A DNA stretch of 61,362 bases, counting the filler, from Globobulimina sp. (taxonomy: Eukaryota), in assembly GCA_003354225.1 (NCBI GenBank). It is 20 parts of 20 records of this genome, joined end to end, with 100 filler letters (N's around TTAATTAATTAA, not from the genome) between each part and the next. Parts side by side here need not be neighbours in the genome. Positions count along the whole stretch, not along the records: positions 52,252 to 55,222 come from PIVH01004186.1; 19 more parts are not named here. The stretch is one strand, 5' to 3'. Below are positions 1-61,362 of the stretch, piece by piece (position 1 is the first letter of the stretch; the number at the start of each line of letters is the position of its first letter). Below the pieces are notes generated by a model. It worked only from the letters and a program-made list of their open reading frames with translations. It had not been told where the DNA came from and did not search any database. A program made the translations under genes and the position numbers.

Positions 1-392
1 ATAGCGTTGTCATATGACCGTATATTGTTTCTATTTGTCCATATTGTGGTTGCAAATTAATGGTATTTACAGCACAATTGGTACAAAGACAGACGCTCTA
101 CTTTAAGGTTTGCCGTACGCATTTCTAATTTCTTGCCATATACGTGATATGAATAAAAGTGTTGAATGAATCTGATGAATAGTCATGGATTCATTTGGAT
201 AAACCCGAAAACACACAAAAACACCGATCTTAAGTACACAACTATTGTATATAGGGATTACTGGAATAATATAACTGGATACTAATATTAATGATTTCTT
301 AGTGTTTTTCTGTCATTACTAAACAAAGAAAAAGTAACTTTAAAAAAACCGTTATTTTTTCAAACATACGTACATACGACAAGGTGCTGAAC

Positions 393-1466
393 ATGGGTTG
401 TAAAGATCATCTTTATGGGAGGTTGGAATGGGAGGTTGGAACTGGGATTGTTAAATTTCCTTTGGCATTGCTAATAACAATTATTGGAATTCATGGAATA
501 TATTTGACAGTGAACAAGAAAAAAGCACATAAATGGATATCGATTGCCACTGTTATTTTCTTTATATCATCAACTACTTTTGTATTATATGCTACATTTC
601 AGACTTTGTTTCTTTGTTTTGGGGGGTTACCATTTGGAAGATCTCAACGTGCTTTTATGATTGTACTTGCATTTCATAATGTTGTTTATGGAACCCATTA
701 TTGTACACTAATCATTGTGTTATTTACGAGAGTAAAGGTCTCATTCGATGGCACATCATATCAATTTTCAACATGTTCATCTTATTGTTACAAAACAATA
801 TCGTGTTGCTGTTTTATGTTATTTACGGTAATGTTCTTGGCAATTTGTGTTGTTTCTGGACGAATAGTTTCCCTTTTTCTCGGGTCAATATTCGTGTTTT
901 TATTTTGTTCTGGATTGGTGTATCAATCATTATTTTGGTTATTTTATTCGAAATTAAAAAAGGTGCTTCGAAAATCGAGTAGCAGTGGTAAATCCGATAA
1001 GAAATTACGAAAAGTAATGATGAAAAATGTATTATTGTCATCGTTTAGCATCATTGGAACAGCCTTCTGGATTTTTATGATCTTATTTTGTTATTCAGTG
1101 CCACGTGCCGGCGGCGTAGCAGGTTTAAATTTATATGGCATGGCGCAGAATATTGATGTATTTCTAAATTGTATATGTATTTATTTAACAATGAAAGGCA
1201 CAGAAAGGACGTATAATAGATATTGTGGGAGGATACATAAAATATATAGCAAAACATGTTGTGGTATTACCAATGATGAGGATATGATTAAAGGAGGCAT
1301 TGAATTACAAGCAGCACGTTCAAACTCTGCAGATACAGTATACTCTGACTCAACAGTAACAAATACAGGAAAGTCATGTCCAGATTTCTCAGCAACAAAC
1401 ACCGAAAATACAGAAAAGTCACGTACAGATTTCTCAGCAACAAACACTGAAAATACAAATGTTTAA
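393..1466 (+). CDS. Seven-transmembrane (GPCR-like) protein of unknown family
   Basis: About 7 hydrophobic segments, a basic loop (KLKKVLRK...KKLRK) between the later helices and a Cys-containing Ser/Thr tail. First ATG is at 393. Confidence 0.65.
   Translation: MGCKDHLYGRLEWEVGTGIVKFPLALLITIIGIHGIYLTVNKKKAHKWISIATVIFFISSTTFVLYATFQTLFLCFGGLPFGRSQRAFMIVLAFHNVVYGTHYCTLIIVLFTRVKVSFDGTSYQFSTCSSYCYKTISCCCFMLFTVMFLAICVVSGRIVSLFLGSIFVFLFCSGLVYQSLFWLFYSKLKKVLRKSSSSGKSDKKLRKVMMKNVLLSSFSIIGTAFWIFMILFCYSVPRAGGVAGLNLYGMAQNIDVFLNCICIYLTMKGTERTYNRYCGRIHKIYSKTCCGITNDEDMIKGGIELQAARSNSADTVYSDSTVTNTGKSCPDFSATNTENTEKSRTDFSATNTENTNV
1361..1457 (+). repeat. 45-bp coding tandem duplication in the 7TM C-tail
   Basis: NTGKSCPDFSATNTE / NTEKSRTDFSATNTE; cagatttctcagcaacaaacac occurs twice, 45 bp apart. 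Confidence 0.9.
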
Positions 1467-1747
1467 AACGACGCATAAAATAATATTAATATATCTCAAA
1501 ATGATGTTTATAACAATCAATAATTTACATACTTCCACCCGTTTCATTGAGTTATGATCTCTACTATTTAGGAGTCCATCCAAATATTTGCGTATAGTTA
1601 CTGTTACTCAGATAGAGGGGATTATCTATTCAGATAGATAACTTCCGAGGAGGTTATCTTTTTAATATCATATACAAAATATCGACCAGAGGGGATTATC
1701 TATTAAAACTCGTGTTTTCAAGGATACAAAAAAACAGTGATCGCATA

Positions 1748-2805
1748 ATGCTTTCGGAAGTTGTATCGACGTTATTGAATGCCACTTGGCCATTTTATCA
1801 AGGGTTATATTTGATATTTACACCGGACGCAGTGCTTCGAAAGCCAATGAAATTAGAAGAGTATACACTTGAATGGGAACCAAAGTTTCTTCTCACATAT
1901 AACACCACCATATTTATTTATGCATTGGTTTCCTGGATATCGTATGAATGGACATTTCCTGATTTATCACAACCAATTAATTGGACATATTGGATTCCAG
2001 TGATTATTATTCGAGATTTATTTTTTACATTCATAACTTATGAGCCATGGCAATATTTAACACATACAAATGCTAAATATGTCAAGAAATTATCTGCAAA
2101 AAAATTTAATGCAAAGATGCCTGCGGATGAACAATGGACACATGATAGATTTTGGAGTTGTTCCGGTACGGTAATTGCAGCCATTCATGAGTTAATAATG
2201 ATATATTTATGGACAAATGCTTACTCCCAATATGTTTATACTAATTTTTGGGCATTCCCTCTTTATTCGGTGTTTTGGGCATTATTCCAGCTTTGGTTTC
2301 GCCATTTTCATTTTTATTTTGTTCATCGTATGATTCATCCTTGGTTTCATCGAAAAAGTGCGTTTAGATTTGTTGATATTGGTCGATTTTTATATGATAA
2401 TGTGCATGCATTGCATCATAAGTCTTATAATCCGGGGCCGTGGAGTGGGCTTAGCATGCATCCAGGTTTGCGTTTTATTAATATGTATATACACACACAC
2501 TAACACTCACATTTATATTGTAATATTATTCAGTTGAACATTTATTTTATTACAGTTGTGTATGGTTTCCAGCACTATTTATCTGTCAACATCCCATTCA
2601 TTTTATGATTAATAAGTTTCATGCAACGATTAGTCCGGCTCCAGGCCATGATGGATATGATAGTCCGGTTGGTGGCGGAGCCGGTGGCTATTTTCATTAT
2701 CTTCATCATGCACATTTTGAATGTAATTATGGTACAGATATGGTTCCATTGGATCAATTATTTGGTACTTGGTCTGATGGATCGAAATTTAGAAAAAATA
2801 AATAA
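1748..2805 (+). CDS. Sterol desaturase / fatty acid hydroxylase superfamily protein (intron 2466-2533)
   Basis: His boxes HFYFVHRMIH, HALHHKS and HYLHH...NYG. Splicing the GT-AG intron 2466-2533 restores GLSMHP-VEHLFYYS. Confidence 0.9.
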
Positions 2806-2976
2806 AATAAAAATGTATTTGCAGATTAATCTTAATATAGTTGTAAATTGTAATTTTAATTATATGAATAAACTAGTTGTTACGTAGTAGTAACAAATTT
2901 AGTCGGAAATGTACCTTTAACTGCCGTGCAAGCAAGAGTTTACACGGAAAAGTCACGTTTTTGAGCTTGCAAAGTT

Positions 2977-3076
2977 NNNNNNNNNNNNNNNNNNNNNNNN
3001 NNNNNNNNNNNNNNNNNNNNTTAATTAATTAANNNNNNNNNNNNNNNNNNNNNNNNNNNNNNNNNNNNNNNNNNNN
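2977..3076. other. Artificial 100-bp contig linker (N44-TTAATTAATTAA-N44), first of 19
   Basis: Identical linkers start at 2977, 6052, 9127, 12202, 15277, 18352, 21426, 24500, 27574, 30648, 33721, 36794, 39867, 42939, 46010, 49081, 52152, 55223 and 58293. The 12-mer has stops in all six frames. Intervening contigs shrink from 2976 to 2970 bp. Confidence 0.99.
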
Positions 3077-3837
3077 CATTTTATCGCATAAAAGCATAAA
3101 AAATAACCTGTTTTGCCCAATATTGGTCCATTTGTGTTTGCAACATTAACATCAGTCGCTCCATAGCTAACTGGTTTTTTTCTTTGCCGTACCTGAATAT
3201 TTTCAAATTCGTGTCTCATTTCAGGAGTTAACTGCGGAGATACTGCAAACATCCTTGGTGATCTTGATAAAATTGTCAAAGCTGATTTCAATGTCACAGT
3301 CATTTCTTTTGGGGCTGGTTGGTATTTTGCTGCAAATTTAGGGGTATTCCATAAGGAGAATGTTGATGTTGATGCTGATTGTTCTAAAGGACGCAATTTA
3401 TGTTTGTCAATGGTTGGTGCAGTTATAGTAATATTCAAACTTAATTTTGGTGCTTGCTCTGTTTTGCCATATGTTTTGAGAATAAGTTCATACCAAATAA
3501 ATTGTAGACATGCAACTACAGTCCACATTAAATAAACAGAGGCCAAAGCAATGTTTGTAACTAGATTTTTGCTCATAATGGCACCCGCAAAATTGCAGAA
3601 ATCACCAAAACCCCATAATATCCAAAACCAAAATGATTGGGATTCAGCGGCTTTCTTTTTGAAATTTGTTATGATTTGAGGTAATAAAGCAACTGTCCAT
3701 ATTGCTACACTTATCCAGCCAATGATAAATGCAATTTTATCCAATATATCGTAAACACACCATCCCAATACAACAGTAAATGGCCATTGCAATGATTCTC
3801 CAAACTGATTATGAGATGAACAGGTTGAGTGGGACAT
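3077..3837 (-). CDS. PQ-loop lysosomal/vacuolar amino acid transporter-like protein, 3'-truncated by contig end
   Basis: GWISVAIWTVALLPQIITNFKKK...QSFWFWILWGFGDFCNFAG is a PQ-loop repeat of the PQLC2/YPQ type. Confidence 0.85.
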
Positions 3838-3894
3838 TATTATCAAATATGTGACAGATTGAAAAAAACTTCTCTTGGAAAATACTGGGTCTTC

Positions 3895-5190
3895 ATGTTC
3901 GAAGTATTGATTAACTCCAAAAACCAAATTATCAAAGAACGAGATGAATTATTAAATAAATTAGATTCCAATTATATTCTTTACATAAATGAAGTATTGC
4001 AGCAGAAATTACTGATTAGACAAACCATTCAACATCAATATGACCAGCAAATCAAGAACATTGATAAGTTACTCTTTAAATCAAGTAACAATACCAAAAA
4101 TGTTTCAAATCTCAACAAAATACGATCTCCATCTCCACAATCAAACGAAATACAAAATAACAATGCATCGATTTCAAATGGCGATTTTCATTGTATTTAC
4201 TGTTCAAATTCGTTTACCAATTACAAATTGCTAAGAAATCATCTTCATTCTCATACTGATAAACCATGCCTTTGCCAACATTGTCCAAATGCATTTCGGA
4301 ATACATCTGATCTCAATCAACATCTCCCGCAACATCAACATGCCCAAAATCGACCTTATTCATGTAATTCATGCCTCAAATTGTTTGATTGTCACACATC
4401 ATTCCCTCAACCTTTTACATTAACTACGCATAAATGGAGAGTTCATAAAATTAAAACAAAAACAAAAACAAAAACGAAAAAAATGAGTATTCCACCTTTA
4501 ATCAACAATAAAAAGCACGCATTTTGTTGCATTTATTGCGTAAATTCGTTTTCAAATTATGCGGAATTAAGAAAACATGTTTTTGTGCACGAAGACCGCC
4601 CTCATATTTGTAGGAAATGTCCGAATGCATTTAAAACGGTGACTCATTTGAAAAATCATATGAATCAACACGGCGGCGATGCAGCGTATAAATGTAATTT
4701 ATGTTTGCAACAATTTAAATGTGCGACAGCATTTACTGCGCGACAGCATTTAACTAAACATAAAAACAGAGTTCATAAAATGGCTAAAAACGCAAATGTT
4801 TCTGGGTATAAACGGAAAATAAATCCATCATTTGCAGCAAATCAAAATGAAACACCGAGAAAAAAAATAAACAAATCAGTATTTTCAAAAGGAAATGGTC
4901 AGAGTCAGAGTCGGAGTCAGAGTACAGATGAAGAGAAAAATATGGTGTTCAGTTGTGAGATATGGAAGTTATGGAAGTTAAAGGAAGAGGAAATTAAAAG
5001 TGAAAATAATTATGATGTTGGAATTGGAAATGTATTAAGAAAATTGAAAAATGAGTTGAAACAATTTATAGTGCAGAATAAATTATGTGGGGAATGGAAC
5101 GAATCCTGGAATTTGTATAGCTATACATCATTGGAACACGTATTTCTTGATTTGTGTGTCCAAAAACTCAATCAAATAAAAAATTGTTAA
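3895..5190 (+). CDS. C2H2 zinc finger protein with two duplicated three-finger clusters
   Basis: Repeated CxxC...HxxxH fingers. CIYCSNSFTNY...CPNAF is paralleled by CIYCVNSFSNY...CPNAF. N-terminal coiled-coil-like segment. Confidence 0.88.
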   Translation: MFEVLINSKNQIIKERDELLNKLDSNYILYINEVLQQKLLIRQTIQHQYDQQIKNIDKLLFKSSNNTKNVSNLNKIRSPSPQSNEIQNNNASISNGDFHCIYCSNSFTNYKLLRNHLHSHTDKPCLCQHCPNAFRNTSDLNQHLPQHQHAQNRPYSCNSCLKLFDCHTSFPQPFTLTTHKWRVHKIKTKTKTKTKKMSIPPLINNKKHAFCCIYCVNSFSNYAELRKHVFVHEDRPHICRKCPNAFKTVTHLKNHMNQHGGDAAYKCNLCLQQFKCATAFTARQHLTKHKNRVHKMAKNANVSGYKRKINPSFAANQNETPRKKINKSVFSKGNGQSQSRSQSTDEEKNMVFSCEIWKLWKLKEEEIKSENNYDVGIGNVLRKLKNELKQFIVQNKLCGEWNESWNLYSYTSLEHVFLDLCVQKLNQIKNC

Positions 5191-5378
5191 ATACTCGCTT
5201 TCCTTGCAATAATAGATGTAATATTTAAATATTCTCCAATTAAAACAATTTATTTACAATTTATGGTAAATAATCTCGGAATTAAAGGGATTATGTAATG
5301 CAGTACCAAACACTTATATTACATGACATAAATGAATCGTGCTGTCATATACCAAAGTGTTTCCAAACATGTACTTGT

Positions 5379-6051
5379 TCATCCTCGTTTTCGCTCATGT
5401 ACTGATTTTTTGACTGCATTATCTCGTTTTTTGCAGACATTAGGTGTGTTCATTCTAACTTTTTCACTTGCAACCCATAACAAATTCGAAGCCTTGTTGT
5501 TCAACGCAACGCTATCAATATGTACCAAATATCTATAATTCATTGGATTCTGTACAAAATGATTTGCAACCAAACCGTGCACAGCTTTATACTTTTTGCT
5601 AAATGGATCCCTATAACGCTCATACCTATCCATAATGGTTGTTTTTCGCAATTCCTCTTTTTAACACTTTAATCCGTGCCATGTTGCTGACAAAGTATTT
5701 CCAATTGAGCTGATTTAGATAAAATTGCATCCATTCCTCATTTAACAAATCCTCAACTTTTTGATTATATTTTGACACATCAATGTAAACAAACTGGAAA
5801 CCATTTTTGATAATTTTTAGTTGAAAATAGGAAGTTTGGACGGCGTTTGCAATTCCTTGTTGTTTGCAATATGCGTGACATTGCGCTATGGATTTGAATT
5901 GATGTTCCTTTGCTGATTTTATGTTAATGATTTTGACGGCACATGATGGACGTTTTACGAGACCAAAAGCATTAGCATGCGCAGTATTTTGTTTTGCTGT
6001 AACCCATTCCAGATTTTCCAACGTTAACTTATTGTTATAACCATCTCCATC
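5379..6051 (-). pseudogene. Frameshifted multi-module NUMOD4/HNH homing-endonuclease-like gene
   Basis: DGDGYNNKLTLENLEWVTAKQN (HNH end), FKSIAQC (NUMOD1-like), EEW...YFVSNMARIK (NUMOD4), then in another frame VHGLVANHF...HIDSVALNNKASNL (second HNH). Frame change near 5650. Confidence 0.8.
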
Positions 6052-6281
6052 NNNNNNNNNNNNNNNNNNNNNNNNNNNNNNNNNNNNNNNNNNNNTTAAT
6101 TAATTAANNNNNNNNNNNNNNNNNNNNNNNNNNNNNNNNNNNNNNNNNNNNTTGTGGACTGTTGTCAAGCAGCTGAATGCAGTTGGATTATGAGCCTAAT
6201 TATGGAATTGAAAACTATAAAACTATAAAAATAGTCACTCTTTACTACTCAAATCAACTTCACTTTGCTACAATTTTCATC

Positions 6282-7046
6282 ATGTCTAAAACTGAATTTT
6301 TATCACCAAATGCAATGAATTCCATAAATATTGTCTGTGGATATTTTGGTTCAATCGCTGCGAGTATAGTTGCATGGATTACTTTAGTATGTTGGCTCTT
6401 CATTGACGGAAACGGTGGACTAGGAAAAAGAAATCCGAATAAAGTTACAAATGGTTATTTTAATTGGCATCCATTTTGCATGTCGTTTGCATTTATTTTA
6501 ATGATGTTTTCCAGCATATTATCATTTGAATTGTTTCCATTCTCAAGAAAAATCAACAAACATATTCATTGGATATGTCATACATTATCATTCATTGCAT
6601 CCTTTGCTGGATTATCTATAATCTTAGATTGTCATTTGGTAATTTCAGATCATGGATTGTTCCGTTCCATACATAGTTTAATCGGATTTATAACATTATC
6701 GCTATTCAGCATCAATTATATTCACGGATTGTTGGCGTATTTGTTAGGTTTCTGTGCAAAGCGTCGACAGTGTGGATGTTTTGGAAACGATCCATGCAGC
6801 AAATCTATCCATAAAAGGATTGGATTAATGGTACTGATCGGAGGTTGTTGCAATATATTCATCGGAATTACAGAAAAAATACATTCAATGGGCACAGTTT
6901 CAGATGCTTCTCTTCATACTGCGCAAGCAGTGGCAGGTCTATTATTTACGGCGATGGCTGGATTGATATTCAATGTGACAAGATTTCAAAATAAAAACGA
7001 TCAAGAGTTTGCTAGGGTGGATTCTTGGCACTCTCTGGTGATGTGA
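6282..7046 (+). CDS. Cytochrome b561 family protein
   Basis: FNWHPFCM, KHIHWICH, SIHSLIG and SIHKRIG provide the heme-ligand His motifs; six TM helices. Confidence 0.92.
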   Translation: MSKTEFLSPNAMNSINIVCGYFGSIAASIVAWITLVCWLFIDGNGGLGKRNPNKVTNGYFNWHPFCMSFAFILMMFSSILSFELFPFSRKINKHIHWICHTLSFIASFAGLSIILDCHLVISDHGLFRSIHSLIGFITLSLFSINYIHGLLAYLLGFCAKRRQCGCFGNDPCSKSIHKRIGLMVLIGGCCNIFIGITEKIHSMGTVSDASLHTAQAVAGLLFTAMAGLIFNVTRFQNKNDQEFARVDSWHSLVM

Positions 7047-7312
7047 AAGAGTGAGAAAATTTCAAAAACATTTGAGTGCGCAGATATATAGATTTAAATA
7101 ATTAAATTAACCTAAATTAATTAGAGCGTATAACATAATCCATTGTTTCTTCAGCAACTTTATTTTTGCGCTCCAGAAAATCCGAAAACACCGAAATCCA
7201 GAAACATTTCTTTATATCCTTGCGCTCGCTTTGACAAAAATAGAAAAAAAAAACTTGATTGTACAACACTTGCAATTCAAAGCGAGGTAAATAATAAATA
7301 GAACAAATTAAT

Positions 7313-8115
7313 TTATATTTTATGCGATGATTCAATTTCCTCAATCCATTGACTCATATTTTGCGAAAATTGTAGAATATCCATTGCATTTTCATCCATT
7401 TTTGCATGCCATATCCATTCAACAATTGGTAATAAATCATTTTTAAATTCCTCTGATTTTTCATCTCTCATTGATACATATTTAGTATTTCTTTTTATAT
7501 TATATCTCAATCTAATGATTATTTTACACACATAAATAATTACATCGTTAATTTGCGATAATTCATTCACATCACCACATTCAAATTGTTTCTCGCAAAA
7601 AGAATATATCACTTTGCTTCTTTTGGTAAGATTTGTCTTTTCATCCACTTTGCTCTCAGGTATGCCGTCGACAAATCCGATGGCGATATCTCTAAATGTT
7701 ATAACATCCCCAGCAAAATATTCACGTGGTTCAATGCCATTTTTTATGGTAAATTCCTTTTCTACGCTGGCGATTTGAATATATCGCACATTTGCTATAT
7801 TCACTATGTGTATATTAGTATATTTTGTATCATTTTGTATGAATTAATTAGATTTATACTGTACAAACCTTGCGATAATTGCTGCTTCAGACTATCAATA
7901 GTATCTTCTCGATCGATTGGTATCATTAATTGATCTTCTTCAGATAGAGTATCATCTCTATAATTCGATTCATTTGCATCTCTGCCACCATATGATTCAG
8001 GAATGTACCTTGTTTTTGGATCAGTCCTGCATTTATATATTACGAATGACAGACCTATGATAAATACTGCAGATACTGTCATGATGGCAAAAATTACAGT
8101 GGTAGTATCTGCCAT
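7313..8115 (-). CDS. Single-pass membrane protein of unknown function (intron 7804-7868)
   Basis: N-terminal TM helix. A 65-nt GT-AG intron joins ORFs 7804..8115 and 7313..7804 in frame (SQ-VNIAN). Confidence 0.65.
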
Positions 8116-8201
8116 GATTCAGATAATACGTTTGGCAGAGACTGAAGTAACGCAACTGTTTTTACTAAAAAAAAAACAACAACTTTTTGTTTCCTCGTCT
8201 T

Positions 8202-9126
8202 ATGAGGACCAGCCTGAGTAATAACAGAGAATGTGCAGTCTGTTATAACACATCAAAGAACAATGAAATATTTGTGGTGTGCTGTATGTGCGGATTAGGT
8301 GTTCACGGCAACTGCTATGGCTGTAGTTTTACATCAAACCGTCGATACACAAGCGAATGGAAATGCCGATATTGCAATGCCATTTGTGTTGGAAAAGCAA
8401 ATGATTACACTGATGACATCAAAAAAACCATAAAATGTCGTATATGCAATCAATGTAAATTTGGTGCGTTAAAATCATGCGGAAAAAACCAAGGATTTGC
8501 GCATTTAGTTTGCGCCTTATGGACACCGTGGACTTTTATCGAAAATAGTTATAACATGGCACCTATTAAAGGCATTGAAAAATGTAAAAAATATAAATCT
8601 GTTTTAAAAAAATTCATATGTTCACTCTGTAATAAATCGCACGCGACTTTAAAATGCAGAGTCAAAGGTTGTAGTGAATACTATCATCCTTTGTGTTTAA
8701 TCGAGAAACACAGGAATTGCATGATTGAAAATAATGGCACTGTCGATGCTTTTCATTGCAAAGTATATCATGTTTATTGTCCTCATCATGTACAATCGCA
8801 TAAGGTTTGGTACTGTATACATTTCAAAACTATGCATATACATTATACATTATAACATATCATTGTACATAGCCTTGGAATCATAACAAAGGGCACAAAA
8901 AAGGTAAATCGCGGGAGGTTGTGTTTGAAAGAAAAGCCCAAATTAATAGCAATTATAATGCTGATTCAGGTGATCGTGATCGCGATATATCAATGACAGA
9001 AAACAACGACACCGACAGTGATATTGTCATCCTTAACGGCAAGAAATTTGAATGTGAATCAGGTACAAATGTGGTCGCTCACCGTTCATCAGCAAATCAA
9101 GAAAACCCAGCAACGCCTCAGGCACA
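8202..9126 (+). CDS. PHD-Zn knuckle-PHD (PZP; BRPF/JADE/AF10-like) chromatin protein, 3'-truncated (intron 8805-8872)
   Basis: CAVC...CCMCGLGVHGNCYG...WKCRYC, then CRIC...GALK...AHLVCALW, then CSLC...C...C...YHPLC...YCPHH. The intron joins it in frame to ORF 8921. Confidence 0.88.
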
Positions 9127-9231
9127 NNNNNNNNNNNNNNNNNNNNNNNNNNNNNNNNNNNNNNNNNNNNTTAATTAATTAANNNNNNNNNNNNNNNNNN
9201 NNNNNNNNNNNNNNNNNNNNNNNNNNAATCA

Positions 9232-11540
9232 TCAGTCCAATCTTTCAATCAACAATGTGGACAAATTCAGATGCGTTAACTTTTCAATTCGAGCATAATC
9301 CTGCAAATTTTCATTCAAACGTATCACTTTATCAATAAAATCAATATTTAACGGCTGACCTAATTTATTCGTATCCACACCAGTTAGATTTACGGCTTGT
9401 TTCAACGCAGACAATACAAAATCAATTGGATCCATCGATGCTGACGATTCTGATAATAATAAGGATTTCAATTTCGGCAATGGATTATCGACTTGACAAC
9501 ACAATGTAAATAATGCACGTTGCATCACTAATAAAACCACACGATTTTCGATATTAATTAATTCATTTTGACAATCATTTAATGATAAATATCTTTCTAA
9601 CCAACCATTAAAATTTGATAAATGATATGGTTTAGCCTCTTTTAAAAATATTGGATCAAACCAATATGCATTTAATTTGCATTGTGGTTGATCGTAAAAT
9701 TGAATTAATACCATTTCGTTCAATGGATCCAATGCGCGGACTCTACCAATCTTATTGATGCAATTTGTCATTAAGGATGGCTCAAAGGTATAATCATGGA
9801 TAACATTGTTGGTAACATAGACAAACTGACCGGCAAAACATTCTTCGTACATTAATGTGGTCCAATCCTGATCTGGATCGGGGAAGGCAACCGTATCTGG
9901 TATGCGATTGGCGCAAATTACCCATGCTATCTGAATGGCATCGCGTTCGATTTGAGAGTACAATGGCTGTCGTAATTGCATAAAAAACTCATCAAATTCA
10001 TATTCTTTAAATGAACCACGGACATAATCCTGGATTCTTGGGATGATATTTTTCTCCCAATAGGATAACATTTTATTGGTTTCGATCTCTTCGCGCGATT
10101 CTAAATGAAAGGGTGAGGATGAAAATACCATCTCAAATGGCTTTGGCTTATTACAATCTTCATTTATGTCCGAATCTGATAAGGTTTCCATCGGCGCCAA
10201 TGGTGTCTGCACAAAATATGGCAATATTCTATTGTTTATTTCCCATAAACGATCTCGTAATAATACCGAACATAACCGTGTATTGTCTGCATTTCCAGAT
10301 GATAATTTTCTGCGTTTCTCGTTATTTTTTAATGTAAATTCAATCATGAATCGAACGGCTTTGTCCATAATGTTTATCTCAGATACAGTTTCTGAGGACA
10401 ATAAGGCTTCAATCACACATATTGCTCGATAGCGTAATTCACTTAATATGGTATTCACATTATTGTCACTATCATCTGCTGCGGGTAATATTTTTAGCCA
10501 CGAATATTGTTTGTCTTTAATTGATATATTATTGGTATCCGTTTGTATTATATTCATTAATGTATCGAATATATGTTCATTGCGGATTAATACATTAAAA
10601 CTCGGCTCAAATTCGGAGATTGGAGTAATTTCAGTTGAATCTATACGTGTGGTATGCCGTTGTTTCACGTATTGATCTTTTGTTTTTTGTAATAATATAT
10701 GTACTTTGTTACTAAATCGAGACGATTCCACCACAACGCCACGGTTATTGTGTCCAAATCTATCATTATTAATTCTTATCATCCCGCCAACTCGCAATGG
10801 CTCGCAAAAACCACCTAATATGCATAGAGCACCGGTAAATGAATTCAAATCTTTCTCATTTGATGGATTCTCTAATATATTTGCTAAAGTTTGTAGTGTT
10901 ATTTCTCTCCATTCGTCGTGATGTTCCCCTTCACTACAACTGGAGATAATATTTTCTTGGATGGAGATGGATGAAATAGTCCGTTGGATGCTGGATGGAT
11001 GTCGGGGTATTGAGGGTGGTGCTTTGTTATTGTTATTATTATTATTAGTGTTGCCATCATCATTTATTACGATGGTGGATTCATTATTGTTGAGTTGGGT
11101 GCCTGCCACAGTGCCTGTGGCTGAGTTTGTGTTTGTTGTAGCATCATCTTTCAACATCCAACGTAAAAATGAAATTAATTCAGAAATAACATTCCTAGCT
11201 ACATTTGCAGACACAGTCAATGATGAATTTGAATTAATTGGATCATTGATAGCAGCGGTTTGCTTTAAATCATCCACATCGGTCGCATTAACAGCATCAT
11301 CTGGCGAGGCAGACGAAGCAGCAGCAGCCGGCGCAGAAGATTTCCGCCGTAATGCACCTAAATATTGCCTTGGTAATATACTAACAGCAATACCAAATCT
11401 ACTAAAATTCTGTGCCAACTCACCGGATTTATCATAGTCCGATTTTGGTAAAATAATATAATACCCGTTATCATTAATGGTTTGTCGTATGGTCATGGCA
11501 GTAAATCTGGCTCTTAATTGATTACCAATCTTGGCATCAT
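9232..11540 (-). CDS. Internal fragment of a giant eukaryotic protein, probably a HERC2/HECTD4-like E3 ligase
   Basis: GALCILGGFCEPLRVGG resembles a segment shared by HERC2/HECTD4-type giant HECT ligases. The frame stays open upstream of the listed ATG (DDAKIGNQLRARFTAM) to the chimeric junction. No HECT domain is visible. Confidence 0.5.
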
Positions 11541-12201
11541 CCCCAATAAACGGTTATCCTTCTCTAAACGATCAAACAGCTTTGTTCCCGGTGGCGCTTG
11601 GAGCAGCCCGACCATAGCAGTCACGATGCCACTATTTTGTATGAAATCAATAGTTTGCTGGAAGATTGAAGGGGTGTCGCTGTCAAAGCCGACAATAAAG
11701 CCTCCCTGAACCTGTAAGCCGGCGCGCTGCAAAATCTTTACATCATTAATGAGGTCCCGATTCTTGTTTTGAACTTTTTTACATTCGGTGAGGCTGTCGT
11801 CATTCGGCGATTCGATTCCAATAAATACTGAATCGAAACCCGCCTTGACCATCAGGTCCAGAAGTTCGGCATCGTCGGCCAGGTTTATCGAAGCTTCAGT
11901 GAAAAATACACACCCCTTTTTGCCTCTGCGCCATTCGATCAGCGCCGGCAGTAACCGCGTCTTTAAGTACCGTTTGTTGCCGATAAAATTGTCGTCAACA
12001 AAAAAGATGTTACTCCGCCAACCCGCATCATATATGCGATCCAGTTCTGCGATCACCTGTTGCGCCGACTTCAGGCGGGATTTGTGGCCGAAGAGAACCG
12101 TCACATTACAGAAATCGCAATTGAATGGACATCCCCTGGAGAACTGCATGCTCATGGAAGCATATTTTTTCATATCGACCAGATCCCAAGCCGGAGTCGG
12201 G
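11535..12201 (-). CDS. Bacterial B12-binding radical SAM protein (DUF4070/HpnP-like clade), internal fragment
   Basis: PTPAWDLVDMKKY...SRGCPFNCDFC (CxxxCxxC), FFVDDNFIGN, FIGIES, GGFIVGFDSD, PGTKLF. Clearly higher GC, no introns, and the expected C-terminus is replaced by eukaryotic DNA. Confidence 0.92.
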
Positions 12202-12301
12202 NNNNNNNNNNNNNNNNNNNNNNNNNNNNNNNNNNNNNNNNNNNNTTAATTAATTAANNNNNNNNNNNNNNNNNNNNNNNNNNNNNNNNNNNNNNNNNNN
12301 N

Positions 12302-12818
12302 TTTGCGTAAATATAACTTTAACATCGTAATTATATGGCTCACTCTCATAAAAACGCAATATATCCATATGGAATGGAATAGAGGGGCCACCAACAGAAG
12401 CATTATACTTTTGCGTGCTTTTACTCTGGAAAATGTCATCCCAATTCACATCAGCTGCAGTCAACAGACATTGCGGAGTATACCACTCGTTGAACGTTGT
12501 TGCATTGTGCGTTTTGAGTTTGCTCTTTTTTAAATCGAGTGCATGCAGCCACAATGGTACATCTTTATTATCTGTTGTTGTTGAATGATAACTATTGAAT
12601 CCTAATTGTTGTAAAGCAACTTGCAATGATGATGTTCCTATTATATTGCATATATAGTACGATATTAGGTTATATATATAAAAATAGTCCAATATAATAT
12701 ATACTGTACCAGTTCTGGCAAAGCCGGAACCAATCACGAAGTTATTACCACATTTTTGCACGTCAAATGTGCGTCGAGCGTGAGAGTTATCCTTTAATAT
12801 TTTAAAAAGACGTGACAT
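12302..12818 (-). CDS. P-loop sulfotransferase-like (Sulfotransfer_4 type) protein, 3'-truncated (intron 12638-12709)
   Basis: Removing a 72-nt GT-AG intron restores VIGSGFARTG-TSSLQVALQQLGF. Downstream YNASVGGP and KVIFT match the family pattern. Confidence 0.8.
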
Positions 12819-13021
12819 TGCCAAAATAAACCAGCTTAAAACCAGCTTAAATAAATTTAAAGAAAAATTGCTGTGACTGATGAAAAACCTCTTTCGTGCA
12901 CTATACTTACTTGCGTCGTGATGGACCTTAAAATATACAGCGGAATTCTCAGGGAAGGAGGAATCAACCCCAATGCATATGATTCCAAAAAGAAACGCAA
13001 ATATCCAGTTTAGATATTCCT

Positions 13022-14075
13022 ATGATTTTTTTCTGTATTAAATCATTAGCCAAAACGCAACAGAACGGTGAGAGAGCCTTTCGCCATGACATATTCAAAG
13101 GTAAAACAATTTGGACGGGCAACAAAAAAGAAGATTTCAAATTATTTGTCGCATCATTCCATCCTCTATTTGGTCTATGCATGGCCTCCCAACACCATCC
13201 ATACACACAACGCAAGCGGTTTCTCACCTTATTGATGATGCTTTGCGTTGGCTCATTCTGGGCTGCGTTGAGTGTTGTGTTTGATTCTATGGCTAACGCT
13301 AAAAATGCCAAAATGATATATACTGATTTATTTAGAGCTAAATTGTTCATATCACTTTGCAACGGAACTATCCTAACTGTACAAGAATTTTGTTTAAGGT
13401 ACGTACGTTTTGGCCGAACCGGACTTATGTTATATTGATGTATAATATATGCATAAAAGACAAGTATTATCCTGTGCATGCCGTGAAAATATATATGGGA
13501 AGCGATGCAATTATATTTGTAAATGCGTCACAAAATGTGCAGTCTGCTTATGGTTTATTATTGCAATGACTGCATTGCTGATTTGTATTGTTTTAGTGTT
13601 GATTTATGAATGTTTTATTGAATTTTGTGTTATTTTTATATCTCAATTTATTATCAGTTGGCTTTGGCAAATTATTGGATTATATTTCAAGTTCTTGATG
13701 GGTTGGAAAAGGGATATGAAAATAATGGAGGATCTAAAGACATATCGCAATCCACTGAGAATATCAACACTTGTGAAGCGAACAAAGTTCAGATTTAAGG
13801 ATGTATTGAAGCTAAGGAAGGAAAAAAAATGTCCATATTATGTTACTTTTGAAGATTCAAATGATTGGATTGAAAGGAATGAGATGCCATTATTGTTGGC
13901 AGGGCCTACCATTAGCAATGTAATGATGGCGAATTGGAACATTGATGAGTTAGACAGTGATTTGGAAGAGTTAAGTGAGAGTGAAAATGATTTGCCTTTT
14001 GTTGAAAATGAAACTGATGTTAAAGCAGAAGGCCAGTGCCAAAATTGTGATATTAAGACAAACAATGATCGATGA
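13022..14075 (+). CDS. Multi-pass membrane protein, weakly like the polycystin-1 post-PLAT TM region (intron 13399-13459)
   Basis: HPLFGLC...HPYTQRKRFLTLL followed by TM helices. A 61-nt intron joins ORFs 13022 and 13449 in frame (LR-QVLSC). Start is uncertain. Confidence 0.55.
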
Positions 14076-14348
14076 CTTGTAAATTTCGGCTTCTTTGCTA
14101 CGGTCCGTATACATTTAACACACAACACCACAGCCTCTACATATAACGATATCGATTATTTGAGATTATCAGCAAATTATTAAACAATTTGTGCAATCAT
14201 TACAGTTTCATTTTAACATTTCTGTTTTTAAACTCAACTGCTTCATTTGCCATGATAAGATGGTCGATATTAAGACAAAGAATGATCGATGACTGATAAA
14301 TGTCGAACTATGGAACGTATATTTAACACACCACACCCTCTACATATA
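14049..14348 (+). repeat. Imperfect direct duplication of a gene 3' end and UTR
   Basis: gatattaagacaaa(c/g)aatgatcgatgact...atttaacacac...cctctacatata begins at 14049 and again at 14266. Confidence 0.8.
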
Positions 14349-14391
14349 CACACAATATCGGATCGGAAAAAGTCGAATTAGTTGGATTCCA

Positions 14392-15276
14392 TCACTTTTT
14401 TGGTGATTCTTTATATGTTAACCATTCAGCAGTATGACTTGATGCAAATTCACCATACTTTTCAACAATTTTAGGTGAACCTAAGTAATCCGATAATTGA
14501 GTCCAACAAACACTACAAAACACTTTACCAATCACCACAAATCCTAATATGATATCAAGTGATATAAAGTCAAAATAATGTGAGCTATATTGGTTTGTTC
14601 TACATTCGACATTATCTGAAGTCCCCCACAATAGTATTGATGTAACAATGCACCATATTATTAATCCGATGATATATATAAATGTCAATACTTTATCTCT
14701 TCCTTCCTTTGTCCAACATTTTAAAGTAAAATTACATACAATAATAACAACAGTAAATACAAATTTAGCCAATATATATTTACCAGATTTTGCATTACAT
14801 CCACCATAATTATCGTAATAAATGGCTAAAAATACAATTTCAACCAGCGACATGCCCCATTGATATAATGTATTCAATGTTACAGTAATAACAAAACGAT
14901 GCATAATCTGTGCAGTTATTGATATTATTCTGACAATAAAACCATGCGAATACCACCAACATCCAACACATAATAACACACAAATAACTGCCCAAACAGA
15001 TACAGATTCAAACAGTATAAAATCTATTAAAAAATCACAATTTTTTGCAGTATCATCTGTATCATATTTTGTATAACGGAATAATTGGACACTTAATATA
15101 ATATTCCATATTAACAACAATACAAATGTAACCACACCAATTGCTTTAAAACTATATTTTCCACAATTTAAAAATAAGAATCCTGCAAATAATGAACCTG
15201 TAATAATCTCACATAGTAATTTAGCTAAAATAAAATATGTCCACACTGTTTGAAATGGACAATACTTGTTATTATT
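14392..15276 (-). CDS. Multi-pass membrane protein with an internally repeated Cys-containing TM unit, 5'-truncated
   Basis: Two similar blocks: YFILAKLL...LLIWNIILSVQLF...CDFLIDFI and YILAKFV...LIIWCIVTSILLW...YFDFI. Confidence 0.6.
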   Translation of the reverse strand, partial: NNNKYCPFQTVWTYFILAKLLCEIITGSLFAGFLFLNCGKYSFKAIGVVTFVLLLIWNIILSVQLFRYTKYDTDDTAKNCDFLIDFILFESVSVWAVICVLLCVGCWWYSHGFIVRIISITAQIMHRFVITVTLNTLYQWGMSLVEIVFLAIYYDNYGGCNAKSGKYILAKFVFTVVIIVCNFTLKCWTKEGRDKVLTFIYIIGLIIWCIVTSILLWGTSDNVECRTNQYSSHYFDFISLDIILGFVVIGKVFCSVCWTQLSDYLGSPKIVEKYGEFASSHTAEWLTYKESPKK

Positions 15277-15376
15277 NNNNNNNNNNNNNNNNNNNNNNNN
15301 NNNNNNNNNNNNNNNNNNNNTTAATTAATTAANNNNNNNNNNNNNNNNNNNNNNNNNNNNNNNNNNNNNNNNNNNN

Positions 15377-16713
15377 ACACTTTGAACCTTCTCATTGGAT
15401 GATATCTTATCCGCCACTGAGCCGAATTTATCCGTCAATCCGAATTTATCATTCAATTGCTTTGCATTTGCCGATAGCCGACGCGTTAATTGATGCTTCT
15501 CATCAAATGCTTTCACACTGTTTATTATCGAGGTTGTGGTCGCATTCACCCTCTCATTCACTTTATATTTCGAGTCAAACTGCGTCCATTTTATAGACAC
15601 TTTATCAACGACATTGGCTGCTTTTTCTACCAATTTTAAATGCTTTTCATCCCATTGCCTCGCAACCAAATAAGAATCGGCGATTCTTCGCGCAACCTTA
15701 GATTTCATACCGCCTGTAAAAAAACAATTATTTTCGCAATTTTCACAGTTGCCATGTTTCAAAATGCACTAAAAAAAAACTTTCAAAGTAAAGCCACACT
15801 CAAAAGATCATGACAACCGGAGAGAAATGGCAAAGTAGCAAGTACCTGAACGCGCAATGGGTGGAAACATATCATTCACCGCATCGAAGGCACGAATGGT
15901 GGCCAAATACGTGACATCATCCAATTTAACCTCAGCTGCGGCCGGAGCCTCTAACACAGTGTCAAACTCACCGAGCGCCAATGATAATATTTGGTATCCG
16001 TCCATAAAATAAATAAATATATTCGTAGCTTGCGGGATTAAATTCTGCACCGCAGATTTCCACTTATTCCGATTATAATAATTCTGTTCCTGTACTTGAT
16101 TTTCATCTTCATTTTTTTCGTCCTGTTTCTGTTCTGCGTCATAATCGGACTTATTCCTCGTCGGTCTTATACTGATGAGCCGCGAGTATAATATCTGTTT
16201 CTGAGTGAACAATTTGGTGATGATTTGAAATAATTTCACCAATGGCTTGTCTTGCAAGAACACGAAAAATGATTTAAACTCGATCCACGAAATTGAGCCT
16301 TCATCGTTTAAACACAATTCATGCAAAACGCCGTCCAATGACTCGTCCGGAACTACCAACGGCCAGTCGGAGGCAGCGAGGATATCCAATAATAACTTGC
16401 GTACATCGGGCGGTTGCAAACGTTGGCTGTTTTTGTCCAACGTGTAATATTCAAATAAGGTCTTTGCGCTGTGTTATGGTGGAGGACGTACGCAAAAACG
16501 CAAGGTTTGCAAATAGTGCATTTTTGTTTCATTTTTGTTTAACTTTTGTTCATCGAAAGCAGATTGCAATTTTTCTTTGATGAATTTGATTGCTTCGGCT
16601 GAATTGTCTTGTTTTTGCTCCTGTGGAGGGGGTGCTTGTTCTTGGGATGCGTCGGGGACTGGTATTGGTTGCTCTGCTTGTTCTGGTTGTTGGTCTTGAG
16701 CGATTTGTGCCAT
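15377..16713 (-). CDS. EF-hand protein with a Vip1/BPA1-like C-terminal repeat region, 3'-truncated (introns 16469-16543, 15714-15845)
   Basis: Splicing joins three ORFs in frame. LCLNDEGSISWIEF is EF-hand-like. The repeats WDEKH / FDSKY / AFDEKHQLT / LNDKFGLTDK resemble the Vip1/BPA1 tail. Confidence 0.65.
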
Positions 16714-16938
16714 TTTAAAGTTGTGGGTGGAGTGTTGGTTTGTGGATTATGATGGGTTATTGTGGAAAGTGATACTTTGAGTGACAGTTTTTTCAACATA
16801 CTAACATCACTAGCTATCAGCTAATATAATGGTATTAATATTACATATATGATTATGAATCTCTATTTATAGCTCTATAATTTTACAGCTCTATTTATAG
16901 AAAGTAACACCATATCTAAATTATTTCATAAATAAAAG

Positions 16939-17862
16939 ATGTTATCCGTTGTTGTCTTATCATTATCCACAATATGCAGCACAACGCACGCAATCAGTGG
17001 TTATTATACCATTACAGATAGGAAATACACATGGTTTCAAGCTGTATCACTATGTCAACAATATGGTACTTCACTGGCAACAATAATCACTGACCAACAA
17101 CTAGAATATGCATCGACTTTAATTATTGACCACCAATCAGAATCTGCATGGATTGGTTTGCATGAATTATCACACAATCACACATTTCAATGGGTTGATA
17201 AAACGCCATGTGACTATATTCCTGCAGTCGGGGATGACAACAACGAAACTTTGTGCGTGAATGACCCACATTGGATGGAGGGGCAACCAGCTAATTATAA
17301 CAATATCGGAGAAGGTACTGACACTGAAACAGAATTATTATATGGTCAGCAGAAATGTGCGGAGCTAAATGTTCTCCGTGGCACAGACGGTTGGTGCATC
17401 AATAATTGTTTACGGAGTGATTGGTCGCATCCAGCTTGCAATGATTATTGCACTAAACCTGGCTATAACGACGAGAATTGCTTAATTGTGCAGCATATCA
17501 TATGCAATGATGATAAAAATGGCAGTGTAGCGGCTAAAATATTGAATAAATTTGAAGTGGATGGATGTAAGCCACCGGTTGATCAGGGTTTTGCTATTCC
17601 AGAAAGATGGTGTGATCCGTTGGCGGTACCGGTTGAAGATTCGACAGAAAATAATGACATATCAAATGTTACAAATGCTGCGCCTTCAAAAAAAGTGTTT
17701 GGCGCAATTGTGTTTGGTGCAATTTTTATGGCAATCGTTGTGATGGTTGTCTGCGTTTTGAGTGTTATCTGCAAACAATGTCGGCAAATGGATTCAAATG
17801 AAAAAACTGACCATGATCATGTATCATCCCCTGAATTAATAGAAGGTGGGCATGTACGCTAA
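16939..17862 (+). CDS. Type I membrane C-type lectin-like domain protein
   Basis: Signal peptide, TWFQAVSLC...LATI...AWIGL...FQWVD...W.EGQP...CAEL, and a C-terminal TM helix. Confidence 0.88.
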   Translation: MLSVVVLSLSTICSTTHAISGYYTITDRKYTWFQAVSLCQQYGTSLATIITDQQLEYASTLIIDHQSESAWIGLHELSHNHTFQWVDKTPCDYIPAVGDDNNETLCVNDPHWMEGQPANYNNIGEGTDTETELLYGQQKCAELNVLRGTDGWCINNCLRSDWSHPACNDYCTKPGYNDENCLIVQHIICNDDKNGSVAAKILNKFEVDGCKPPVDQGFAIPERWCDPLAVPVEDSTENNDISNVTNAAPSKKVFGAIVFGAIFMAIVVMVVCVLSVICKQCRQMDSNEKTDHDHVSSPELIEGGHVR

Positions 17863-17987
17863 GGCTGGCTTCATTTATTGACCTTTGTTTTTTTAAATTA
17901 ACTGTTGACCTGTATAATGAAGTATATCTTGGTCGTTCCGTGAATGATGTTTTGATTTAAAAATTCCACCCAACTGTACATCACATC

Positions 17988-18351
17988 ATGTCAGACGAAG
18001 ACGCAGATGAATTACAAACATGGATGAAATCCAATGGTGTGTGGCACAAAGGATTATACAGTATGTTGGCAGAGGAAGATGTTGAAACACTTTCTGATTT
18101 TCAATACTTACCATTGCTTGACGTAATATACATTATTGACGATGCAAAACAAACTGGATTTCAATCTGTTACAAAATTAAAAAACCTCCATGGTGGCTTC
18201 CCCAAAAATATAAAAAAAGAATCGACAAACACTGAATCAGCAGTGTTTGAAACAAAAACAGAAGAAAAAAGTAACGAAAACGCTAACAAAATAACAATAA
18301 TTGAAAACGACACAGAACAAAAAAATAATGAAAACGTTAATGATTATAAAA
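17988..18351 (+). CDS. Unknown protein N-terminus (SAM-like helical domain?), truncated
   Basis: LQTWMKSNG...LYSMLAEEDVETLSDFQYL has a SAM-like pattern. The ORF runs into the linker. Confidence 0.45.
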
Positions 18352-18451
18352 NNNNNNNNNNNNNNNNNNNNNNNNNNNNNNNNNNNNNNNNNNNNTTAAT
18401 TAATTAANNNNNNNNNNNNNNNNNNNNNNNNNNNNNNNNNNNNNNNNNNNN

Positions 18452-19404
18452 ACGTTTTTAAATAAATCAAACAATAAAATATGTGAAATTTGTGGTGGTG
18501 GCGGCATTGAACAGAAACAAAACGCTGGTCCTTATTGGAATATTCCTACTGAATATTTCAACGATGATGCGGAAGACTCACCGTTGTCTCATACTGCTCC
18601 ACAGATAAAAACGGAAAGATTGTGTTTGCAGAAACACTTTAAAAACGACAAAGTTGCGTATGATGTCTGGCTAAATAGTTGTGGCTATCTACAAAACGTT
18701 ACATTGGGTACAAAAGGTATGGATTGTTTATATTGTACAGTACGTTGAATTTAGAATAATTGAGAGCTCACACTGTGCGTTGTACAGTTAGTTATGATAT
18801 GTTATATCCATTACTATGCCAACGATTTATTGAAATCACTCATTGTTCGAGAATCCCCACAAAGATAGACTTAGAAACAATTATTTTGGAACGTTATTTG
18901 AATGACAAAAACGATGGAAAAAATGAGGTGAAAATGCATATGAAATATAGTGAGTTTTTAAAATTTTGGAGATGGTTTAATGAATGTTGTGAAATAGTAA
19001 ATGAATTGTCGTATTTATGGGATTTTAAGGATGCATATTTTAGGGATTTTAAGGATACGTATTTATGCAATTTGTTTTGTGGTCGACAGCAAAGTCAACA
19101 AATACTCGAGAAATATGATAATGGAACATTTATTATTCGGCTATCAACCTCTTGTAAAGGTGGTGTTGTTTTGAGTTATTTTGAAATGGAACACGTACAA
19201 AAAGGACAATCCAAACAAAGGAAGAAAGCAAAACATTCATTGCTTATTCGAAAAGGGCCACATAAATACCAGCAAAATGTTAATGGTATGGCAGAGTTAA
19301 AGACATTATCAGATATAATTAAATCATCTGAAAAACTTAGATTTATTTACATTATAAATAACAATATCCGCCCAAAAAATGAAGTTTTTAAAAATATTAA
19401 ATAA
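18452..19404 (+). CDS. RanBP2-type zinc finger plus STAT-type linker-SH2 domain protein, 5'-truncated (intron 18717-18787)
   Basis: An open frame from the contig start reads TFLNKSNNKICEICG. After splicing it continues to FLKFWRWF...LWD...CGRQQSQQILEKYDNGTFIIRLSTSCKGGVVLSY. Confidence 0.8.
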
Positions 19405-19540
19405 GCAAACCACATAAAAATGATAATACATTTACATCTGAAGTACTTCTTTCTTGTCTAATTTGATCGCACCAAAAAAAAACAGTATCCACAATCACAA
19501 ACAACAATATTTAGGAAAGGAAATATAAATTATATATTAA

Positions 19541-20674
19541 TTAAGCTCTATCTTTAAAAAAATCACAAAATCTTCTTGCATACATCTGTGGTGGAACGGT
19601 GCTCAAAGTAATCTGTTCATATTTTATTCCTTTAACAAATCCAGCAATTTTCTTTTTTTTATTATATTTTTGCAAAATATCGATAATTCCAATAAAATAT
19701 ATCAGTTTCTTACTATCAGACAACATTCCACCATAATATTCATAAAATATATTATTCGAATTCTGATCATCATGATCCACATTTTTATAATCATCAACAT
19801 CAACATTAGCAATACCAACAAGCAACGAATAATCCATAATTAAATGCGACGAAAACCATTGACAATCTTTATTTATTTGTTGATGAAATATTTTTCCTTT
19901 GTCATCTCTGGATATTTCAAGATGTATATCATTTTGAATAAAGTTTAAATCTTTTAATATTTCATTAAATTCCTCCTTCCTTCCTTGGGTCGAGCCCTTT
20001 AAATCATATTTTTCAGCAATTTTAATATTGGTCGGCGAATAAAACACATTATTTGAGATTAAAAACGATATGTCTTTGTTCGAATTATTTATTCTGAATT
20101 TATTCAGTTTATACACACCATAAAGTTTAGCAATTAAAGAATTTTTTTCTTCCAACATATACTCATAATATGATGGTAATATTTGTAATAAAAAGTCAAG
20201 CTCGGATTTGCTCATTGTTTTGATTATAAATTGACAGTTATTTGAGAAAAAAAAGTATTGTCCGCCTTTGGAATTGGATAAAAATGATAATAACTCATTA
20301 TTGTCACCGGTTAATATGTTTAAATATATATTGTCTGTGATATCGAAGGACTTTCGTAATCGCGAAAATATCTCAGGTGCATATTCAGTAAATATTCCAC
20401 GATGTTCCTCTTTATTATCAATATTTAATTTATGATCAAGTCTTTCTCCACATTCATATTGAACACTTTTGGAGCGACTTTGTCTGTTTCCATGTGATGA
20501 TGATAATGATCCATACAATCCATGTTGAATGGAACTGGCTAACTTAAAATCCAAATGATCGGCTGTTATTGGCACCATATCTGTTGCCGATTGGGATAAT
20601 GTATCGTCACTGTTTCCAATGGTAACAACATCGTTCTCTAGATCTTGTGGAGTAGATCCCACACAGTTACCCAT
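19541..20674 (-). CDS. Phosphatidylinositol phosphate kinase (PIP5K family), predicted N-myristoylated
   Basis: FTEYAPEIF, SKGGQYFFFS...FIIKT, YDLKGS, LKDLNF, IMDYSLLVG, YFIGIIDILQ; N-terminus MGNC. Confidence 0.95.
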   Translation of the reverse strand: MGNCVGSTPQDLENDVVTIGNSDDTLSQSATDMVPITADHLDFKLASSIQHGLYGSLSSSHGNRQSRSKSVQYECGERLDHKLNIDNKEEHRGIFTEYAPEIFSRLRKSFDITDNIYLNILTGDNNELLSFLSNSKGGQYFFFSNNCQFIIKTMSKSELDFLLQILPSYYEYMLEEKNSLIAKLYGVYKLNKFRINNSNKDISFLISNNVFYSPTNIKIAEKYDLKGSTQGRKEEFNEILKDLNFIQNDIHLEISRDDKGKIFHQQINKDCQWFSSHLIMDYSLLVGIANVDVDDYKNVDHDDQNSNNIFYEYYGGMLSDSKKLIYFIGIIDILQKYNKKKKIAGFVKGIKYEQITLSTVPPQMYARRFCDFFKDRA

Positions 20675-20899
20675 TGATATTATTGATGTAAAAGTTTTTT
20701 AGATTATTTAAACTCACATTAATTATTTGACAAAAAGTATATTTCTATGACTTATAACAAAAAGAAATAACTATTACACAATCTCCTCAGATATTTGAAA
20801 TTTATGCTGCTTATAAACTATCCCAAAACAGCCAATGTGCAAAATTACATATTAACTCCGCTAAAGCACTTATAATATATATATATATCCATGGTCACT

Positions 20900-21145
20900 A
20901 TATCCATATATTAAATCCATCATTTTTTCTTTATTAAATATCCATGGATGAACTAACGCCATTTCAGCAGTTAACCTAACCACATCTTTAGCGCCATTGG
21001 ATACATTGTCCCAATATGGTTATATGGAGAAGGCATATCATATTCACCTGCTTTAATTTGCTTATATAATTCACTTAGATTGCTCACACTCATACCCATT
21101 CTTTGATTATCGCTAATAAATGGTAAGCAACCACCCAACATAAAA
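20900..21145 (-). pseudogene. CAMK-group protein kinase C-lobe remnant
   Basis: The reverse strand reads MLGGCLPF...LYKQIKAGEYDMPSPY, frameshift, YWDNVSNGAKDVV, missing LLxxDP segment, RLTAEMALVHPWI. Confidence 0.8.
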
Positions 21146-21525
21146 TTCTAGTAGAGATCCATATTTTGCAGCTCTTTCTTTATGCTCGGTATACAACAAA
21201 AAATCACGAATGGTGTATCGACTTTATGGACGTTGCCAGATGATGAAACAGTGTATTTAGCTTTGATTTCAGTCACAGTGATGTCAGTCATTTGACAATC
21301 CAAAAAAAACAGAAAATCCGGAAATATGCACTTATTACATTTTCAGTTTTTATAACAACAAGTTGTACGAAATTTCATATACAATTCTAAATATAACTTT
21401 TCTCAAACAAAAAAGTTATATTTGANNNNNNNNNNNNNNNNNNNNNNNNNNNNNNNNNNNNNNNNNNNNTTAATTAATTAANNNNNNNNNNNNNNNNNNN
21501 NNNNNNNNNNNNNNNNNNNNNNNNN

Positions 21526-23656
21526 CAAATCATAAGTTCCGCATTATTCCTGCTCAAATTCTCAACAAAAAATGCATTTAATTCCTTAACATTTTTATAT
21601 TGCTTCGCTTCCTTTAATTTGGAATCTAAATTATACCAAATACCATCGATATTTTTTATTGCAATCCAATGGCGGCGAGTAAACATTTTAAACATTGCTT
21701 TTTGGGGACTATTTAATATAAATCCGGCGAGTCTTTTATTACCGGATTCTAAATAATTAGAAAATGTGTCATCTTCTAAATCAAACTCATTTGCTTTGCG
21801 TGCATCAAACCATTCGACATCAATATCAATTTTAGACAATGCCATCATCAAAACATTAGCATCGTAATTTCCTGTTTGCAATACTGATCGGTGCGGATTT
21901 ATTAATTTATTTGGTGCTAATTCTTGACAAATTTCATTCATTTTCTTTACAGAAAACTGCTGTTTTTGCAACAATGCGTTTAAAGCATGAATCAAACACA
22001 TTTCCCACGCTTGCTTCTCATGATAAAGCTCTCCATTTTCTGTGTATGTACATATGTATAAATTAAAATTGTGCTCATATAAAATTAAAATATAATTATC
22101 ACAAATAATACCAAAATTATCTTCATTTACTTTTTCGTCGATATAATCCATATAATAAAAATGCATAACTTCAACTTCCTCCCCTTCAGTTAATGCACTC
22201 GGAAACTTTGGCGTTGATTTCATTGGTTTGCTATATAAATCACCTTCGACATCACTATCCATTTCAGAATCATAACCGGGAGTTATTACATCACCACCTT
22301 TTGTCGGTTCACCTTTTGTTGTTTGTGTCATTTCACTCATTTCACTCATTTCATCATCATTGTGCAGGTTGGTCAACAATATATAATCAAAACCATTATC
22401 ATTATAATTTTGAGACTGTTTTTCTTTTTCTTGTTCTTTTTGTTTATGTTTCTTAAAAACTACATAAAAAATAATAATAAAGCAACATATTACTATAACA
22501 ATAACAGTCAATATTATTGCTGTGGATATGTGAAATCTATTATGTCCCTCTTCAGTCGCAGAATGCGTCGCGGTGTGTTCTGGAAGTGGTGAATCTATGC
22601 GTATCATATTATTAATTATATGTTTTAAAAATGAATTTATATTATACAGAAAACCAACGTACCCGATGGAGAGGCGGAGATCGGAGATTTGCTTGGATAT
22701 ATTGTAGGTGCAGCTGTCGGATTGTCTGTTGGTCAAATAATTATGTTTCAAATCAATATAGGTTTTCAAAAGAAAATATTAACATTACCAGAGGGCTCGA
22801 CGGTGGGATCGTTGGTTGGATCATTCGTCGGATCATTGCTTGGAATTTCGGTGGGATCGCTGGTTGGAATTTCTGTCGGGCCGTTCGTCGGATCATTCGT
22901 TGGGTCATTCGTCGGGGTTTTAGAAGGATCGTTTGTTGGAATTTCGGTCGGATCGTTGGTTGGAATTTCAGTGGGATCGTTGGTTGGATCATTGCTTGGA
23001 ATTTCAGTCGGATTCTTTGACGGAAACTGAGTGGGACTCTCAGTAAATGGAGTTTGTATTTGAGACAAATCGAATGTGAAAACATTTTTGATGCCTGTAC
23101 CGCAGTTAAAATTGCCACCAACACCACATGTCCATATCCAAGTTGCTCTGTATGGACTGTCTGTTAACTCTACAGGAATATTTTTGATGTACCAAGTTGA
23201 TTGTTCTGGAATAACAATTGTTGTTGAAGTGCCTGTCGTGCTTTGTAATTCATAATAATTGAGAGCTAAATCTGTGGAATAATAATCGCCATTATATTCA
23301 ATACAAAATATCAATCCACCTGCACCAGGATCATCAGCCCGGTTGTAGCAGGAAATTTTAATTCTACCATTTGAGTCAACAGACGAAATGGTTCCACTGT
23401 TCAACTTTTTCTGTGTCATGAATTGAGTGTAGATATGACATGAAACAACAGAACAAATATAAAATTAACAAACCCAGTCTGAAGGATTCGGTCCAAAGTC
23501 AACAGACACATAAGTTCCTGCGGTACTATCAGGCGAATACCATATACCATCAAATTTGTTATCACAGCGTCCATAAATATTCAAATCACCAATAATCACA
23601 CCACATGAAATTCTGGATAATACTAATAGCAGTAAAAGGCGGATAGTGTTCTTCAT
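21526..23656 (-). CDS. Predicted receptor-like Josephin deubiquitinase: signal peptide, lectin-like ectodomain, PT-repeat stalk, TM helix, Josephin domain (3'-truncated)
   Basis: Four GT-AG introns (23411-23473, 22726-22788, 22595-22662, 22040-22111) give one continuous frame. Josephin motifs YHEKQAWEMCLIHALNALLQ, GNYDANV and RHWIAIK...WYNLDS are intact. Confidence 0.75.
22790..23040 (-). repeat. Coding 12-bp PT-type tandem repeats (PTND/PTEI/PSND)
   Basis: About 20 tetrapeptide units forming a mucin-like stalk. Confidence 0.92.
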
Positions 23657-23738
23657 GATCCGATGTTAGTTAAAAAGAAAAAACCTAAGCACCAATTTTG
23701 CAATACTTTATATCCTTGCACTCGCAAGAGAAAATATA

Positions 23739-24499
23739 ATGTCATTAAATATATTATTGCTATCCATTATACGCAATACATTTGCAATTGGTGATACATG
23801 CAGTGATTCATCCATATACCACGTAGATTGGCCAACAATAACAATGTCTGGGGATATTCCCGATTTTGCATATTCAATAGAATTTGATCAATTTAATTTA
23901 GAGATTGTAATCAATGTAAATCTGACCTATTTAGGCTATTCAACAGATAAAGATTCCAATATATTAGGCACTACATACGTACTGGATTTTGAGTCGCTAT
24001 CCGCCCATCTTTTGCCCTTAAATAAACCCGGTACGTGTTCGAATCGAGTTGCTTCTGATTTTAACAGTGTAGACCCAACCCAATGGTTTGGTTATTCCCA
24101 CGCCAATCCACCCATTGTTGGCGATATTGATTTTTTAGCATATCCTCCTTCGGGAACAGATTGGTTCATTGAATCCATTGATTGCAACACCATCCATTAC
24201 GAAGGTTTCTTTTCATATAAACAATTATTTGATGAATGCAGAAATTATGCTGGAGATCGAAAATATTCGCTACTGAGCACTGATGACAAATGGATTAATT
24301 TAACATTAACTTTCTATATAAATATCGTTTCCCCATTGGCTGTCAGTTTAAGTGGAAGTGGCTATTATCGTATTTACCAATTATTGTCTGCGCCGTTTGT
24401 GATTGCAATCAGTAAAACAATATTCGTTTTGGAACCAGTGGGAATGCGATTATTTACAATGTCGGTCATTGCTGTTTATAAACAACATTCGCAGCATGA
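23739..24499 (+). CDS. Secreted or surface protein of unknown function, 3'-truncated
   Basis: Signal-like start MSLNILLLSIIRNTFA and an uninterrupted beta-rich, Cys-containing ORF running to the linker. Confidence 0.7.
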
Positions 24500-24798
24500 N
24501 NNNNNNNNNNNNNNNNNNNNNNNNNNNNNNNNNNNNNNNNNNNTTAATTAATTAANNNNNNNNNNNNNNNNNNNNNNNNNNNNNNNNNNNNNNNNNNNNG
24601 CCCTTTTTTCATTTTCTTCGCTGCCTTTGAATTATTCGTAATCCCTTTTAATTTCTTCCATCTTTTAATCCGCATTTGATTTAATTTACTTTCAGTGCTT
24701 AAATGAGCAGCAAATGTTTTAATATCCAGGCACAAATTCCATAACTCATCGGTTGCAAGTTTTACTTCCATTACATATTTCTTTGCGTCATACGCTTA

Positions 24799-25377
24799 TT
24801 AAATCACATATTTTGTTGCGACGATTGGCGATCTAATATTATAATTAATATAATATAACATATATACTGCGGTGATGGACTTAACTGCGGTGATGGACTT
24901 GGTTAATATGTCTGAAGCAATCAATTTATTTCGAACACATTTAACCAATTGATCGAATTGATTGATTTTTCCATCTTTGACTGTATTTTTATCTTTATAT
25001 TCATGCACTAATTGAGTAAGCTCCTCCCACGCACTTTCATCGTTTCCTGTAACATGATGCATTAACGGGATAATCCACATACATTCAGCAACTAAACCAT
25101 TTGTAATAATTTCTTTAATTAACGGCAATAAATTAACCCCTCGAAATGGATGAAGTTTACCATCGGCACATTCAACATATAATAAATTATTATGAATGAA
25201 CATTGAATCATAAATGGGACATAATTTCTTTGTTATATCATCATAGCATACATTAATTTCATTCTTCACATATTCCCAATCTAATTTGCATTTAATCCAT
25301 TCGTCACTGTCTTGTTTGTATTCACATTCAAATGAATGAATTCGATCATTACTCACATTATTCATAACGTTAACCAC
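24799..25377 (-). CDS. Hypothetical protein, possibly decayed at the 3' end
   Basis: 192-aa ORF with an 18-bp tandem duplication (KSITAV x2). The downstream exon structure could not be resolved. Confidence 0.4.
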   Translation of the reverse strand: MVNVMNNVSNDRIHSFECEYKQDSDEWIKCKLDWEYVKNEINVCYDDITKKLCPIYDSMFIHNNLLYVECADGKLHPFRGVNLLPLIKEIITNGLVAECMWIIPLMHHVTGNDESAWEELTQLVHEYKDKNTVKDGKINQFDQLVKCVRNKLIASDILTKSITAVKSITAVYMLYYINYNIRSPIVATKYVI

Positions 25378-25480
25378 TTGTGAGAGGGTTGTGTGCAGTG
25401 TGCTTTACTATCTTTGAAATGTAAAGGAATAGGTTTAAGTAAAATTGTTAGAAAAAGAAAACTTAAGTACTGGCCATTTC

Positions 25481-26764
25481 ATGTCACAACCAATTTTGCA
25501 GTTGCATGTCAATGAAAATTCACAGTTGCTTCCTCGAAAACAATTTCACAGAGTGGATGACCAAAATGTGAATAAACTAATGACTGATGATGAGATTAAA
25601 AAACACACCAATAAATTAAAGAAAATGTATGCAAATTCCTTATTTATTAAAGGATATTTAAGGCGAGTTAAAAACAACAATAATTTGTATGAGGATATTG
25701 ATGAAACTATATGCTATTTTTATGGATGTAAATCTGTTTATAACGCAGTGTGTATTCAACAAGTCACTATTTGCAAATATATACTCGATAATCATTTATG
25801 TGATGTTGATGATGTTAAACATGAAATGTGTAAATTATTTAATCATACCCCATTAATTAAAGCAGTACAACTTAGAAACATTGAATTGATGAATATTTTA
25901 TTGCAATATAATGCTCATCACACCGTTATTAATGAAAATATGATGTATCCCCCAATGCAACCTTATTACCAAAGGCCACACACTCAATTAACAGATCCAT
26001 TCAATCCAATATCAATTTGTATTGATGAATTAATGGATGATCACACTCCAAATATTTGTGATAAATATAGTCAGATTGTTTTTATTTTATTGGATCATAA
26101 AATTGCAGCAAATATCTTATCAAAAAAACATGGCGCTTCTTTATTACATTATGGCTGTAAAGTGAATGATTTTGAATTTGTAAAAAAGTTAGTTGACAAA
26201 TATCCTATTTCAGTGTTATTGGCATTAAAATACGATAATAATAATCAAACTGCCATCGATTATATTAAGGATCAGAAAATTAAAACGTTTTTAGATAAAA
26301 AAATAAAAGAAATCCAAAGTAAACAACCCGATGCTGAAGAAGAGATATATGACTCTGGAATGTTTTGTTGTATATTTGGAGCAATTTCATATTGTTACAT
26401 CATACCATCATCAATACTGTCAATCATTAATAGTTGTTTTATTTTGATTGAGTGGAATACAATGAATGTAAATATAATTTGGTTATCAATAATTTCAATC
26501 ATAATGAGTCTAATTATGTTTGTATTGATATTTATAATTTCAATTAAAACAGTTTATAAAACATCAACTTCCATTGGTTTACCATGGTTGGCAATATTTT
26601 TTGTTCAAAACGTTTTATGCATTACATTGTTGATTATGCAATTAGCATTGAACCAGTTTACTGCAATAACTTACATATTATCAATAACGAATGTTTCCTT
26701 TTGCGGTGGGTTTTATATTTGTTTTTGTCTCGTTTGCTGTGTTAACTATTTGCATATGCTTTAG
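25481..26764 (+). CDS. Ankyrin-repeat protein with about four C-terminal TM helices
   Basis: TPLIKAVQLRNIELMNILLQYNA, GASLLHYGC and NQTAIDY are ankyrin-like; the C-terminus is hydrophobic. Confidence 0.8.
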   Translation: MSQPILQLHVNENSQLLPRKQFHRVDDQNVNKLMTDDEIKKHTNKLKKMYANSLFIKGYLRRVKNNNNLYEDIDETICYFYGCKSVYNAVCIQQVTICKYILDNHLCDVDDVKHEMCKLFNHTPLIKAVQLRNIELMNILLQYNAHHTVINENMMYPPMQPYYQRPHTQLTDPFNPISICIDELMDDHTPNICDKYSQIVFILLDHKIAANILSKKHGASLLHYGCKVNDFEFVKKLVDKYPISVLLALKYDNNNQTAIDYIKDQKIKTFLDKKIKEIQSKQPDAEEEIYDSGMFCCIFGAISYCYIIPSSILSIINSCFILIEWNTMNVNIIWLSIISIIMSLIMFVLIFIISIKTVYKTSTSIGLPWLAIFFVQNVLCITLLIMQLALNQFTAITYILSITNVSFCGGFYICFCLVCCVNYLHML

Positions 26765-27673
26765 ATCGAACATGATACGTTTTGACGCACAGAACAACTG
26801 TTAATCAAAATAAATCTCATTCTATCAAAATATGTACAGTATTAATTCCTGTACTTTTGTTATATTTTCACAGAAAAACATTGTTTAACATTAAAGCATG
26901 GCGTAGAGCACGCATACTTTGTCAAATCATGTTTGTTTTCATTTTTTGTTTGAAGTTCTGATCAAAAGTTAATTTTTTACGCGTTCAATTGAATTATTAG
27001 ATAATGGATGGATTACATGTAATTACGGAAACAATTCAAAAACACAACGAGATCTTGGAAATAATTTCCAATTGGAACCATTGATTAAATTCGATCAATA
27101 AAGAAGCTGTATCTGTTATTAATTTGACGAATTATACAATAATTCTTGGCTCATAAATGCATTATTAATCGCTTGTAATCGTCTGAGTGCAATAATGTAT
27201 CTGTTCCACATTTTGGGAAAACCAACAAATTGATAATATTCAACATTAAATCTCATCTAATTTCCTTTTTAACGTTGTGTTGTATCTTTTGTGTTGTATC
27301 TTATCTAGATTTGAGTCATTTTTTATGTTTCTGTTTGTCATATTATTTATCATTCGAACTCAGATTTATTTTTGATATTTCCTCGGACTGTGTAGTAACC
27401 CGCACTTTTCTGCCATTTTCACGGAAAAACGTTTCCCACAGTTTTGATTGGTTACGATTCATTGTAACAGATTTTAATCCCATTCCATTCTCAAATTCTA
27501 ATTGATTTGGCGATGTAATCCCTGAATTGAAAATGTTAAGATATTGTAATGCATTGGGTATGTTTACCAGTCTNNNNNNNNNNNNNNNNNNNNNNNNNNN
27601 NNNNNNNNNNNNNNNNNTTAATTAATTAANNNNNNNNNNNNNNNNNNNNNNNNNNNNNNNNNNNNNNNNNNNN

Positions 27674-28866
27674 AGTATAACTCCGACGAAAACGCCCAGT
27701 CGAAATCCGAGCAAAAACCCGACCATATCACCAACGAAAGGGCCCACACCGAGTCCCGCCGCACCGTCTAAGTCACCCACACCGTTTCCCACTGATCCAA
27801 ACATAGTCGTTCATGGAGATCCCACCCACCATCCGATTATAAGTGAGGCTCAGTTGGATTATACCACAGTGGCGCCGGTGACCACTGTTGGCGGTTATGA
27901 TGTGCTTAAAGCAGAGGGAGACGCAGTGGATACCATCACTATTATTGCTGTTGCACTGTCCATGTTAGTGTGCTGTTTATGCGGATTTGGTATTTTTGGT
28001 CTATGGAAGTATCAAAAATTGCGCGCAGAAAAAGATTCTGAAATTATTCGAATGCAATCAGGTCAAAACGCATTTTTTTTTATATAGATTCGGTTTGAAC
28101 TGACAATTTTGTGTACATAGATATGAAGTTCGCAATGAATGGGCATTTTATAGGCGCGGCGTCCGTATCCCGTACGAACTCTCCGTATGCCTTTCCAGGG
28201 CAAGTGGGAGATGGGCGAATCACGCAGACGTCGCCATGGATAATACCCGGTTACAGGGAGACCGCCGCTGTGTCGACCGTCGAGATGCACAGTATGACCA
28301 TGGGCAGTGCGGGCAGTGATGGTGTGGCTGAGGGGAAAATGAAGGACGTCCAGGCATTAAAGGAAGGCATAGATGCACATACTGGCAATATGGATATTAA
28401 TGAGGAGACTGAGGAGACTGAGGAGAATGATGTTGATGTGGATGAGTTTGGTGTGGATGAGTTTGGTGGAATTGCCACGCCGATGGGACCGGATCAGGAG
28501 GAGATTGGTGATGTGATTATAAAGTATGGTGATGATGATATTATATCGGATGTTGTGACAGATATAAACAAAGACATTGCTACGGCGGGAATGGACATTA
28601 CGATGAAGGATGTGAATGTGTGTGGATATGAAGGAGATAGTGATGAGCAGTTATTGATGGGCAATGATGTTGTTACATTGATGGATGAGGAGTATGGTCA
28701 GGAAGAGCAAGATGAAGAGGTACGAGACTTTGGACAGACACTTAGTGATGAAGTGTATGCACAAGATATGATGATGGATGATATTGTGAGTGAAATGGGG
28801 AGCGGGTGTGAGGATGAAGAGGATTATGGCGATGAGTTTTTGCAAAGCATGGATACTGTACAATAA
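27674..28866 (+). CDS. PT-repeat type I membrane protein with an acidic cytoplasmic tail, 5'-truncated (intron 28062-28120)
   Basis: PTKTPSRNPSKNPTISPT stalk, TM IIAVALSMLVCCLCGFGIFGLW, a 59-nt intron in frame with ORF 28111, and a D/E/M-rich tail. Confidence 0.8.
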
Positions 28867-29011
28867 ACATAATGATATTTTAATTTTTTTACATAATTGG
28901 GATTTGTAAATTTTATTTTGTAGTTTGAGATTACTCGTTTACAATTTCTGCATAAAACGCTCAAGTGACTGTAACATCGCAGCATTAGCCTGCTTAGAAC
29001 GTTCAACAGTG

Positions 29012-30647
29012 ATGATAGCTATTTTATTTTCTATATTAGTGGCAAGTTGTTGTGATACCTCAGCAGCAGAAAGTTGCCCATATGGTAACATAACTCATCC
29101 AGAATTGATGATAAGATCAAGCAATTTCGTAAACAGTGGTATTTCAATTAATTATGTCAAAAATTGGGCTTGAAAGAAGGTTTAAGGGAATTAATGCAAA
29201 ATATGCTTGATGGAATGGTGTCTTATATTATAGACGAAAACGGCTCCAAATCACAGCTAGAAACAAATATTATCCAACACAGTGAACCCTGGCATCGAGA
29301 ATATGAATTTATTTGGAATAATCCCAAAAACAATTTAAAATATAATATTGGCAACATCACATATGATATATTGGATGAAAAGTTAACATTAATCAATCCT
29401 GGCATTATCAATGAATTCAACTTATTATTGGGTGGTTCTGGCAATAAAAAAAAAGAAAAAAATACACAAATAATTGGGCAATTTGGTGAAGGTATGAAAT
29501 TAGCGGCGATTGCTTTATTACGAGAACCATTGCAGAAAAGTTTAGTTTTCTACACGAACGATAAACAATGGACATTTAAAGTTGATGGCGACAATAATTT
29601 TATTAATGAAGATAACGAAGCTGAGAAATGTTTGTTTTATCATATTTCAGCTATATCTGACAAAACAAAAGAAAAAGTACAGTATGAAAATGGGTGGACT
29701 TACCAAGTAATACAACCAATTACTATTAAAGAATGGAATGACAATATAAAACATTTTGTATTTCTACAAAACAAACAAGAAGTTATGTGATTTAATTTTA
29801 TGAATACGATTCACAACAAATCTCACATAACATATATCACATAACATCGTATCAGTTAATGGCAATACCGACCACTGCAAATTGTAAATTTGAAGCTGAA
29901 ATTCTATTATCTGAACACATGAAAGGTAGATTTTTTGTGAAAGACATACATGTGACAGATTATGCAACGTACAAATATGGATTCAATATGTTTGACTTAC
30001 AGTTAGATCGTGATAGAAACAGTGTGATGAATGCAGGTGAAAGAAATAAAAGAATATCCTGCATTATGGTTGATTTATTAGCACATTGGAAGGAACATAG
30101 AATAACCTATCCTCTCGCTATTAATGAATTAAATGATTTGTGGCTGAATGTATATAAAATGCTGAAATTGGGCTCAAGTGAAGTTTCATCTTTTGCAGAG
30201 TGTCTAAATTCGTACAACAACGATGTCCAAACAAGGATCTCCGATCGAATTTGGAAGTTAAGTGATATATATTATTAATATTTATTTTAATAACTATATG
30301 TATAGTTATTGGAAAGCGGACAGTGTGATGGGGCATGTTGGTCAACCCATTTATAGGCAAAGTGATTTTAACACTTTTTTGAAAAATAATTTTATCAAAA
30401 ATAAACACGGAAGTTTTTATTTATATTCCACAACCACGCTGTATCCTTTTCAAGTGTTGACGAAGTCCAGTAATTATCAAAGTTATCAATCAAAATTAAG
30501 TCATATTAAATCCACTGCAAAAATTTATGTATTGACTAATGATGAAATCTCAATTAAAAATCAATTAATAGAACGAATTACCGGTATAAATAATAAAAAA
30601 TTTACTGCAAAGCATCAAATAATATTCAAAGATTATTCTGGCTTACA
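29012..30647 (+). CDS. GHKL (HATPase) ATPase of phage/bacterial 'ATP-binding protein' type; 1-nt frameshift near 29168; introns 29782-29855 and 30257-30305; 3'-truncated
   Basis: ISINYVKNW/GLKEGLRELMQNMLD (N-box), LLLGGSGNK, IGQFGEGMKLAAIALLR, then GRFFVK...YGFN...LDRDR. Hydrophobic leader MIAILFSILVASCC. Confidence 0.78.
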
Positions 30648-30860
30648 NNNNNNNNNNNNNNNNNNNNNNNNNNNNNNNNNNNNNNNNNNNNTTAATTAAT
30701 TAANNNNNNNNNNNNNNNNNNNNNNNNNNNNNNNNNNNNNNNNNNNNAAAAAAATAAGAAAATATACAAGACATTTGTTTTGAATGACATGTGTGTTTCT
30801 TATTGTTTTAATAAAATGTTAAAAATGTTGTTTGGAATATTTTAAACAGAGAAAATAAGC

Positions 30861-30915
30861 TTCTTGACTGCGGCCTTCTTGCCTCCGGAATTCTTGCCTC
30901 CTGGCTTCTTGCCTC
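30861..30915. repeat. 15-bp period tandem motif (TTCTTGCCTC core x4), possibly a transposon subterminal repeat
   Basis: Cores at 30861 (variant), 30876, 30891 and 30906 form a GC-rich island in AT-rich DNA. Confidence 0.8.
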
Positions 30916-31349
30916 TGGGTCTATCGACCCGCAATGCTACTGTGTTGCCCCCTACGATTGATATAATTATCCGTTGGTGTGTCTTACAACAGAGTGCGGT
31001 TTACAAAATAAAAGTTAACTAAGGTTTTTGAGTGAGAAAATCTGGACTTATAACAAACTACGGATAAAGTTACTATACCTTAGAAACGACAATAAATTAC
31101 TAAACATGATAATTAATGGCCTCCCCCAAAGCCGAATTTGCTTACATATGCAATGAGTTAATTTATAAATTTAAAAATTAAAATGTCCACAAATCAAATA
31201 CTAATTCGCCACAAATCAAATATATAATGATAAAATAATAATATATAAATATATAAGTGTTGATAACTATGTACACTTTGAGTAAAATTAAAAGAAAATA
31301 ATAGTATAATAAAATATAAAATAAATTTGAAATAAAAATCATAAACTAA

Positions 31350-33560
31350 TTATCGACCATATCCATAGACGTTACCACTTCCACGACTGTCACATCGATC
31401 TGATGTATGTTTGTCGACAATAAAACAAAATCGACACATGTGATGCCAATCACATCTCTCATGACATTGACTATAATAACAACGTCCCTTTTCATGATAA
31501 ACACAAATATATTGAACCAATTCGGGGCCGCCAAACATCGCACCATTCTTTACGTGGTAACAGTTCATTTTTTGAGTGTTGACGGGCTTCTTTGGATCGA
31601 ATCCACCATTTGTTGATTGATAGTTTTGTTGATTATTGTCTACTTTCTGTCTTTTGAATGGTCTTTGATTGGTATAATTATTTTGTTGTTGCTGTGGTTG
31701 ATGCTGTGCCGGTTCGTACGTATGATTGAATTTCGACGGATTATAGTTTCCTTGGCCTTGGTTATTATGATAATTACCCCGACCGTTTCCTCTATAGTTT
31801 CCACGACCATTTCCTCTCTGATTTCCACGTGTGTTTTTATTATAATTTCTTGTATGTCCGCCACGATAATTTCCTTCATAATTATTTTCATGATATTCGC
31901 CTCCAAAATGACCACCATAAGATTCATTACGATCGTTGTTATAATTCTTGCGATAACGATTGCGACCGCGCCAACCACCTCGTCCACCTCTGCCACCTCT
32001 GGGTCTTCGTCGAGGTGTATAAGGACGTCTCACTTGTTGTGTGTTTGGAGTTGTTTGCGGATTTGGGGTTTGTTGCATTATTTTTATGGCCGCATTGTAT
32101 GTCCTCGTTTCAATGCTGTTTCTGTGTTCATTCGAAATCACAGATAATTTCCACTCGTTCAATGTGCTGCGTTCGCCCAAATTCTTCCCAGCACTCACTC
32201 CACGATCTAACACTGCCTTTCTTCTCTTTAATAGGAAGTGGTTGAACGCTGTCAATCCTTCATTGCCCACCAAATTTGTGCTCAATTCATTCTTGACAAA
32301 TTTCGCTAATTTCATCCATTGGAGACCGGCTGCTGTTAAATAAGCACTTTGTATTAATGTCTGGAGTTCAGTGCCTTTCTTGCGATGAATATCTGCTAAT
32401 TCGGTAATTGATGTTGAAATCATCATAATCACTTTATACGTCGCGTTGTGATCCTGTTTGAACGACTTAATGGCGGAATCTATGTTTGTATGATTCTGCA
32501 CCAATTTATATCTCCTGTTAATGCTAAATATCTTAAAATATCATTTAGCGGCGCACCACCTGTCGTGCATAAGCGATAATAGCCAATTTTGGCTGAGGTA
32601 CGTTTTTTCTTTGATATATTACCATTGATCTCATTATTTAATTCATTTTGATCCTTCTGATATTCCATAAATTGATAATAATCTAAGTTTTTAGGGGGAG
32701 TTTAAGGGGGATTATATTGTGAATATATTAACATTATAAAAATACTTAAAAAGTATTTTACGCACTTATTCAAAAACGGATATCTGAAAAAACGGATTAC
32801 GCAAAAAGCAGATTACTGAAAAATTTGAGAAATCAGGCTTGAAATTTGCGACTTTGTATGTTAATGAGGTTTCCGTTAATCCAAAATAAATATACATCTT
32901 CGATTTTGGAGTGTTTTTATACGTCACATTAGTCGCATCACTCACAAATTGATTAAATTGATTAATAATATTATTCCACGAAATTCTCGCGAAATTGCAA
33001 AATTCATTGACTTGCTCTTTGTCATAATTCGAAGGATTTCCTCGTGCTGAAATTAATAAATTCTCGATTACTTGCAACGACGCAAAATCTTGCCGTTGAA
33101 AGTAGTCAATAAGTGTTGAAGCGATGATGTTGACGGCTTGGGATTTAACTTTCTTCGCGAAATTCCATTTAAAATCATCCGTTGAGTCCGGGAATGCCCG
33201 GTTATTCGCATCAGTTGCGGCCCATAGCGGATCTGTATTATCATTGATTACTAAATTATTGCTGCATAGAAGTCGAAGTCTCGTGAATGCTGCGGTTGAA
33301 TCATCACATTTGCCGATTGTATATGCAGATTCTGTCCCTTTCGAGGGATCTTGGTTATTACGTGCTCTTTCATGGAAAATATATTTGAATCCTAAATTGA
33401 TAGCTTCATATTCCTTAATTAATACTTTGCTAATCGATGCATACGGTTCGTAATAGGCTTCTTCACACGGCGGTGTGGTTAAATTTACTATTCTCGTTGC
33501 TGTAGCTAATTTCATATTGACTCCACTGAGAGCTTTTCCCACATTAAAATGGAAAGACAT
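31350..33560 (-). mobile_element. Gag-like ORF1 region resembling DIRS/Ngaro tyrosine-recombinase retrotransposons, broken into three ORFs
   Basis: RGG/Asn-rich nucleic-acid-binding region ending in CVYHEKGRCYYSQCHERCDWHHMCRFCFIVDKHTSDRC, a CCCH+CCHC double knuckle. No RT or recombinase on the contig. Confidence 0.55.
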
Positions 33561-35519
33561 TTGTATTCTATATTGTAGTTTGCAAGGAACAAAAAAGGGA
33601 TTAGAACTTAAATAAAACTGAAGTAAAACTGAAGTAAGAATAAAAAACAACTATTAATATATAATAAATATAATCACCAATCAAAACCCGTGTTCAACGA
33701 ATAGAACAATGTGTTTTGATNNNNNNNNNNNNNNNNNNNNNNNNNNNNNNNNNNNNNNNNNNNNTTAATTAATTAANNNNNNNNNNNNNNNNNNNNNNNN
33801 NNNNNNNNNNNNNNNNNNNNGATTTCTCAATATTAAAATGCGATGTTGTTATTCTCCAAAACTTTGACAAACTGATGATTGCGATTGGTCAATACTACAA
33901 GAAACTGGTCAAAAATGAACTGCATATCTAAACTTTGTATATGTTGATCGCAAAGTGGAGCGATGTCGAGAATTTACCATTCAAACATGTAGCATCTTAC
34001 TAAAACTTAGTGAAAATGTTATGATGGTAAATCAAATCATTTGCGGTACTAACACTCATTCAATAACTTTTCACCAAAACCAATGACATAATATCGTAAA
34101 TTACCATTACAAACGAAAAAAATGGAATTGAACGGCATGAATGAATATGAACGGTAATGAATGATGGAATTGAGCATTCTGGTCCAGGTAGAATTACTCA
34201 TTCAAATCGTGTGTGGATAAATCTAGCGAAGATGATGTTTATTTTGAGATGATAAGATGCATTTTTTTGATTGTTGTGCCGTAATCTCCAATAAAAATGC
34301 AGCATTTTCATCTTTACAGTTTATTTCTATTTCCTTTTCCTGTATGATGAATTTTGATAAAAATTGCGAATGTATGTTTTCAAGTTATTAAAAGTTGAAA
34401 ATATAGACATAAATGAAGCAGAATGACATTACTTTTGTTGAATTTGCATTCTCAGCCTATTGCCAGTCAATGTGAGTCATTGCAAGTATTCATTCAAGCA
34501 GTCATTCAAATACACGATTTCAAGGTAAAACATTTTTAAAACATTTTGATGAATTTACAAAATTATCCGCAGCAAATACAATATGATCATTCACTGCAGG
34601 TGGAGCTACTTAAAGATATTATGTGGTAAATATCAACTATTGAACGTAAATGGTATGAGGAATTATTCAGTCAGCAACGACACTGTATTCGATTTTGTTC
34701 ATAACCCAGGTTACAATAATGTAACTCTGGTAACAATGTCCAACAACGGACTTTATATTTTGTGTCAATGAGTGCATTATTATACATGCAATCTAAGCCA
34801 GCAATTTTTGCCAAATTGAATGGATCATCTATACCCATCAAACCAATATTACAATACCAGAGATTTGTATGATATTGATATTAAAATATAATAACAAATT
34901 ATATGCCGCAAGTTTATAGTGCTGGCTTGTTTATACTTGTAACTAAACCTCGTAAAGAGGTATTTGGATTTTAGGGAATCCATTGAAATGTTGATGAATG
35001 TAATTGATTGATTTAATATAATAACAGAGCGAGGCCAGGGCAATGCATAATAAGCACCTCCTGCAATGCAAGCTGCCGTTACACATAGACAAAAACAAAA
35101 AGTAAGCTCTGTCATTGAAAGCATGAAGATTTTTGAAAGAAAGTTTTTACTGATGAAACATCAGAAAAAACTCCAAAGACTCACACAAAACAGAAACACA
35201 CAAACACACAAAAAATAGAAAGAAGAAATTAGTGCAAAAAAGAAACGAAATAGTGCTTAAAACAAACATGGTAATGGTAAATACAACAAAAATATGCGCA
35301 TAGATCAAGCAGAGCACTGGACCAATCCAGAAGATACAGGTTCGAATTCTGTGGCGACAGCCAATCATCTTGTAATGGGTTTGGATTTTATGGAATGAAT
35401 GACGATTTTAATAGAGAAAAAAAGGGATTTATGAAACTATCCAAGGGTGCCGTGGTGATACAACACCATCAAATATAATTTCCACCAGAAGGTTAGGATC
35501 CGAACCTCAGCAAACTAAA

Positions 35520-35845
35520 TTAAATTAAACAGATGGCAGCGGCGACGAAGATACAAGACATTTGATACAAGACATTTGCCGCTGTGATGGGTTGACTGAG
35601 ATCCTCATAATACGCCAAATAACCGGCTCGGTCCCATTTGTATGAGGTAATGAAGCCATTCACAGTCTTATCTGTGATCAATTCGATGAAAGTCGACAAG
35701 GCATAATCCTGCATATCAAAGGAAAACAAGTAAGTCGCAAATATGGTGCCTCAATCAAAATAAACTTACCGGAAATCGCCAGACGAGGCTGGGCGGCCCG
35801 TACTGTACCAAATGTGATTTCTGTTTGTCATCGAGATTCTTAGAA
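35520..35845 (-). CDS. Possible exons of an unknown multi-exon gene or relic (intron 35709-35769)
   Basis: A strong donor (CCG|GTAAGT) and acceptor (TGCAG|GAT) join WRFP-DYALSTF in frame. No start codon or family was recognised. Confidence 0.3.
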
Positions 35846-36116
35846 GACAAAATCGCCAATCATATTAGAGGATGTCCAACTAAATGTCTCGAAAAACTTT
35901 TACTTTTAAAGTCTACTTATGTCTAAGATGATTGGTCGTAACTAATGCTGTTTATGGATTGGATGAATGGATATTATTATTTAATTAATTAAACACGACC
36001 CTCTGCTATGACACGCATGCTCTAAAAACACAACAAACAAATTAATTGCATATGTAGCGTGAAAATGCAGTATATCAAACAGCATCTTTATCACGTTGCA
36101 TTATACAAATTATACT

Positions 36117-36166
36117 GATTGGATTGGGATGAATTGGATTGGATTGGGATGAATTGGATTGGATTG
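36117..36166. repeat. 20-bp tandem repeat x2.5 (GATTGGATTGGGATGAATTG)
   Basis: Directly visible in the sequence. Confidence 0.9.
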
Positions 36167-36187
36167 CAATTAATTATTGGATTATTA

Positions 36188-36359
36188 TGGTGATGGCCTA
36201 GCGCATAGCCATAATCACCACAACGAACAACACAAAATTTGGAAAAAATGAAAAAAAATGAAGGAAGGACAGTGGTCTTTGCTGACCACGAATTGAATAG
36301 AAAAAGAAAAAATGATTTGGATGAATATGATGATGAGCTAGTGCATACCCATCATCATA
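36188..36359. other. Two related hairpins with a shared loop CTAGYGCATA
   Basis: 36188-36220 tggtgatggc-ctagcgcata-gccataatcacca; 36326-36359 tatgatgatgag-ctagtgcata-cccatcatcata. Confidence 0.6.
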
Positions 36360-36428
36360 ATTTAAATTGATTGTTTTTGTTTTGTTTGTCGATCTGACAG
36401 TTGTCAGATATCTATCCTTGCATAAAAA

Positions 36429-36490
36429 TGTGATTGGGATTTGAACCCAAATCTTCTTTAATAAGACGCTCTCATTGAGCTATCATCACT
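36429..36490 (-). pseudogene. Degenerate tRNA-like element (tRNA pseudogene or SINE head)
   Basis: The minus strand reads GTGA TGATA GCTC-AATGA-GAGC G TCTT-ATTA-AAGA AGAT TTGGG-TTCAAAT-CCCAA TCAC A. D- and T-arms and A/B boxes are recognisable. The anticodon loop is only 4 nt and the acceptor stem is shortened. Confidence 0.7.
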
Positions 36491-36494
36491 ATCT

Positions 36495-36793
36495 TAAATA
36501 GATGCGAATTATGCCGCGAATCAATATGCCAAATATCACAGTCAATTGATCCATACTCGGCGATAAAGGAATGGATCGGATGGCGGCGTTAAACGCAAAT
36601 TCTCCTTCAACATTTGCAACAATTCACCAAATATACAGCCCACACTCCACATATCGACGGCACGTAAATATTGACGCTTTTGTTGCAACAAAACCACGAG
36701 TCACCACATGTTGCGTCAACTTCCTACGCCCATTATTGGCGGTGTTGCGCTTCGACCGCATCGCGCCATGAATGATGGCTTTGTGCTGCTGCT
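36495..36793 (-). pseudogene. MAP kinase pseudogene fragment with an atypical TQH activation motif
   Basis: RKLTQHVVTR, deletion/frameshift removing WYRAPE, LLQQKRQYLRAVDMWSVGCIFGELLQM, second frameshift, DQLTVIF. Confidence 0.82.
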
Positions 36794-36893
36794 NNNNNNN
36801 NNNNNNNNNNNNNNNNNNNNNNNNNNNNNNNNNNNNNTTAATTAATTAANNNNNNNNNNNNNNNNNNNNNNNNNNNNNNNNNNNNNNNNNNNN

Positions 36894-37543
36894 CTCAGAA
36901 TATGAGTAGTTGACTCATAAAAACTCTGAATATGAATATTTGACTCTGAATTTGTACTCAAACTCATATATTTTTGAGTGTTCCAAAAAAACCAAAAAGA
37001 ATAAAAACGAGTAAAAAAGAGTAAAAAAGAGTTAAAAGAGTATATTTTTACTCAATTTTAAACTCATATTTAGTACTGTGTGACTCACAAAGAGTACAAA
37101 AAAAAACACATATTTTTACTCATTTTTTACTCATATATTCACATGAATTTTTTTTTTACTCATATATATTCACATGAATTTTTTTGATTCACATGACTTT
37201 TTTTTAATTTTTTTTTTTGAAAAATTGTCGAATTTTTATGTTCTTTGACTCATATATACTCTTGACCCTCACTCTTGTGAATCATATATGTACTCTTCCA
37301 TACTCAAATGAGTATTTTTTATACTCTTTTAAACTCAAATGAGCACTATTATACTCAGAATATGAGTATTTTACTCAAAAAAAATGAAAATAACTCATTT
37401 TTACTCAAAATATAGCCGTTTTGACTCATTTTGAGTACAAAAATGAGCATTTTTTTGGTTGTGAGTAAAAATGAGGTAAAAGAGTATATATGTACTCATT
37501 TTTAAACTCATATTTAGTACCTGGTGACTCATTTTGAGTATAA
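36894..37543. repeat. AT-rich array of direct and inverted GAGTA/ACTCA motifs, probably a DNA-transposon terminal region
   Basis: Many tgactca/tactca/gagta copies. Longer duplications are ctcagaatatgagta (36894, about 37354) and ttttaaactcatatttagtac...gtgactca (about 37056 and 37500). Confidence 0.7.
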
Positions 37544-39784
37544 ATGAATCTTTTTTCCAAACTCATACCGATCATTTGGACATTTTTTCCAAACTTTTTT
37601 CCAAATATAAGTGCCCTATATATGCGCCATTTGGACATTGAAACGCTTAACCAACGTTCCAATGGTCATTATTTCCCGTCTCATCGCGACCCATACAAAC
37701 TATTTGTGCAAAATAGTGGGTTGTCGCACCTCTCCAAAGTGGAATTACGGCAATTGTTGGATAAGACCGACCACTATTTAATGATGTATGAAAATGAGTC
37801 CGCATTACCACCGCAGTACACCGCATGGTACGATGGATATGACAGCGAAAACGTAACACATCAGAAGTCATTACTCGCGAATGATGTGTTTGATTCTGAT
37901 GCATCTAATGAATGGATGCCATCGTCAAATCCAAAAACGACTGTGTCTTCCTCGGATACTGACGGCAATGACTCATTTGTGGCACGAAAACGGAAGCAAA
38001 AGCGACGATTAAATAAGAAATTTCGATCGAAGTCACGCAAGGCTAAATCCAAGGCTAGATTGAAGCCAAAATCGAAGCGCAAAAATCGCACATTTATTGC
38101 ACCTGTGAAGCGTACATTGGCCACGCCTAATTCACATCAAATTGTGCCCGAATCTGGCATAAAACCACGCAAAAATAAGCGAAAGCGCGCAGTATTCGAA
38201 TCCATAGATACAATTCCTTCAAATAATATCTATACCAGTCAGAATCAGGGAAGGACTGCTGCAATCGCTGATAAGATTGCTCCACAACCTGTGTTGACCC
38301 TGCCTGACTTGAATTTCCTAATTCAGAATACGTCTAACGACAAACAAGAGATGGATATTAGCGATAATGAGCAGAAACAAAGTCACAAACCTGTGCCAAA
38401 TGCGCCAAAACGTGCAAATCGTAAGTTTTACCCGCCACCGGCACCAAACTGTGATGCTTTCGAAACTCTGCGCAATATTCCCTCTCCGCCACGCTATGAA
38501 CGACCCAAGCACGATTATATCAAATCCCGAGAATTGCCTTGGGCAATGCGTAAATCTACGGTACGGCAACATAGGCCTGTCCAACGCCATAAACGCATGT
38601 CAGTACGCCCAAATGACGGACTATCCAATGCTGATTTGAAGGCACCATTGAATAGAGATATAAGGCAGGGATGTATCGATAATAATAAGTCCGATAATCA
38701 GCAAATCTTTGAGGACAAACCCACCGAGCATATTTGGAACGCCAATACATTACTCCCTCGCTTTGAAATCCCCATCGCTGATTATGGCAATGTTTTGTGT
38801 AGCGACACACACTACAGTCGGACTTTGATACGTCTCAAACAAAGGGAAGATCCACACATTTGGGGCATCATTCATTACCTTAAAACCGGCAATAATCTGA
38901 TTCCCAACGATTTCCCTATGTATTTGAAACGTTTTATGTTGGCTGGCAGATATGATTTGGATGTGAATGACATACTTGTGTGGAAACACGGCAATGGTAA
39001 ACATCGTTTACGCGTGATACCACCCGCGCTCCGCCAGTCATTGATTGACCATTTGCATACGGGTCACAGCGCCCTACGCCACCCACAAGTGCACCATTTC
39101 CACCACGGCAGTCAGAAAATGCTGTCCATTCTCAAAAACACTTTGAATTATTGTTGGCCTAAGGTTGAGCACCACATCAAAACGCATTGCATATGTTGCA
39201 ACACATGTCAGCATGTCAAACCTGGCATTTACCGCAAATGGCGACGCGGAGGTCAAATGAAGCTTTTCGTTGCCACTCGACCGTTTGAACAAATATCTGT
39301 GGACATCGTCGGTCCTTTGCCTACGAGCCATTCTGGTAATAGATATATTGTGTCAATGATTGACAGCTTCAGCCGTTATTGCATGCTCGTGCCCGTCAAA
39401 TCTGTCACTGTAATGGACGTAGTCCATTCAATTGATCGATGGATAACCACTTTTGGTCCGCCAAAATCTATTTTATCCGACAATGGCCCGCAATTTATTA
39501 GTAATATCTATAAAGATTACAATAAAAATTGCAGAGATGGCAATATAGGCATAAAAAGAAAATATACATCGACATATTACCCGCAAAGTAATGGGCAAAT
39601 TGAGCGAGTGCATCGTTGGATCAAAGAACGATTGGCATTGATAGCCTATGATGGCGCCAAAAACTTCGTTGACGGCACTGATGATTGGTCGGACTACCTC
39701 GGACTTATACAATATACCTATAATTCGACGCCAAATGGCATGACTACGTACAGTAGTGTTCCCGATAAGAGGTACGCATATTAG
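37544..39784 (+). mobile_element. Ty3/Gypsy-type integrase (HHCC + DDE core) of a truncated element
   Basis: HHG...CNTCQ zinc finger, PFEQISVDIVGPLP...NRYIVSMIDSFSRY, PKSILSDNGPQF, YPQSNGQIERVHR, YNSTP. Preceded by a long basic low-complexity region. Confidence 0.92.
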
Positions 39785-39866
39785 TACTAATATATATATT
39801 AGTTGTACTAATATATTTATAGAATGGAGCACATGTCACGCATTTTTTTACTAATATATAATATAT
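39751..39866 (+). mobile_element. Probable Tc1/mariner/pogo-like element end inserted at TA, truncating the integrase
   Basis: Integrase similarity stops at cgTA|CAGTAGTGTTCCC and is followed by AT-rich tactaatatat repeats. Confidence 0.45.
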
Positions 39867-40429
39867 NNNNNNNNNNNNNNNNNNNNNNNNNNNNNNNNNN
39901 NNNNNNNNNNTTAATTAATTAANNNNNNNNNNNNNNNNNNNNNNNNNNNNNNNNNNNNNNNNNNNNATGTGAATAGGTTTTATACTGCGCTCAGATGCCT
40001 GGCTCAGAATTGTTGTGCTCAAAGCATTTGGAGAATAGCGCTCAGAATTGCTTATAGCGTAAGATTTGAGCTGATATTCCATTGATGATCTCCTTTGAGC
40101 GTACGTTTCTGCTTATTTTCCATCAATTATATATAAAGAAATAAACAACACGTAAACAGTAACGGGGTCGTTCTTTATTTCTAATCATAATGATACAATC
40201 ACAATTAACAAATTAAATCCGAGGAAACAATTCATTGCTTGAGTCATTACGCCACATAAAGGGCCTTTACAGGTTCTTGAATATGATGGGAGTGGATATT
40301 ATTTGATAAACTACAGAATATGTTATCCATTTGATAAACTACATTTGATTAAGCTTACTGAAACATGAGAAGAAAGTCCGAGCGTACAGTGAATTTATTT
40401 AAGTTGGTTTTAATCTTTGCATAATCAGC

Positions 40430-41139
40430 ATGGGAAGTTATATTTATTCAGAACGCTGTGCTGACGAAGATAATGACAAAACAGGAAATACCAACTCAAT
40501 CTGGAGCTTATTTGGAAATGGACAAAAAGATGAAAATAAAAATGATGTTAACAACAATGCATCTAAATCATGGCTAAAGAAGATAAGCATTGAACGAGAA
40601 GTAATTCAACATTTTATAGGTTATCAAGGCAAAATACAGTATTACAAAGTTGGTAGTTGGACAAGTCACGGAAGTGTTATTGTTAGAAAGGAAGAAGGAA
40701 ATAGTAAAACTGCAGCAAAAACCCATTTAATCTTTGATGGAAATGGATGGATTGTGAAGGTTCAACAATCGATATGGAGACCTGATCCATTACAGTGCAG
40801 TATAAATGATAGCAAACATTCATGGAACATAATAAAAGCAATAAGGTATATATATATTAGTATTTTAAACTTTGTTGTTGTTGACTTGTTGTACTACATA
40901 ACATCTTACAAATAAGTGCTGTGTATCAAGTGTCATCCAAATTTGGTGCATGGAATTATTTTATGAATAATTGTCAGCATTTTAGAAATGATGTGGTTGA
41001 TATTATGCTTGCTAAGGGACCTAAGCACTTCCAAGGAATTGGTGATGGAGAACAAATTACGAATTGGGATGATTTCTGGGATGCTTTGGATGAAATTGAG
41101 ATTGATGGTTGTGTTGAGATTGTAAACAAAAAAAAATAA
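40430..41139 (+). CDS. Permuted papain-fold (PPPDE/LRAT-like) protein (intron 40846-40916)
   Basis: N-terminal SHGSV and THLI His motifs and a C-terminal WNYFMNNCQHF. A 71-nt intron joins the ORFs in frame. Confidence 0.6.
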
Positions 41140-41360
41140 AAAAATAGTTATTGTTTTTGAGTGAAAAGGAATGTGCTGTATGTTGATTGTGACCATACTT
41201 TCCCTGTAGATTGGTTCGATTCGAAAGGACATATTCCTTTTTAACCAATCTACAGGGAAAGTATGTGCACATGTATCTGTAGCATATTTCATTTGAGAGT
41301 TGTCGGGTTGTAAACGTTAAAGTGAATAAATTAAAATCTTATTGTCATTAAGCAGAATGC

Positions 41361-42938
41361 TCAATATCCAGGTACAGCAATTCGTAATTGCGATTTTACC
41401 TTTTTCAACAAATCTTGATCCATTCTTTGTTTATCGACAACATGTTGCGCAATTTTCATAACCAACCCTATGTCAATTATCTTTGTTAAGTAAATCAACA
41501 AATTAAAATCCGATAAAGCAACATGCAATTCCTTATCTTTATGATGTGCCAAATGTTTACGGATATGATCAATCGTCGCATTTTGAGGCGATGGGAAATG
41601 TACATAGGAGAATATATGTTGTTGTTGCTTGGCCAATGTAGCAATGATATTCACCAACACCGCATCAGGCGGGAAATGCTCACCTTGTCTTATCTCCTTA
41701 TTCTCATTCACGACGCCCGGCAAATATAGTTTTGTCGGTGGTACATTTACTTGCATAAAGCCGTAATTATCCTTTTTATCATCAGTCAATGAGGTGCTTC
41801 CAGCGGCGATTAAGCCATTTTTGATCATTGCCACGCCTTGATCCGAGATCATATAACACTGAGCCTCCTTCATTCCGACATGACATATTAAGGTGACAAA
41901 CTTACTAAAACCAGTGTTTTTATTCTTATATTTTTCTTGCAACCGCGCCGAATTAAATATTTCTTGCCCACTCATAAATATATCACCATTATATTTTTTG
42001 CCCCCACGCGGCAACGTTGTATATATGATGCCAATACGCTCCATGCCACAGCCTCGAATTACGGAATCAATCAAATCTGCGTTATGGTCTTTTAATAATT
42101 TCACGCCGCGGCCATCTCCCTTTTGTGGAGGCTCATACAATGCATAGATTTTGGCACACATCAATTTGCCGGATTTTTTGATCTTTGTTGAGGTTTGGAT
42201 TTTCTTTTTCTTTTCTAAATTATTATCAACGAATTCATATTTACCAATCAAATATGCACATTTTTGTACGGCACTATTTTTCTCCCATTCTCTCTGTTAA
42301 GTATGTAAATTAAACCAAGTTGACATGATGTCAAGTAAAAAAACTTTACTTTGGATCATGTCACCGTCATTTTAATGTTACACCTTTTTTTAGCAGACAT
42401 ACCTTAAATTTTTCATATGGTGAACTATCATAAAATGTAGCAACATCAACATGTCGATATTTCTGTCGAATAATGACTGCGTTTGGTGGTAAATCACTGA
42501 AATGCACTGTATTTCCCATTGGTACCGCTGTTTATTTAATTTTTTTTTGTAATTCCGCAAAATCGCAAAAATATTGAAACATAAAAACATACGCTTATAA
42601 TCATATTGTGGTGGATCAATATTCCATGGTTGAGTTTTAGAATACTTTTGTTGTCTCTCTTCAATGTATTCGTGATATGGGACATGTTTTGGTCCAGCAT
42701 CAACAACAGGTTCTTTTTTCAAATCAGTCAATTTTTTTGTTTGTTTATTTCCTTTTCGATTTGCCATTGGTTTTAATTTATATGTTGTCTGTTTATTTTG
42801 TGACTGATATTTTTCATCATTATCATGATCATCATCATCGTTATTGGATGGTTTTGCTTTTTCAATTTGTTGTTCCTGCGTTCTCTGTTTATATGCATTG
42901 ATTTGATTTTGTACCATTATGAGGTAAATCATAGTTCC
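41361..42938 (-). CDS. NPL4: Nuclear protein localization protein 4 (p97/Cdc48 cofactor), 5'-truncated (introns 42528-42592, 42294-42402)
   Basis: The spliced product contains PPNAVIIRQKYRHVD, AYLIGKYE, ALYEPPQ, IGIIYT, FMSGQE, SKFVT, YMISDQG and LSDFNLL. Confidence 0.9.
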
Positions 42939-43038
42939 NNNNNNNNNNNNNNNNNNNNNNNNNNNNNNNNNNNNNNNNNNNNTTAATTAATTAANNNNNN
43001 NNNNNNNNNNNNNNNNNNNNNNNNNNNNNNNNNNNNNN

Positions 43039-43265
43039 ATTAATATTGGTTTTGGTTTTGGTTTCTTTGGTCTGGATAGAATAATATTGGATATTATCTC
43101 ATTAATAGTGTCACCATCATCTGCTGTGTTTAAAATTTGATGAAATAACGCTGCAAAAATAATACTGGTGTTATCAGTTAATAATTTATTCACAAAATGA
43201 ATAGTTTCCGGCTGTGATAATTGATCTGCTAAAAAGCGAAATTTTACCGCTTTCGTCAGCGACAT
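43039..43265 (-). CDS. N-terminal fragment of an unknown protein
   Basis: ATG at 43265 with an open frame into the linker. Confidence 0.45.
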
Positions 43266-43385
43266 GCAGAGCACACTTAGAAACTAAAAAACAGTACGAT
43301 TAGAAACTACCAGCAAGCGAAAAATGACAAGGAGTTTTAATCAATTATTAAATATTAAATTAAACGTCCAATGGTTTTGTATCAT

Positions 43386-45665
43386 TTATGTACACAGCGG
43401 AGGTGGCGATGATTTCATATCGTTTAACAACACTCCCTGTACTTTTGAATATAATTTATCATATTTTGATTTCCAATCTGCTGTCGTTTCATTTGATTCT
43501 TTCAATTCTAATGCTAGCGTATTATTTTTCTCTTTTTCTATCAAATATAATTCTTTGTAACTCGTATTATTTTCATCATTCTCCATTTCTTTTCTCTTCC
43601 TCTTTCTATTATTATTACCATTACAGCCATCAATAAAACTGATACGTGTAACTGAACATTTTTGTTTCTTTGCAACAGTTTTACTTCTAAGCCTCTTTGG
43701 CTTCGTCAGTGGCAAATTATTGGTATTTATATCATACTCTTCCATTGATGTTGAATTTGAATTTGATTTTTCATCCACAGCCGGCGACATTGACGCATCC
43801 GACGAATTTGAAGGTGTACATCGCACTCTTTTTTGCGGCGGTTCACCATTATGTCCATTAACAACAAGCTCACTCTTCTCCTGCTTAATAATGTGTTTAT
43901 TTGTGTACGTCTCCTCCACAGATATTAACATGCAGCCAGCGCAAATATCAAAATTCTTACACTGTGTACAGGTAAAATAAAAGGCAATTTGTGGGATCTT
44001 ATTCCTATTTAAATCATCATATTTAAAGGCATTGAACGACAGACATCGGTCCCCTTCTTTCTTTCCTTTCTGTTTCTCGTAATAATCCTTATGAATATCG
44101 CAATAAATAACCGATGCGATGTCGGTCGACGGGATGGTATTTTTCCGCATAAACAACATCTCGGAATTACTGCAATTCCCACAGCGCGGATTAATTTTCT
44201 TGTATACATTTTGGTTTTGGGGCTCTGCGGAATCTGAATCCATAAATCGCAAAATAGAATGGTCAACATTCAATTTGGCGACTTTAAAAACCGTATATTT
44301 GTTACAATCAATCTTGAACTTGAGCTCATTATCATTTTTCAAAATTGTTCCGGAGGTCTTCCCGAAGGGATATTCTTGCTCCATGTGATTGGACGAAAAA
44401 ACAATTTCATATTCGACCTGATTCGATTCCTGAGAACAAGTAATCACTTCGTACCATATCCCGTTATCAATCTGATTGTATCCGATGTCAACCCATAAGC
44501 CACTAAAAGGGAAATATGCAATTTGTTTGGAGTCATAATTGTATTTATCATCACCGGCACAAATCTCGCACAAAAATATGGAATTCTCGTTGTTGACACA
44601 GCATGTCATACAATGGTAATATGCGATGGAGGTATCATACAAATCGCGATTACATTTGTTGCAGTTTACGCCCTCACTGCCATTCATGGTCCATTGTACT
44701 TTGTTTTTATGGCAATTTGTGTGAAATCCCCTAAATAATTCCAACCGTTTGGCACAAATACAGCATAATAGACATTGCCGCGTATTATTATTATATTTGA
44801 CAGTTGCGAGGTTATTAGAATTCGCGTTGTTATTATTACATAACTGTGGGAAATATTTCTTCATCAAACGGCTCGACTCAGTCATACATTTAACGGCAAA
44901 TTTATGAATTTTATGATGTTTTGGGTTGAATTCCTGTGCATTTTTCCAAATCAACATCAGGTTTGCACAGAGTTGTTTGGGTGATTTTAAATTGTTGCAT
45001 TCGATCAATGTTTTCAAGGATTCGATGTCCATCGGATTCTGGATGATTTTGTAATAATTTGGCGCTGAATCTTGTTGCTCGTTGACGGGTTTTAAAAAGT
45101 ATTTAATCCACGTTTGGCATCGTTTGAGCTCTCGCAAAATGGCCAGAGATTTGTGTTTGAATGACAGAGTGGATAAATTCGAAGGGGATCGATTCATAAT
45201 ATCATCCATAATGTCGCTGTGTTTTACTTCTAATTTGTTGATTAAGTCTGGATATTCACTTAATTGTTCTATTGGAACTGTGAATAGATTCTCCTGTTCC
45301 GCACACCACAAAGTGGAGAGACACCAATCGTGGTTAAAGCGAGCGGAACGATATGGTTTGCCATACCAGGCAATGGGATAGCTTTTATTGTATTGGATTC
45401 GGTTTATGATATCTTTTTCGGTTTTGCTGTGTTTTAAAAAAATACGTTCACTATTTTTGGAGTGTGGTGCATTGCATGCGACTTCATCGTATAAATGTGG
45501 TTTATTGTCCGTTGCGAATTTCACGCTGTAAGATTTTGTGGTGGGCCATTCGTTTCGTGTCGCTCTATGCAGTGAATAGTAATGTAAATCAAGCTGGTTT
45601 GCACCCACAATTCCGTTTTCATTTCGGTTTGAATGATAGCATAAGGAACACCATTGTTGAGACAT
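43386..45665 (-). CDS. Bromodomain protein with ZZ-like zinc fingers and a C-terminal coiled coil
   Basis: YFLKPVN...APNYYKIIQNPMD...LIWKNAQEFN; CNKC...YYHCMTC...LCEIC; FTCTQCKNFDICAGC. Confidence 0.85.
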   Translation of the reverse strand: MSQQWCSLCYHSNRNENGIVGANQLDLHYYSLHRATRNEWPTTKSYSVKFATDNKPHLYDEVACNAPHSKNSERIFLKHSKTEKDIINRIQYNKSYPIAWYGKPYRSARFNHDWCLSTLWCAEQENLFTVPIEQLSEYPDLINKLEVKHSDIMDDIMNRSPSNLSTLSFKHKSLAILRELKRCQTWIKYFLKPVNEQQDSAPNYYKIIQNPMDIESLKTLIECNNLKSPKQLCANLMLIWKNAQEFNPKHHKIHKFAVKCMTESSRLMKKYFPQLCNNNNANSNNLATVKYNNNTRQCLLCCICAKRLELFRGFHTNCHKNKVQWTMNGSEGVNCNKCNRDLYDTSIAYYHCMTCCVNNENSIFLCEICAGDDKYNYDSKQIAYFPFSGLWVDIGYNQIDNGIWYEVITCSQESNQVEYEIVFSSNHMEQEYPFGKTSGTILKNDNELKFKIDCNKYTVFKVAKLNVDHSILRFMDSDSAEPQNQNVYKKINPRCGNCSNSEMLFMRKNTIPSTDIASVIYCDIHKDYYEKQKGKKEGDRCLSFNAFKYDDLNRNKIPQIAFYFTCTQCKNFDICAGCMLISVEETYTNKHIIKQEKSELVVNGHNGEPPQKRVRCTPSNSSDASMSPAVDEKSNSNSTSMEEYDINTNNLPLTKPKRLRSKTVAKKQKCSVTRISFIDGCNGNNNRKRKRKEMENDENNTSYKELYLIEKEKNNTLALELKESNETTADWKSKYDKLYSKVQGVLLNDMKSSPPPLCT

Positions 45666-46116
45666 TGTTATTAAAGATTAAAGAGTTAAGAGTGGACTTT
45701 GCACTAATTATCATACCTGACGATTTTCATAATCATATCTGACGCTTTTCTTTGAGAGCTGCTGCTGACTGAATATGAAGGTAAATATTGAGAAATATCT
45801 AGAAACTAACGAGAAATATTACAGGATTCCCAAATTGAGCGCCTTAGAAGTAATCTCAGTAAATTAATGCAGAATGTAAAAATTAAATAAATAATGGCAA
45901 TTTTACAAATTTTGAGAAAATCACTGAAAAAATCATTGCTGTAAATTGCCAATATTGCCATAAATCATCAATGATATCATTTTAATGATTTCACGATGAT
46001 ATCATAATCNNNNNNNNNNNNNNNNNNNNNNNNNNNNNNNNNNNNNNNNNNNNTTAATTAATTAANNNNNNNNNNNNNNNNNNNNNNNNNNNNNNNNNNN
46101 NNNNNNNNNATCTTGG

Positions 46117-46163
46117 CAATCACAAAAGAAGTTTTTAGAAGTTTAAGCCTAAAAAGTCAAATG
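46117..46163 (+). repeat. Interspersed repeat, with a second copy at 55390-55445 on another contig
   Basis: caatcacaaaagaagt(t/g)ttta(g/c)aagtttaagcctaaaaagtca is shared. Both copies lie near contig ends. Confidence 0.85.
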
Positions 46164-46518
46164 GCTTTCAGTTGATGATAGTAGCAACAATATATCATTT
46201 AATTTTTTTGTTTTGACGTCAACTCTTTTTTGTTTTTACTCTTTCTATTCTTTGTGCGTACGTTTATGACAATAATTGAATGTCTTAAAAGTTAAAAAAC
46301 TCAATCATTCAGACTACAATCTTAGTATCTTACTGCATGTTTCAGTAATCCGAAATTAACAAGCTCCACCCTCCACTTCTTTAGCAGTTTCACAGAAAAA
46401 CTTCTTCACTAAGATCCTCTGCCAGTGGTGGGTGCAAGGATTATTAATAAATCGACGTAACCTTCGAGATGATATTAAAACTACGATAAGAATTTTAACT
46501 GTATTTAACATATTAAAC

Positions 46519-47264
46519 ATTATAACATATGTACTTAACTGACTAACATGTTTTTTTTTTTTTTTACAGGATGTGTTCGTCTTTTTACTTTTAGAACCCA
46601 GCCCTTCCTAACAATTAGCAGAAAGCAATGGAACAAAATAGATGAATTAATCAAGGCACAATGGATAGAATACAATTAAACAATGCCATCAAAACGCAGG
46701 CATTTGTAATATCATTCTTTTGGATTATGTGTAGTATCTTGCTGCAATGGACCAAGATAAATACCATATGCTTCCGGATCAGATTGTGTTGCTTCTTCTA
46801 TGCATATTTGCCGGAGCCTGGTCCATATCATTGATTGCATTGTAATGTCCACCATTTTGTGTATGTTCATCCGCTCCAATATGAGTGATATGATCCTGTC
46901 ACGTCTTATTATTCGCATTGAAATAATATCCCGATCGCTGTCTCCAATCTCCATGATCACTATACGGTGAATATTTATGGTAGGCATCTGGATGTTGTAA
47001 AGCAAAGCAATGGAATGAAACGTATGATCGATTGTATATTGTGTGGTGTTTATGTTTGGTGTTTATGTTTGTGTTTACATACATTCTTTTGTGTGTAGTC
47101 TGTATAGATCTTATGTGTGGTGTTAATTAATTCATTTCTGTCAATGTGTATTTCATTGATGCTAGTTCATACTACATAGGGCTAGGTTCTCAAAGTAAGA
47201 AGACGAACACATCCTGTAAAAAAAAACAAAAACACGTTAGTCAGTTAAGTACATATGTTATAAT
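46519..47264. mobile_element. Element bounded by about 87-bp inverted repeats that each contain a branch point, poly-T tract and CAG
   Basis: 46519-46605 is the near-exact reverse complement of 47178-47264. About 570 bp lie between the arms. Confidence 0.75.
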
Positions 47265-47445
47265 ACAAAAATATTAAACACTGAAACACATCTTATATAA
47301 CTAAAAAATACTAAGACATCATCACTCAGTCCATTGCGGTATCACTTTGCATTCCTTTATAATTTATATCTTCTTCTGTCACTCTTCCTTTTAGCCTCAT
47401 CTTATAAATTCAGTATTTAGCACAGCAAAAATAAAAATATACACG

Positions 47446-48598
47446 TCACCAAACTGGAGGTATTTCAATTTCCATCGTATGAGTTGCCACTGGCGATGGC
47501 GCATAACAGCCACTTGTTGGTGTCCGTGCTGTCGTTGTATGAACTGTTAAATTATTGGTTGATAATTTTGATTTGCTTTTACTTCTCGACTTTGAAGCAG
47601 CAACGTCCTTAATCGATTGGGTCGACCCCCAAATAAATGCATTACCAATACCAATGCACGCTAATCTACAAATTGATATATTATATTTCTATACAGAATA
47701 TAATGTACAAACTAATCAAACAACGTACACATACGAAATATGATGAAACCACACCGTAGCTGGATGTGCCGGCTTTTGTGATAAAATACTGTGAACACGT
47801 AGCGATAATGGAAATGACCATGTAACTACAAATACGATGGTATATGCTGCCAAACGTAGCGACTATACAGTATACAATATATAATATATGTTATTTGTAG
47901 GATTATACAAAAGTGAAAAACGATTTGTGTTTGTATACACATACCGTGGATGCATGTTGAATCTTATTTCTTTTTCTTTGAATAAATGTAAACATTAATA
48001 ATGCAACACATAAAAGTACATAGATCATTGCAGGCAAATATAGACATAATTGATAGAGTTTTGGCGTAATCCAACATTCAAATGGTTTGAGGCCGAATGC
48101 TTCCTCCGGGTTTTTGACATAACCATAAGCATCGCCACATAACGGCACTATGCATAATATCACCGATACGCCCCATGCGAATAAATGATGATAAACAATT
48201 TCTCGCTCAAAGACATGGATGGGAGTGGCTCGTAACATACGCATTAAACAAACAGCAATCACAAAATTCCACGATGCTGAAGCCGTTAAAAAAAATTGAA
48301 AGAACATTCCTGTGATTTCGCAGGCTGGATGTTGCCATCCTGCATTCCACCCACCATCAAAAGCTAATGGTAGCCATGAAAATGCAATCCATCCTTGTTG
48401 GGCTACATCGCATACACTCATATATAAAACGTGATTGATTATAAATAGTGGGCGAGCTTTGGATGCGCCGCCTGGTGATTTTTTCATTGAACGACGGATA
48501 CACACTGCACCGTGGATAATGTAAGCCGCACCAAAAACAGATATAAAGGCTAATCCGCTGGTTAGTCCACCAAGCACTTGATAACTGCCCTTTGACAT
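47446..48598 (-). CDS. cAMP-receptor-like (CAR/GCR1-type) GPCR (introns 47863-47944, 47666-47734)
   Basis: YMSVCD, CEITGMFFQFFLTASASWNFVIA and ECWI motifs. Spliced exons supply TM6 (RLAAYTIVFVVTW) and TM7 (GIGNAFIWG). Confidence 0.85.
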
Positions 48599-48778
48599 AT
48601 TAATATGTGGCTAACTTCTTTTTTTTTAATTGCGTCGGAACTGAACTTCTTTTTTTTTGATTTATAATAAAAGAGTTAGAGTAACTTGAGCTGCCAAGTC
48701 AGTTCTGTACTTTCATTGAATTGTTTTGATTATTAAGCCTCAACTTAAAAACTTCTCAACTATAAAACTTCAGGCGAG

Positions 48779-49080
48779 ATGAAAAACAGAACTGTAGACA
48801 ATGGTTTATCTATATATGGATGGGTAAGATTAGCAATTACATTTATCTGCATTAAGATTATTCATTCATTGTTTAATTCATTAGAATTTGTAGAATGCAG
48901 CAACAAAACATTATTTACGAATTATTTAATTATATTATTATTGTGGATCCTTGCATCTGTCTCAATGTATCGAATTAGCAAAAATGTGACTATATTTTTC
49001 AATGTATTCATGATAATTTGCATCGTTTCGTATTTTATTGGTTGGAATTCAATTTATGATAAATTGATTAAAATTACACA
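48779..49080 (+). CDS. Membrane protein N-terminal fragment
   Basis: Three hydrophobic segments; the frame is open into the linker. Confidence 0.5.
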
Positions 49081-49312
49081 NNNNNNNNNNNNNNNNNNNN
49101 NNNNNNNNNNNNNNNNNNNNNNNNTTAATTAATTAANNNNNNNNNNNNNNNNNNNNNNNNNNNNNNNNNNNNNNNNNNNNTTGATGAGTATTGATGTACA
49201 GAAATAATACATAAAACACAATGCAAACTTTGACTGCCTTATATTTTTCAATTTTTTTTCTCCTTGAATCTTGAATATTTTCCAAATTTTGATAAATAAT
49301 ATGTTTGACCGT

Positions 49313-49477
49313 CTAGGATAAAACATGTTATTGTGCAGATAAATGCTGTCTAGGATATATCCTAGTTTGTGCAGTTTATCCTAGTCTGACTAGGATGATC
49401 CTAGTTTGGTGTCATTATCTGCACAATAACAGGTTTTATCCTAGTCGACTAGGATAAAAACATCGATTGTGCAGATA
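49313..49477. mobile_element. MITE/foldback-like element with 30-bp inverted repeats and internal CTAGGAT palindromes
   Basis: 49313-49342 matches the reverse complement of 49415-49444 at 29/30. A third diverged copy at 49449-49477 abuts through tatcctag-tcga-ctaggata. Confidence 0.75.
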
Positions 49478-49622
49478 TTATCGATATTTTTAACACATTA
49501 CACAGTTGACACAAAATCATTAAAACATCCTGACACAAAATTTAGATATTAATCACGTATATGTCTGTACAAATACAAACTGTGTATATCTGTTGAAACC
49601 TCTCACGTTTAAATACAAGTTA

Positions 49623-51440
49623 CTATTCTTCCATATCAGCATAGGGCATATCAACAATGGCAGTCATAAATGGAAAATGTGTCTTTTTACTCTTATTATT
49701 ATTTGATTGGATATCATTAATAAGAGCGAATTTGATTGGATCAGAATTGCCATTCGCTTCAATACATTTCACTTTGATATCATAGATATAATTTTGATTC
49801 GGTACTAATAATGGTATTTTTAATATTGCTCGATTTATTTTATAAAATGTATCATTAAACATGACAATCAGAGCAATAAATGAGATATGAACTTTTCCCA
49901 TATTTTTTAATGTAATTTGCAACGTAAACCATGGTCCTAAGCCTATAACTTTTACATTTAACAAGATATTACTATTATTATTCATACATCCCGCACCATT
50001 TTTTTTTAATGTATTGATATATCGATTATTGATTTTTAGCCGGAATTTAACAATTTCTTGCTGCCAAATCTTATGCATACTTTCTGCATTTTCTTTTTCA
50101 CGGTTTTCTTGATCTAAATACAATTGTGTTATGGCAGGCAAATTTAAGGGGATGTCTTGATCAGCAACACTATGCTTTTTATTTTCGCTGCGAATTTTAC
50201 TCAAATCACACCTTCGAGACATAATTTTTATATTTAAACATCCTGCGAGATTTAAAATAATTAACGTACATTCTTCACGTCCGTATTTACCAAATTTCAA
50301 TGCAGTGATCGGAGACTCATTCAATTCCAATAAATACAGTAAAACGTTATCTCTGTACATTGCAACGTTTCCGTTTTGAAAACCAATCAAAAATATATTT
50401 TCACCTTGAAATTTATTACCAATCATCGCTTCAATTGCGGTGATATTATGTTTAAAATACAACGACCATAACTTAACATTATTTCCTTTGATGTGATACG
50501 AATACAATGTTTTATTCAAACAAGAAACAATAATGCTTTTATTAAATGCAGTCATTGCAGTTATATTTGATTCTAATTCGATATTATTGCCTAATAACTT
50601 GCCATTGCGTATCGTGTATATCTTACTGGCTCTCGTGGCAATAATTAAGCGATAATCAATGGATAGCAACCCAATTACGGAGAGAATAAAGGGCACCGAT
50701 GGTATTCTGATGGTTTTTTTAATTAAAGCACCGGCTGAATCTAAAAATATAATGTCGTTATTTTCTGTTCCAATAATTAAGGAAGAAACTGAATTACTTT
50801 GAGCTTCTTCTTTTTTTATTGAGGTCATACAAGTAATGCATGTATTCATTATTAATTCCGATGGTTTATACGATTCGATGTATTTTAATTGTTCTACTCG
50901 ATCGTTGATGGACAGTATAAACATTGTACGAAAGGTTAATAACTCATTATCAAAATGCAGTTTTTTTAATAAATTTAGAGTTTCTTCAATAGAAATATCA
51001 TCACAGCGGCATGAATTCCAAATATTTAATTCTGAAGAATTTAGCGGAATTGTCGGCAATGAAAATTTAAAATATGGTCGCATCGATCTGTAAATGTAAA
51101 CATTAGAACCTGTTGCTACGCCAACTGCAGGTAATGAGGAGGATATGTTTGATGGATAGAATACGGATAAACATGATGCATGATCTAAGAGCTTGTGTGA
51201 TGAAATTAAATTCATTCCACGAAAGACCTTCAGTCGTTTTGAATCATCTACAACTAATAAGGCATGATTTCCATCATTGGTAATATCTACAGTTGCAATA
51301 CGTGATGAGGTGGCTCGTAGATGGGCCATGGGATCGTACCAGGCATGCAGCCATGGACCGGATGAGGATGATATCTCTTGTAAGCGTGCTGGTGGAGAGG
51401 CTGCCTGGTTCATAATATCCCTTTCTTTCCGGTCATCCAT
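49623..51440 (-). CDS. BBS1: Bardet-Biedl syndrome 1 protein (BBSome subunit)
   Basis: WLHAWYDP, RLKVFRG, IYRSMRPYFKFSLP, LIIGTE, FGKYGREE, QDIPLNLP, GLGPWF, PLLVP; full-length and intronless. Confidence 0.96.
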   Translation of the reverse strand: MDDRKERDIMNQAASPPARLQEISSSSGPWLHAWYDPMAHLRATSSRIATVDITNDGNHALLVVDDSKRLKVFRGMNLISSHKLLDHASCLSVFYPSNISSSLPAVGVATGSNVYIYRSMRPYFKFSLPTIPLNSSELNIWNSCRCDDISIEETLNLLKKLHFDNELLTFRTMFILSINDRVEQLKYIESYKPSELIMNTCITCMTSIKKEEAQSNSVSSLIIGTENNDIIFLDSAGALIKKTIRIPSVPFILSVIGLLSIDYRLIIATRASKIYTIRNGKLLGNNIELESNITAMTAFNKSIIVSCLNKTLYSYHIKGNNVKLWSLYFKHNITAIEAMIGNKFQGENIFLIGFQNGNVAMYRDNVLLYLLELNESPITALKFGKYGREECTLIILNLAGCLNIKIMSRRCDLSKIRSENKKHSVADQDIPLNLPAITQLYLDQENREKENAESMHKIWQQEIVKFRLKINNRYINTLKKNGAGCMNNNSNILLNVKVIGLGPWFTLQITLKNMGKVHISFIALIVMFNDTFYKINRAILKIPLLVPNQNYIYDIKVKCIEANGNSDPIKFALINDIQSNNNKSKKTHFPFMTAIVDMPYADMEE

Positions 51441-51573
51441 GATTCTGTTAATTGATTCAAAACAATTTTGTGATTTTGTCTTATGTATCCAAATATTATA
51501 TATTCGATTTGTGCATCAACTGTTGACATTCAAGCACCCAAAATTGTAGTAATTACAGCTGCATTCCTTAACC

Positions 51574-52151
51574 ATGTCAACGACAGCAACAACTGATACA
51601 TTTAGTCATTTATCAAAACAAGAGTTGTTCATTGAAGATTGTCCAGCATTAAAATTACCACACAAAATAAATCAATTTGTACCTTTTTCAGCAAAACTAA
51701 AGAGCAGAAAAGGAATAGCACTGACAGAAAATAACGAATGTGCATCAAAATTAAAATATCCACGCAAATCGTGGGTCATCAGTGATATTGATCCAGTTCA
51801 TCATGGTATACATTGTTGGAGAATATTAGTTAATATCTACAAATATGCATTGCAAGTTCCAACATGTGTTACCTATATAGGTTGATAATCCATGTCAAGG
51901 ATTTATTCGATTTGGAGTAGCCTCAAAAAGAGCATTTAATGAGAATACAGTGTATGGGATTGGTTATGGTACCAAATTAAATAGAAATAGTTGGAGGCCC
52001 ACTGGTCATATACACCAAAGAAATACGATTAATTTAAAACATTTCGCACAAAAAACATGTGCAGTTGATATGTTATTGAATGCTGATGAGGGAACATTAA
52101 AATTATGTGTTGTTGGAATGTGTAATGATAAAAATCAAGCAAAAATATGGG
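51574..52151 (+). CDS. SPRY/B30.2-like domain protein, 3'-truncated (intron 51829-51880)
   Basis: GIHCWRIL-VDN...IRFGVAS...VDMLLNADEGTLKL after splicing. Confidence 0.6.
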
Positions 52152-52447
52152 NNNNNNNNNNNNNNNNNNNNNNNNNNNNNNNNNNNNNNNNNNNNTTAAT
52201 TAATTAANNNNNNNNNNNNNNNNNNNNNNNNNNNNNNNNNNNNNNNNNNNNGGTGAGGAGTGGGATGAGTACTTTTAATTAATCCACGCTCCCAGCAGGC
52301 AATTGACTAAGTGCTTTTTAAGTTGTTAAGTATTAGTAGCTAAGAAAAAGTTAGTTGGCACTAGTCAATTCTTTTTGCTGAATAAAAGAAGTTAAAAAAC
52401 CTTCTCACATTTTAATTGGAAACATTTCACAACTTTAACAAACAACA

Positions 52448-54523
52448 ATGAATCAATCCTATCAACATGAAAAAATCGAAGCTGTTGACCCATCCGAAGC
52501 AAATTACAGATTTGATACATTTGACGAAAAAGCAAAACAACATTTACATGAACAAGGATTTATTGTAATTAAAAGTGTATTACGAGAGAAAGAAATAATT
52601 TATGCCAAATCGTTATTATGGAATTATTTATCAGATTTAGGATGGAAACGAAATAACCCAAAGACATGGAACACGCATGTTATCAATGCAAAAGGTATAA
52701 TTTGGGCAGGTGCAGGACAGAGTAAATTGCAATGGTTCCTACGAAGCAGGCCCCGTATTATTAAAACATTTGCAGATGTTTGGTCAGCACAAGATATTTA
52801 TGCGAAACAAGGCATTATATTTGACTATAAACGAGATATTTTAACCTCAATGGACGGGTTTTCCGTATTTCGGCCATGGTATTTAAAGAATATCCCACAA
52901 GCATCGACATGGCGGACACAGAGTGGATGGTATCATATTGATCAAAATATCGCGAGATCCCCAGATATTGAAACTATTCAAGGTATTGTTACTTTATATG
53001 ACGAGGATAAGTCAACCGGATCGACCGTATTTGTACCTGGCTCACATAAGTGGGTAAACAAATTATTACCGAATTTGAGTGCTTATAAAGGAGATTTTGT
53101 GATGATACCACCCAAGAAATTGGCTGCTATGCATAAAAAAAAGATATTATTATGTTGTCGCGCCGGTGATTTGTTATTGTGGGATGCGAGATGTATTCAT
53201 TGTAATTCGCCTGCAATTATATCCACACAAGAAATGCGAAGAGTTCATGCCACAAAATTACAACAAAAATCTACAGAACATTATCAAGAAAAAAATGAAG
53301 AAAAAAATGAAGAAAAAAGTGTGAACATTAATAAAACCGAAAGGGATTTTATACAAAGTATGAACAGAAAGTATTTAAAACCTAAAATTAGCAAAACTTT
53401 GCATGGAATGAAGAATAAAATAGTATATAATGGGTATAGCGCAGATGTTATATTATGGGAGAATTTTAATGAAAAGTTATTTACGAACAATAAATCGTAT
53501 TTAATTTGCTTACCATGGAATACATCCATTTTATGGATACCTAAATGGATCGACAAAACCACTGGCAATAATTTGAAAAAAGTAATCATTGAAAAAATAA
53601 AGTTCCAGCAACCAACGCTTCGATTTGATGTTAAAAATAAAAATGGAGAAATTATCGGAGTTAAACAAGTGAAACAAAATCGTAAAACAGCATGGATTTG
53701 TAACAATTTTAATCAATGTGTACAGAACCGTGGAGATACAGATGTTTTACCTGCCATTGAGTTGGAAGAATGGTCCGACTGTTTACTAAAACATGCCTCT
53801 GATACCGCTGCAAACAAATTCAATGCCATGTTACTGATTCAATATTTAAATGGTAGCAACAGTATCAGTTTACATTCAGATAATGATTATGGACTGGGCC
53901 TAGATCCAACGATCGGATCGTTATCTTTAGGCCAGAAACGAACATTTTTTATAAAGTCCAAGCAAATTTATCATGAAAGCGGCACGAAAATTGAGATTCG
54001 AATACCATTAATTCATGGCTCATTTGTTTTGATGGACGCATTGTTTCAGAATTTTTGGTTACATTCCATACCAAAAGAAAAAGAAATGAGTGGGGAGAGA
54101 ATAAATATAACATTTAGAAAATATGCATTGGAGAGAGATGAAGTTAAAAAAGATGTGCTGGATGTTTTGGACGTGGATAATATTAATATTCCATCTGTAT
54201 TAAGGGGCGCATCGTTTATTTGTATGACACCGAAATTAAAAGTAAAATCAAAAGATATTATAAGACAAAGAATTGCGGCGTACGAGACATTATCGACATG
54301 TTCGCATTGGCCACATAAATGTCACATTTTATATAAACCGAGGAATATAAATAAAGGATTGCATATAAATGATGTGACGGATGAGTTAATTAAGAGTTTG
54401 ATTGGAGTGGATATGTTAGCGGATAAGAAATATGACCATCTTAATGGTAAACAACCAATAAATGATACATATAAATGGAAAAAAAATAAATATAAAAAAA
54501 CTAAAAAATCTAAATACATTTGA
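52448..54523 (+). CDS. Double 2OG/Fe(II) dioxygenase: PhyH-like domain with a nested AlkB (ALKBH2/3-like) domain
   Basis: PhyH part: EQGFIVIK, WYHIDQ, PGSH, AGDLLLWDARCIHCN, resuming at LRGASFICMTP...CSHWPH. AlkB part: YLNGSNSISLHSD...IGSLSLG...HGS...WLHSIPK...RINITFR. Confidence 0.88.
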   Translation: MNQSYQHEKIEAVDPSEANYRFDTFDEKAKQHLHEQGFIVIKSVLREKEIIYAKSLLWNYLSDLGWKRNNPKTWNTHVINAKGIIWAGAGQSKLQWFLRSRPRIIKTFADVWSAQDIYAKQGIIFDYKRDILTSMDGFSVFRPWYLKNIPQASTWRTQSGWYHIDQNIARSPDIETIQGIVTLYDEDKSTGSTVFVPGSHKWVNKLLPNLSAYKGDFVMIPPKKLAAMHKKKILLCCRAGDLLLWDARCIHCNSPAIISTQEMRRVHATKLQQKSTEHYQEKNEEKNEEKSVNINKTERDFIQSMNRKYLKPKISKTLHGMKNKIVYNGYSADVILWENFNEKLFTNNKSYLICLPWNTSILWIPKWIDKTTGNNLKKVIIEKIKFQQPTLRFDVKNKNGEIIGVKQVKQNRKTAWICNNFNQCVQNRGDTDVLPAIELEEWSDCLLKHASDTAANKFNAMLLIQYLNGSNSISLHSDNDYGLGLDPTIGSLSLGQKRTFFIKSKQIYHESGTKIEIRIPLIHGSFVLMDALFQNFWLHSIPKEKEMSGERINITFRKYALERDEVKKDVLDVLDVDNINIPSVLRGASFICMTPKLKVKSKDIIRQRIAAYETLSTCSHWPHKCHILYKPRNINKGLHINDVTDELIKSLIGVDMLADKKYDHLNGKQPINDTYKWKKNKYKKTKKSKYI

Positions 54524-54574
54524 AGAAAAATATTAAATTTGAAAGCTGTTTTTTTTTCATCAACAAAATATACC

Positions 54575-55222
54575 ATGGCACGTGCTTCAGATTGCGTCAA
54601 AGTCGCGATACGAGTTTAGTAACACGATCCTATTCATAGCCAAAGCACAAAACAACATATAACCCTCTTAAAGGTGCGTCCATTGATCGGCGTTGAAATC
54701 GCCAAAGGTGACAACGAATGCGTCGTCTCGTACCCCCAACAAGACAGAGCGCCGCAAATCCAAATCGGTGGCGACAAATGTTTCACGTTCGACTACCTAT
54801 TCAGCGATACTTCGCAACAAAAGCAAGTGTACGACACCGCCATCAAACCCTTAGTCCACTCCTTCCTCGAAGGCTACAACGCCACCGTCATCGCCTACGG
54901 CCAAACCGGCTCCGGCAAAACCTACACGATGGGCACGTTGGGCTGCGACGATGCCAAATTGCAGGAAGAATGGGGCGTCATTCCATCCGCCATCCACGAC
55001 ATCTTCAACACACTCAACAATAACCACAACAACGACAACAACGACGATTACAAAATCCAGTGCTCCTTCATCGAGATCTACAACGAAGAGATCAAGGACT
55101 TATTGGATCCGCGCACTGCCAAATCCATGCAAATTCGCGAAAATGTGGGCGGGCCCTCAAAAATCCATATCCCTAATATGAAATTGGAAGTGGTGCAGAA
55201 TTCCATGGACTTGGCAGAGGCT
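54575..55222 (+). CDS. Kinesin motor domain, kinesin-4 (KIF4/21/27)-like, 3'-truncated (intron 54614-54673)
   Basis: DCVKVAIR-VRPL, FTFD, EGYNATVIAYGQTGSGKTYTMG, SFIEIYNEEIKDLL. Confidence 0.93.
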
Positions 55223-55634
55223 NNNNNNNNNNNNNNNNNNNNNNNNNNNNNNNNNNNNNNNNNNNNTTAATTAATTAANNNNNNNNNNNNNNNNNNNNNN
55301 NNNNNNNNNNNNNNNNNNNNNNACTTTGAATACTAGGTCAACTTCGAATACTAGGTTGAAAACCACTCTAGCTAACCCAAAAACATTGCCAATCACAAAA
55401 GAAGTGTTTACAAGTTTAAGCCTAAAAAGTCATAAAAGTCAAATGTGTTAAAATATTAAAAGAGAATTCCATTCAATTTTTAAATGGAGAAATAAATTTC
55501 AAATATTCCATCAGGCAGTGCATGCAATTTCGGAAAAATAGAAATCCTGCACTGTGCGTGCTATGTGGGTCATTTTGCATTGCGTGCAATTTTTAAATTC
55601 AACATAAAAAATTAAAAATGATCAAAAAAGTTAT

Positions 55635-56102
55635 TTATACTTCAGCAATTTGCTTCGTTTCTGGGTTTGCTTCGAACTGTTTCTTTTTGTTACAACAGCC
55701 ATTCACAGGAATACAACAACAAATACTATAAATTATTCCTGCTAAAAAGCTAAACGCCAATGAATCACCCATATCTCCACCATCATGAAATCGGTCACAC
55801 CAATACACTCCTACACCCAATGTGAGAATGGCTGAAATAATTACTAACTTTGATACTTTCTTGCGAATTGACACCAAAGCAAGTAATGATGCAATGCAAT
55901 TTATTATCAATGTCACTAAGATAGCAACATATGCTTTATCTCTTTTTCTGTTATATGATCTGCTGCCAATCCATCCGCATCGCTGTACCAATATTTAACA
56001 ATTGGGGAAATTTCATTGGCATAAATGCTATACAATTGTAAGATAATTCCGATTGTAACCATTGAAACACGGACATAATAGCAACAAGACTGTGTTTTTC
56101 AT
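55635..56102 (-). pseudogene. Small tetraspan-like membrane protein gene with apparent 5' frameshifts
   Basis: Three TM segments in ORF 55635..55991. Upstream hydrophobic segments lie in other frames. Confidence 0.35.
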
Positions 56103-56449
56103 TTGTTTGTATTTATTATTGATTTCATGTCTAAGCAAACAAAAAATAGACCATTTGAACATACGTTGCCTGAATTCTTGTTTTGTGATTGTCTGTCCAT
56201 TATAATATTTGGACTAAAATGTTAATTCAAGTTAATTTGTAATGTTACAATTAAATTATCGATGAAGGAGTGCAAAATAAGATGAAAGTCCGATCAACAA
56301 AGTGCGAATTACCGGCAATATTAATTATTGAAAACTTGATTTTCCAGCTGCACTGCAGACAAATTGTTGATTCTTAACTCCATCAGAATTCTTTTTTCAC
56401 CAACTGACAAAGATGTGAACTAGGTTTTTTTTCTTAGTAAATCTCGACA

Positions 56450-57295
56450 ATGGAGCAGGATCAAAAAGATTTATTGCTTGTATCATCTGAAATAGCACAA
56501 TCATTAAATCCACCATCTATTGATGCTGTGGAAATGCATGAGATATCATCCAATATATATGTTGATGATAAACAAAAAGAAGAAATCGGAGTTATTGCGG
56601 AGAGAGAAATAAGTTTCAACAAATTTGCATTTGTATTAAAAATTAAACGAACCGTTTTGATCGTATGCTATTTAATATTATTTGTTGTGGAATTAATATA
56701 TTTTCGATATTTTGCGTATTGGTTTATATGTCCGTTATTATTATGTTTGAGTTGGATTTTCTTATTAGCATTGAATACCAATTTATATCAATATTTACAT
56801 CAACGAACATTAATGAGATTGCTATTTGTTTCATCCTTATCCATTTTGAATATATTGACTGTTGTCTCATTAATTATTGTTTATTCATTAAACTTTGGTC
56901 AAATGGATCATTTTGATCATAGTCGAGATTACAACTTTAAAATATTGCTCTCATTCAATATATTATCACTATTCTGCTCCTTTTGTATGGATATAAATAT
57001 TGTGGATTATGTTAATATTAATAGGGAATGCATGGTGTATGCATATAAAATTATATTTATTGGCTGCATAAATACTGAAAAATATTCAATCCAGGAAATA
57101 AATGGTGATTGGATTGCAATTCGATATAAATTCCAGCATCCATTTCAATTGCAAATGGATGAACCAATAAATAGAATACACCCAATCGGTGTATGGCAAC
57201 GTTTAATTATTATTTTTTTCATGATTGGAACACTTGGAAGTCTTATATTTACCATCAACGGTATACAAGAAATGCAGCCGTATATTTTGCACTAA
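56450..57295 (+). CDS. Multi-pass membrane protein of unknown function
   Basis: 281-aa ORF with about five hydrophobic segments. Confidence 0.55.
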   Translation: MEQDQKDLLLVSSEIAQSLNPPSIDAVEMHEISSNIYVDDKQKEEIGVIAEREISFNKFAFVLKIKRTVLIVCYLILFVVELIYFRYFAYWFICPLLLCLSWIFLLALNTNLYQYLHQRTLMRLLFVSSLSILNILTVVSLIIVYSLNFGQMDHFDHSRDYNFKILLSFNILSLFCSFCMDINIVDYVNINRECMVYAYKIIFIGCINTEKYSIQEINGDWIAIRYKFQHPFQLQMDEPINRIHPIGVWQRLIIIFFMIGTLGSLIFTINGIQEMQPYILH

Positions 57296-57362
57296 TCAAA
57301 TGTATTTGTTTTGTTTTTTTTATACTTTGATGCGAGTATTTAGATTATTTACGAAGTAGATA

Positions 57363-57463
57363 TTAGAATAGGACGTGCTCGGAACACCTCGTTTTTAATT
57401 AATTAAAAATTCGCACATTCGTTGGAGCTTAATTGGCAGTGTTTCTAACACGTCCTATTCTAA
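57363..57463. mobile_element. 101-bp MITE-like element
   Basis: ttagaataggacgtg / cacgtcctattctaa is a perfect 15-bp inverted repeat extending imperfectly to about 25 bp. Confidence 0.7.
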
Positions 57464-57753
57464 AGTACATATACAGATACCATTCAAATATCTGAATGAC
57501 AATTCGTATCTATTTTTCCGTTGCAAACACAAACGTTATATGTCGTCTATGAGGTGAGAACCCTGATATAAAGATTTCTTGAAGTGAGAACTATTTAGGC
57601 CTAGGCTCAAAAGATGAAATGCGATCAACCCAATAAAAATGTAAATGAGCGAAAGTTATAGCGACATTTACGAATCCTTGCACTTGTACTGTTATACAAT
57701 ATATCTTGTATAATATACTCATTAATTAGACACAAATACATTAAAATTTTCAA

Positions 57754-58292
57754 TTACATTTGGCTATATTTTCGTAGCTCTTGCTCGGTGGCCGCGGCAA
57801 TGGTGATATCCCAAAACGAGGCTTGCGTCCCTTCGCCGGCGCAGTCTCCCTTACATCCCGTCATTCCGTCCAGCCACGACATGCCATTATAATCGGCGCC
57901 CCAATAATCAAAAATCATCACCATGCCGTAGCTCAAAGCGGTGTTCATAGTCCGCGTATAGCCGCTGTTGCTCGCACACACTTTGAAGGAAAACTCGTTG
58001 CCATTCTGCGACAATGTGGTGCCAATCGAGTCTGCGCCGAAAGTGATGCTCTGTTTGAACGCATTGTTTGTATTGATTTTGAAATTGGAGCCCGGTCCCA
58101 TCCCGCCGCTATTTTCCGTAAATGCGTTGGTGCCACAGCCGCCTCTGTCGCATTGACTGATATGTCCGCCGGGGTTCTGCGAACAGGAATGCTCAGAGAC
58201 CATAGTCACATATTTGTTGGCTTCCATCGTATCCATTTAAAATCCCAGCAATATTCTCCATTTTGTGACTGCGCATCGCAATAATAAGTGCC
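57754..58292 (-). pseudogene. Glycoside hydrolase family 7 (endoglucanase-like) C-terminal part, frameshifted at the catalytic motif
   Basis: YYCDAQ...YCW/MDTMEAN, HSC, CDRGGC, INTNNAF, GMVMIFDYWG, MSWLD. Five extra nt lie where the first Glu of ExDxxE is expected. Confidence 0.8.
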
Positions 58293-58638
58293 NNNNNNNN
58301 NNNNNNNNNNNNNNNNNNNNNNNNNNNNNNNNNNNNTTAATTAATTAANNNNNNNNNNNNNNNNNNNNNNNNNNNNNNNNNNNNNNNNNNNNATGAAAGT
58401 GCGGATGAAGTTGTTCAAGGTTTTAAACAATTATTAGCTGAATATTGGGAAGATAAAATTCCATTTGCTTCAGTATATGGCAAGAAATTTCAGAGTCATG
58501 CAATAAATCTAATACTGCACATATTCACAAGTCTACAAATACTGTTTCCAACGAGTATAGTTAAAATAAAATGAAAGAAAAGTAAAATCAATAAAGTAAA
58601 ACAAAAAGGAAACTGAAACTGAAATAAAAGGTGACGAT

Positions 58639-60094
58639 CTAATTTGTTGAGATAAGATTTCTAATTTGCTGTCTCCACCAGGAACGTTTATCAAACCAGA
58701 TTTGAAAATCAAACTCTCCCAAAATTAATGACAAATTCTCTTTTAAATACTCAAATAATCTCTCATCACATAAATTGGTGAAATTTGACAGTCCATCAAA
58801 TACATTTAAATCATCCAAACAATATTCATATTTTTTGCGTTTATGTACCTCATTATTTTCTTCTGTTAACTCTGAATAAAATTGTTGAGTCATGATTGAT
58901 TTATATGCGTCTTTATTAGATAACAAATATTCAACACAGCCATTATTAGTGGTTTCGTAATCATACACCGAAAAACAATAAAAATATGCTATCATTTTTT
59001 TTTAAATTATTGAATAAATATTCTGATTGAACAATTTTAAGGTTGAGCTTTGTTGCTCCATTTAACATAGTAAAATGTTCAAGATTTTGTTTAAAGAGCA
59101 ACACATTTACATACGGACAGAGGTCCATTGATAGTTTTCGTATTATAGGCAAACCTCCTTTGCGTTTAGAACTGAGTGAATATGAAACCAGCCAAGCCAC
59201 CAAATCCTTTCTTGTCTGTTTGGTCTGTTTTGCATTCAATAATGGAATTAAATAATCTGTAAAAGCAGGAGATTTTATGTATTTAGTGTAGAATGTATCC
59301 ATTACATCGCAAATACACTCACAGGAACTTCTCGATAACCGATATTTATCTTCTCTGCAAATAAGTTTATGAGTTCGAGAATAAGAATTACTCACTTTCT
59401 CTCTTAATAAAATGATATATTTCGAATTGGGAGCAAAATGTGACAATGTTTTAGCGGTATAAGGCAATAGAAAAAGCTTGGGAGTTTTTGCAAAATAATA
59501 TTTTAGCGATAAATTATTCCCCCAATTATTCCAAGTGGGATATTCTTTTGTTTTCTTACTTTTTATCAATAAATTGAATTCATTTAAATATTCTTTCCAA
59601 TTCTCTTTCGAACAATGTATATAATCACTTTTCAGATTGAAAGGTATAAAATGCCAGGATTTGTTGTAAACGAATTCTTGTGTTTTCGTGTAAATGGTGT
59701 TTCTTAAAGCGCAGTTTCGAAAGAACTTAGGTTCCCGGGAAGAACTGACAATAAAATGATTCAGTTTTTTAAATAAATACCGTGTTGTCCCAGACCCAGA
59801 GCATGATGCACCTAAAACCATTACCGTTGGATAATCATATTTCCATTCAACCAAATCATGATTGAAATCAAAAGTGTTTAATTCGTCATTGTTGGAATAA
59901 GTTAAAATGGGATATCGATTAATTTGAATATTAGATGTGTTTTGACTGTTTTCTGCATTAATATTATGATCAAAGCGTGTCACATTCCAGAATAGAAATA
60001 AATTGTTTGTTACATGTAATGTGAAGAATGAGATTATTGACACTGATGCTACAATTATTAGTGGTACGCCGCAATTAGTGATAGATTTCATCAT
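58639..60094 (-). CDS. Type II membrane sulfotransferase-like protein; frameshift in a homopolymer near 58995
   Basis: N-terminal signal anchor, PTVMVLGASCSGS, REPKFF, KTP, KYIILLRE...YS, IVQSEYLF. The PAPS motifs are degenerate, and two ORFs overlap at a poly-A run. Confidence 0.65.
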
Positions 60095-60360
60095 ATTAGA
60101 TATGCTGTATATATATATGACCTTAAAAAAAACTCTTGGCTAACCTAAGCAAAAAACATCTTAAATGCGAAACCTTTAAAATTGGTTAGATTTTTAAAAC
60201 GTCGCCGGCCAAGTCAGTTAATTCTATCTATGATACCAACACCGTTTATTTGGCTCTTTTCGTAAAAACATAAGAAGTTGTCATTAATTTAACTGAACTC
60301 GAAATGGAAATTAAAATATTGAATGAATACACACAAAAATCTAAAAATACTATAAATAAT

Positions 60361-61362
60361 TTAAAATAACATGGCATCATCTTCAGGCAATATTGCTCGG
60401 AATAGTTTATATGTTTTATGCATTGTTAAGCGCACCACATATACTTTTCGCACCGTCAACTGAACCTCACAAATCATTTTCAGATTTGCATTGCTTGGAT
60501 GTTGAAACAATATATTCACCATTAAACATCTATAATTCCCAAATACCGGTGCATTCCGAACAAAATTGTTCTTCAATCTACACACTTTATAGTTTGCTGT
60601 TAATTTGCTATACGCTGCGGATAAATCTTGAATATTTTCATAAACCACCAAACACCGAACAATACCTAAAATATGAGCACCGACCGGTTGCTTTTCATCT
60701 TTATAATCATAATCTATTTTTTGTAAACATCTTTCAAATTTTTTAATTGGAGCTTCACAAAATTCGCCCTTTGTATCAGCAAATAAGTCGCGCATTGCTT
60801 TCTGAAATGGAATTTGCAATTTTCCACCAACCTGCAACACAAAGTCAACAAATGCGTTTTTAAAGGAATTGTTGATCGGATCATCGCTTACATTATGCAC
60901 CGGAACCAATCCATATTTTGTTTCTAACTCTGTTTTATATTTCTCTGCATTGATTTTATCATTTTCAAATGGTCCCCACTTGCATCGTTGCAATATTTGT
61001 TTCTTATCCTGTCTTAATATCAAATCGTTAGGATTTGGGCTCTTTATCTCACCAATCAATGCATCATAGTTTGGATCTGCAAACAGCTCATTGTTATAAT
61101 AATCAGTCAATACACAACCTAACTCATCCAATTTGGCTTCATATCTATTCTTTAATTGCTCCATAATTTCATCACGTTGTATGCCAGCACTTGAATCATT
61201 TAACCATCCATTTTGAGCCGCATTTAGAAATTGTAACATCTTAACTTGTCCCTCAAATCTTTTTTTCTCAGCATCATGACCTATTTTTTCTTCCTTCTCA
61301 TCGGAATTATTGCAGAACGATTCAGATCTCGTTGCTTGCTCCACCATCAATCCAATCATTTT
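60361..61362 (-). CDS. RelA/SpoT-like nucleotidyltransferase domain protein, 5'-truncated
   Basis: APIKKFERCLQKIDYDY, ILGIVRC, VCRLKNNF, GNYRCLMVN, ICEVQL and HKTYKLFR follow the synthetase motif order. Confidence 0.75.
   Translation of the reverse strand, partial: KMIGLMVEQATRSESFCNNSDEKEEKIGHDAEKKRFEGQVKMLQFLNAAQNGWLNDSSAGIQRDEIMEQLKNRYEAKLDELGCVLTDYYNNELFADPNYDALIGEIKSPNPNDLILRQDKKQILQRCKWGPFENDKINAEKYKTELETKYGLVPVHNVSDDPINNSFKNAFVDFVLQVGGKLQIPFQKAMRDLFADTKGEFCEAPIKKFERCLQKIDYDYKDEKQPVGAHILGIVRCLVVYENIQDLSAAYSKLTANYKVCRLKNNFVRNAPVFGNYRCLMVNILFQHPSNANLKMICEVQLTVRKVYVVRLTMHKTYKLFRAILPEDDAMLF

Follow-up and report, generated by a model that had tools for sequence, protein, structure and literature searches.

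A Globobulimina gene for a putative type I membrane protein with a cytosolic Josephin deubiquitinase domain

Gene structure and its spliced copies

The window, the whole stretch of Globobulimina sp. DNA that was analysed (61,362 nucleotides, filler included), consists of 20 short contigs. The linkers between them are N44 + TTAATTAATTAA + N44. The contig bearing the gene corresponds to positions 21526-24499 (2974 nt), and the assembly is highly fragmented. The gene occupies 21526-23656 on the minus strand and contains five exons and four GT..AG introns (63, 63, 68, and 72 nt). The ATG at 23656 is the first Met codon downstream of an in-frame stop. The predicted product is 621 aa long and is truncated by the contig end at 21526. 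X1, X5, X6, and X8 below are public sequencing data in which contigs matching the gene are found.

23474..23656, minus strand: exon 1; ATG, signal-like segment, and the start of the ectodomain (~42 aa)
23411..23473, minus strand: intron 1, 63 nt, GT..AG; spliced out exactly in an X5 contig (23410>23474; CT..AC on the plus strand, side 64)
22789..23410, minus strand: exon 2; the remaining ectodomain (until ~aa 186) and the Pro/Thr stalk
22726..22788, minus strand: intron 2, 63 nt, GT..AG; absent from an X5 contig (22725>22789), kept in X1 record 4 (22646-22972)
22663..22725, minus strand: exon 3, 63 nt; encodes the last part of the Pro/Ser/Thr stalk, with an X5 joint on each side, both at depth 39.1
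22595..22662, minus strand: intron 3, 68 nt, GT..AG; spliced out in an X5 contig (22594>22663)
22112..22594, minus strand: exon 4; transmembrane (TM) helix, KKHKQK flank, and acidic tail, with 22220-22382 covered by X5 record 11
22040..22111, minus strand: intron 4, 72 nt, GT..AG; in frame and stop-free; spliced out in X5 (22039>22112) at depth 129 with side 137 and in X8 with side 208, still present in X1 record 2
21526..22039, minus strand: exon 5; Josephin domain, truncated at the contig end

The original prediction described four canonical introns joining five exons without a stop, and each of these joints is found exactly in X5 contigs, all as CT..AC on the plus strand. The 72-nt intron is also precisely removed in an X8 contig. 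Introns 2 and 4 are read straight through in X1 contigs, as in DNA. Intron 4 coincides with a gap position in every aligned homologue. The five-exon gene is thus genuine, and spliced copies of it are present in public runs. None of the public runs listed is recorded as RNA; from its splice joints, we infer that X5 contains cDNA. The open frame across the introns, taken alone, is weak evidence for the gene model; by blind enumeration, 2146 combinations of GT..AG preserve an open frame. An alternative genetic code was considered and rejected: under the standard code, ORFs reach 773 aa and all three stops terminate long ORFs, so that nothing points to a reassigned stop.

Some pieces in X6 and X8 show other joints (22595>22849 and 22726>22836) and a 27-letter replacement (22025>22146). 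These pieces are 90-95% alike to the window and are taken as derived from a paralogue or a related organism.

Domains of the predicted protein

The order of domains in the product is: signal-like segment, orphan ectodomain, Pro/Thr stalk, TM helix, basic flank, acidic tail, and Josephin domain. The signal peptide and the membrane topology are predicted from hydropathy and inspection. The signal-like segment corresponds to ~aa 1-19 (23600-23656), with a hydropathy peak of 2.63 at aa 4-13 and a 19-aa hydropathy of 2.14 at aa 7-25. By inspection, it is composed of a basic n-region, a Leu-rich h-region, and small residues preceding the likely cleavage site.

The ectodomain is ~165 aa long and extends to ~aa 186. 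It was originally suggested to be CBM67- or lectin-like. This identity finds no support here: no sequence similarity is seen in Pfam, PDB, the ESM Atlas, or homologue searches. Outside the Josephin domain, Pfam at E<=1 on the protein gives the PT repeat alone. The best match of the ectodomain among PDB sequences has an E-value of 0.77. The best ESM Atlas score is 0.79, and CBM_4_9 appears at rank 21 with a score of 0.75, both at chance level. Two homologue searches gave no usable match for the ectodomain. A single-sequence fold of its exon-2 part alone, calculated without relatives, reaches a pLDDT of 31.5 and is unusable. The ectodomain shows no similarity to the product of the neighbouring gene.

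The stalk is 111 aa long, with 28 Pro and 20 Thr. It corresponds to the PT repeat of Pfam (PF04886, E-value 5.5e-15, 55.1 bits versus a cut-off of 26.2). At the DNA level, TRF detects a tandem array at 22801-22988 with a 24-nt period and 7.8 copies.

The TM helix is encoded at 22455-22529. Its 19-aa hydropathy peaks at 3.43 (aa 316-334), and this is the single peak in the product besides the N-terminal signal segment. Directly C-terminal of the helix, six of 15 aa are K or R, including KKHKQK, and they constitute a positive-inside flank. The two membrane features described originally are both present: the N-terminal segment, signal-like as judged by hydropathy and inspection, and this flank. 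An acidic tail of 118 aa separates the TM helix from the Josephin domain. Alignment with relatives from Bolivina (see below) marks three motifs in it, all in exon 4:

22374-22385, minus strand: YxxL-type motif
22224-22238, minus strand: LYSKP motif
22143-22163, minus strand: HFYYMDY motif

These motifs have a pLDDT below 50 in the AF2 model. A predicted complex between the Josephin exon and a 51-aa tail segment containing LYSKP and HFYYMDY scored 0.00 and carries no weight either way.

The Josephin domain is recognised by Pfam (PF02099) with an E-value of 4.4e-22 and 79 bits versus a cut-off of 26, at profile positions 1-147 of 157. Its last few codons are missing at the contig end, where homologues continue for 5-25 aa more. 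The sequence is similar to human JOSD2 (6pgv; phmmer E-value 9e-34, residues 4-168, ~157 residues), and the Cys, His, and Asp are aligned. The Gln is aligned with that of JOSD2 as well. The four codons are:

22011-22013, minus strand: Josephin Gln
21996-21998, minus strand: Josephin Cys
21669-21671, minus strand: Josephin His
21624-21626, minus strand: Josephin Asp

The columns of these four residues are invariant or near-invariant in two homologue alignments. The presence of a Josephin domain with Gln, Cys, His, and Asp is thereby confirmed. The AF2 model, calculated with 148 sequences, has a pLDDT above 90 over the Josephin part. The top match by Foldseek is JOSD2 in complex with ubiquitin (6pgv_A; E-value 7.6e-11, TMt 0.76, 34% identity), and ranks 1-5 are the Josephin domains of JOSD2, ATXN3L, and ATXN3. 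Among ranks 6-15 are Josephin-like "ubiquitin C-terminal clippases" of bacteria (9f5t and 9g7g) at 14-15% identity. The domain can be considered as a JOSD1/2-type cysteine deubiquitinase that looks active.

A family with a common TM-tail-Josephin module

The combination of a signal segment, a TM helix, and a Josephin domain, for which a search of protist proteomes was originally suggested, is found in Bolivina argentea. Six unnamed proteins in the EukProt records of this species (EP01084) contain the TM-tail-Josephin module: P0001, P0002, P0007, P0055, P0075, and P0108. P0001 (610 aa) and P0002 (545 aa) are complete single proteins from the signal segment through the Josephin C-terminus, and the other four are fragments. 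P0001 shows 45% identity across 99% of the TM-to-Josephin query. The other five proteins have the matching domain order, with tails of 80-149 aa. In one alignment, the Josephin domain of the window is at least 65% identical to those of the Bolivina relatives.

The resemblance extends to the tail. Among the seven proteins (the window protein and six from Bolivina), HFYY.DY is exact in five, H[FY]Y is seen in six, and LY[AKS]KP is seen in five. The ectodomains of the family range from ~30 aa to >1200 aa, some with Cys-rich repeats, and none of those from Bolivina matches any Pfam family. The ectodomains within the family look unrelated to one another. These at least seven proteins are a family with a common TM-tail-Josephin module and two common tail motifs (LYAKP and HFYYMDY). 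They can be read as Josephin deubiquitinases of foraminifera that are tethered to the membrane as type I proteins.

Other foraminifera possess soluble Josephins that group in the same clade (P0003, P0005, P0006, P0009, P0013, and P0016). In a tree of 43 hand-chosen rows, the window protein is placed inside a clade that comprises 25 Josephins of the foraminifer type (SH-aLRT 97), and the nearest rows are TM forms. The TM forms are not resolved as a single clade; four changes are needed, although the tree is compatible with one origin.

Interpretation and comparison with known systems

Judged from the sequence, the product of the gene is probably a type I membrane protein with a single pass and an active-looking cytosolic C-terminal Josephin deubiquitinase of the JOSD1/2 type (probability about 0.6). 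The ectodomain and stalk would be outside or luminal, and the Josephin domain would be cytosolic. The tether would hold a slow, low-specificity Josephin on the cytosolic side of the plasma membrane or of endosomes, where it would strip ubiquitin off adjacent membrane proteins, the sorting machinery, or its own tail. Such removal would counter ubiquitin-driven endocytosis and lysosomal sorting. The variable ectodomain would set where the enzyme concentrates and with which partners. In this layout, the peripheral association of animal JOSD1 with the membrane would be hard-wired.

It can be speculated that the protein is a true receptor, whose Josephin activity is switched or moved elsewhere when the ectodomain is clustered or binds a ligand, so that these proteins would be a foraminiferal signalling family comparable to receptor kinases or phosphatases. 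We consider this unlikely. In its favour, one conserved TM-tail-Josephin module is placed under mutually dissimilar ectodomains, and the conserved tail motifs could serve as regulatory docking sites. Besides, among the 32 differences listed between X5 and the window, which include at least 18 non-synonymous versus at least 8 synonymous codons, the amino-acid changes concentrate at aa 122-151 of the ectodomain. However, a ligand-binding family is recognised in no ectodomain, and the divergent X5 piece, which differs at 20 of 235 letters, could be a paralogue instead. The diversity of ectodomains over a single conserved tail is compatible with a receptor family but does not demonstrate signalling. 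It is likewise doubtful, though conceivable, that the juxtamembrane tail (YxxL, LYAKP, HFYYMDY) relays extracellular cues straight into ubiquitin removal at the inner face. Of the receptor-type deubiquitinase originally proposed, what stands is one gene for a type I-like membrane protein with a catalytically complete, predicted-cytosolic Josephin domain; the CBM67/lectin ectodomain is not supported.

A membrane-tethered Josephin might also perform non-canonical chemistry, as an esterase for Ser/Thr- or lipid-linked ubiquitin or as a ubiquitin C-terminal clippase, and be no classical isopeptidase. The two clippases among the structural neighbours are consistent with this. According to PMC10643670, eukaryotic Josephins are slow on standard chains, and mixed or ester-linked ubiquitin has been proposed as their target. 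A preprint (10.1101/2020.05.11.087965) terms some deubiquitinases ubiquitin esterases. The domain is, however, much nearer to JOSD2 (34% identity) than to the clippases, and we regard this chemistry as improbable.

It is quite improbable that the locus has two products, namely, a mainly soluble Josephin started from an internal Met in exon 4 and an ectodomain-TM fusion that is minor or an untranslated read-through. There are internal Met codons upstream of the Josephin domain, and other foraminifera have soluble same-clade Josephins. In this organism, no single Logan contig covers both the TM helix and the Josephin domain, because these contigs are only 150-390 nt long here; their breaks fall at a low-complexity stretch (22383-22455). 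Against two products, the frame of the Josephin domain stays open for 246 codons upstream of it, with a chance of ~6e-9 at this base composition. As noted originally, a single ORF covers both the TM helix and the Josephin domain even without splicing (stop to stop, 21474-22778). The X5 depth is unbroken over the region: it is above zero in all 100-nt bins of 21526-23625, and zero in 23626-23725. The tail motifs are conserved among the six Bolivina proteins, and P0001 and P0002 are whole.

The gene could also be a chimera of the assembly or a pseudogene in decay, as its contig is just 2974 nt long and the assembly is very fragmented. This is largely refuted: the exon 4-exon 5 junction is covered by contigs of two further studies (X5 and X8), all four splice joints are in X5, and the 621 codons are free of in-frame stops. 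The gene is judged not to be a chimera because another species, Bolivina argentea, has whole proteins of this layout.

The tethered Josephin deubiquitinase that we prefer shares its catalytic domain with JOSD1 and JOSD2, as indicated by the similarity to JOSD2, the YNLDSKL motif present in both, and the best structural match. JOSD1 and JOSD2 are both small and soluble. According to a review (PMC7479174), JOSD1 is a protein of the plasma membrane that lacks any hydrophobic motif, and it influences endocytosis as well as motility. This agrees with the original statement that characterised Josephins are not integral membrane proteins. In contrast, the Josephin domain of the window is the predicted cytosolic end of a >621-aa protein with a signal segment, an ectodomain, a PT stalk, and a TM helix. 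The Bolivina proteins share the signal segment, ectodomain, TM helix, basic flank, acidic tail (LYAKP, HFYYMDY), and Josephin domain, in part also the PT stalk, whereas the ectodomain of P0001, the one compared, has no detectable similarity to that of the window.

Known deubiquitinases are soluble, peripheral, or organelle-anchored. USP30 and USP19 are anchored by a TM segment on the cytosolic face of membranes and resemble the predicted protein as TM-anchored deubiquitinases facing the cytosol. Unlike it, they have the USP fold and N-terminal or tail organelle anchors, and are without a signal peptide, stalk, or ectodomain. Among transmembrane, membrane-anchored, or receptor-like deubiquitinases and foraminiferal, rhizarian, or protist Josephins in open-access full text, we found no type I layout with a real ectodomain. 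The layout of signal segment, ectodomain, stalk, TM helix, and Josephin is undescribed for the Josephin family in that literature. If the receptor reading is true, it would be a signalling principle without a described counterpart among deubiquitinases. The family marks a lineage-specific expansion in foraminifera, cells of extreme membrane and pseudopodial dynamics. If active, it would be a natural experiment on the effect of membrane tethering on Josephin, an enzyme with debated substrates.

PA-TM-RING and RNF43/ZNRF3-type E3 ligases and receptor-type tyrosine phosphatases combine a variable extracellular or luminal domain and a single TM helix with an enzyme on the cytosolic side, and they write or erase a modification on neighbouring membrane proteins. 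The analogy is one of layout only: the enzymes are unrelated, and the reaction of the E3 ligases is the opposite. If active, the family described here would be the eraser counterpart to the transmembrane E3 ligases.

Gene structure and transcripts

The Josephin gene is an expressed, spliced gene, and its product is a single-pass protein with a JOSD-type C-terminal domain. Its contig corresponds to 21526–24499 of the window. The ATG is at 23656 on the minus strand and is preceded by an in-frame stop.

Exons and introns of the Josephin gene
23656–23474, minus strand, exon 1
23410–22789, minus strand, exon 2
22725–22663, minus strand, exon 3
22594–22112, minus strand, exon 4
22039–21526, minus strand, exon 5
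Four introns of 63, 63, 68, and 72 nt, all GT..AG

The spliced gene has 621 codons, stop-free up to the contig end. An open frame across introns alone is weak evidence for splicing; blind enumeration of GT..AG pairs of 45–130 nt gives 2146 frame-preserving combinations. Assembled contigs (Logan) of four public sequencing runs, X1, X5, X6, and X8, were compared with the window. X5 contigs contain all four exact joints (23410>23474, 22725>22789, 22594>22663, and 22039>22112; CT..AC on the plus strand), and the four canonical 63–72 nt introns and stop-free frame of the original prediction are thus borne out. X8 also contains the joint of the 72-nt intron, with 208 letters on the shorter side. Introns are kept in X1 contigs: intron 4 in record 2 (22019–22272) and intron 2 in record 4 (22646–22972). 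No run is annotated as RNA, and we infer that X5 is cDNA from the four exact canonical intron removals. X5 depth is non-zero in each 100-nt bin of 21526–23625 and zero in 23626–23725, the pattern expected if the transcript starts just 5' of the ATG.

The contigs are short, with breaks at the low-complexity region 22383–22455, and not one of them joins the transmembrane (TM) helix to Josephin. Even unspliced, as had been claimed, the stop-to-stop ORF at 21474–22778 covers both. The chance of 246 open codons at this composition is ~6e-9.

A head-to-head gene lies at 23739–24499 (plus strand), and just 82 nt separate its start from the Josephin ATG. The N-terminus of its product is signal-like, and the contig ends after 253 aa. 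The product matches no Pfam family and shows no similarity to the ectodomain of the Josephin gene. X1, X5, and X6 contigs cover it.

The window consists of 20 contigs of ~2974–2976 nt in decreasing order of length. The linkers are N44 + TTAATTAATTAA + N44, and adjoining contigs are therefore not genomic neighbours. GC is ~29–40% in 2-kb windows. With the standard code, ORFs reach 773 aa, and long ORFs are terminated by all three stop codons. The genes on other contigs are ordinary for a eukaryote: PIP5K, a bromodomain protein, ankyrin repeats, and 2OG oxygenases, along with a retroelement integrase and BBS1. The integrase core domain is in a retroelement ORF at 37544–39781 (plus strand). The BBS1 (BBSome) gene, at 49626–51515 (minus strand), implies that this organism has a ciliated or flagellated stage. 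One tRNA at 36429–36489 (minus strand) is the sole Rfam match at gathering score within the window.

Protein architecture and the Josephin domain

The N-terminus is signal-like, basic and then Leu-rich, with a 10-aa hydropathy of 2.63. It is followed by an ectodomain of ~165 aa with five Cys and a stalk of 111 aa containing 28 Pro and 20 Thr (Pfam PT repeat, E 5.5e-15). The stalk is encoded by 7.8 copies of a 24-nt unit at 22801–22988. The single TM helix, aa 312–336, has a 19-aa hydropathy of 3.43 and is followed by 6 Lys/Arg within 15 residues. The tail of 118 aa contains 29 Asp/Glu versus 12 Lys/Arg, and the Josephin domain starts at ~aa 455. Judging by the signal segment, PT stalk, and positive-inside flank, the ectodomain would lie outside or in the lumen, and Josephin would face the cytosol, where ubiquitin is. 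At 22328, in the Met-Ser-Glu repeat of the tail, an X5 contig is short by 9 nt, one in-frame unit of the MSE-MSE repeat, which makes the cytosolic tail polymorphic in length.

The Josephin domain scores 79 bits against Pfam PF02099 (cut-off 26). In a phmmer search of PDB sequences, human JOSD2 (6pgv) matches residues 4–168 with E 9e-34, and ataxin-3 is next with E 3e-5. Cys in MCLIHALN, His in RRHW, and Asp in YNLDSKL are aligned with JOSD2 residues. Gln, Cys, and His columns are at least 90% conserved in a 148-sequence alignment, as is the Asp column in two alignments of Josephin homologues (A1 and A5). These facts confirm the predicted Gln/Cys/His/Asp residues. AF2 on the 148-sequence alignment gives pLDDT >90 for the domain and <50 for tail motifs, the construct still containing the in-frame intron 4. 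The top Foldseek match is JOSD2-ubiquitin (E 7.6e-11, TMt 0.76, 34% identity), followed by ATXN3L, ATXN3, and bacterial Josephin-like clippases. The contig end cuts the domain ~10 profile positions early; homologues go on with CRK and 5–25 residues. As judged from its sequence and predicted fold, the domain has every hallmark of an active JOSD-type deubiquitinase.

The CBM67/lectin-like ectodomain that had been proposed found no support in Pfam, ESM Atlas, PDB sequence, or homologue searches. Exon 2 alone, modelled without relatives, gives an unusable fold (pLDDT 31.5). In the ectodomain core (23051–23285), 20 of 235 letters differ in X5 record 13, versus 1–2% in other X5 pieces. This points to either a fast-evolving ectodomain or a paralogue. 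X6 and X8 contigs, 90–95% alike, contain joints 22595–22849 and 22726–22836 (skipping 253 and 109 nt), and 22026–22145 is replaced by 27 other letters (joint 22025–22146). Their source is probably a paralogue, or else a related organism, in which the stalk is shorter and the pre-Josephin segment differs.

Type I relatives

A word-indexed search for relatives, with the TM-to-Josephin part of the product as query, yielded 1072 candidates, 54 of them at E<=1e-3. An exhaustive search found 787 proteins, of which the best 150 are listed. A hydropathy scan of 194 proteins (19-aa mean of at least 2.2) flagged 10. Six of them (P0001, P0002, P0007, P0055, P0075, and P0108) have a TM helix N-terminal to Josephin, the order seen in the window. 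Bolivina argentea is the EukProt source of all six, so that the architecture of signal segment, TM helix, and Josephin domain, sought in protist proteomes, does recur. P0001 (610 aa; 45% identity over 99% of the query) and P0002 (545 aa) are complete; the other four are fragments. In the 1519-aa P0075 fragment, a Cys-rich repeat ectodomain of >1200 aa is joined to PT stalk, TM helix, tail, and Josephin.

The TM-to-Josephin tail is 80–149 aa across the seven type I forms. LY[AKS]KP is seen in five of the seven, HFYY.DY is exact in five, and H[FY]Y is seen in six. Four contain a membrane-proximal Tyr-x-x-Leu, a motif that would presumably suit endocytic cycling. The ectodomains differ among these forms: no Pfam match was found in any, and no similarity was found between those of the window and P0001. 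At the sequence level, this is a small lineage-specific family in which a Josephin module carries swapped ectodomains.

The other four flagged proteins, P0018, P0080, P0101, and P0133, differ in layout, which may be a prediction artefact. P0101 has a C-terminal anchor after a long extension. P0018 (359 aa, on a 326,930-nt contig) has Josephin (Pfam E 3.5e-24) after apparently several N-terminal TM segments; the protein is very AT-biased, and this membrane-embedded layout is unlike the type I family. The remaining close relatives with names are soluble Josephins from Elphidium margaritaceum, Nonionella stella, Globobulimina turgida, and Bolivina. Some soluble relatives have ankyrin repeats. Given these relatives, the window is probably foraminiferal in origin.

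A quick maximum-likelihood tree was built from 43 rows of our choice, other proteins being left out: the window, six TM forms, seven named soluble proteins of foraminifera, 13 top hits without names, and an outgroup of 16 lower-ranked hits. In it, 25 foraminifer-type Josephins form a clade (SH-aLRT 97), and the nearest of the chosen rows to the window are TM forms. The TM label needs four changes, four TM rows being partial. Only one change is forced by starred branches, and thus a single origin of the TM forms is neither shown nor excluded.

Possible function and comparison with known Josephins

The best reading, by analogy, is a membrane-tethered Josephin that would edit ubiquitin nearby. 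Permanent tethering could direct the domain to neighbouring membrane proteins, sorting machinery, or its own tail, while the ectodomain might determine its place and partners. The analogy is drawn from two observations on Josephins elsewhere. According to passages of PMC7479174, animal JOSD1, which lacks any hydrophobic motif, is located at the plasma membrane and has effects on motility and endocytosis. Passages of PMC10643670 describe Josephins as slow on standard chains, with unusual linkages possibly preferred.

A bolder alternative, ligand-gated signalling by the ectodomain, is unlikely. In keeping with it, the partial list of differences between X5 and the window has 18 amino-acid-changing versus 8 silent codons, with a cluster at ectodomain aa 122–151; however, the divergent X5 record 13 is possibly a paralogue.

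For the tethered Josephin, the architecture is solid and unusual, the function is inferred, and the organisms are difficult to work with. Full-text searches of the open-access literature brought up no Josephin or other deubiquitinase with a type I or receptor-like layout, and no account of foraminiferal Josephins. In the passages available from a comparative study of the ubiquitin system (PMC4327156), which sampled a single rhizarian, Josephin is mentioned once and transmembrane not at all. The enzyme family is a known one; its architecture here is new and is that of a small lineage-specific family.

Follow-up and report, generated by a model that had tools for sequence, protein, structure and literature searches.

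An ALKBH2/3-type domain nested within a PhyH-like Fe(II)/2OG dioxygenase of Globobulimina

Introduction

Fe(II)/2OG oxygenases are, to our knowledge, nearly always built around a single DSBH. The uS12 prolyl hydroxylases OGFOD1, Tpa1p and Ofd1 were the only 2OG oxygenases with tandem DSBH domains identified by 2015, according to PMC4396695. They share the presence of two DSBH domains per polypeptide with the 691-aa protein from Globobulimina sp. described here, but the families are unrelated. Their domains are arranged in tandem and the C-terminal one lacks a metal site, which leaves one catalytic domain of the two, whereas here one domain is nested within the other and both sets of Fe/2OG motifs are complete.

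Each of the two domains has relatives of known structure. The host domain has the fold of the PhyH-clan proteins YbiU/DUF1479 and Gig2 (4rgk, 7twe, 2csg, 6akz), KanJ, PrhA, FtmOx1, SnoK and EctD, although it has no close characterised relative among PhyH-clan dioxygenases. In the known enzymes of this clan the connection between strands VII and VIII is a loop, whereas here it holds a predicted catalytic domain of 244 residues plus linkers. The inserted domain shares the fold of human ALKBH3 and ALKBH2 (Z 21.9 and 20.9, rmsd 2.6-2.8 over 197-199 residues) as well as their HxD...H triad and RxNxTxR motif. It differs from them in sequence (22-27% identity), in being embedded in a loop of another enzyme instead of free-standing, and in having Ile in place of an Asn.

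A further comparison comes from the 2'-O-methyl-nucleoside demethylases PHYHD1 and FJS, which are PhyH-family (PF05721) enzymes acting on modified nucleosides (PMC12709175). Their activity shows that enzymes of the PhyH type can have a place in nucleic-acid-related metabolism. Their likeness to the host domain is a functional analogy only; PHYHD1 does not appear among the PDB matches, whether the protein or the family profile (E up to 1) is the query, and a distant kinship may exist.

The gene and its reading frame

The gene lies in a window of 61,362 nt, the whole stretch of DNA analysed, in which it occupies the following interval.

52448..54523, + strand: ORF of the nested two-domain Fe(II)/2OG dioxygenase, 691 aa plus stop

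The reading frame is uninterrupted, as a preliminary description of this DNA had claimed: its 691 codons contain zero internal stops, and the chance of a stop-free run this long, from the base composition of the window, is about 3e-23. The window holds no second copy of the ORF. The gene is single-exon and belongs to an AT-rich protist, its GC3 is uniform over the parts of the ORF, and the nearest named relatives of its product are foraminiferal transcriptome proteins. The whole ORF is under purifying selection. Strain differences are mostly synonymous, with 26 of the 40 listed for the ORF at third codon positions and 7 of the 8 listed for the AlkB core, and the third-position bias is present in the host part and the AlkB part alike.

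Contigs from four sequencing runs show no joint within the ORF. A single 2078-nt contig of run X6 covers 52475-54496, and both borders of the insert, at which the preliminary description had advised a check of coverage, are crossed without a joint by X6 in one piece and by pieces of X8 and X2 that overlap or abut; these are contig-level data from runs of other studies, whose RNA status is a guess, and a search for runs with this sequence listed none of RNA. Three indels among the contigs fall at the N-terminus and in the two linkers, and all are multiples of 3; the linker changes, from X6, are in-frame insertions of 24 nt after 53305 (N-side) and 15 nt after 54131 (C-side). The next gene has a 60-nt GT..AG intron, whose spliced form is present in contigs of X2 and X6, so these contigs contain RNA-derived sequence. 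On this evidence the gene is real and looks expressed.

The PhyH-like host domain

The host domain is discontinuous in sequence, and its parts are as follows.

52448..53263, + strand: N part of the host domain, aa 1-272, through DSBH strand VII (Pfam PhyH at aa 162-265)
52934..52942, + strand: HxD iron ligands H163-I-D165 (motif; near-invariant in 104 rows)
53198..53200, + strand: distal iron ligand H251 (WDARCIHCN), on strand 251-254 (motif, conservation, DSSP)
54197..54451, + strand: C part of the host domain, aa 584-668 (relatives, conservation, pLDDT 91-98)
54203-54205, + strand: presumed 2OG-binding R586, on strand VIII (586-595), near-invariant in the family
54452..54520, + strand: Lys-rich C-terminal tail, aa 669-691, predicted disordered (pLDDT 31-42)

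Pfam PhyH (PF05721) matches the protein with 39.8 bits against a cut-off of 22, over positions 111-212 of the 213 in the profile. The preliminary description expected this match to be split around the insert, together with one to 2OG-FeII_Oxy_2; both families are found, but PhyH gives a single match that ends at aa 265, before the insert. NCBIfam returns nothing above its cut-offs for the 691-aa protein or for four insert-free relatives. The N part is matched by 144 of 240 relatives and is modelled at pLDDT 85-98, and a search of the PDB with the family profile returns SnoK (E 2.1e-8) and EctD (E 5.4e-6).

The domain has the HxD motif, the strand VII His and the strand VIII Arg of PhyH enzymes, with the Arg strand displaced by 335 residues. 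R586 lies in an LRGAS motif, and strand VIII is followed by CMTP, R608, SHWPH (aa 619-623) and LIG. In the 104-row alignment H163, D165, H251, R586, P595, R608 and H620 are near-invariant. Ends rich in Lys and Arg similar to the C-terminal tail are present in two further nested proteins, P0003 and P0004, and in three insert-free sisters, P0095, P0116 and P0147.

The family to which the host domain belongs is large. At an E threshold of 0.001, 5348 representatives match one or other of the two domains, and the host domain accounts for most of the 150 best. Leads from the Atlas place related clusters in protists, rotifers, diatoms, bacteria and giant viruses. At 10 loci of bacterial family members the neighbours include proteins of acyl-CoA synthetase type (3/10), a second PhyH (3/10), SDR (3/10), epoxide hydrolase (2/10) and enoyl-CoA hydratase (2/10). 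These neighbourhoods look like small-molecule or acyl-CoA metabolism and have no obvious tie to nucleic-acid repair.

The inserted AlkB domain

Between the two parts of the host domain lie an AlkB domain and the linkers on either side of it.

53225..53398, + strand: N-side linker, aa 260-317 (helices 260-291 and 296-309 by DSSP on the model)
53399..54130, + strand: inserted ALKBH2/3-like domain, aa 318-561 (Pfam at 362-557, PDB matches, structure alignment)
53873..53881, + strand: AlkB HxD iron ligands H476-S-D478 (aligned to the HxD of ALKBH3/ALKBH2)
54062..54064, + strand: AlkB distal iron ligand H539 (WLHS; motif and alignment)
54098..54118, + strand: AlkB 2OG-binding motif RINITFR with R551 and R557, aa 551-557 (RxNxTxR motif and alignment)
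54131..54196, + strand: C-side linker, aa 562-583, with helix 562-571 (pLDDT <50 at 562-571)

The preliminary description had proposed a complete ALKBH2/3-like domain at about 53520-54120, and Pfam agrees closely, placing 2OG-FeII_Oxy_2 (PF13532) at aa 362-557, nt 53531-54118, with 76.4 bits against a cut-off of 31.2 (E 4.5e-21). The match covers positions 3-194 of the 194 in the profile, a full-length domain. All 16 PDB sequence matches of the whole protein are to ALKBH3 or ALKBH2, with E down to 7.8e-17. Both sets of HxD...H ligands are likewise intact, as that description had read them: H163, D165 and H251 with R586 in the host domain, and H476, D478 and H539 with R551 and R557 in the insert.

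One position departs from the canonical AlkB pattern. The Asn of the NxY motif is replaced by I464, 12 residues before the first His, while Y466 is kept. The equivalent position is I, V or L in all 7 nested or nested-like sequences, His in the 4 nearest stand-alone AlkB relatives, and Asn in the other 11 rows, of which 6 are fungal and 5 are further AlkB-only relatives. Three of these 5 are themselves fusions, to aprataxin-like HIT plus zf-C2HE domains or to DUF488, which gives the AlkB lineage a repair context. The canonical Asn is one that we take to be a 2OG contact, although no passage of PMC10816986 deals with this residue in ALKBH3, and because Ile stands in its place the activity of the AlkB domain is not assured.

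The N-side linker carries a low-complexity NEEKNEEK stretch, and its first helix, marked by EMxxVH, is retained in insert-free relatives.

Evidence for nesting

Why should the insert be regarded as lying within the host domain and not beside it? Spacing is the simplest measure. H251 and R586 are 335 residues apart, close to the figure of about 330 aa in the preliminary description, which also held that a short variable loop normally separates these motifs. The 104-row alignment bears this out among the 98 rows that carry both the His and the Arg: the spacing is 15-99 residues in 95 insert-free rows and 334, 355 and 363 in three nested rows, with a median of 23 over all 98.

Segment BLAST against 240 relatives gives the same picture. 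The N part and the C part occur without the insert in 100 relatives, in which the C part follows the N part directly after a short gap; 2 have N part, insert and C part, 2 have insert and C part, 92 have the insert only and 44 the N part only. Six insert-free sisters (P0088, P0095, P0097, P0109, P0116 and P0147; 43-60% identity) keep both flanks, including the EMxxVH helix after the distal His, and have a low-complexity loop of 25-76 residues between the flanks, with the AlkB domain absent. The flanks conserved between nested and insert-free proteins read IHCNSPA..EMxxVH ... LLRxVSYICMxPK..TCSHWP..KSLIG. Relatives thus have the two flanks as one contiguous stretch, and what separates them here is a domain complete in its own right, which is the signature of a nested architecture. 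The folding alignment (A3) was made with AlkB-only proteins left out and a length limit of 470 aa; an earlier alignment (A2) was dropped, MAFFT having aligned AlkB-only proteins to the PhyH part.

Structure models were made with AF2 for the 691-aa protein (P0001; mean pLDDT 84.1, pTM 0.67, host C part at pLDDT 91-98) and for a 61% identical homologue (P0002; pLDDT 79.9). Compared by VIA, the P0001 model aligns with YbiU 4rgk over model residues 16..655 (Z 21.5, 285 aligned), with KanJ 6s0t_D over 9..655 and chain residues -1..268 (Z 18.1, 244/278 aligned), and with ALKBH3 8jnk_A over 341..561 (Z 21.9, rmsd 2.6, 197/203 aligned). The P0002 model repeats the result, with YbiU at Z 22.0 over 28..701 and ALKBH3 at Z 21.7 over 390..613. 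Both models have the AlkB/ALKBH fold including its N-terminal lid region and, judged from the end points of the alignments, a complete PhyH-type DSBH fold. The alignments to PhyH-family chains must skip the insert, because they span from about 10-30 to 655 or 701 with only 244-295 residues aligned. Since VIA ranges give the first and last aligned residues, the folding back of the host barrel is read from this difference between aligned length and span. The distal strand, for which the preliminary description had proposed an AlphaFold check, is thus predicted to complete the host barrel, the host C part being modelled at pLDDT >90 with PhyH-family chains aligned across the insert. Because insert-free homologues were among the sequences in the AF2 alignments, the models and the homology argument are not independent, and a pTM of 0.65-0.67 across models leaves the relative orientation of the domains unfixed by the prediction. 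Together, homology, the two AlphaFold models and the near-invariant R586 uphold the domain insertion, as opposed to an end-to-end fusion, that was proposed at the outset.

Distribution and origin

The nested layout is seen directly in five sequences: P0001 and P0002 at full length, and P0003, P0004 and P0098. Four of the five are metagenome proteins, and identities are 44-62%. A search for the architecture in protists and giant viruses had been suggested; in viral contigs 176 pattern matches gave 0 confirmed nested genes. Among metagenome contigs, 360 and 8 pattern matches likewise gave 0 confirmed, and a whole-protein query of the Atlas, usable only as a lead, reached scores of 0.84 at most and returned no cluster with both families. 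No published PhyH-AlkB fusion or nested 2OG oxygenase was found in the literature searched, in which few subscription journals are represented. Four other proteins with long His-Arg loops, P0166 (~332 residues), P0168 (221), P0163 (157) and P0234 (504), were rejected as nested domains; their loops have no Pfam domain and are of low complexity, rich in A, E, G, S and D, and the proteins are absent from A3 owing to its length limit.

On the AlkB tree the domains from the nested proteins group together (97/99), with stand-alone AlkBs as their sister (90/89), which shows a single origin of the inserted domain. On the host-domain tree the nested clade also contains P0095 and P0116 (96/94), and an AU test run with 22 rows disfavours the nested proteins as one clade (p = 0.043). 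Since the nested proteins are not monophyletic on this tree, either the insert was lost secondarily or it was gained twice. Most likely there was one insertion event, into a loop that varies naturally across the PhyH-like family and is often long, and the AlkB insert would later have been lost again in the sublineage of P0095 and P0116.

Function and alternative explanations

The architecture itself is a matter of observation: its topology, HxD...H...R sets that are intact in host and insert alike, and a layout kept in at least five sequences. The full explanation proposed here, a nested PhyH-like/ALKBH2/3-type dioxygenase with two separately working sites, one gain and a later loss, is held with high confidence. 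The surface loop from strand VII, with the distal His, to strand VIII, with the Arg, carries a complete ALKBH2/3-type domain, attached by two helical or low-complexity linkers to the discontinuous PhyH-like dioxygenase. Both domains would bind Fe(II) and 2OG independently. By analogy with ALKBH2/3, the AlkB domain probably takes alkyl groups, for instance those of 1-methyladenine or 3-methylcytosine, off single-stranded DNA or RNA by oxidative demethylation, the host domain probably hydroxylates a separate substrate, and the C-terminal tail, rich in Lys and Arg, may serve to bring the protein to the nucleus or to nucleic acid. A coupling of demethylation to a second oxidation is speculative.

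Could one of the two domains be catalytically inert, a scaffold or binding module only? The AlkB domain might only bind nucleic acid or provide targeting for the PhyH-like enzyme, or else the PhyH-like shell might do no more than carry a working AlkB. The I/V/L at the canonical AlkB Asn in the nested clade, where the nearest stand-alone relatives have His, speaks for this possibility, as does the precedent of the only 2OG oxygenases reported (PMC4396695) to have two DSBH domains, of which the second has no metal site. However, the metal and 2OG-anchoring residues of both domains are kept in every nested sequence that covers them, and in both parts, the AlkB core among them, most strain differences are at third positions. 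An inert domain is on balance unlikely.

A different departure from two separately working sites would have them act as a unit on one nucleic-acid substrate, making the protein an as yet undescribed type of two-step oxidative editing or repair enzyme. Binding by the AlkB domain would flip a modified nucleotide out of DNA or RNA, and the PhyH-like domain, which the linkers keep adjacent and the Lys-rich tail perhaps steers, would oxidise the same or a neighbouring nucleotide differently, with a ribose methyl group or a hypermodified base as possible targets. Such joint action is a long shot. In the same vein, a bold reading would make the conserved Met at aa 305 the surviving start codon of the inserted gene.

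A plain tandem fusion, in which the PhyH domain would already be complete ahead of the AlkB domain and the segment at the C-terminus would be an unrelated extension, could appeal to the Pfam match that reaches position 212 of 213 by aa 265 and to R273/R274 shortly after the distal His, but it is already contradicted and very hard to credit: the C-terminal segment is homologous to the last 70-90 residues of 100 insert-free members, where it comes directly after the His strand, R586 is near-invariant while no residue at 273/274 is on the conserved list, and the structural alignments of whole PhyH-family chains extend to residue 655. An artefact (a chimera of the assembly, an in-frame intron or mobile element that is lost from the mRNA, or a pseudogene in decay) is equally hard to sustain and most improbable, for although N runs lie 200-300 nt upstream of the ORF in the window, X1 contigs leave 53613-53842 uncovered and the best-matching DNA run may be the source sample itself, the same layout recurs in independent metagenome proteins, runs of other studies cross both borders with no joint in the ORF while the neighbour's intron appears spliced out, and the 691 codons are stop-free with synonymous-biased strain differences.

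Significance

Under the preferred explanation, a nested dioxygenase with two separately working sites, natural evolution has yielded a two-site oxygenase whose parts may share a supply of 2OG, iron or oxygen, or a substrate. The loop between strands VII and VIII would be a permissive site for engineered insertions, and the loss of the insert in a sister lineage would offer a natural comparison of the host enzyme with and without it. For the large and uncharacterised PhyH-like family, the nested protein may serve as a functional lead.

Domain layout

The plus-strand interval 52448-54523 holds one ATG-started open reading frame of 691 codons, and at the base composition of the window (33% G+C) the probability of so long a run without a stop is about 3e-23. 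A Pfam search of its product, P0001, at curated cut-offs finds a PhyH domain, here called the host, and an AlkB-type domain, here called the insert; a match to the SCAP beta-propeller was rejected as noise (15.1 bits vs a cut-off of 100). The motifs quoted in the preliminary description all lie where it placed them.

Features of P0001 (window 52448-54523, plus strand), in residues; "model" marks predicted structure
162-265, PhyH, 39.8 bits, above Pfam cut-off
163-165, host HID
251, distal host His (H251) in IHCN
251-254, strand with the distal His (model)
260-291 and 296-309, helices (model)
324-557, AlkB domain (model)
362-557, 2OG-FeII_Oxy_2 (AlkB type), 76.4 bits, profile positions 3-194 of 194, above Pfam cut-off
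476-478, AlkB HSD
539, AlkB distal His (H539)
551-557, AlkB RINITFR
562-571, helix, low confidence (model)
586, host Arg (R586) in LRGAS
586-595, strand with R586 (model)
619-623, host SHWPH

Insertion or tandem fusion

Is the AlkB domain placed inside the PhyH-like domain, as had been proposed, or joined to it end to end? The query was cut into an N part (1-275), the insert (276-575) and the tail (576-691), and each piece was compared by BLASTP with all 240 relatives. N part and tail occur together without the insert in 100 of them, the N part alone in 44 and the insert alone in 92; all three pieces are found in two (P0002 and P0004), and insert plus tail in two more (P0003 and P0098). The closest insert-free relatives (P0088, P0095, P0097, P0116, P0147 and P0109), with flank identities of 43-60%, keep both flanks: an N side reading IHCNSPA...EMxxVH followed by 25-76 low-complexity residues, and a C side reading LLRxVSYICMxPKxKVK...TCSHWP...KSLIG. 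Nested proteins have these same flanks with the AlkB domain between them. As judged from sequence, then, the arrangement is a domain insertion and not a tandem fusion, in agreement with the original proposal.

The spacing of the host motifs gives the same layout in numbers. In a 104-row family alignment at least 90% of rows have each of H163, D165, H251, R586, P595, R608 and H620. The host domain of P0001, a member of an uncharacterised PhyH-like group, keeps its full set of catalytic residues. Distal His and Arg are both aligned in 98 rows, the other six being fragments in which one of these positions is missing. They are 15-99 residues apart in the 95 insert-free rows (median 23 over all 98) and 334, 355 and 363 apart in the three nested rows. 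Four members left out of the alignment by a length limit (P0166, P0168, P0163 and P0234) have His-Arg loops of 157-504 residues, rich in A/E/G/S/D and of low complexity, in which no Pfam domain was found; these mark the loop as a hot spot for expansion.

Predicted structures were compared by VIA-align with Foldseek's best 1000 PDB chains, the reported ranges being end points only. The AlphaFold2 model of P0001, built from the 104-row alignment, has a mean pLDDT of 84.1 and a pTM of 0.67, with 91-98 pLDDT over the host tail (580-660).

Alignments of the models with PDB chains
P0001, ALKBH3 8jnk_A: Z 21.9, rmsd 2.6, 197 aligned, model 341..561
P0001, YbiU 4rgk: Z 21.5, rmsd 3.7, 285 aligned, model 16..655
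P0001, Gig2 6akz: Z 21.0, rmsd 3.9, 295 aligned, model 8..670
P0001, KanJ 6s0t_D: Z 18.1, rmsd 3.5, 244 of 278 aligned (chain -1..268), model 9..655
P0002, YbiU: Z 22.0, model 28..701
P0002, ALKBH3: Z 21.7, model 390..613
P0002, KanJ: Z 18.4, model 21..700

Since fewer than 300 residues are aligned over a span from about 10 to 655, the PhyH-type alignments must jump the insert of some 300 residues and resume in the tail. The tail is thus predicted to close the first barrel, as the preliminary description had anticipated, in models whose input alignments include insert-free homologues. The model of P0002 (61% identical; pLDDT 79.9) repeats this result, and Foldseek by itself, a local alignment, places ALKBH3/2 at the top and KanJ next.

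Integrity of the gene

Could the layout come from a chimeric assembly, an intron or a pseudogene? Contigs of four coded sequencing runs (X1, which may be the source sample itself, X2, X6 and X8) were compared over 52300-54700. Coverage of the insert borders, a point raised at the outset, is borne out: one 2078-nt X6 contig spans 52475-54496 (72 substitutions, 40 gap letters) and crosses both borders in one piece, and X8 and X2 contigs tile them. No joint falls inside the reading frame in contigs of the four runs. The sole joints in the region are in X2 and X6 and remove a 60-nt GT..AG segment (54614-54673) from the kinesin gene that follows; these contigs therefore contain spliced, RNA-derived sequence. 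Three of four contig indels are in frame, at the N-terminus (+21 nt after 52460) or in the two linkers (+24 nt after 53305, +15 nt after 54131), and a 1-nt deletion at 54479 touches the Lys-rich end alone. Among the 40 contig substitutions listed, with 51 further ones unlisted, 26 fall in third, 12 in first and 2 in second codon positions; GC3 is 0.28-0.31 in N part, AlkB part and tail alike. Joint-free contigs, in-frame indels, third-position bias and even GC3 argue on these contig data against all three alternatives.

At 54576-54700 the kinesin motor gene (Pfam) begins, only 52 nt past the dioxygenase stop codon. N runs lie just upstream of the frame (52152-52195 and 52208-52251) and inside the kinesin gene (about 55226-55270); these are assembly gaps or masked stretches, and none lies inside the dioxygenase frame.

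Distribution and origin

The nearest named relatives of the N part are foraminiferal transcriptome proteins (Bolivina, Bulimina, Nonionella) with identities of 71-76%; the one from Bolivina, P0085 (331 aa), ends abruptly within the N-side linker. The window also encodes BBS1, kinesin, PIP5K, Josephin and bromodomain proteins, which marks its source as a ciliated eukaryote.

49623-51440, minus strand, complete single-exon gene for the BBSome subunit BBS1
37544-39784, plus strand, 746-aa frame whose rve integrase core domain probably marks a retrotransposon or retrovirus-like element

The nearest named relatives of BBS1 come from the same transcriptome sets (71-73% identity); the next named fall to at most 35%, which places the source organism in a poorly sampled lineage.

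The nested layout is seen directly in five sequences (P0001, P0002, P0003, P0004 and P0098). Their AlkB domains, with the AlkB fragments P0096, P0099 and P0110, fall in a single clade (97/99) whose sister group (90/89) consists of the stand-alone AlkBs P0127, P0131, P0138 and P0158. The host-flank tree (22 rows) reads (P0004,((P0001,P0002),(P0095,P0116))), with supports of 80/74 and 96/94, and forcing its three nested rows into one group lowers the log-likelihood by 6.6 units (AU p = 0.043). This topology, taken with an insert that arose once, is most simply explained by one insertion and a later loss in the P0095/P0116 line. P0095 and P0116 still have a YLxSSILNN motif, like YLKPKISKTL of the nested N-linker. 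Among the best 150 representatives of 1.84 billion proteins a folded domain in the host loop occurs only in the small nested clade, and no relative was found in the viral contigs searched.

The Met at residue 305 (53360-53362) opens a conserved linker motif (SMNRKY; IMKRKY in P0004, SMNDNY in P0002). All three nested proteins covering the position retain it, and the stand-alone-looking fragment P0099 starts MNRKY. Speculatively, the donor AlkB gene may have begun here, leaving this Met as a fossil of its start codon.

Likely functions of the two domains

The AlkB domain retains H476, D478, H539, R551, R557 and Y466, and its PDB sequence relatives are ALKBH3/ALKBH2 only (16/16 matches; lowest E 7.8e-17, or 4.5e-22 when a four-sequence profile is used). 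The best assignment would for these reasons be the oxidative demethylation of alkylated bases. Twelve residues before the first His, P0001 has Ile in place of an Asn that we take to be a 2OG contact; among the 22 sequences listed, I/V/L stands there in 7/7 nested or nested-like ones, His in the four nearest stand-alone ones and Asn in the other 11. More distant AlkB-only relatives (P0189, P0204, P0193 and P0232) bear aprataxin-like HIT (DcpS_C) and zf-C2HE domains, or DUF488, a repair-type context in unnamed eukaryote-like proteins.

For the host domain NCBIfam gives no family above cut-offs; its family profile picks up SnoK (E 2.1e-8) and EctD (E 5.4e-6) among PDB sequences. Bacterial members are mostly from marine Acidimicrobiales and Gammaproteobacteria. 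Of 150 pattern matches 141 were confirmed and 80 loci kept; ten of these were inspected, 35 of their 76 frames being run against Pfam. Neighbours include acyl-CoA-synthetase-type, second PhyH and SDR genes (3/10 loci each), and epoxide hydrolase and enoyl-CoA hydratase (2/10 each); L025 and L028, being syntenic, are not independent. The second PhyH paralogue lies beside the host-family gene in L016, L059 and L042, the first two also with epoxide hydrolase, possibly a conserved small-molecule oxidation cassette. These neighbourhoods point to small-molecule oxidation.

PHYHD1-type PhyH enzymes remove methyl from 2'-O-methyl nucleosides, according to PMC12709175; PDB sequence matches of the protein and of the family profile gave no specific link of the host domain to PHYHD1. 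K/R-rich, NLS-like C-terminal ends (window 54452-54520, P0003, P0004, P0095, P0116 and P0147) are restricted to the subclade of nested proteins and insert-free sisters, remoter members ending right after LIG. Nuclear import or nucleic-acid binding would be a fitting role for such tails.

Relation to known oxygenases

PhyH and AlkB families are both well known, so the chemistry is not of a new kind. [quoted passage not shown] Here, in contrast, the second domain is lodged within the first, between its strands VII and VIII, and each of them has full Fe/2OG motifs. No description of this architecture was found in the incomplete literature collection searched. The nested clade is small and opens no long-standing question by itself; its topology and double active site would surprise a specialist in 2OG oxygenases.
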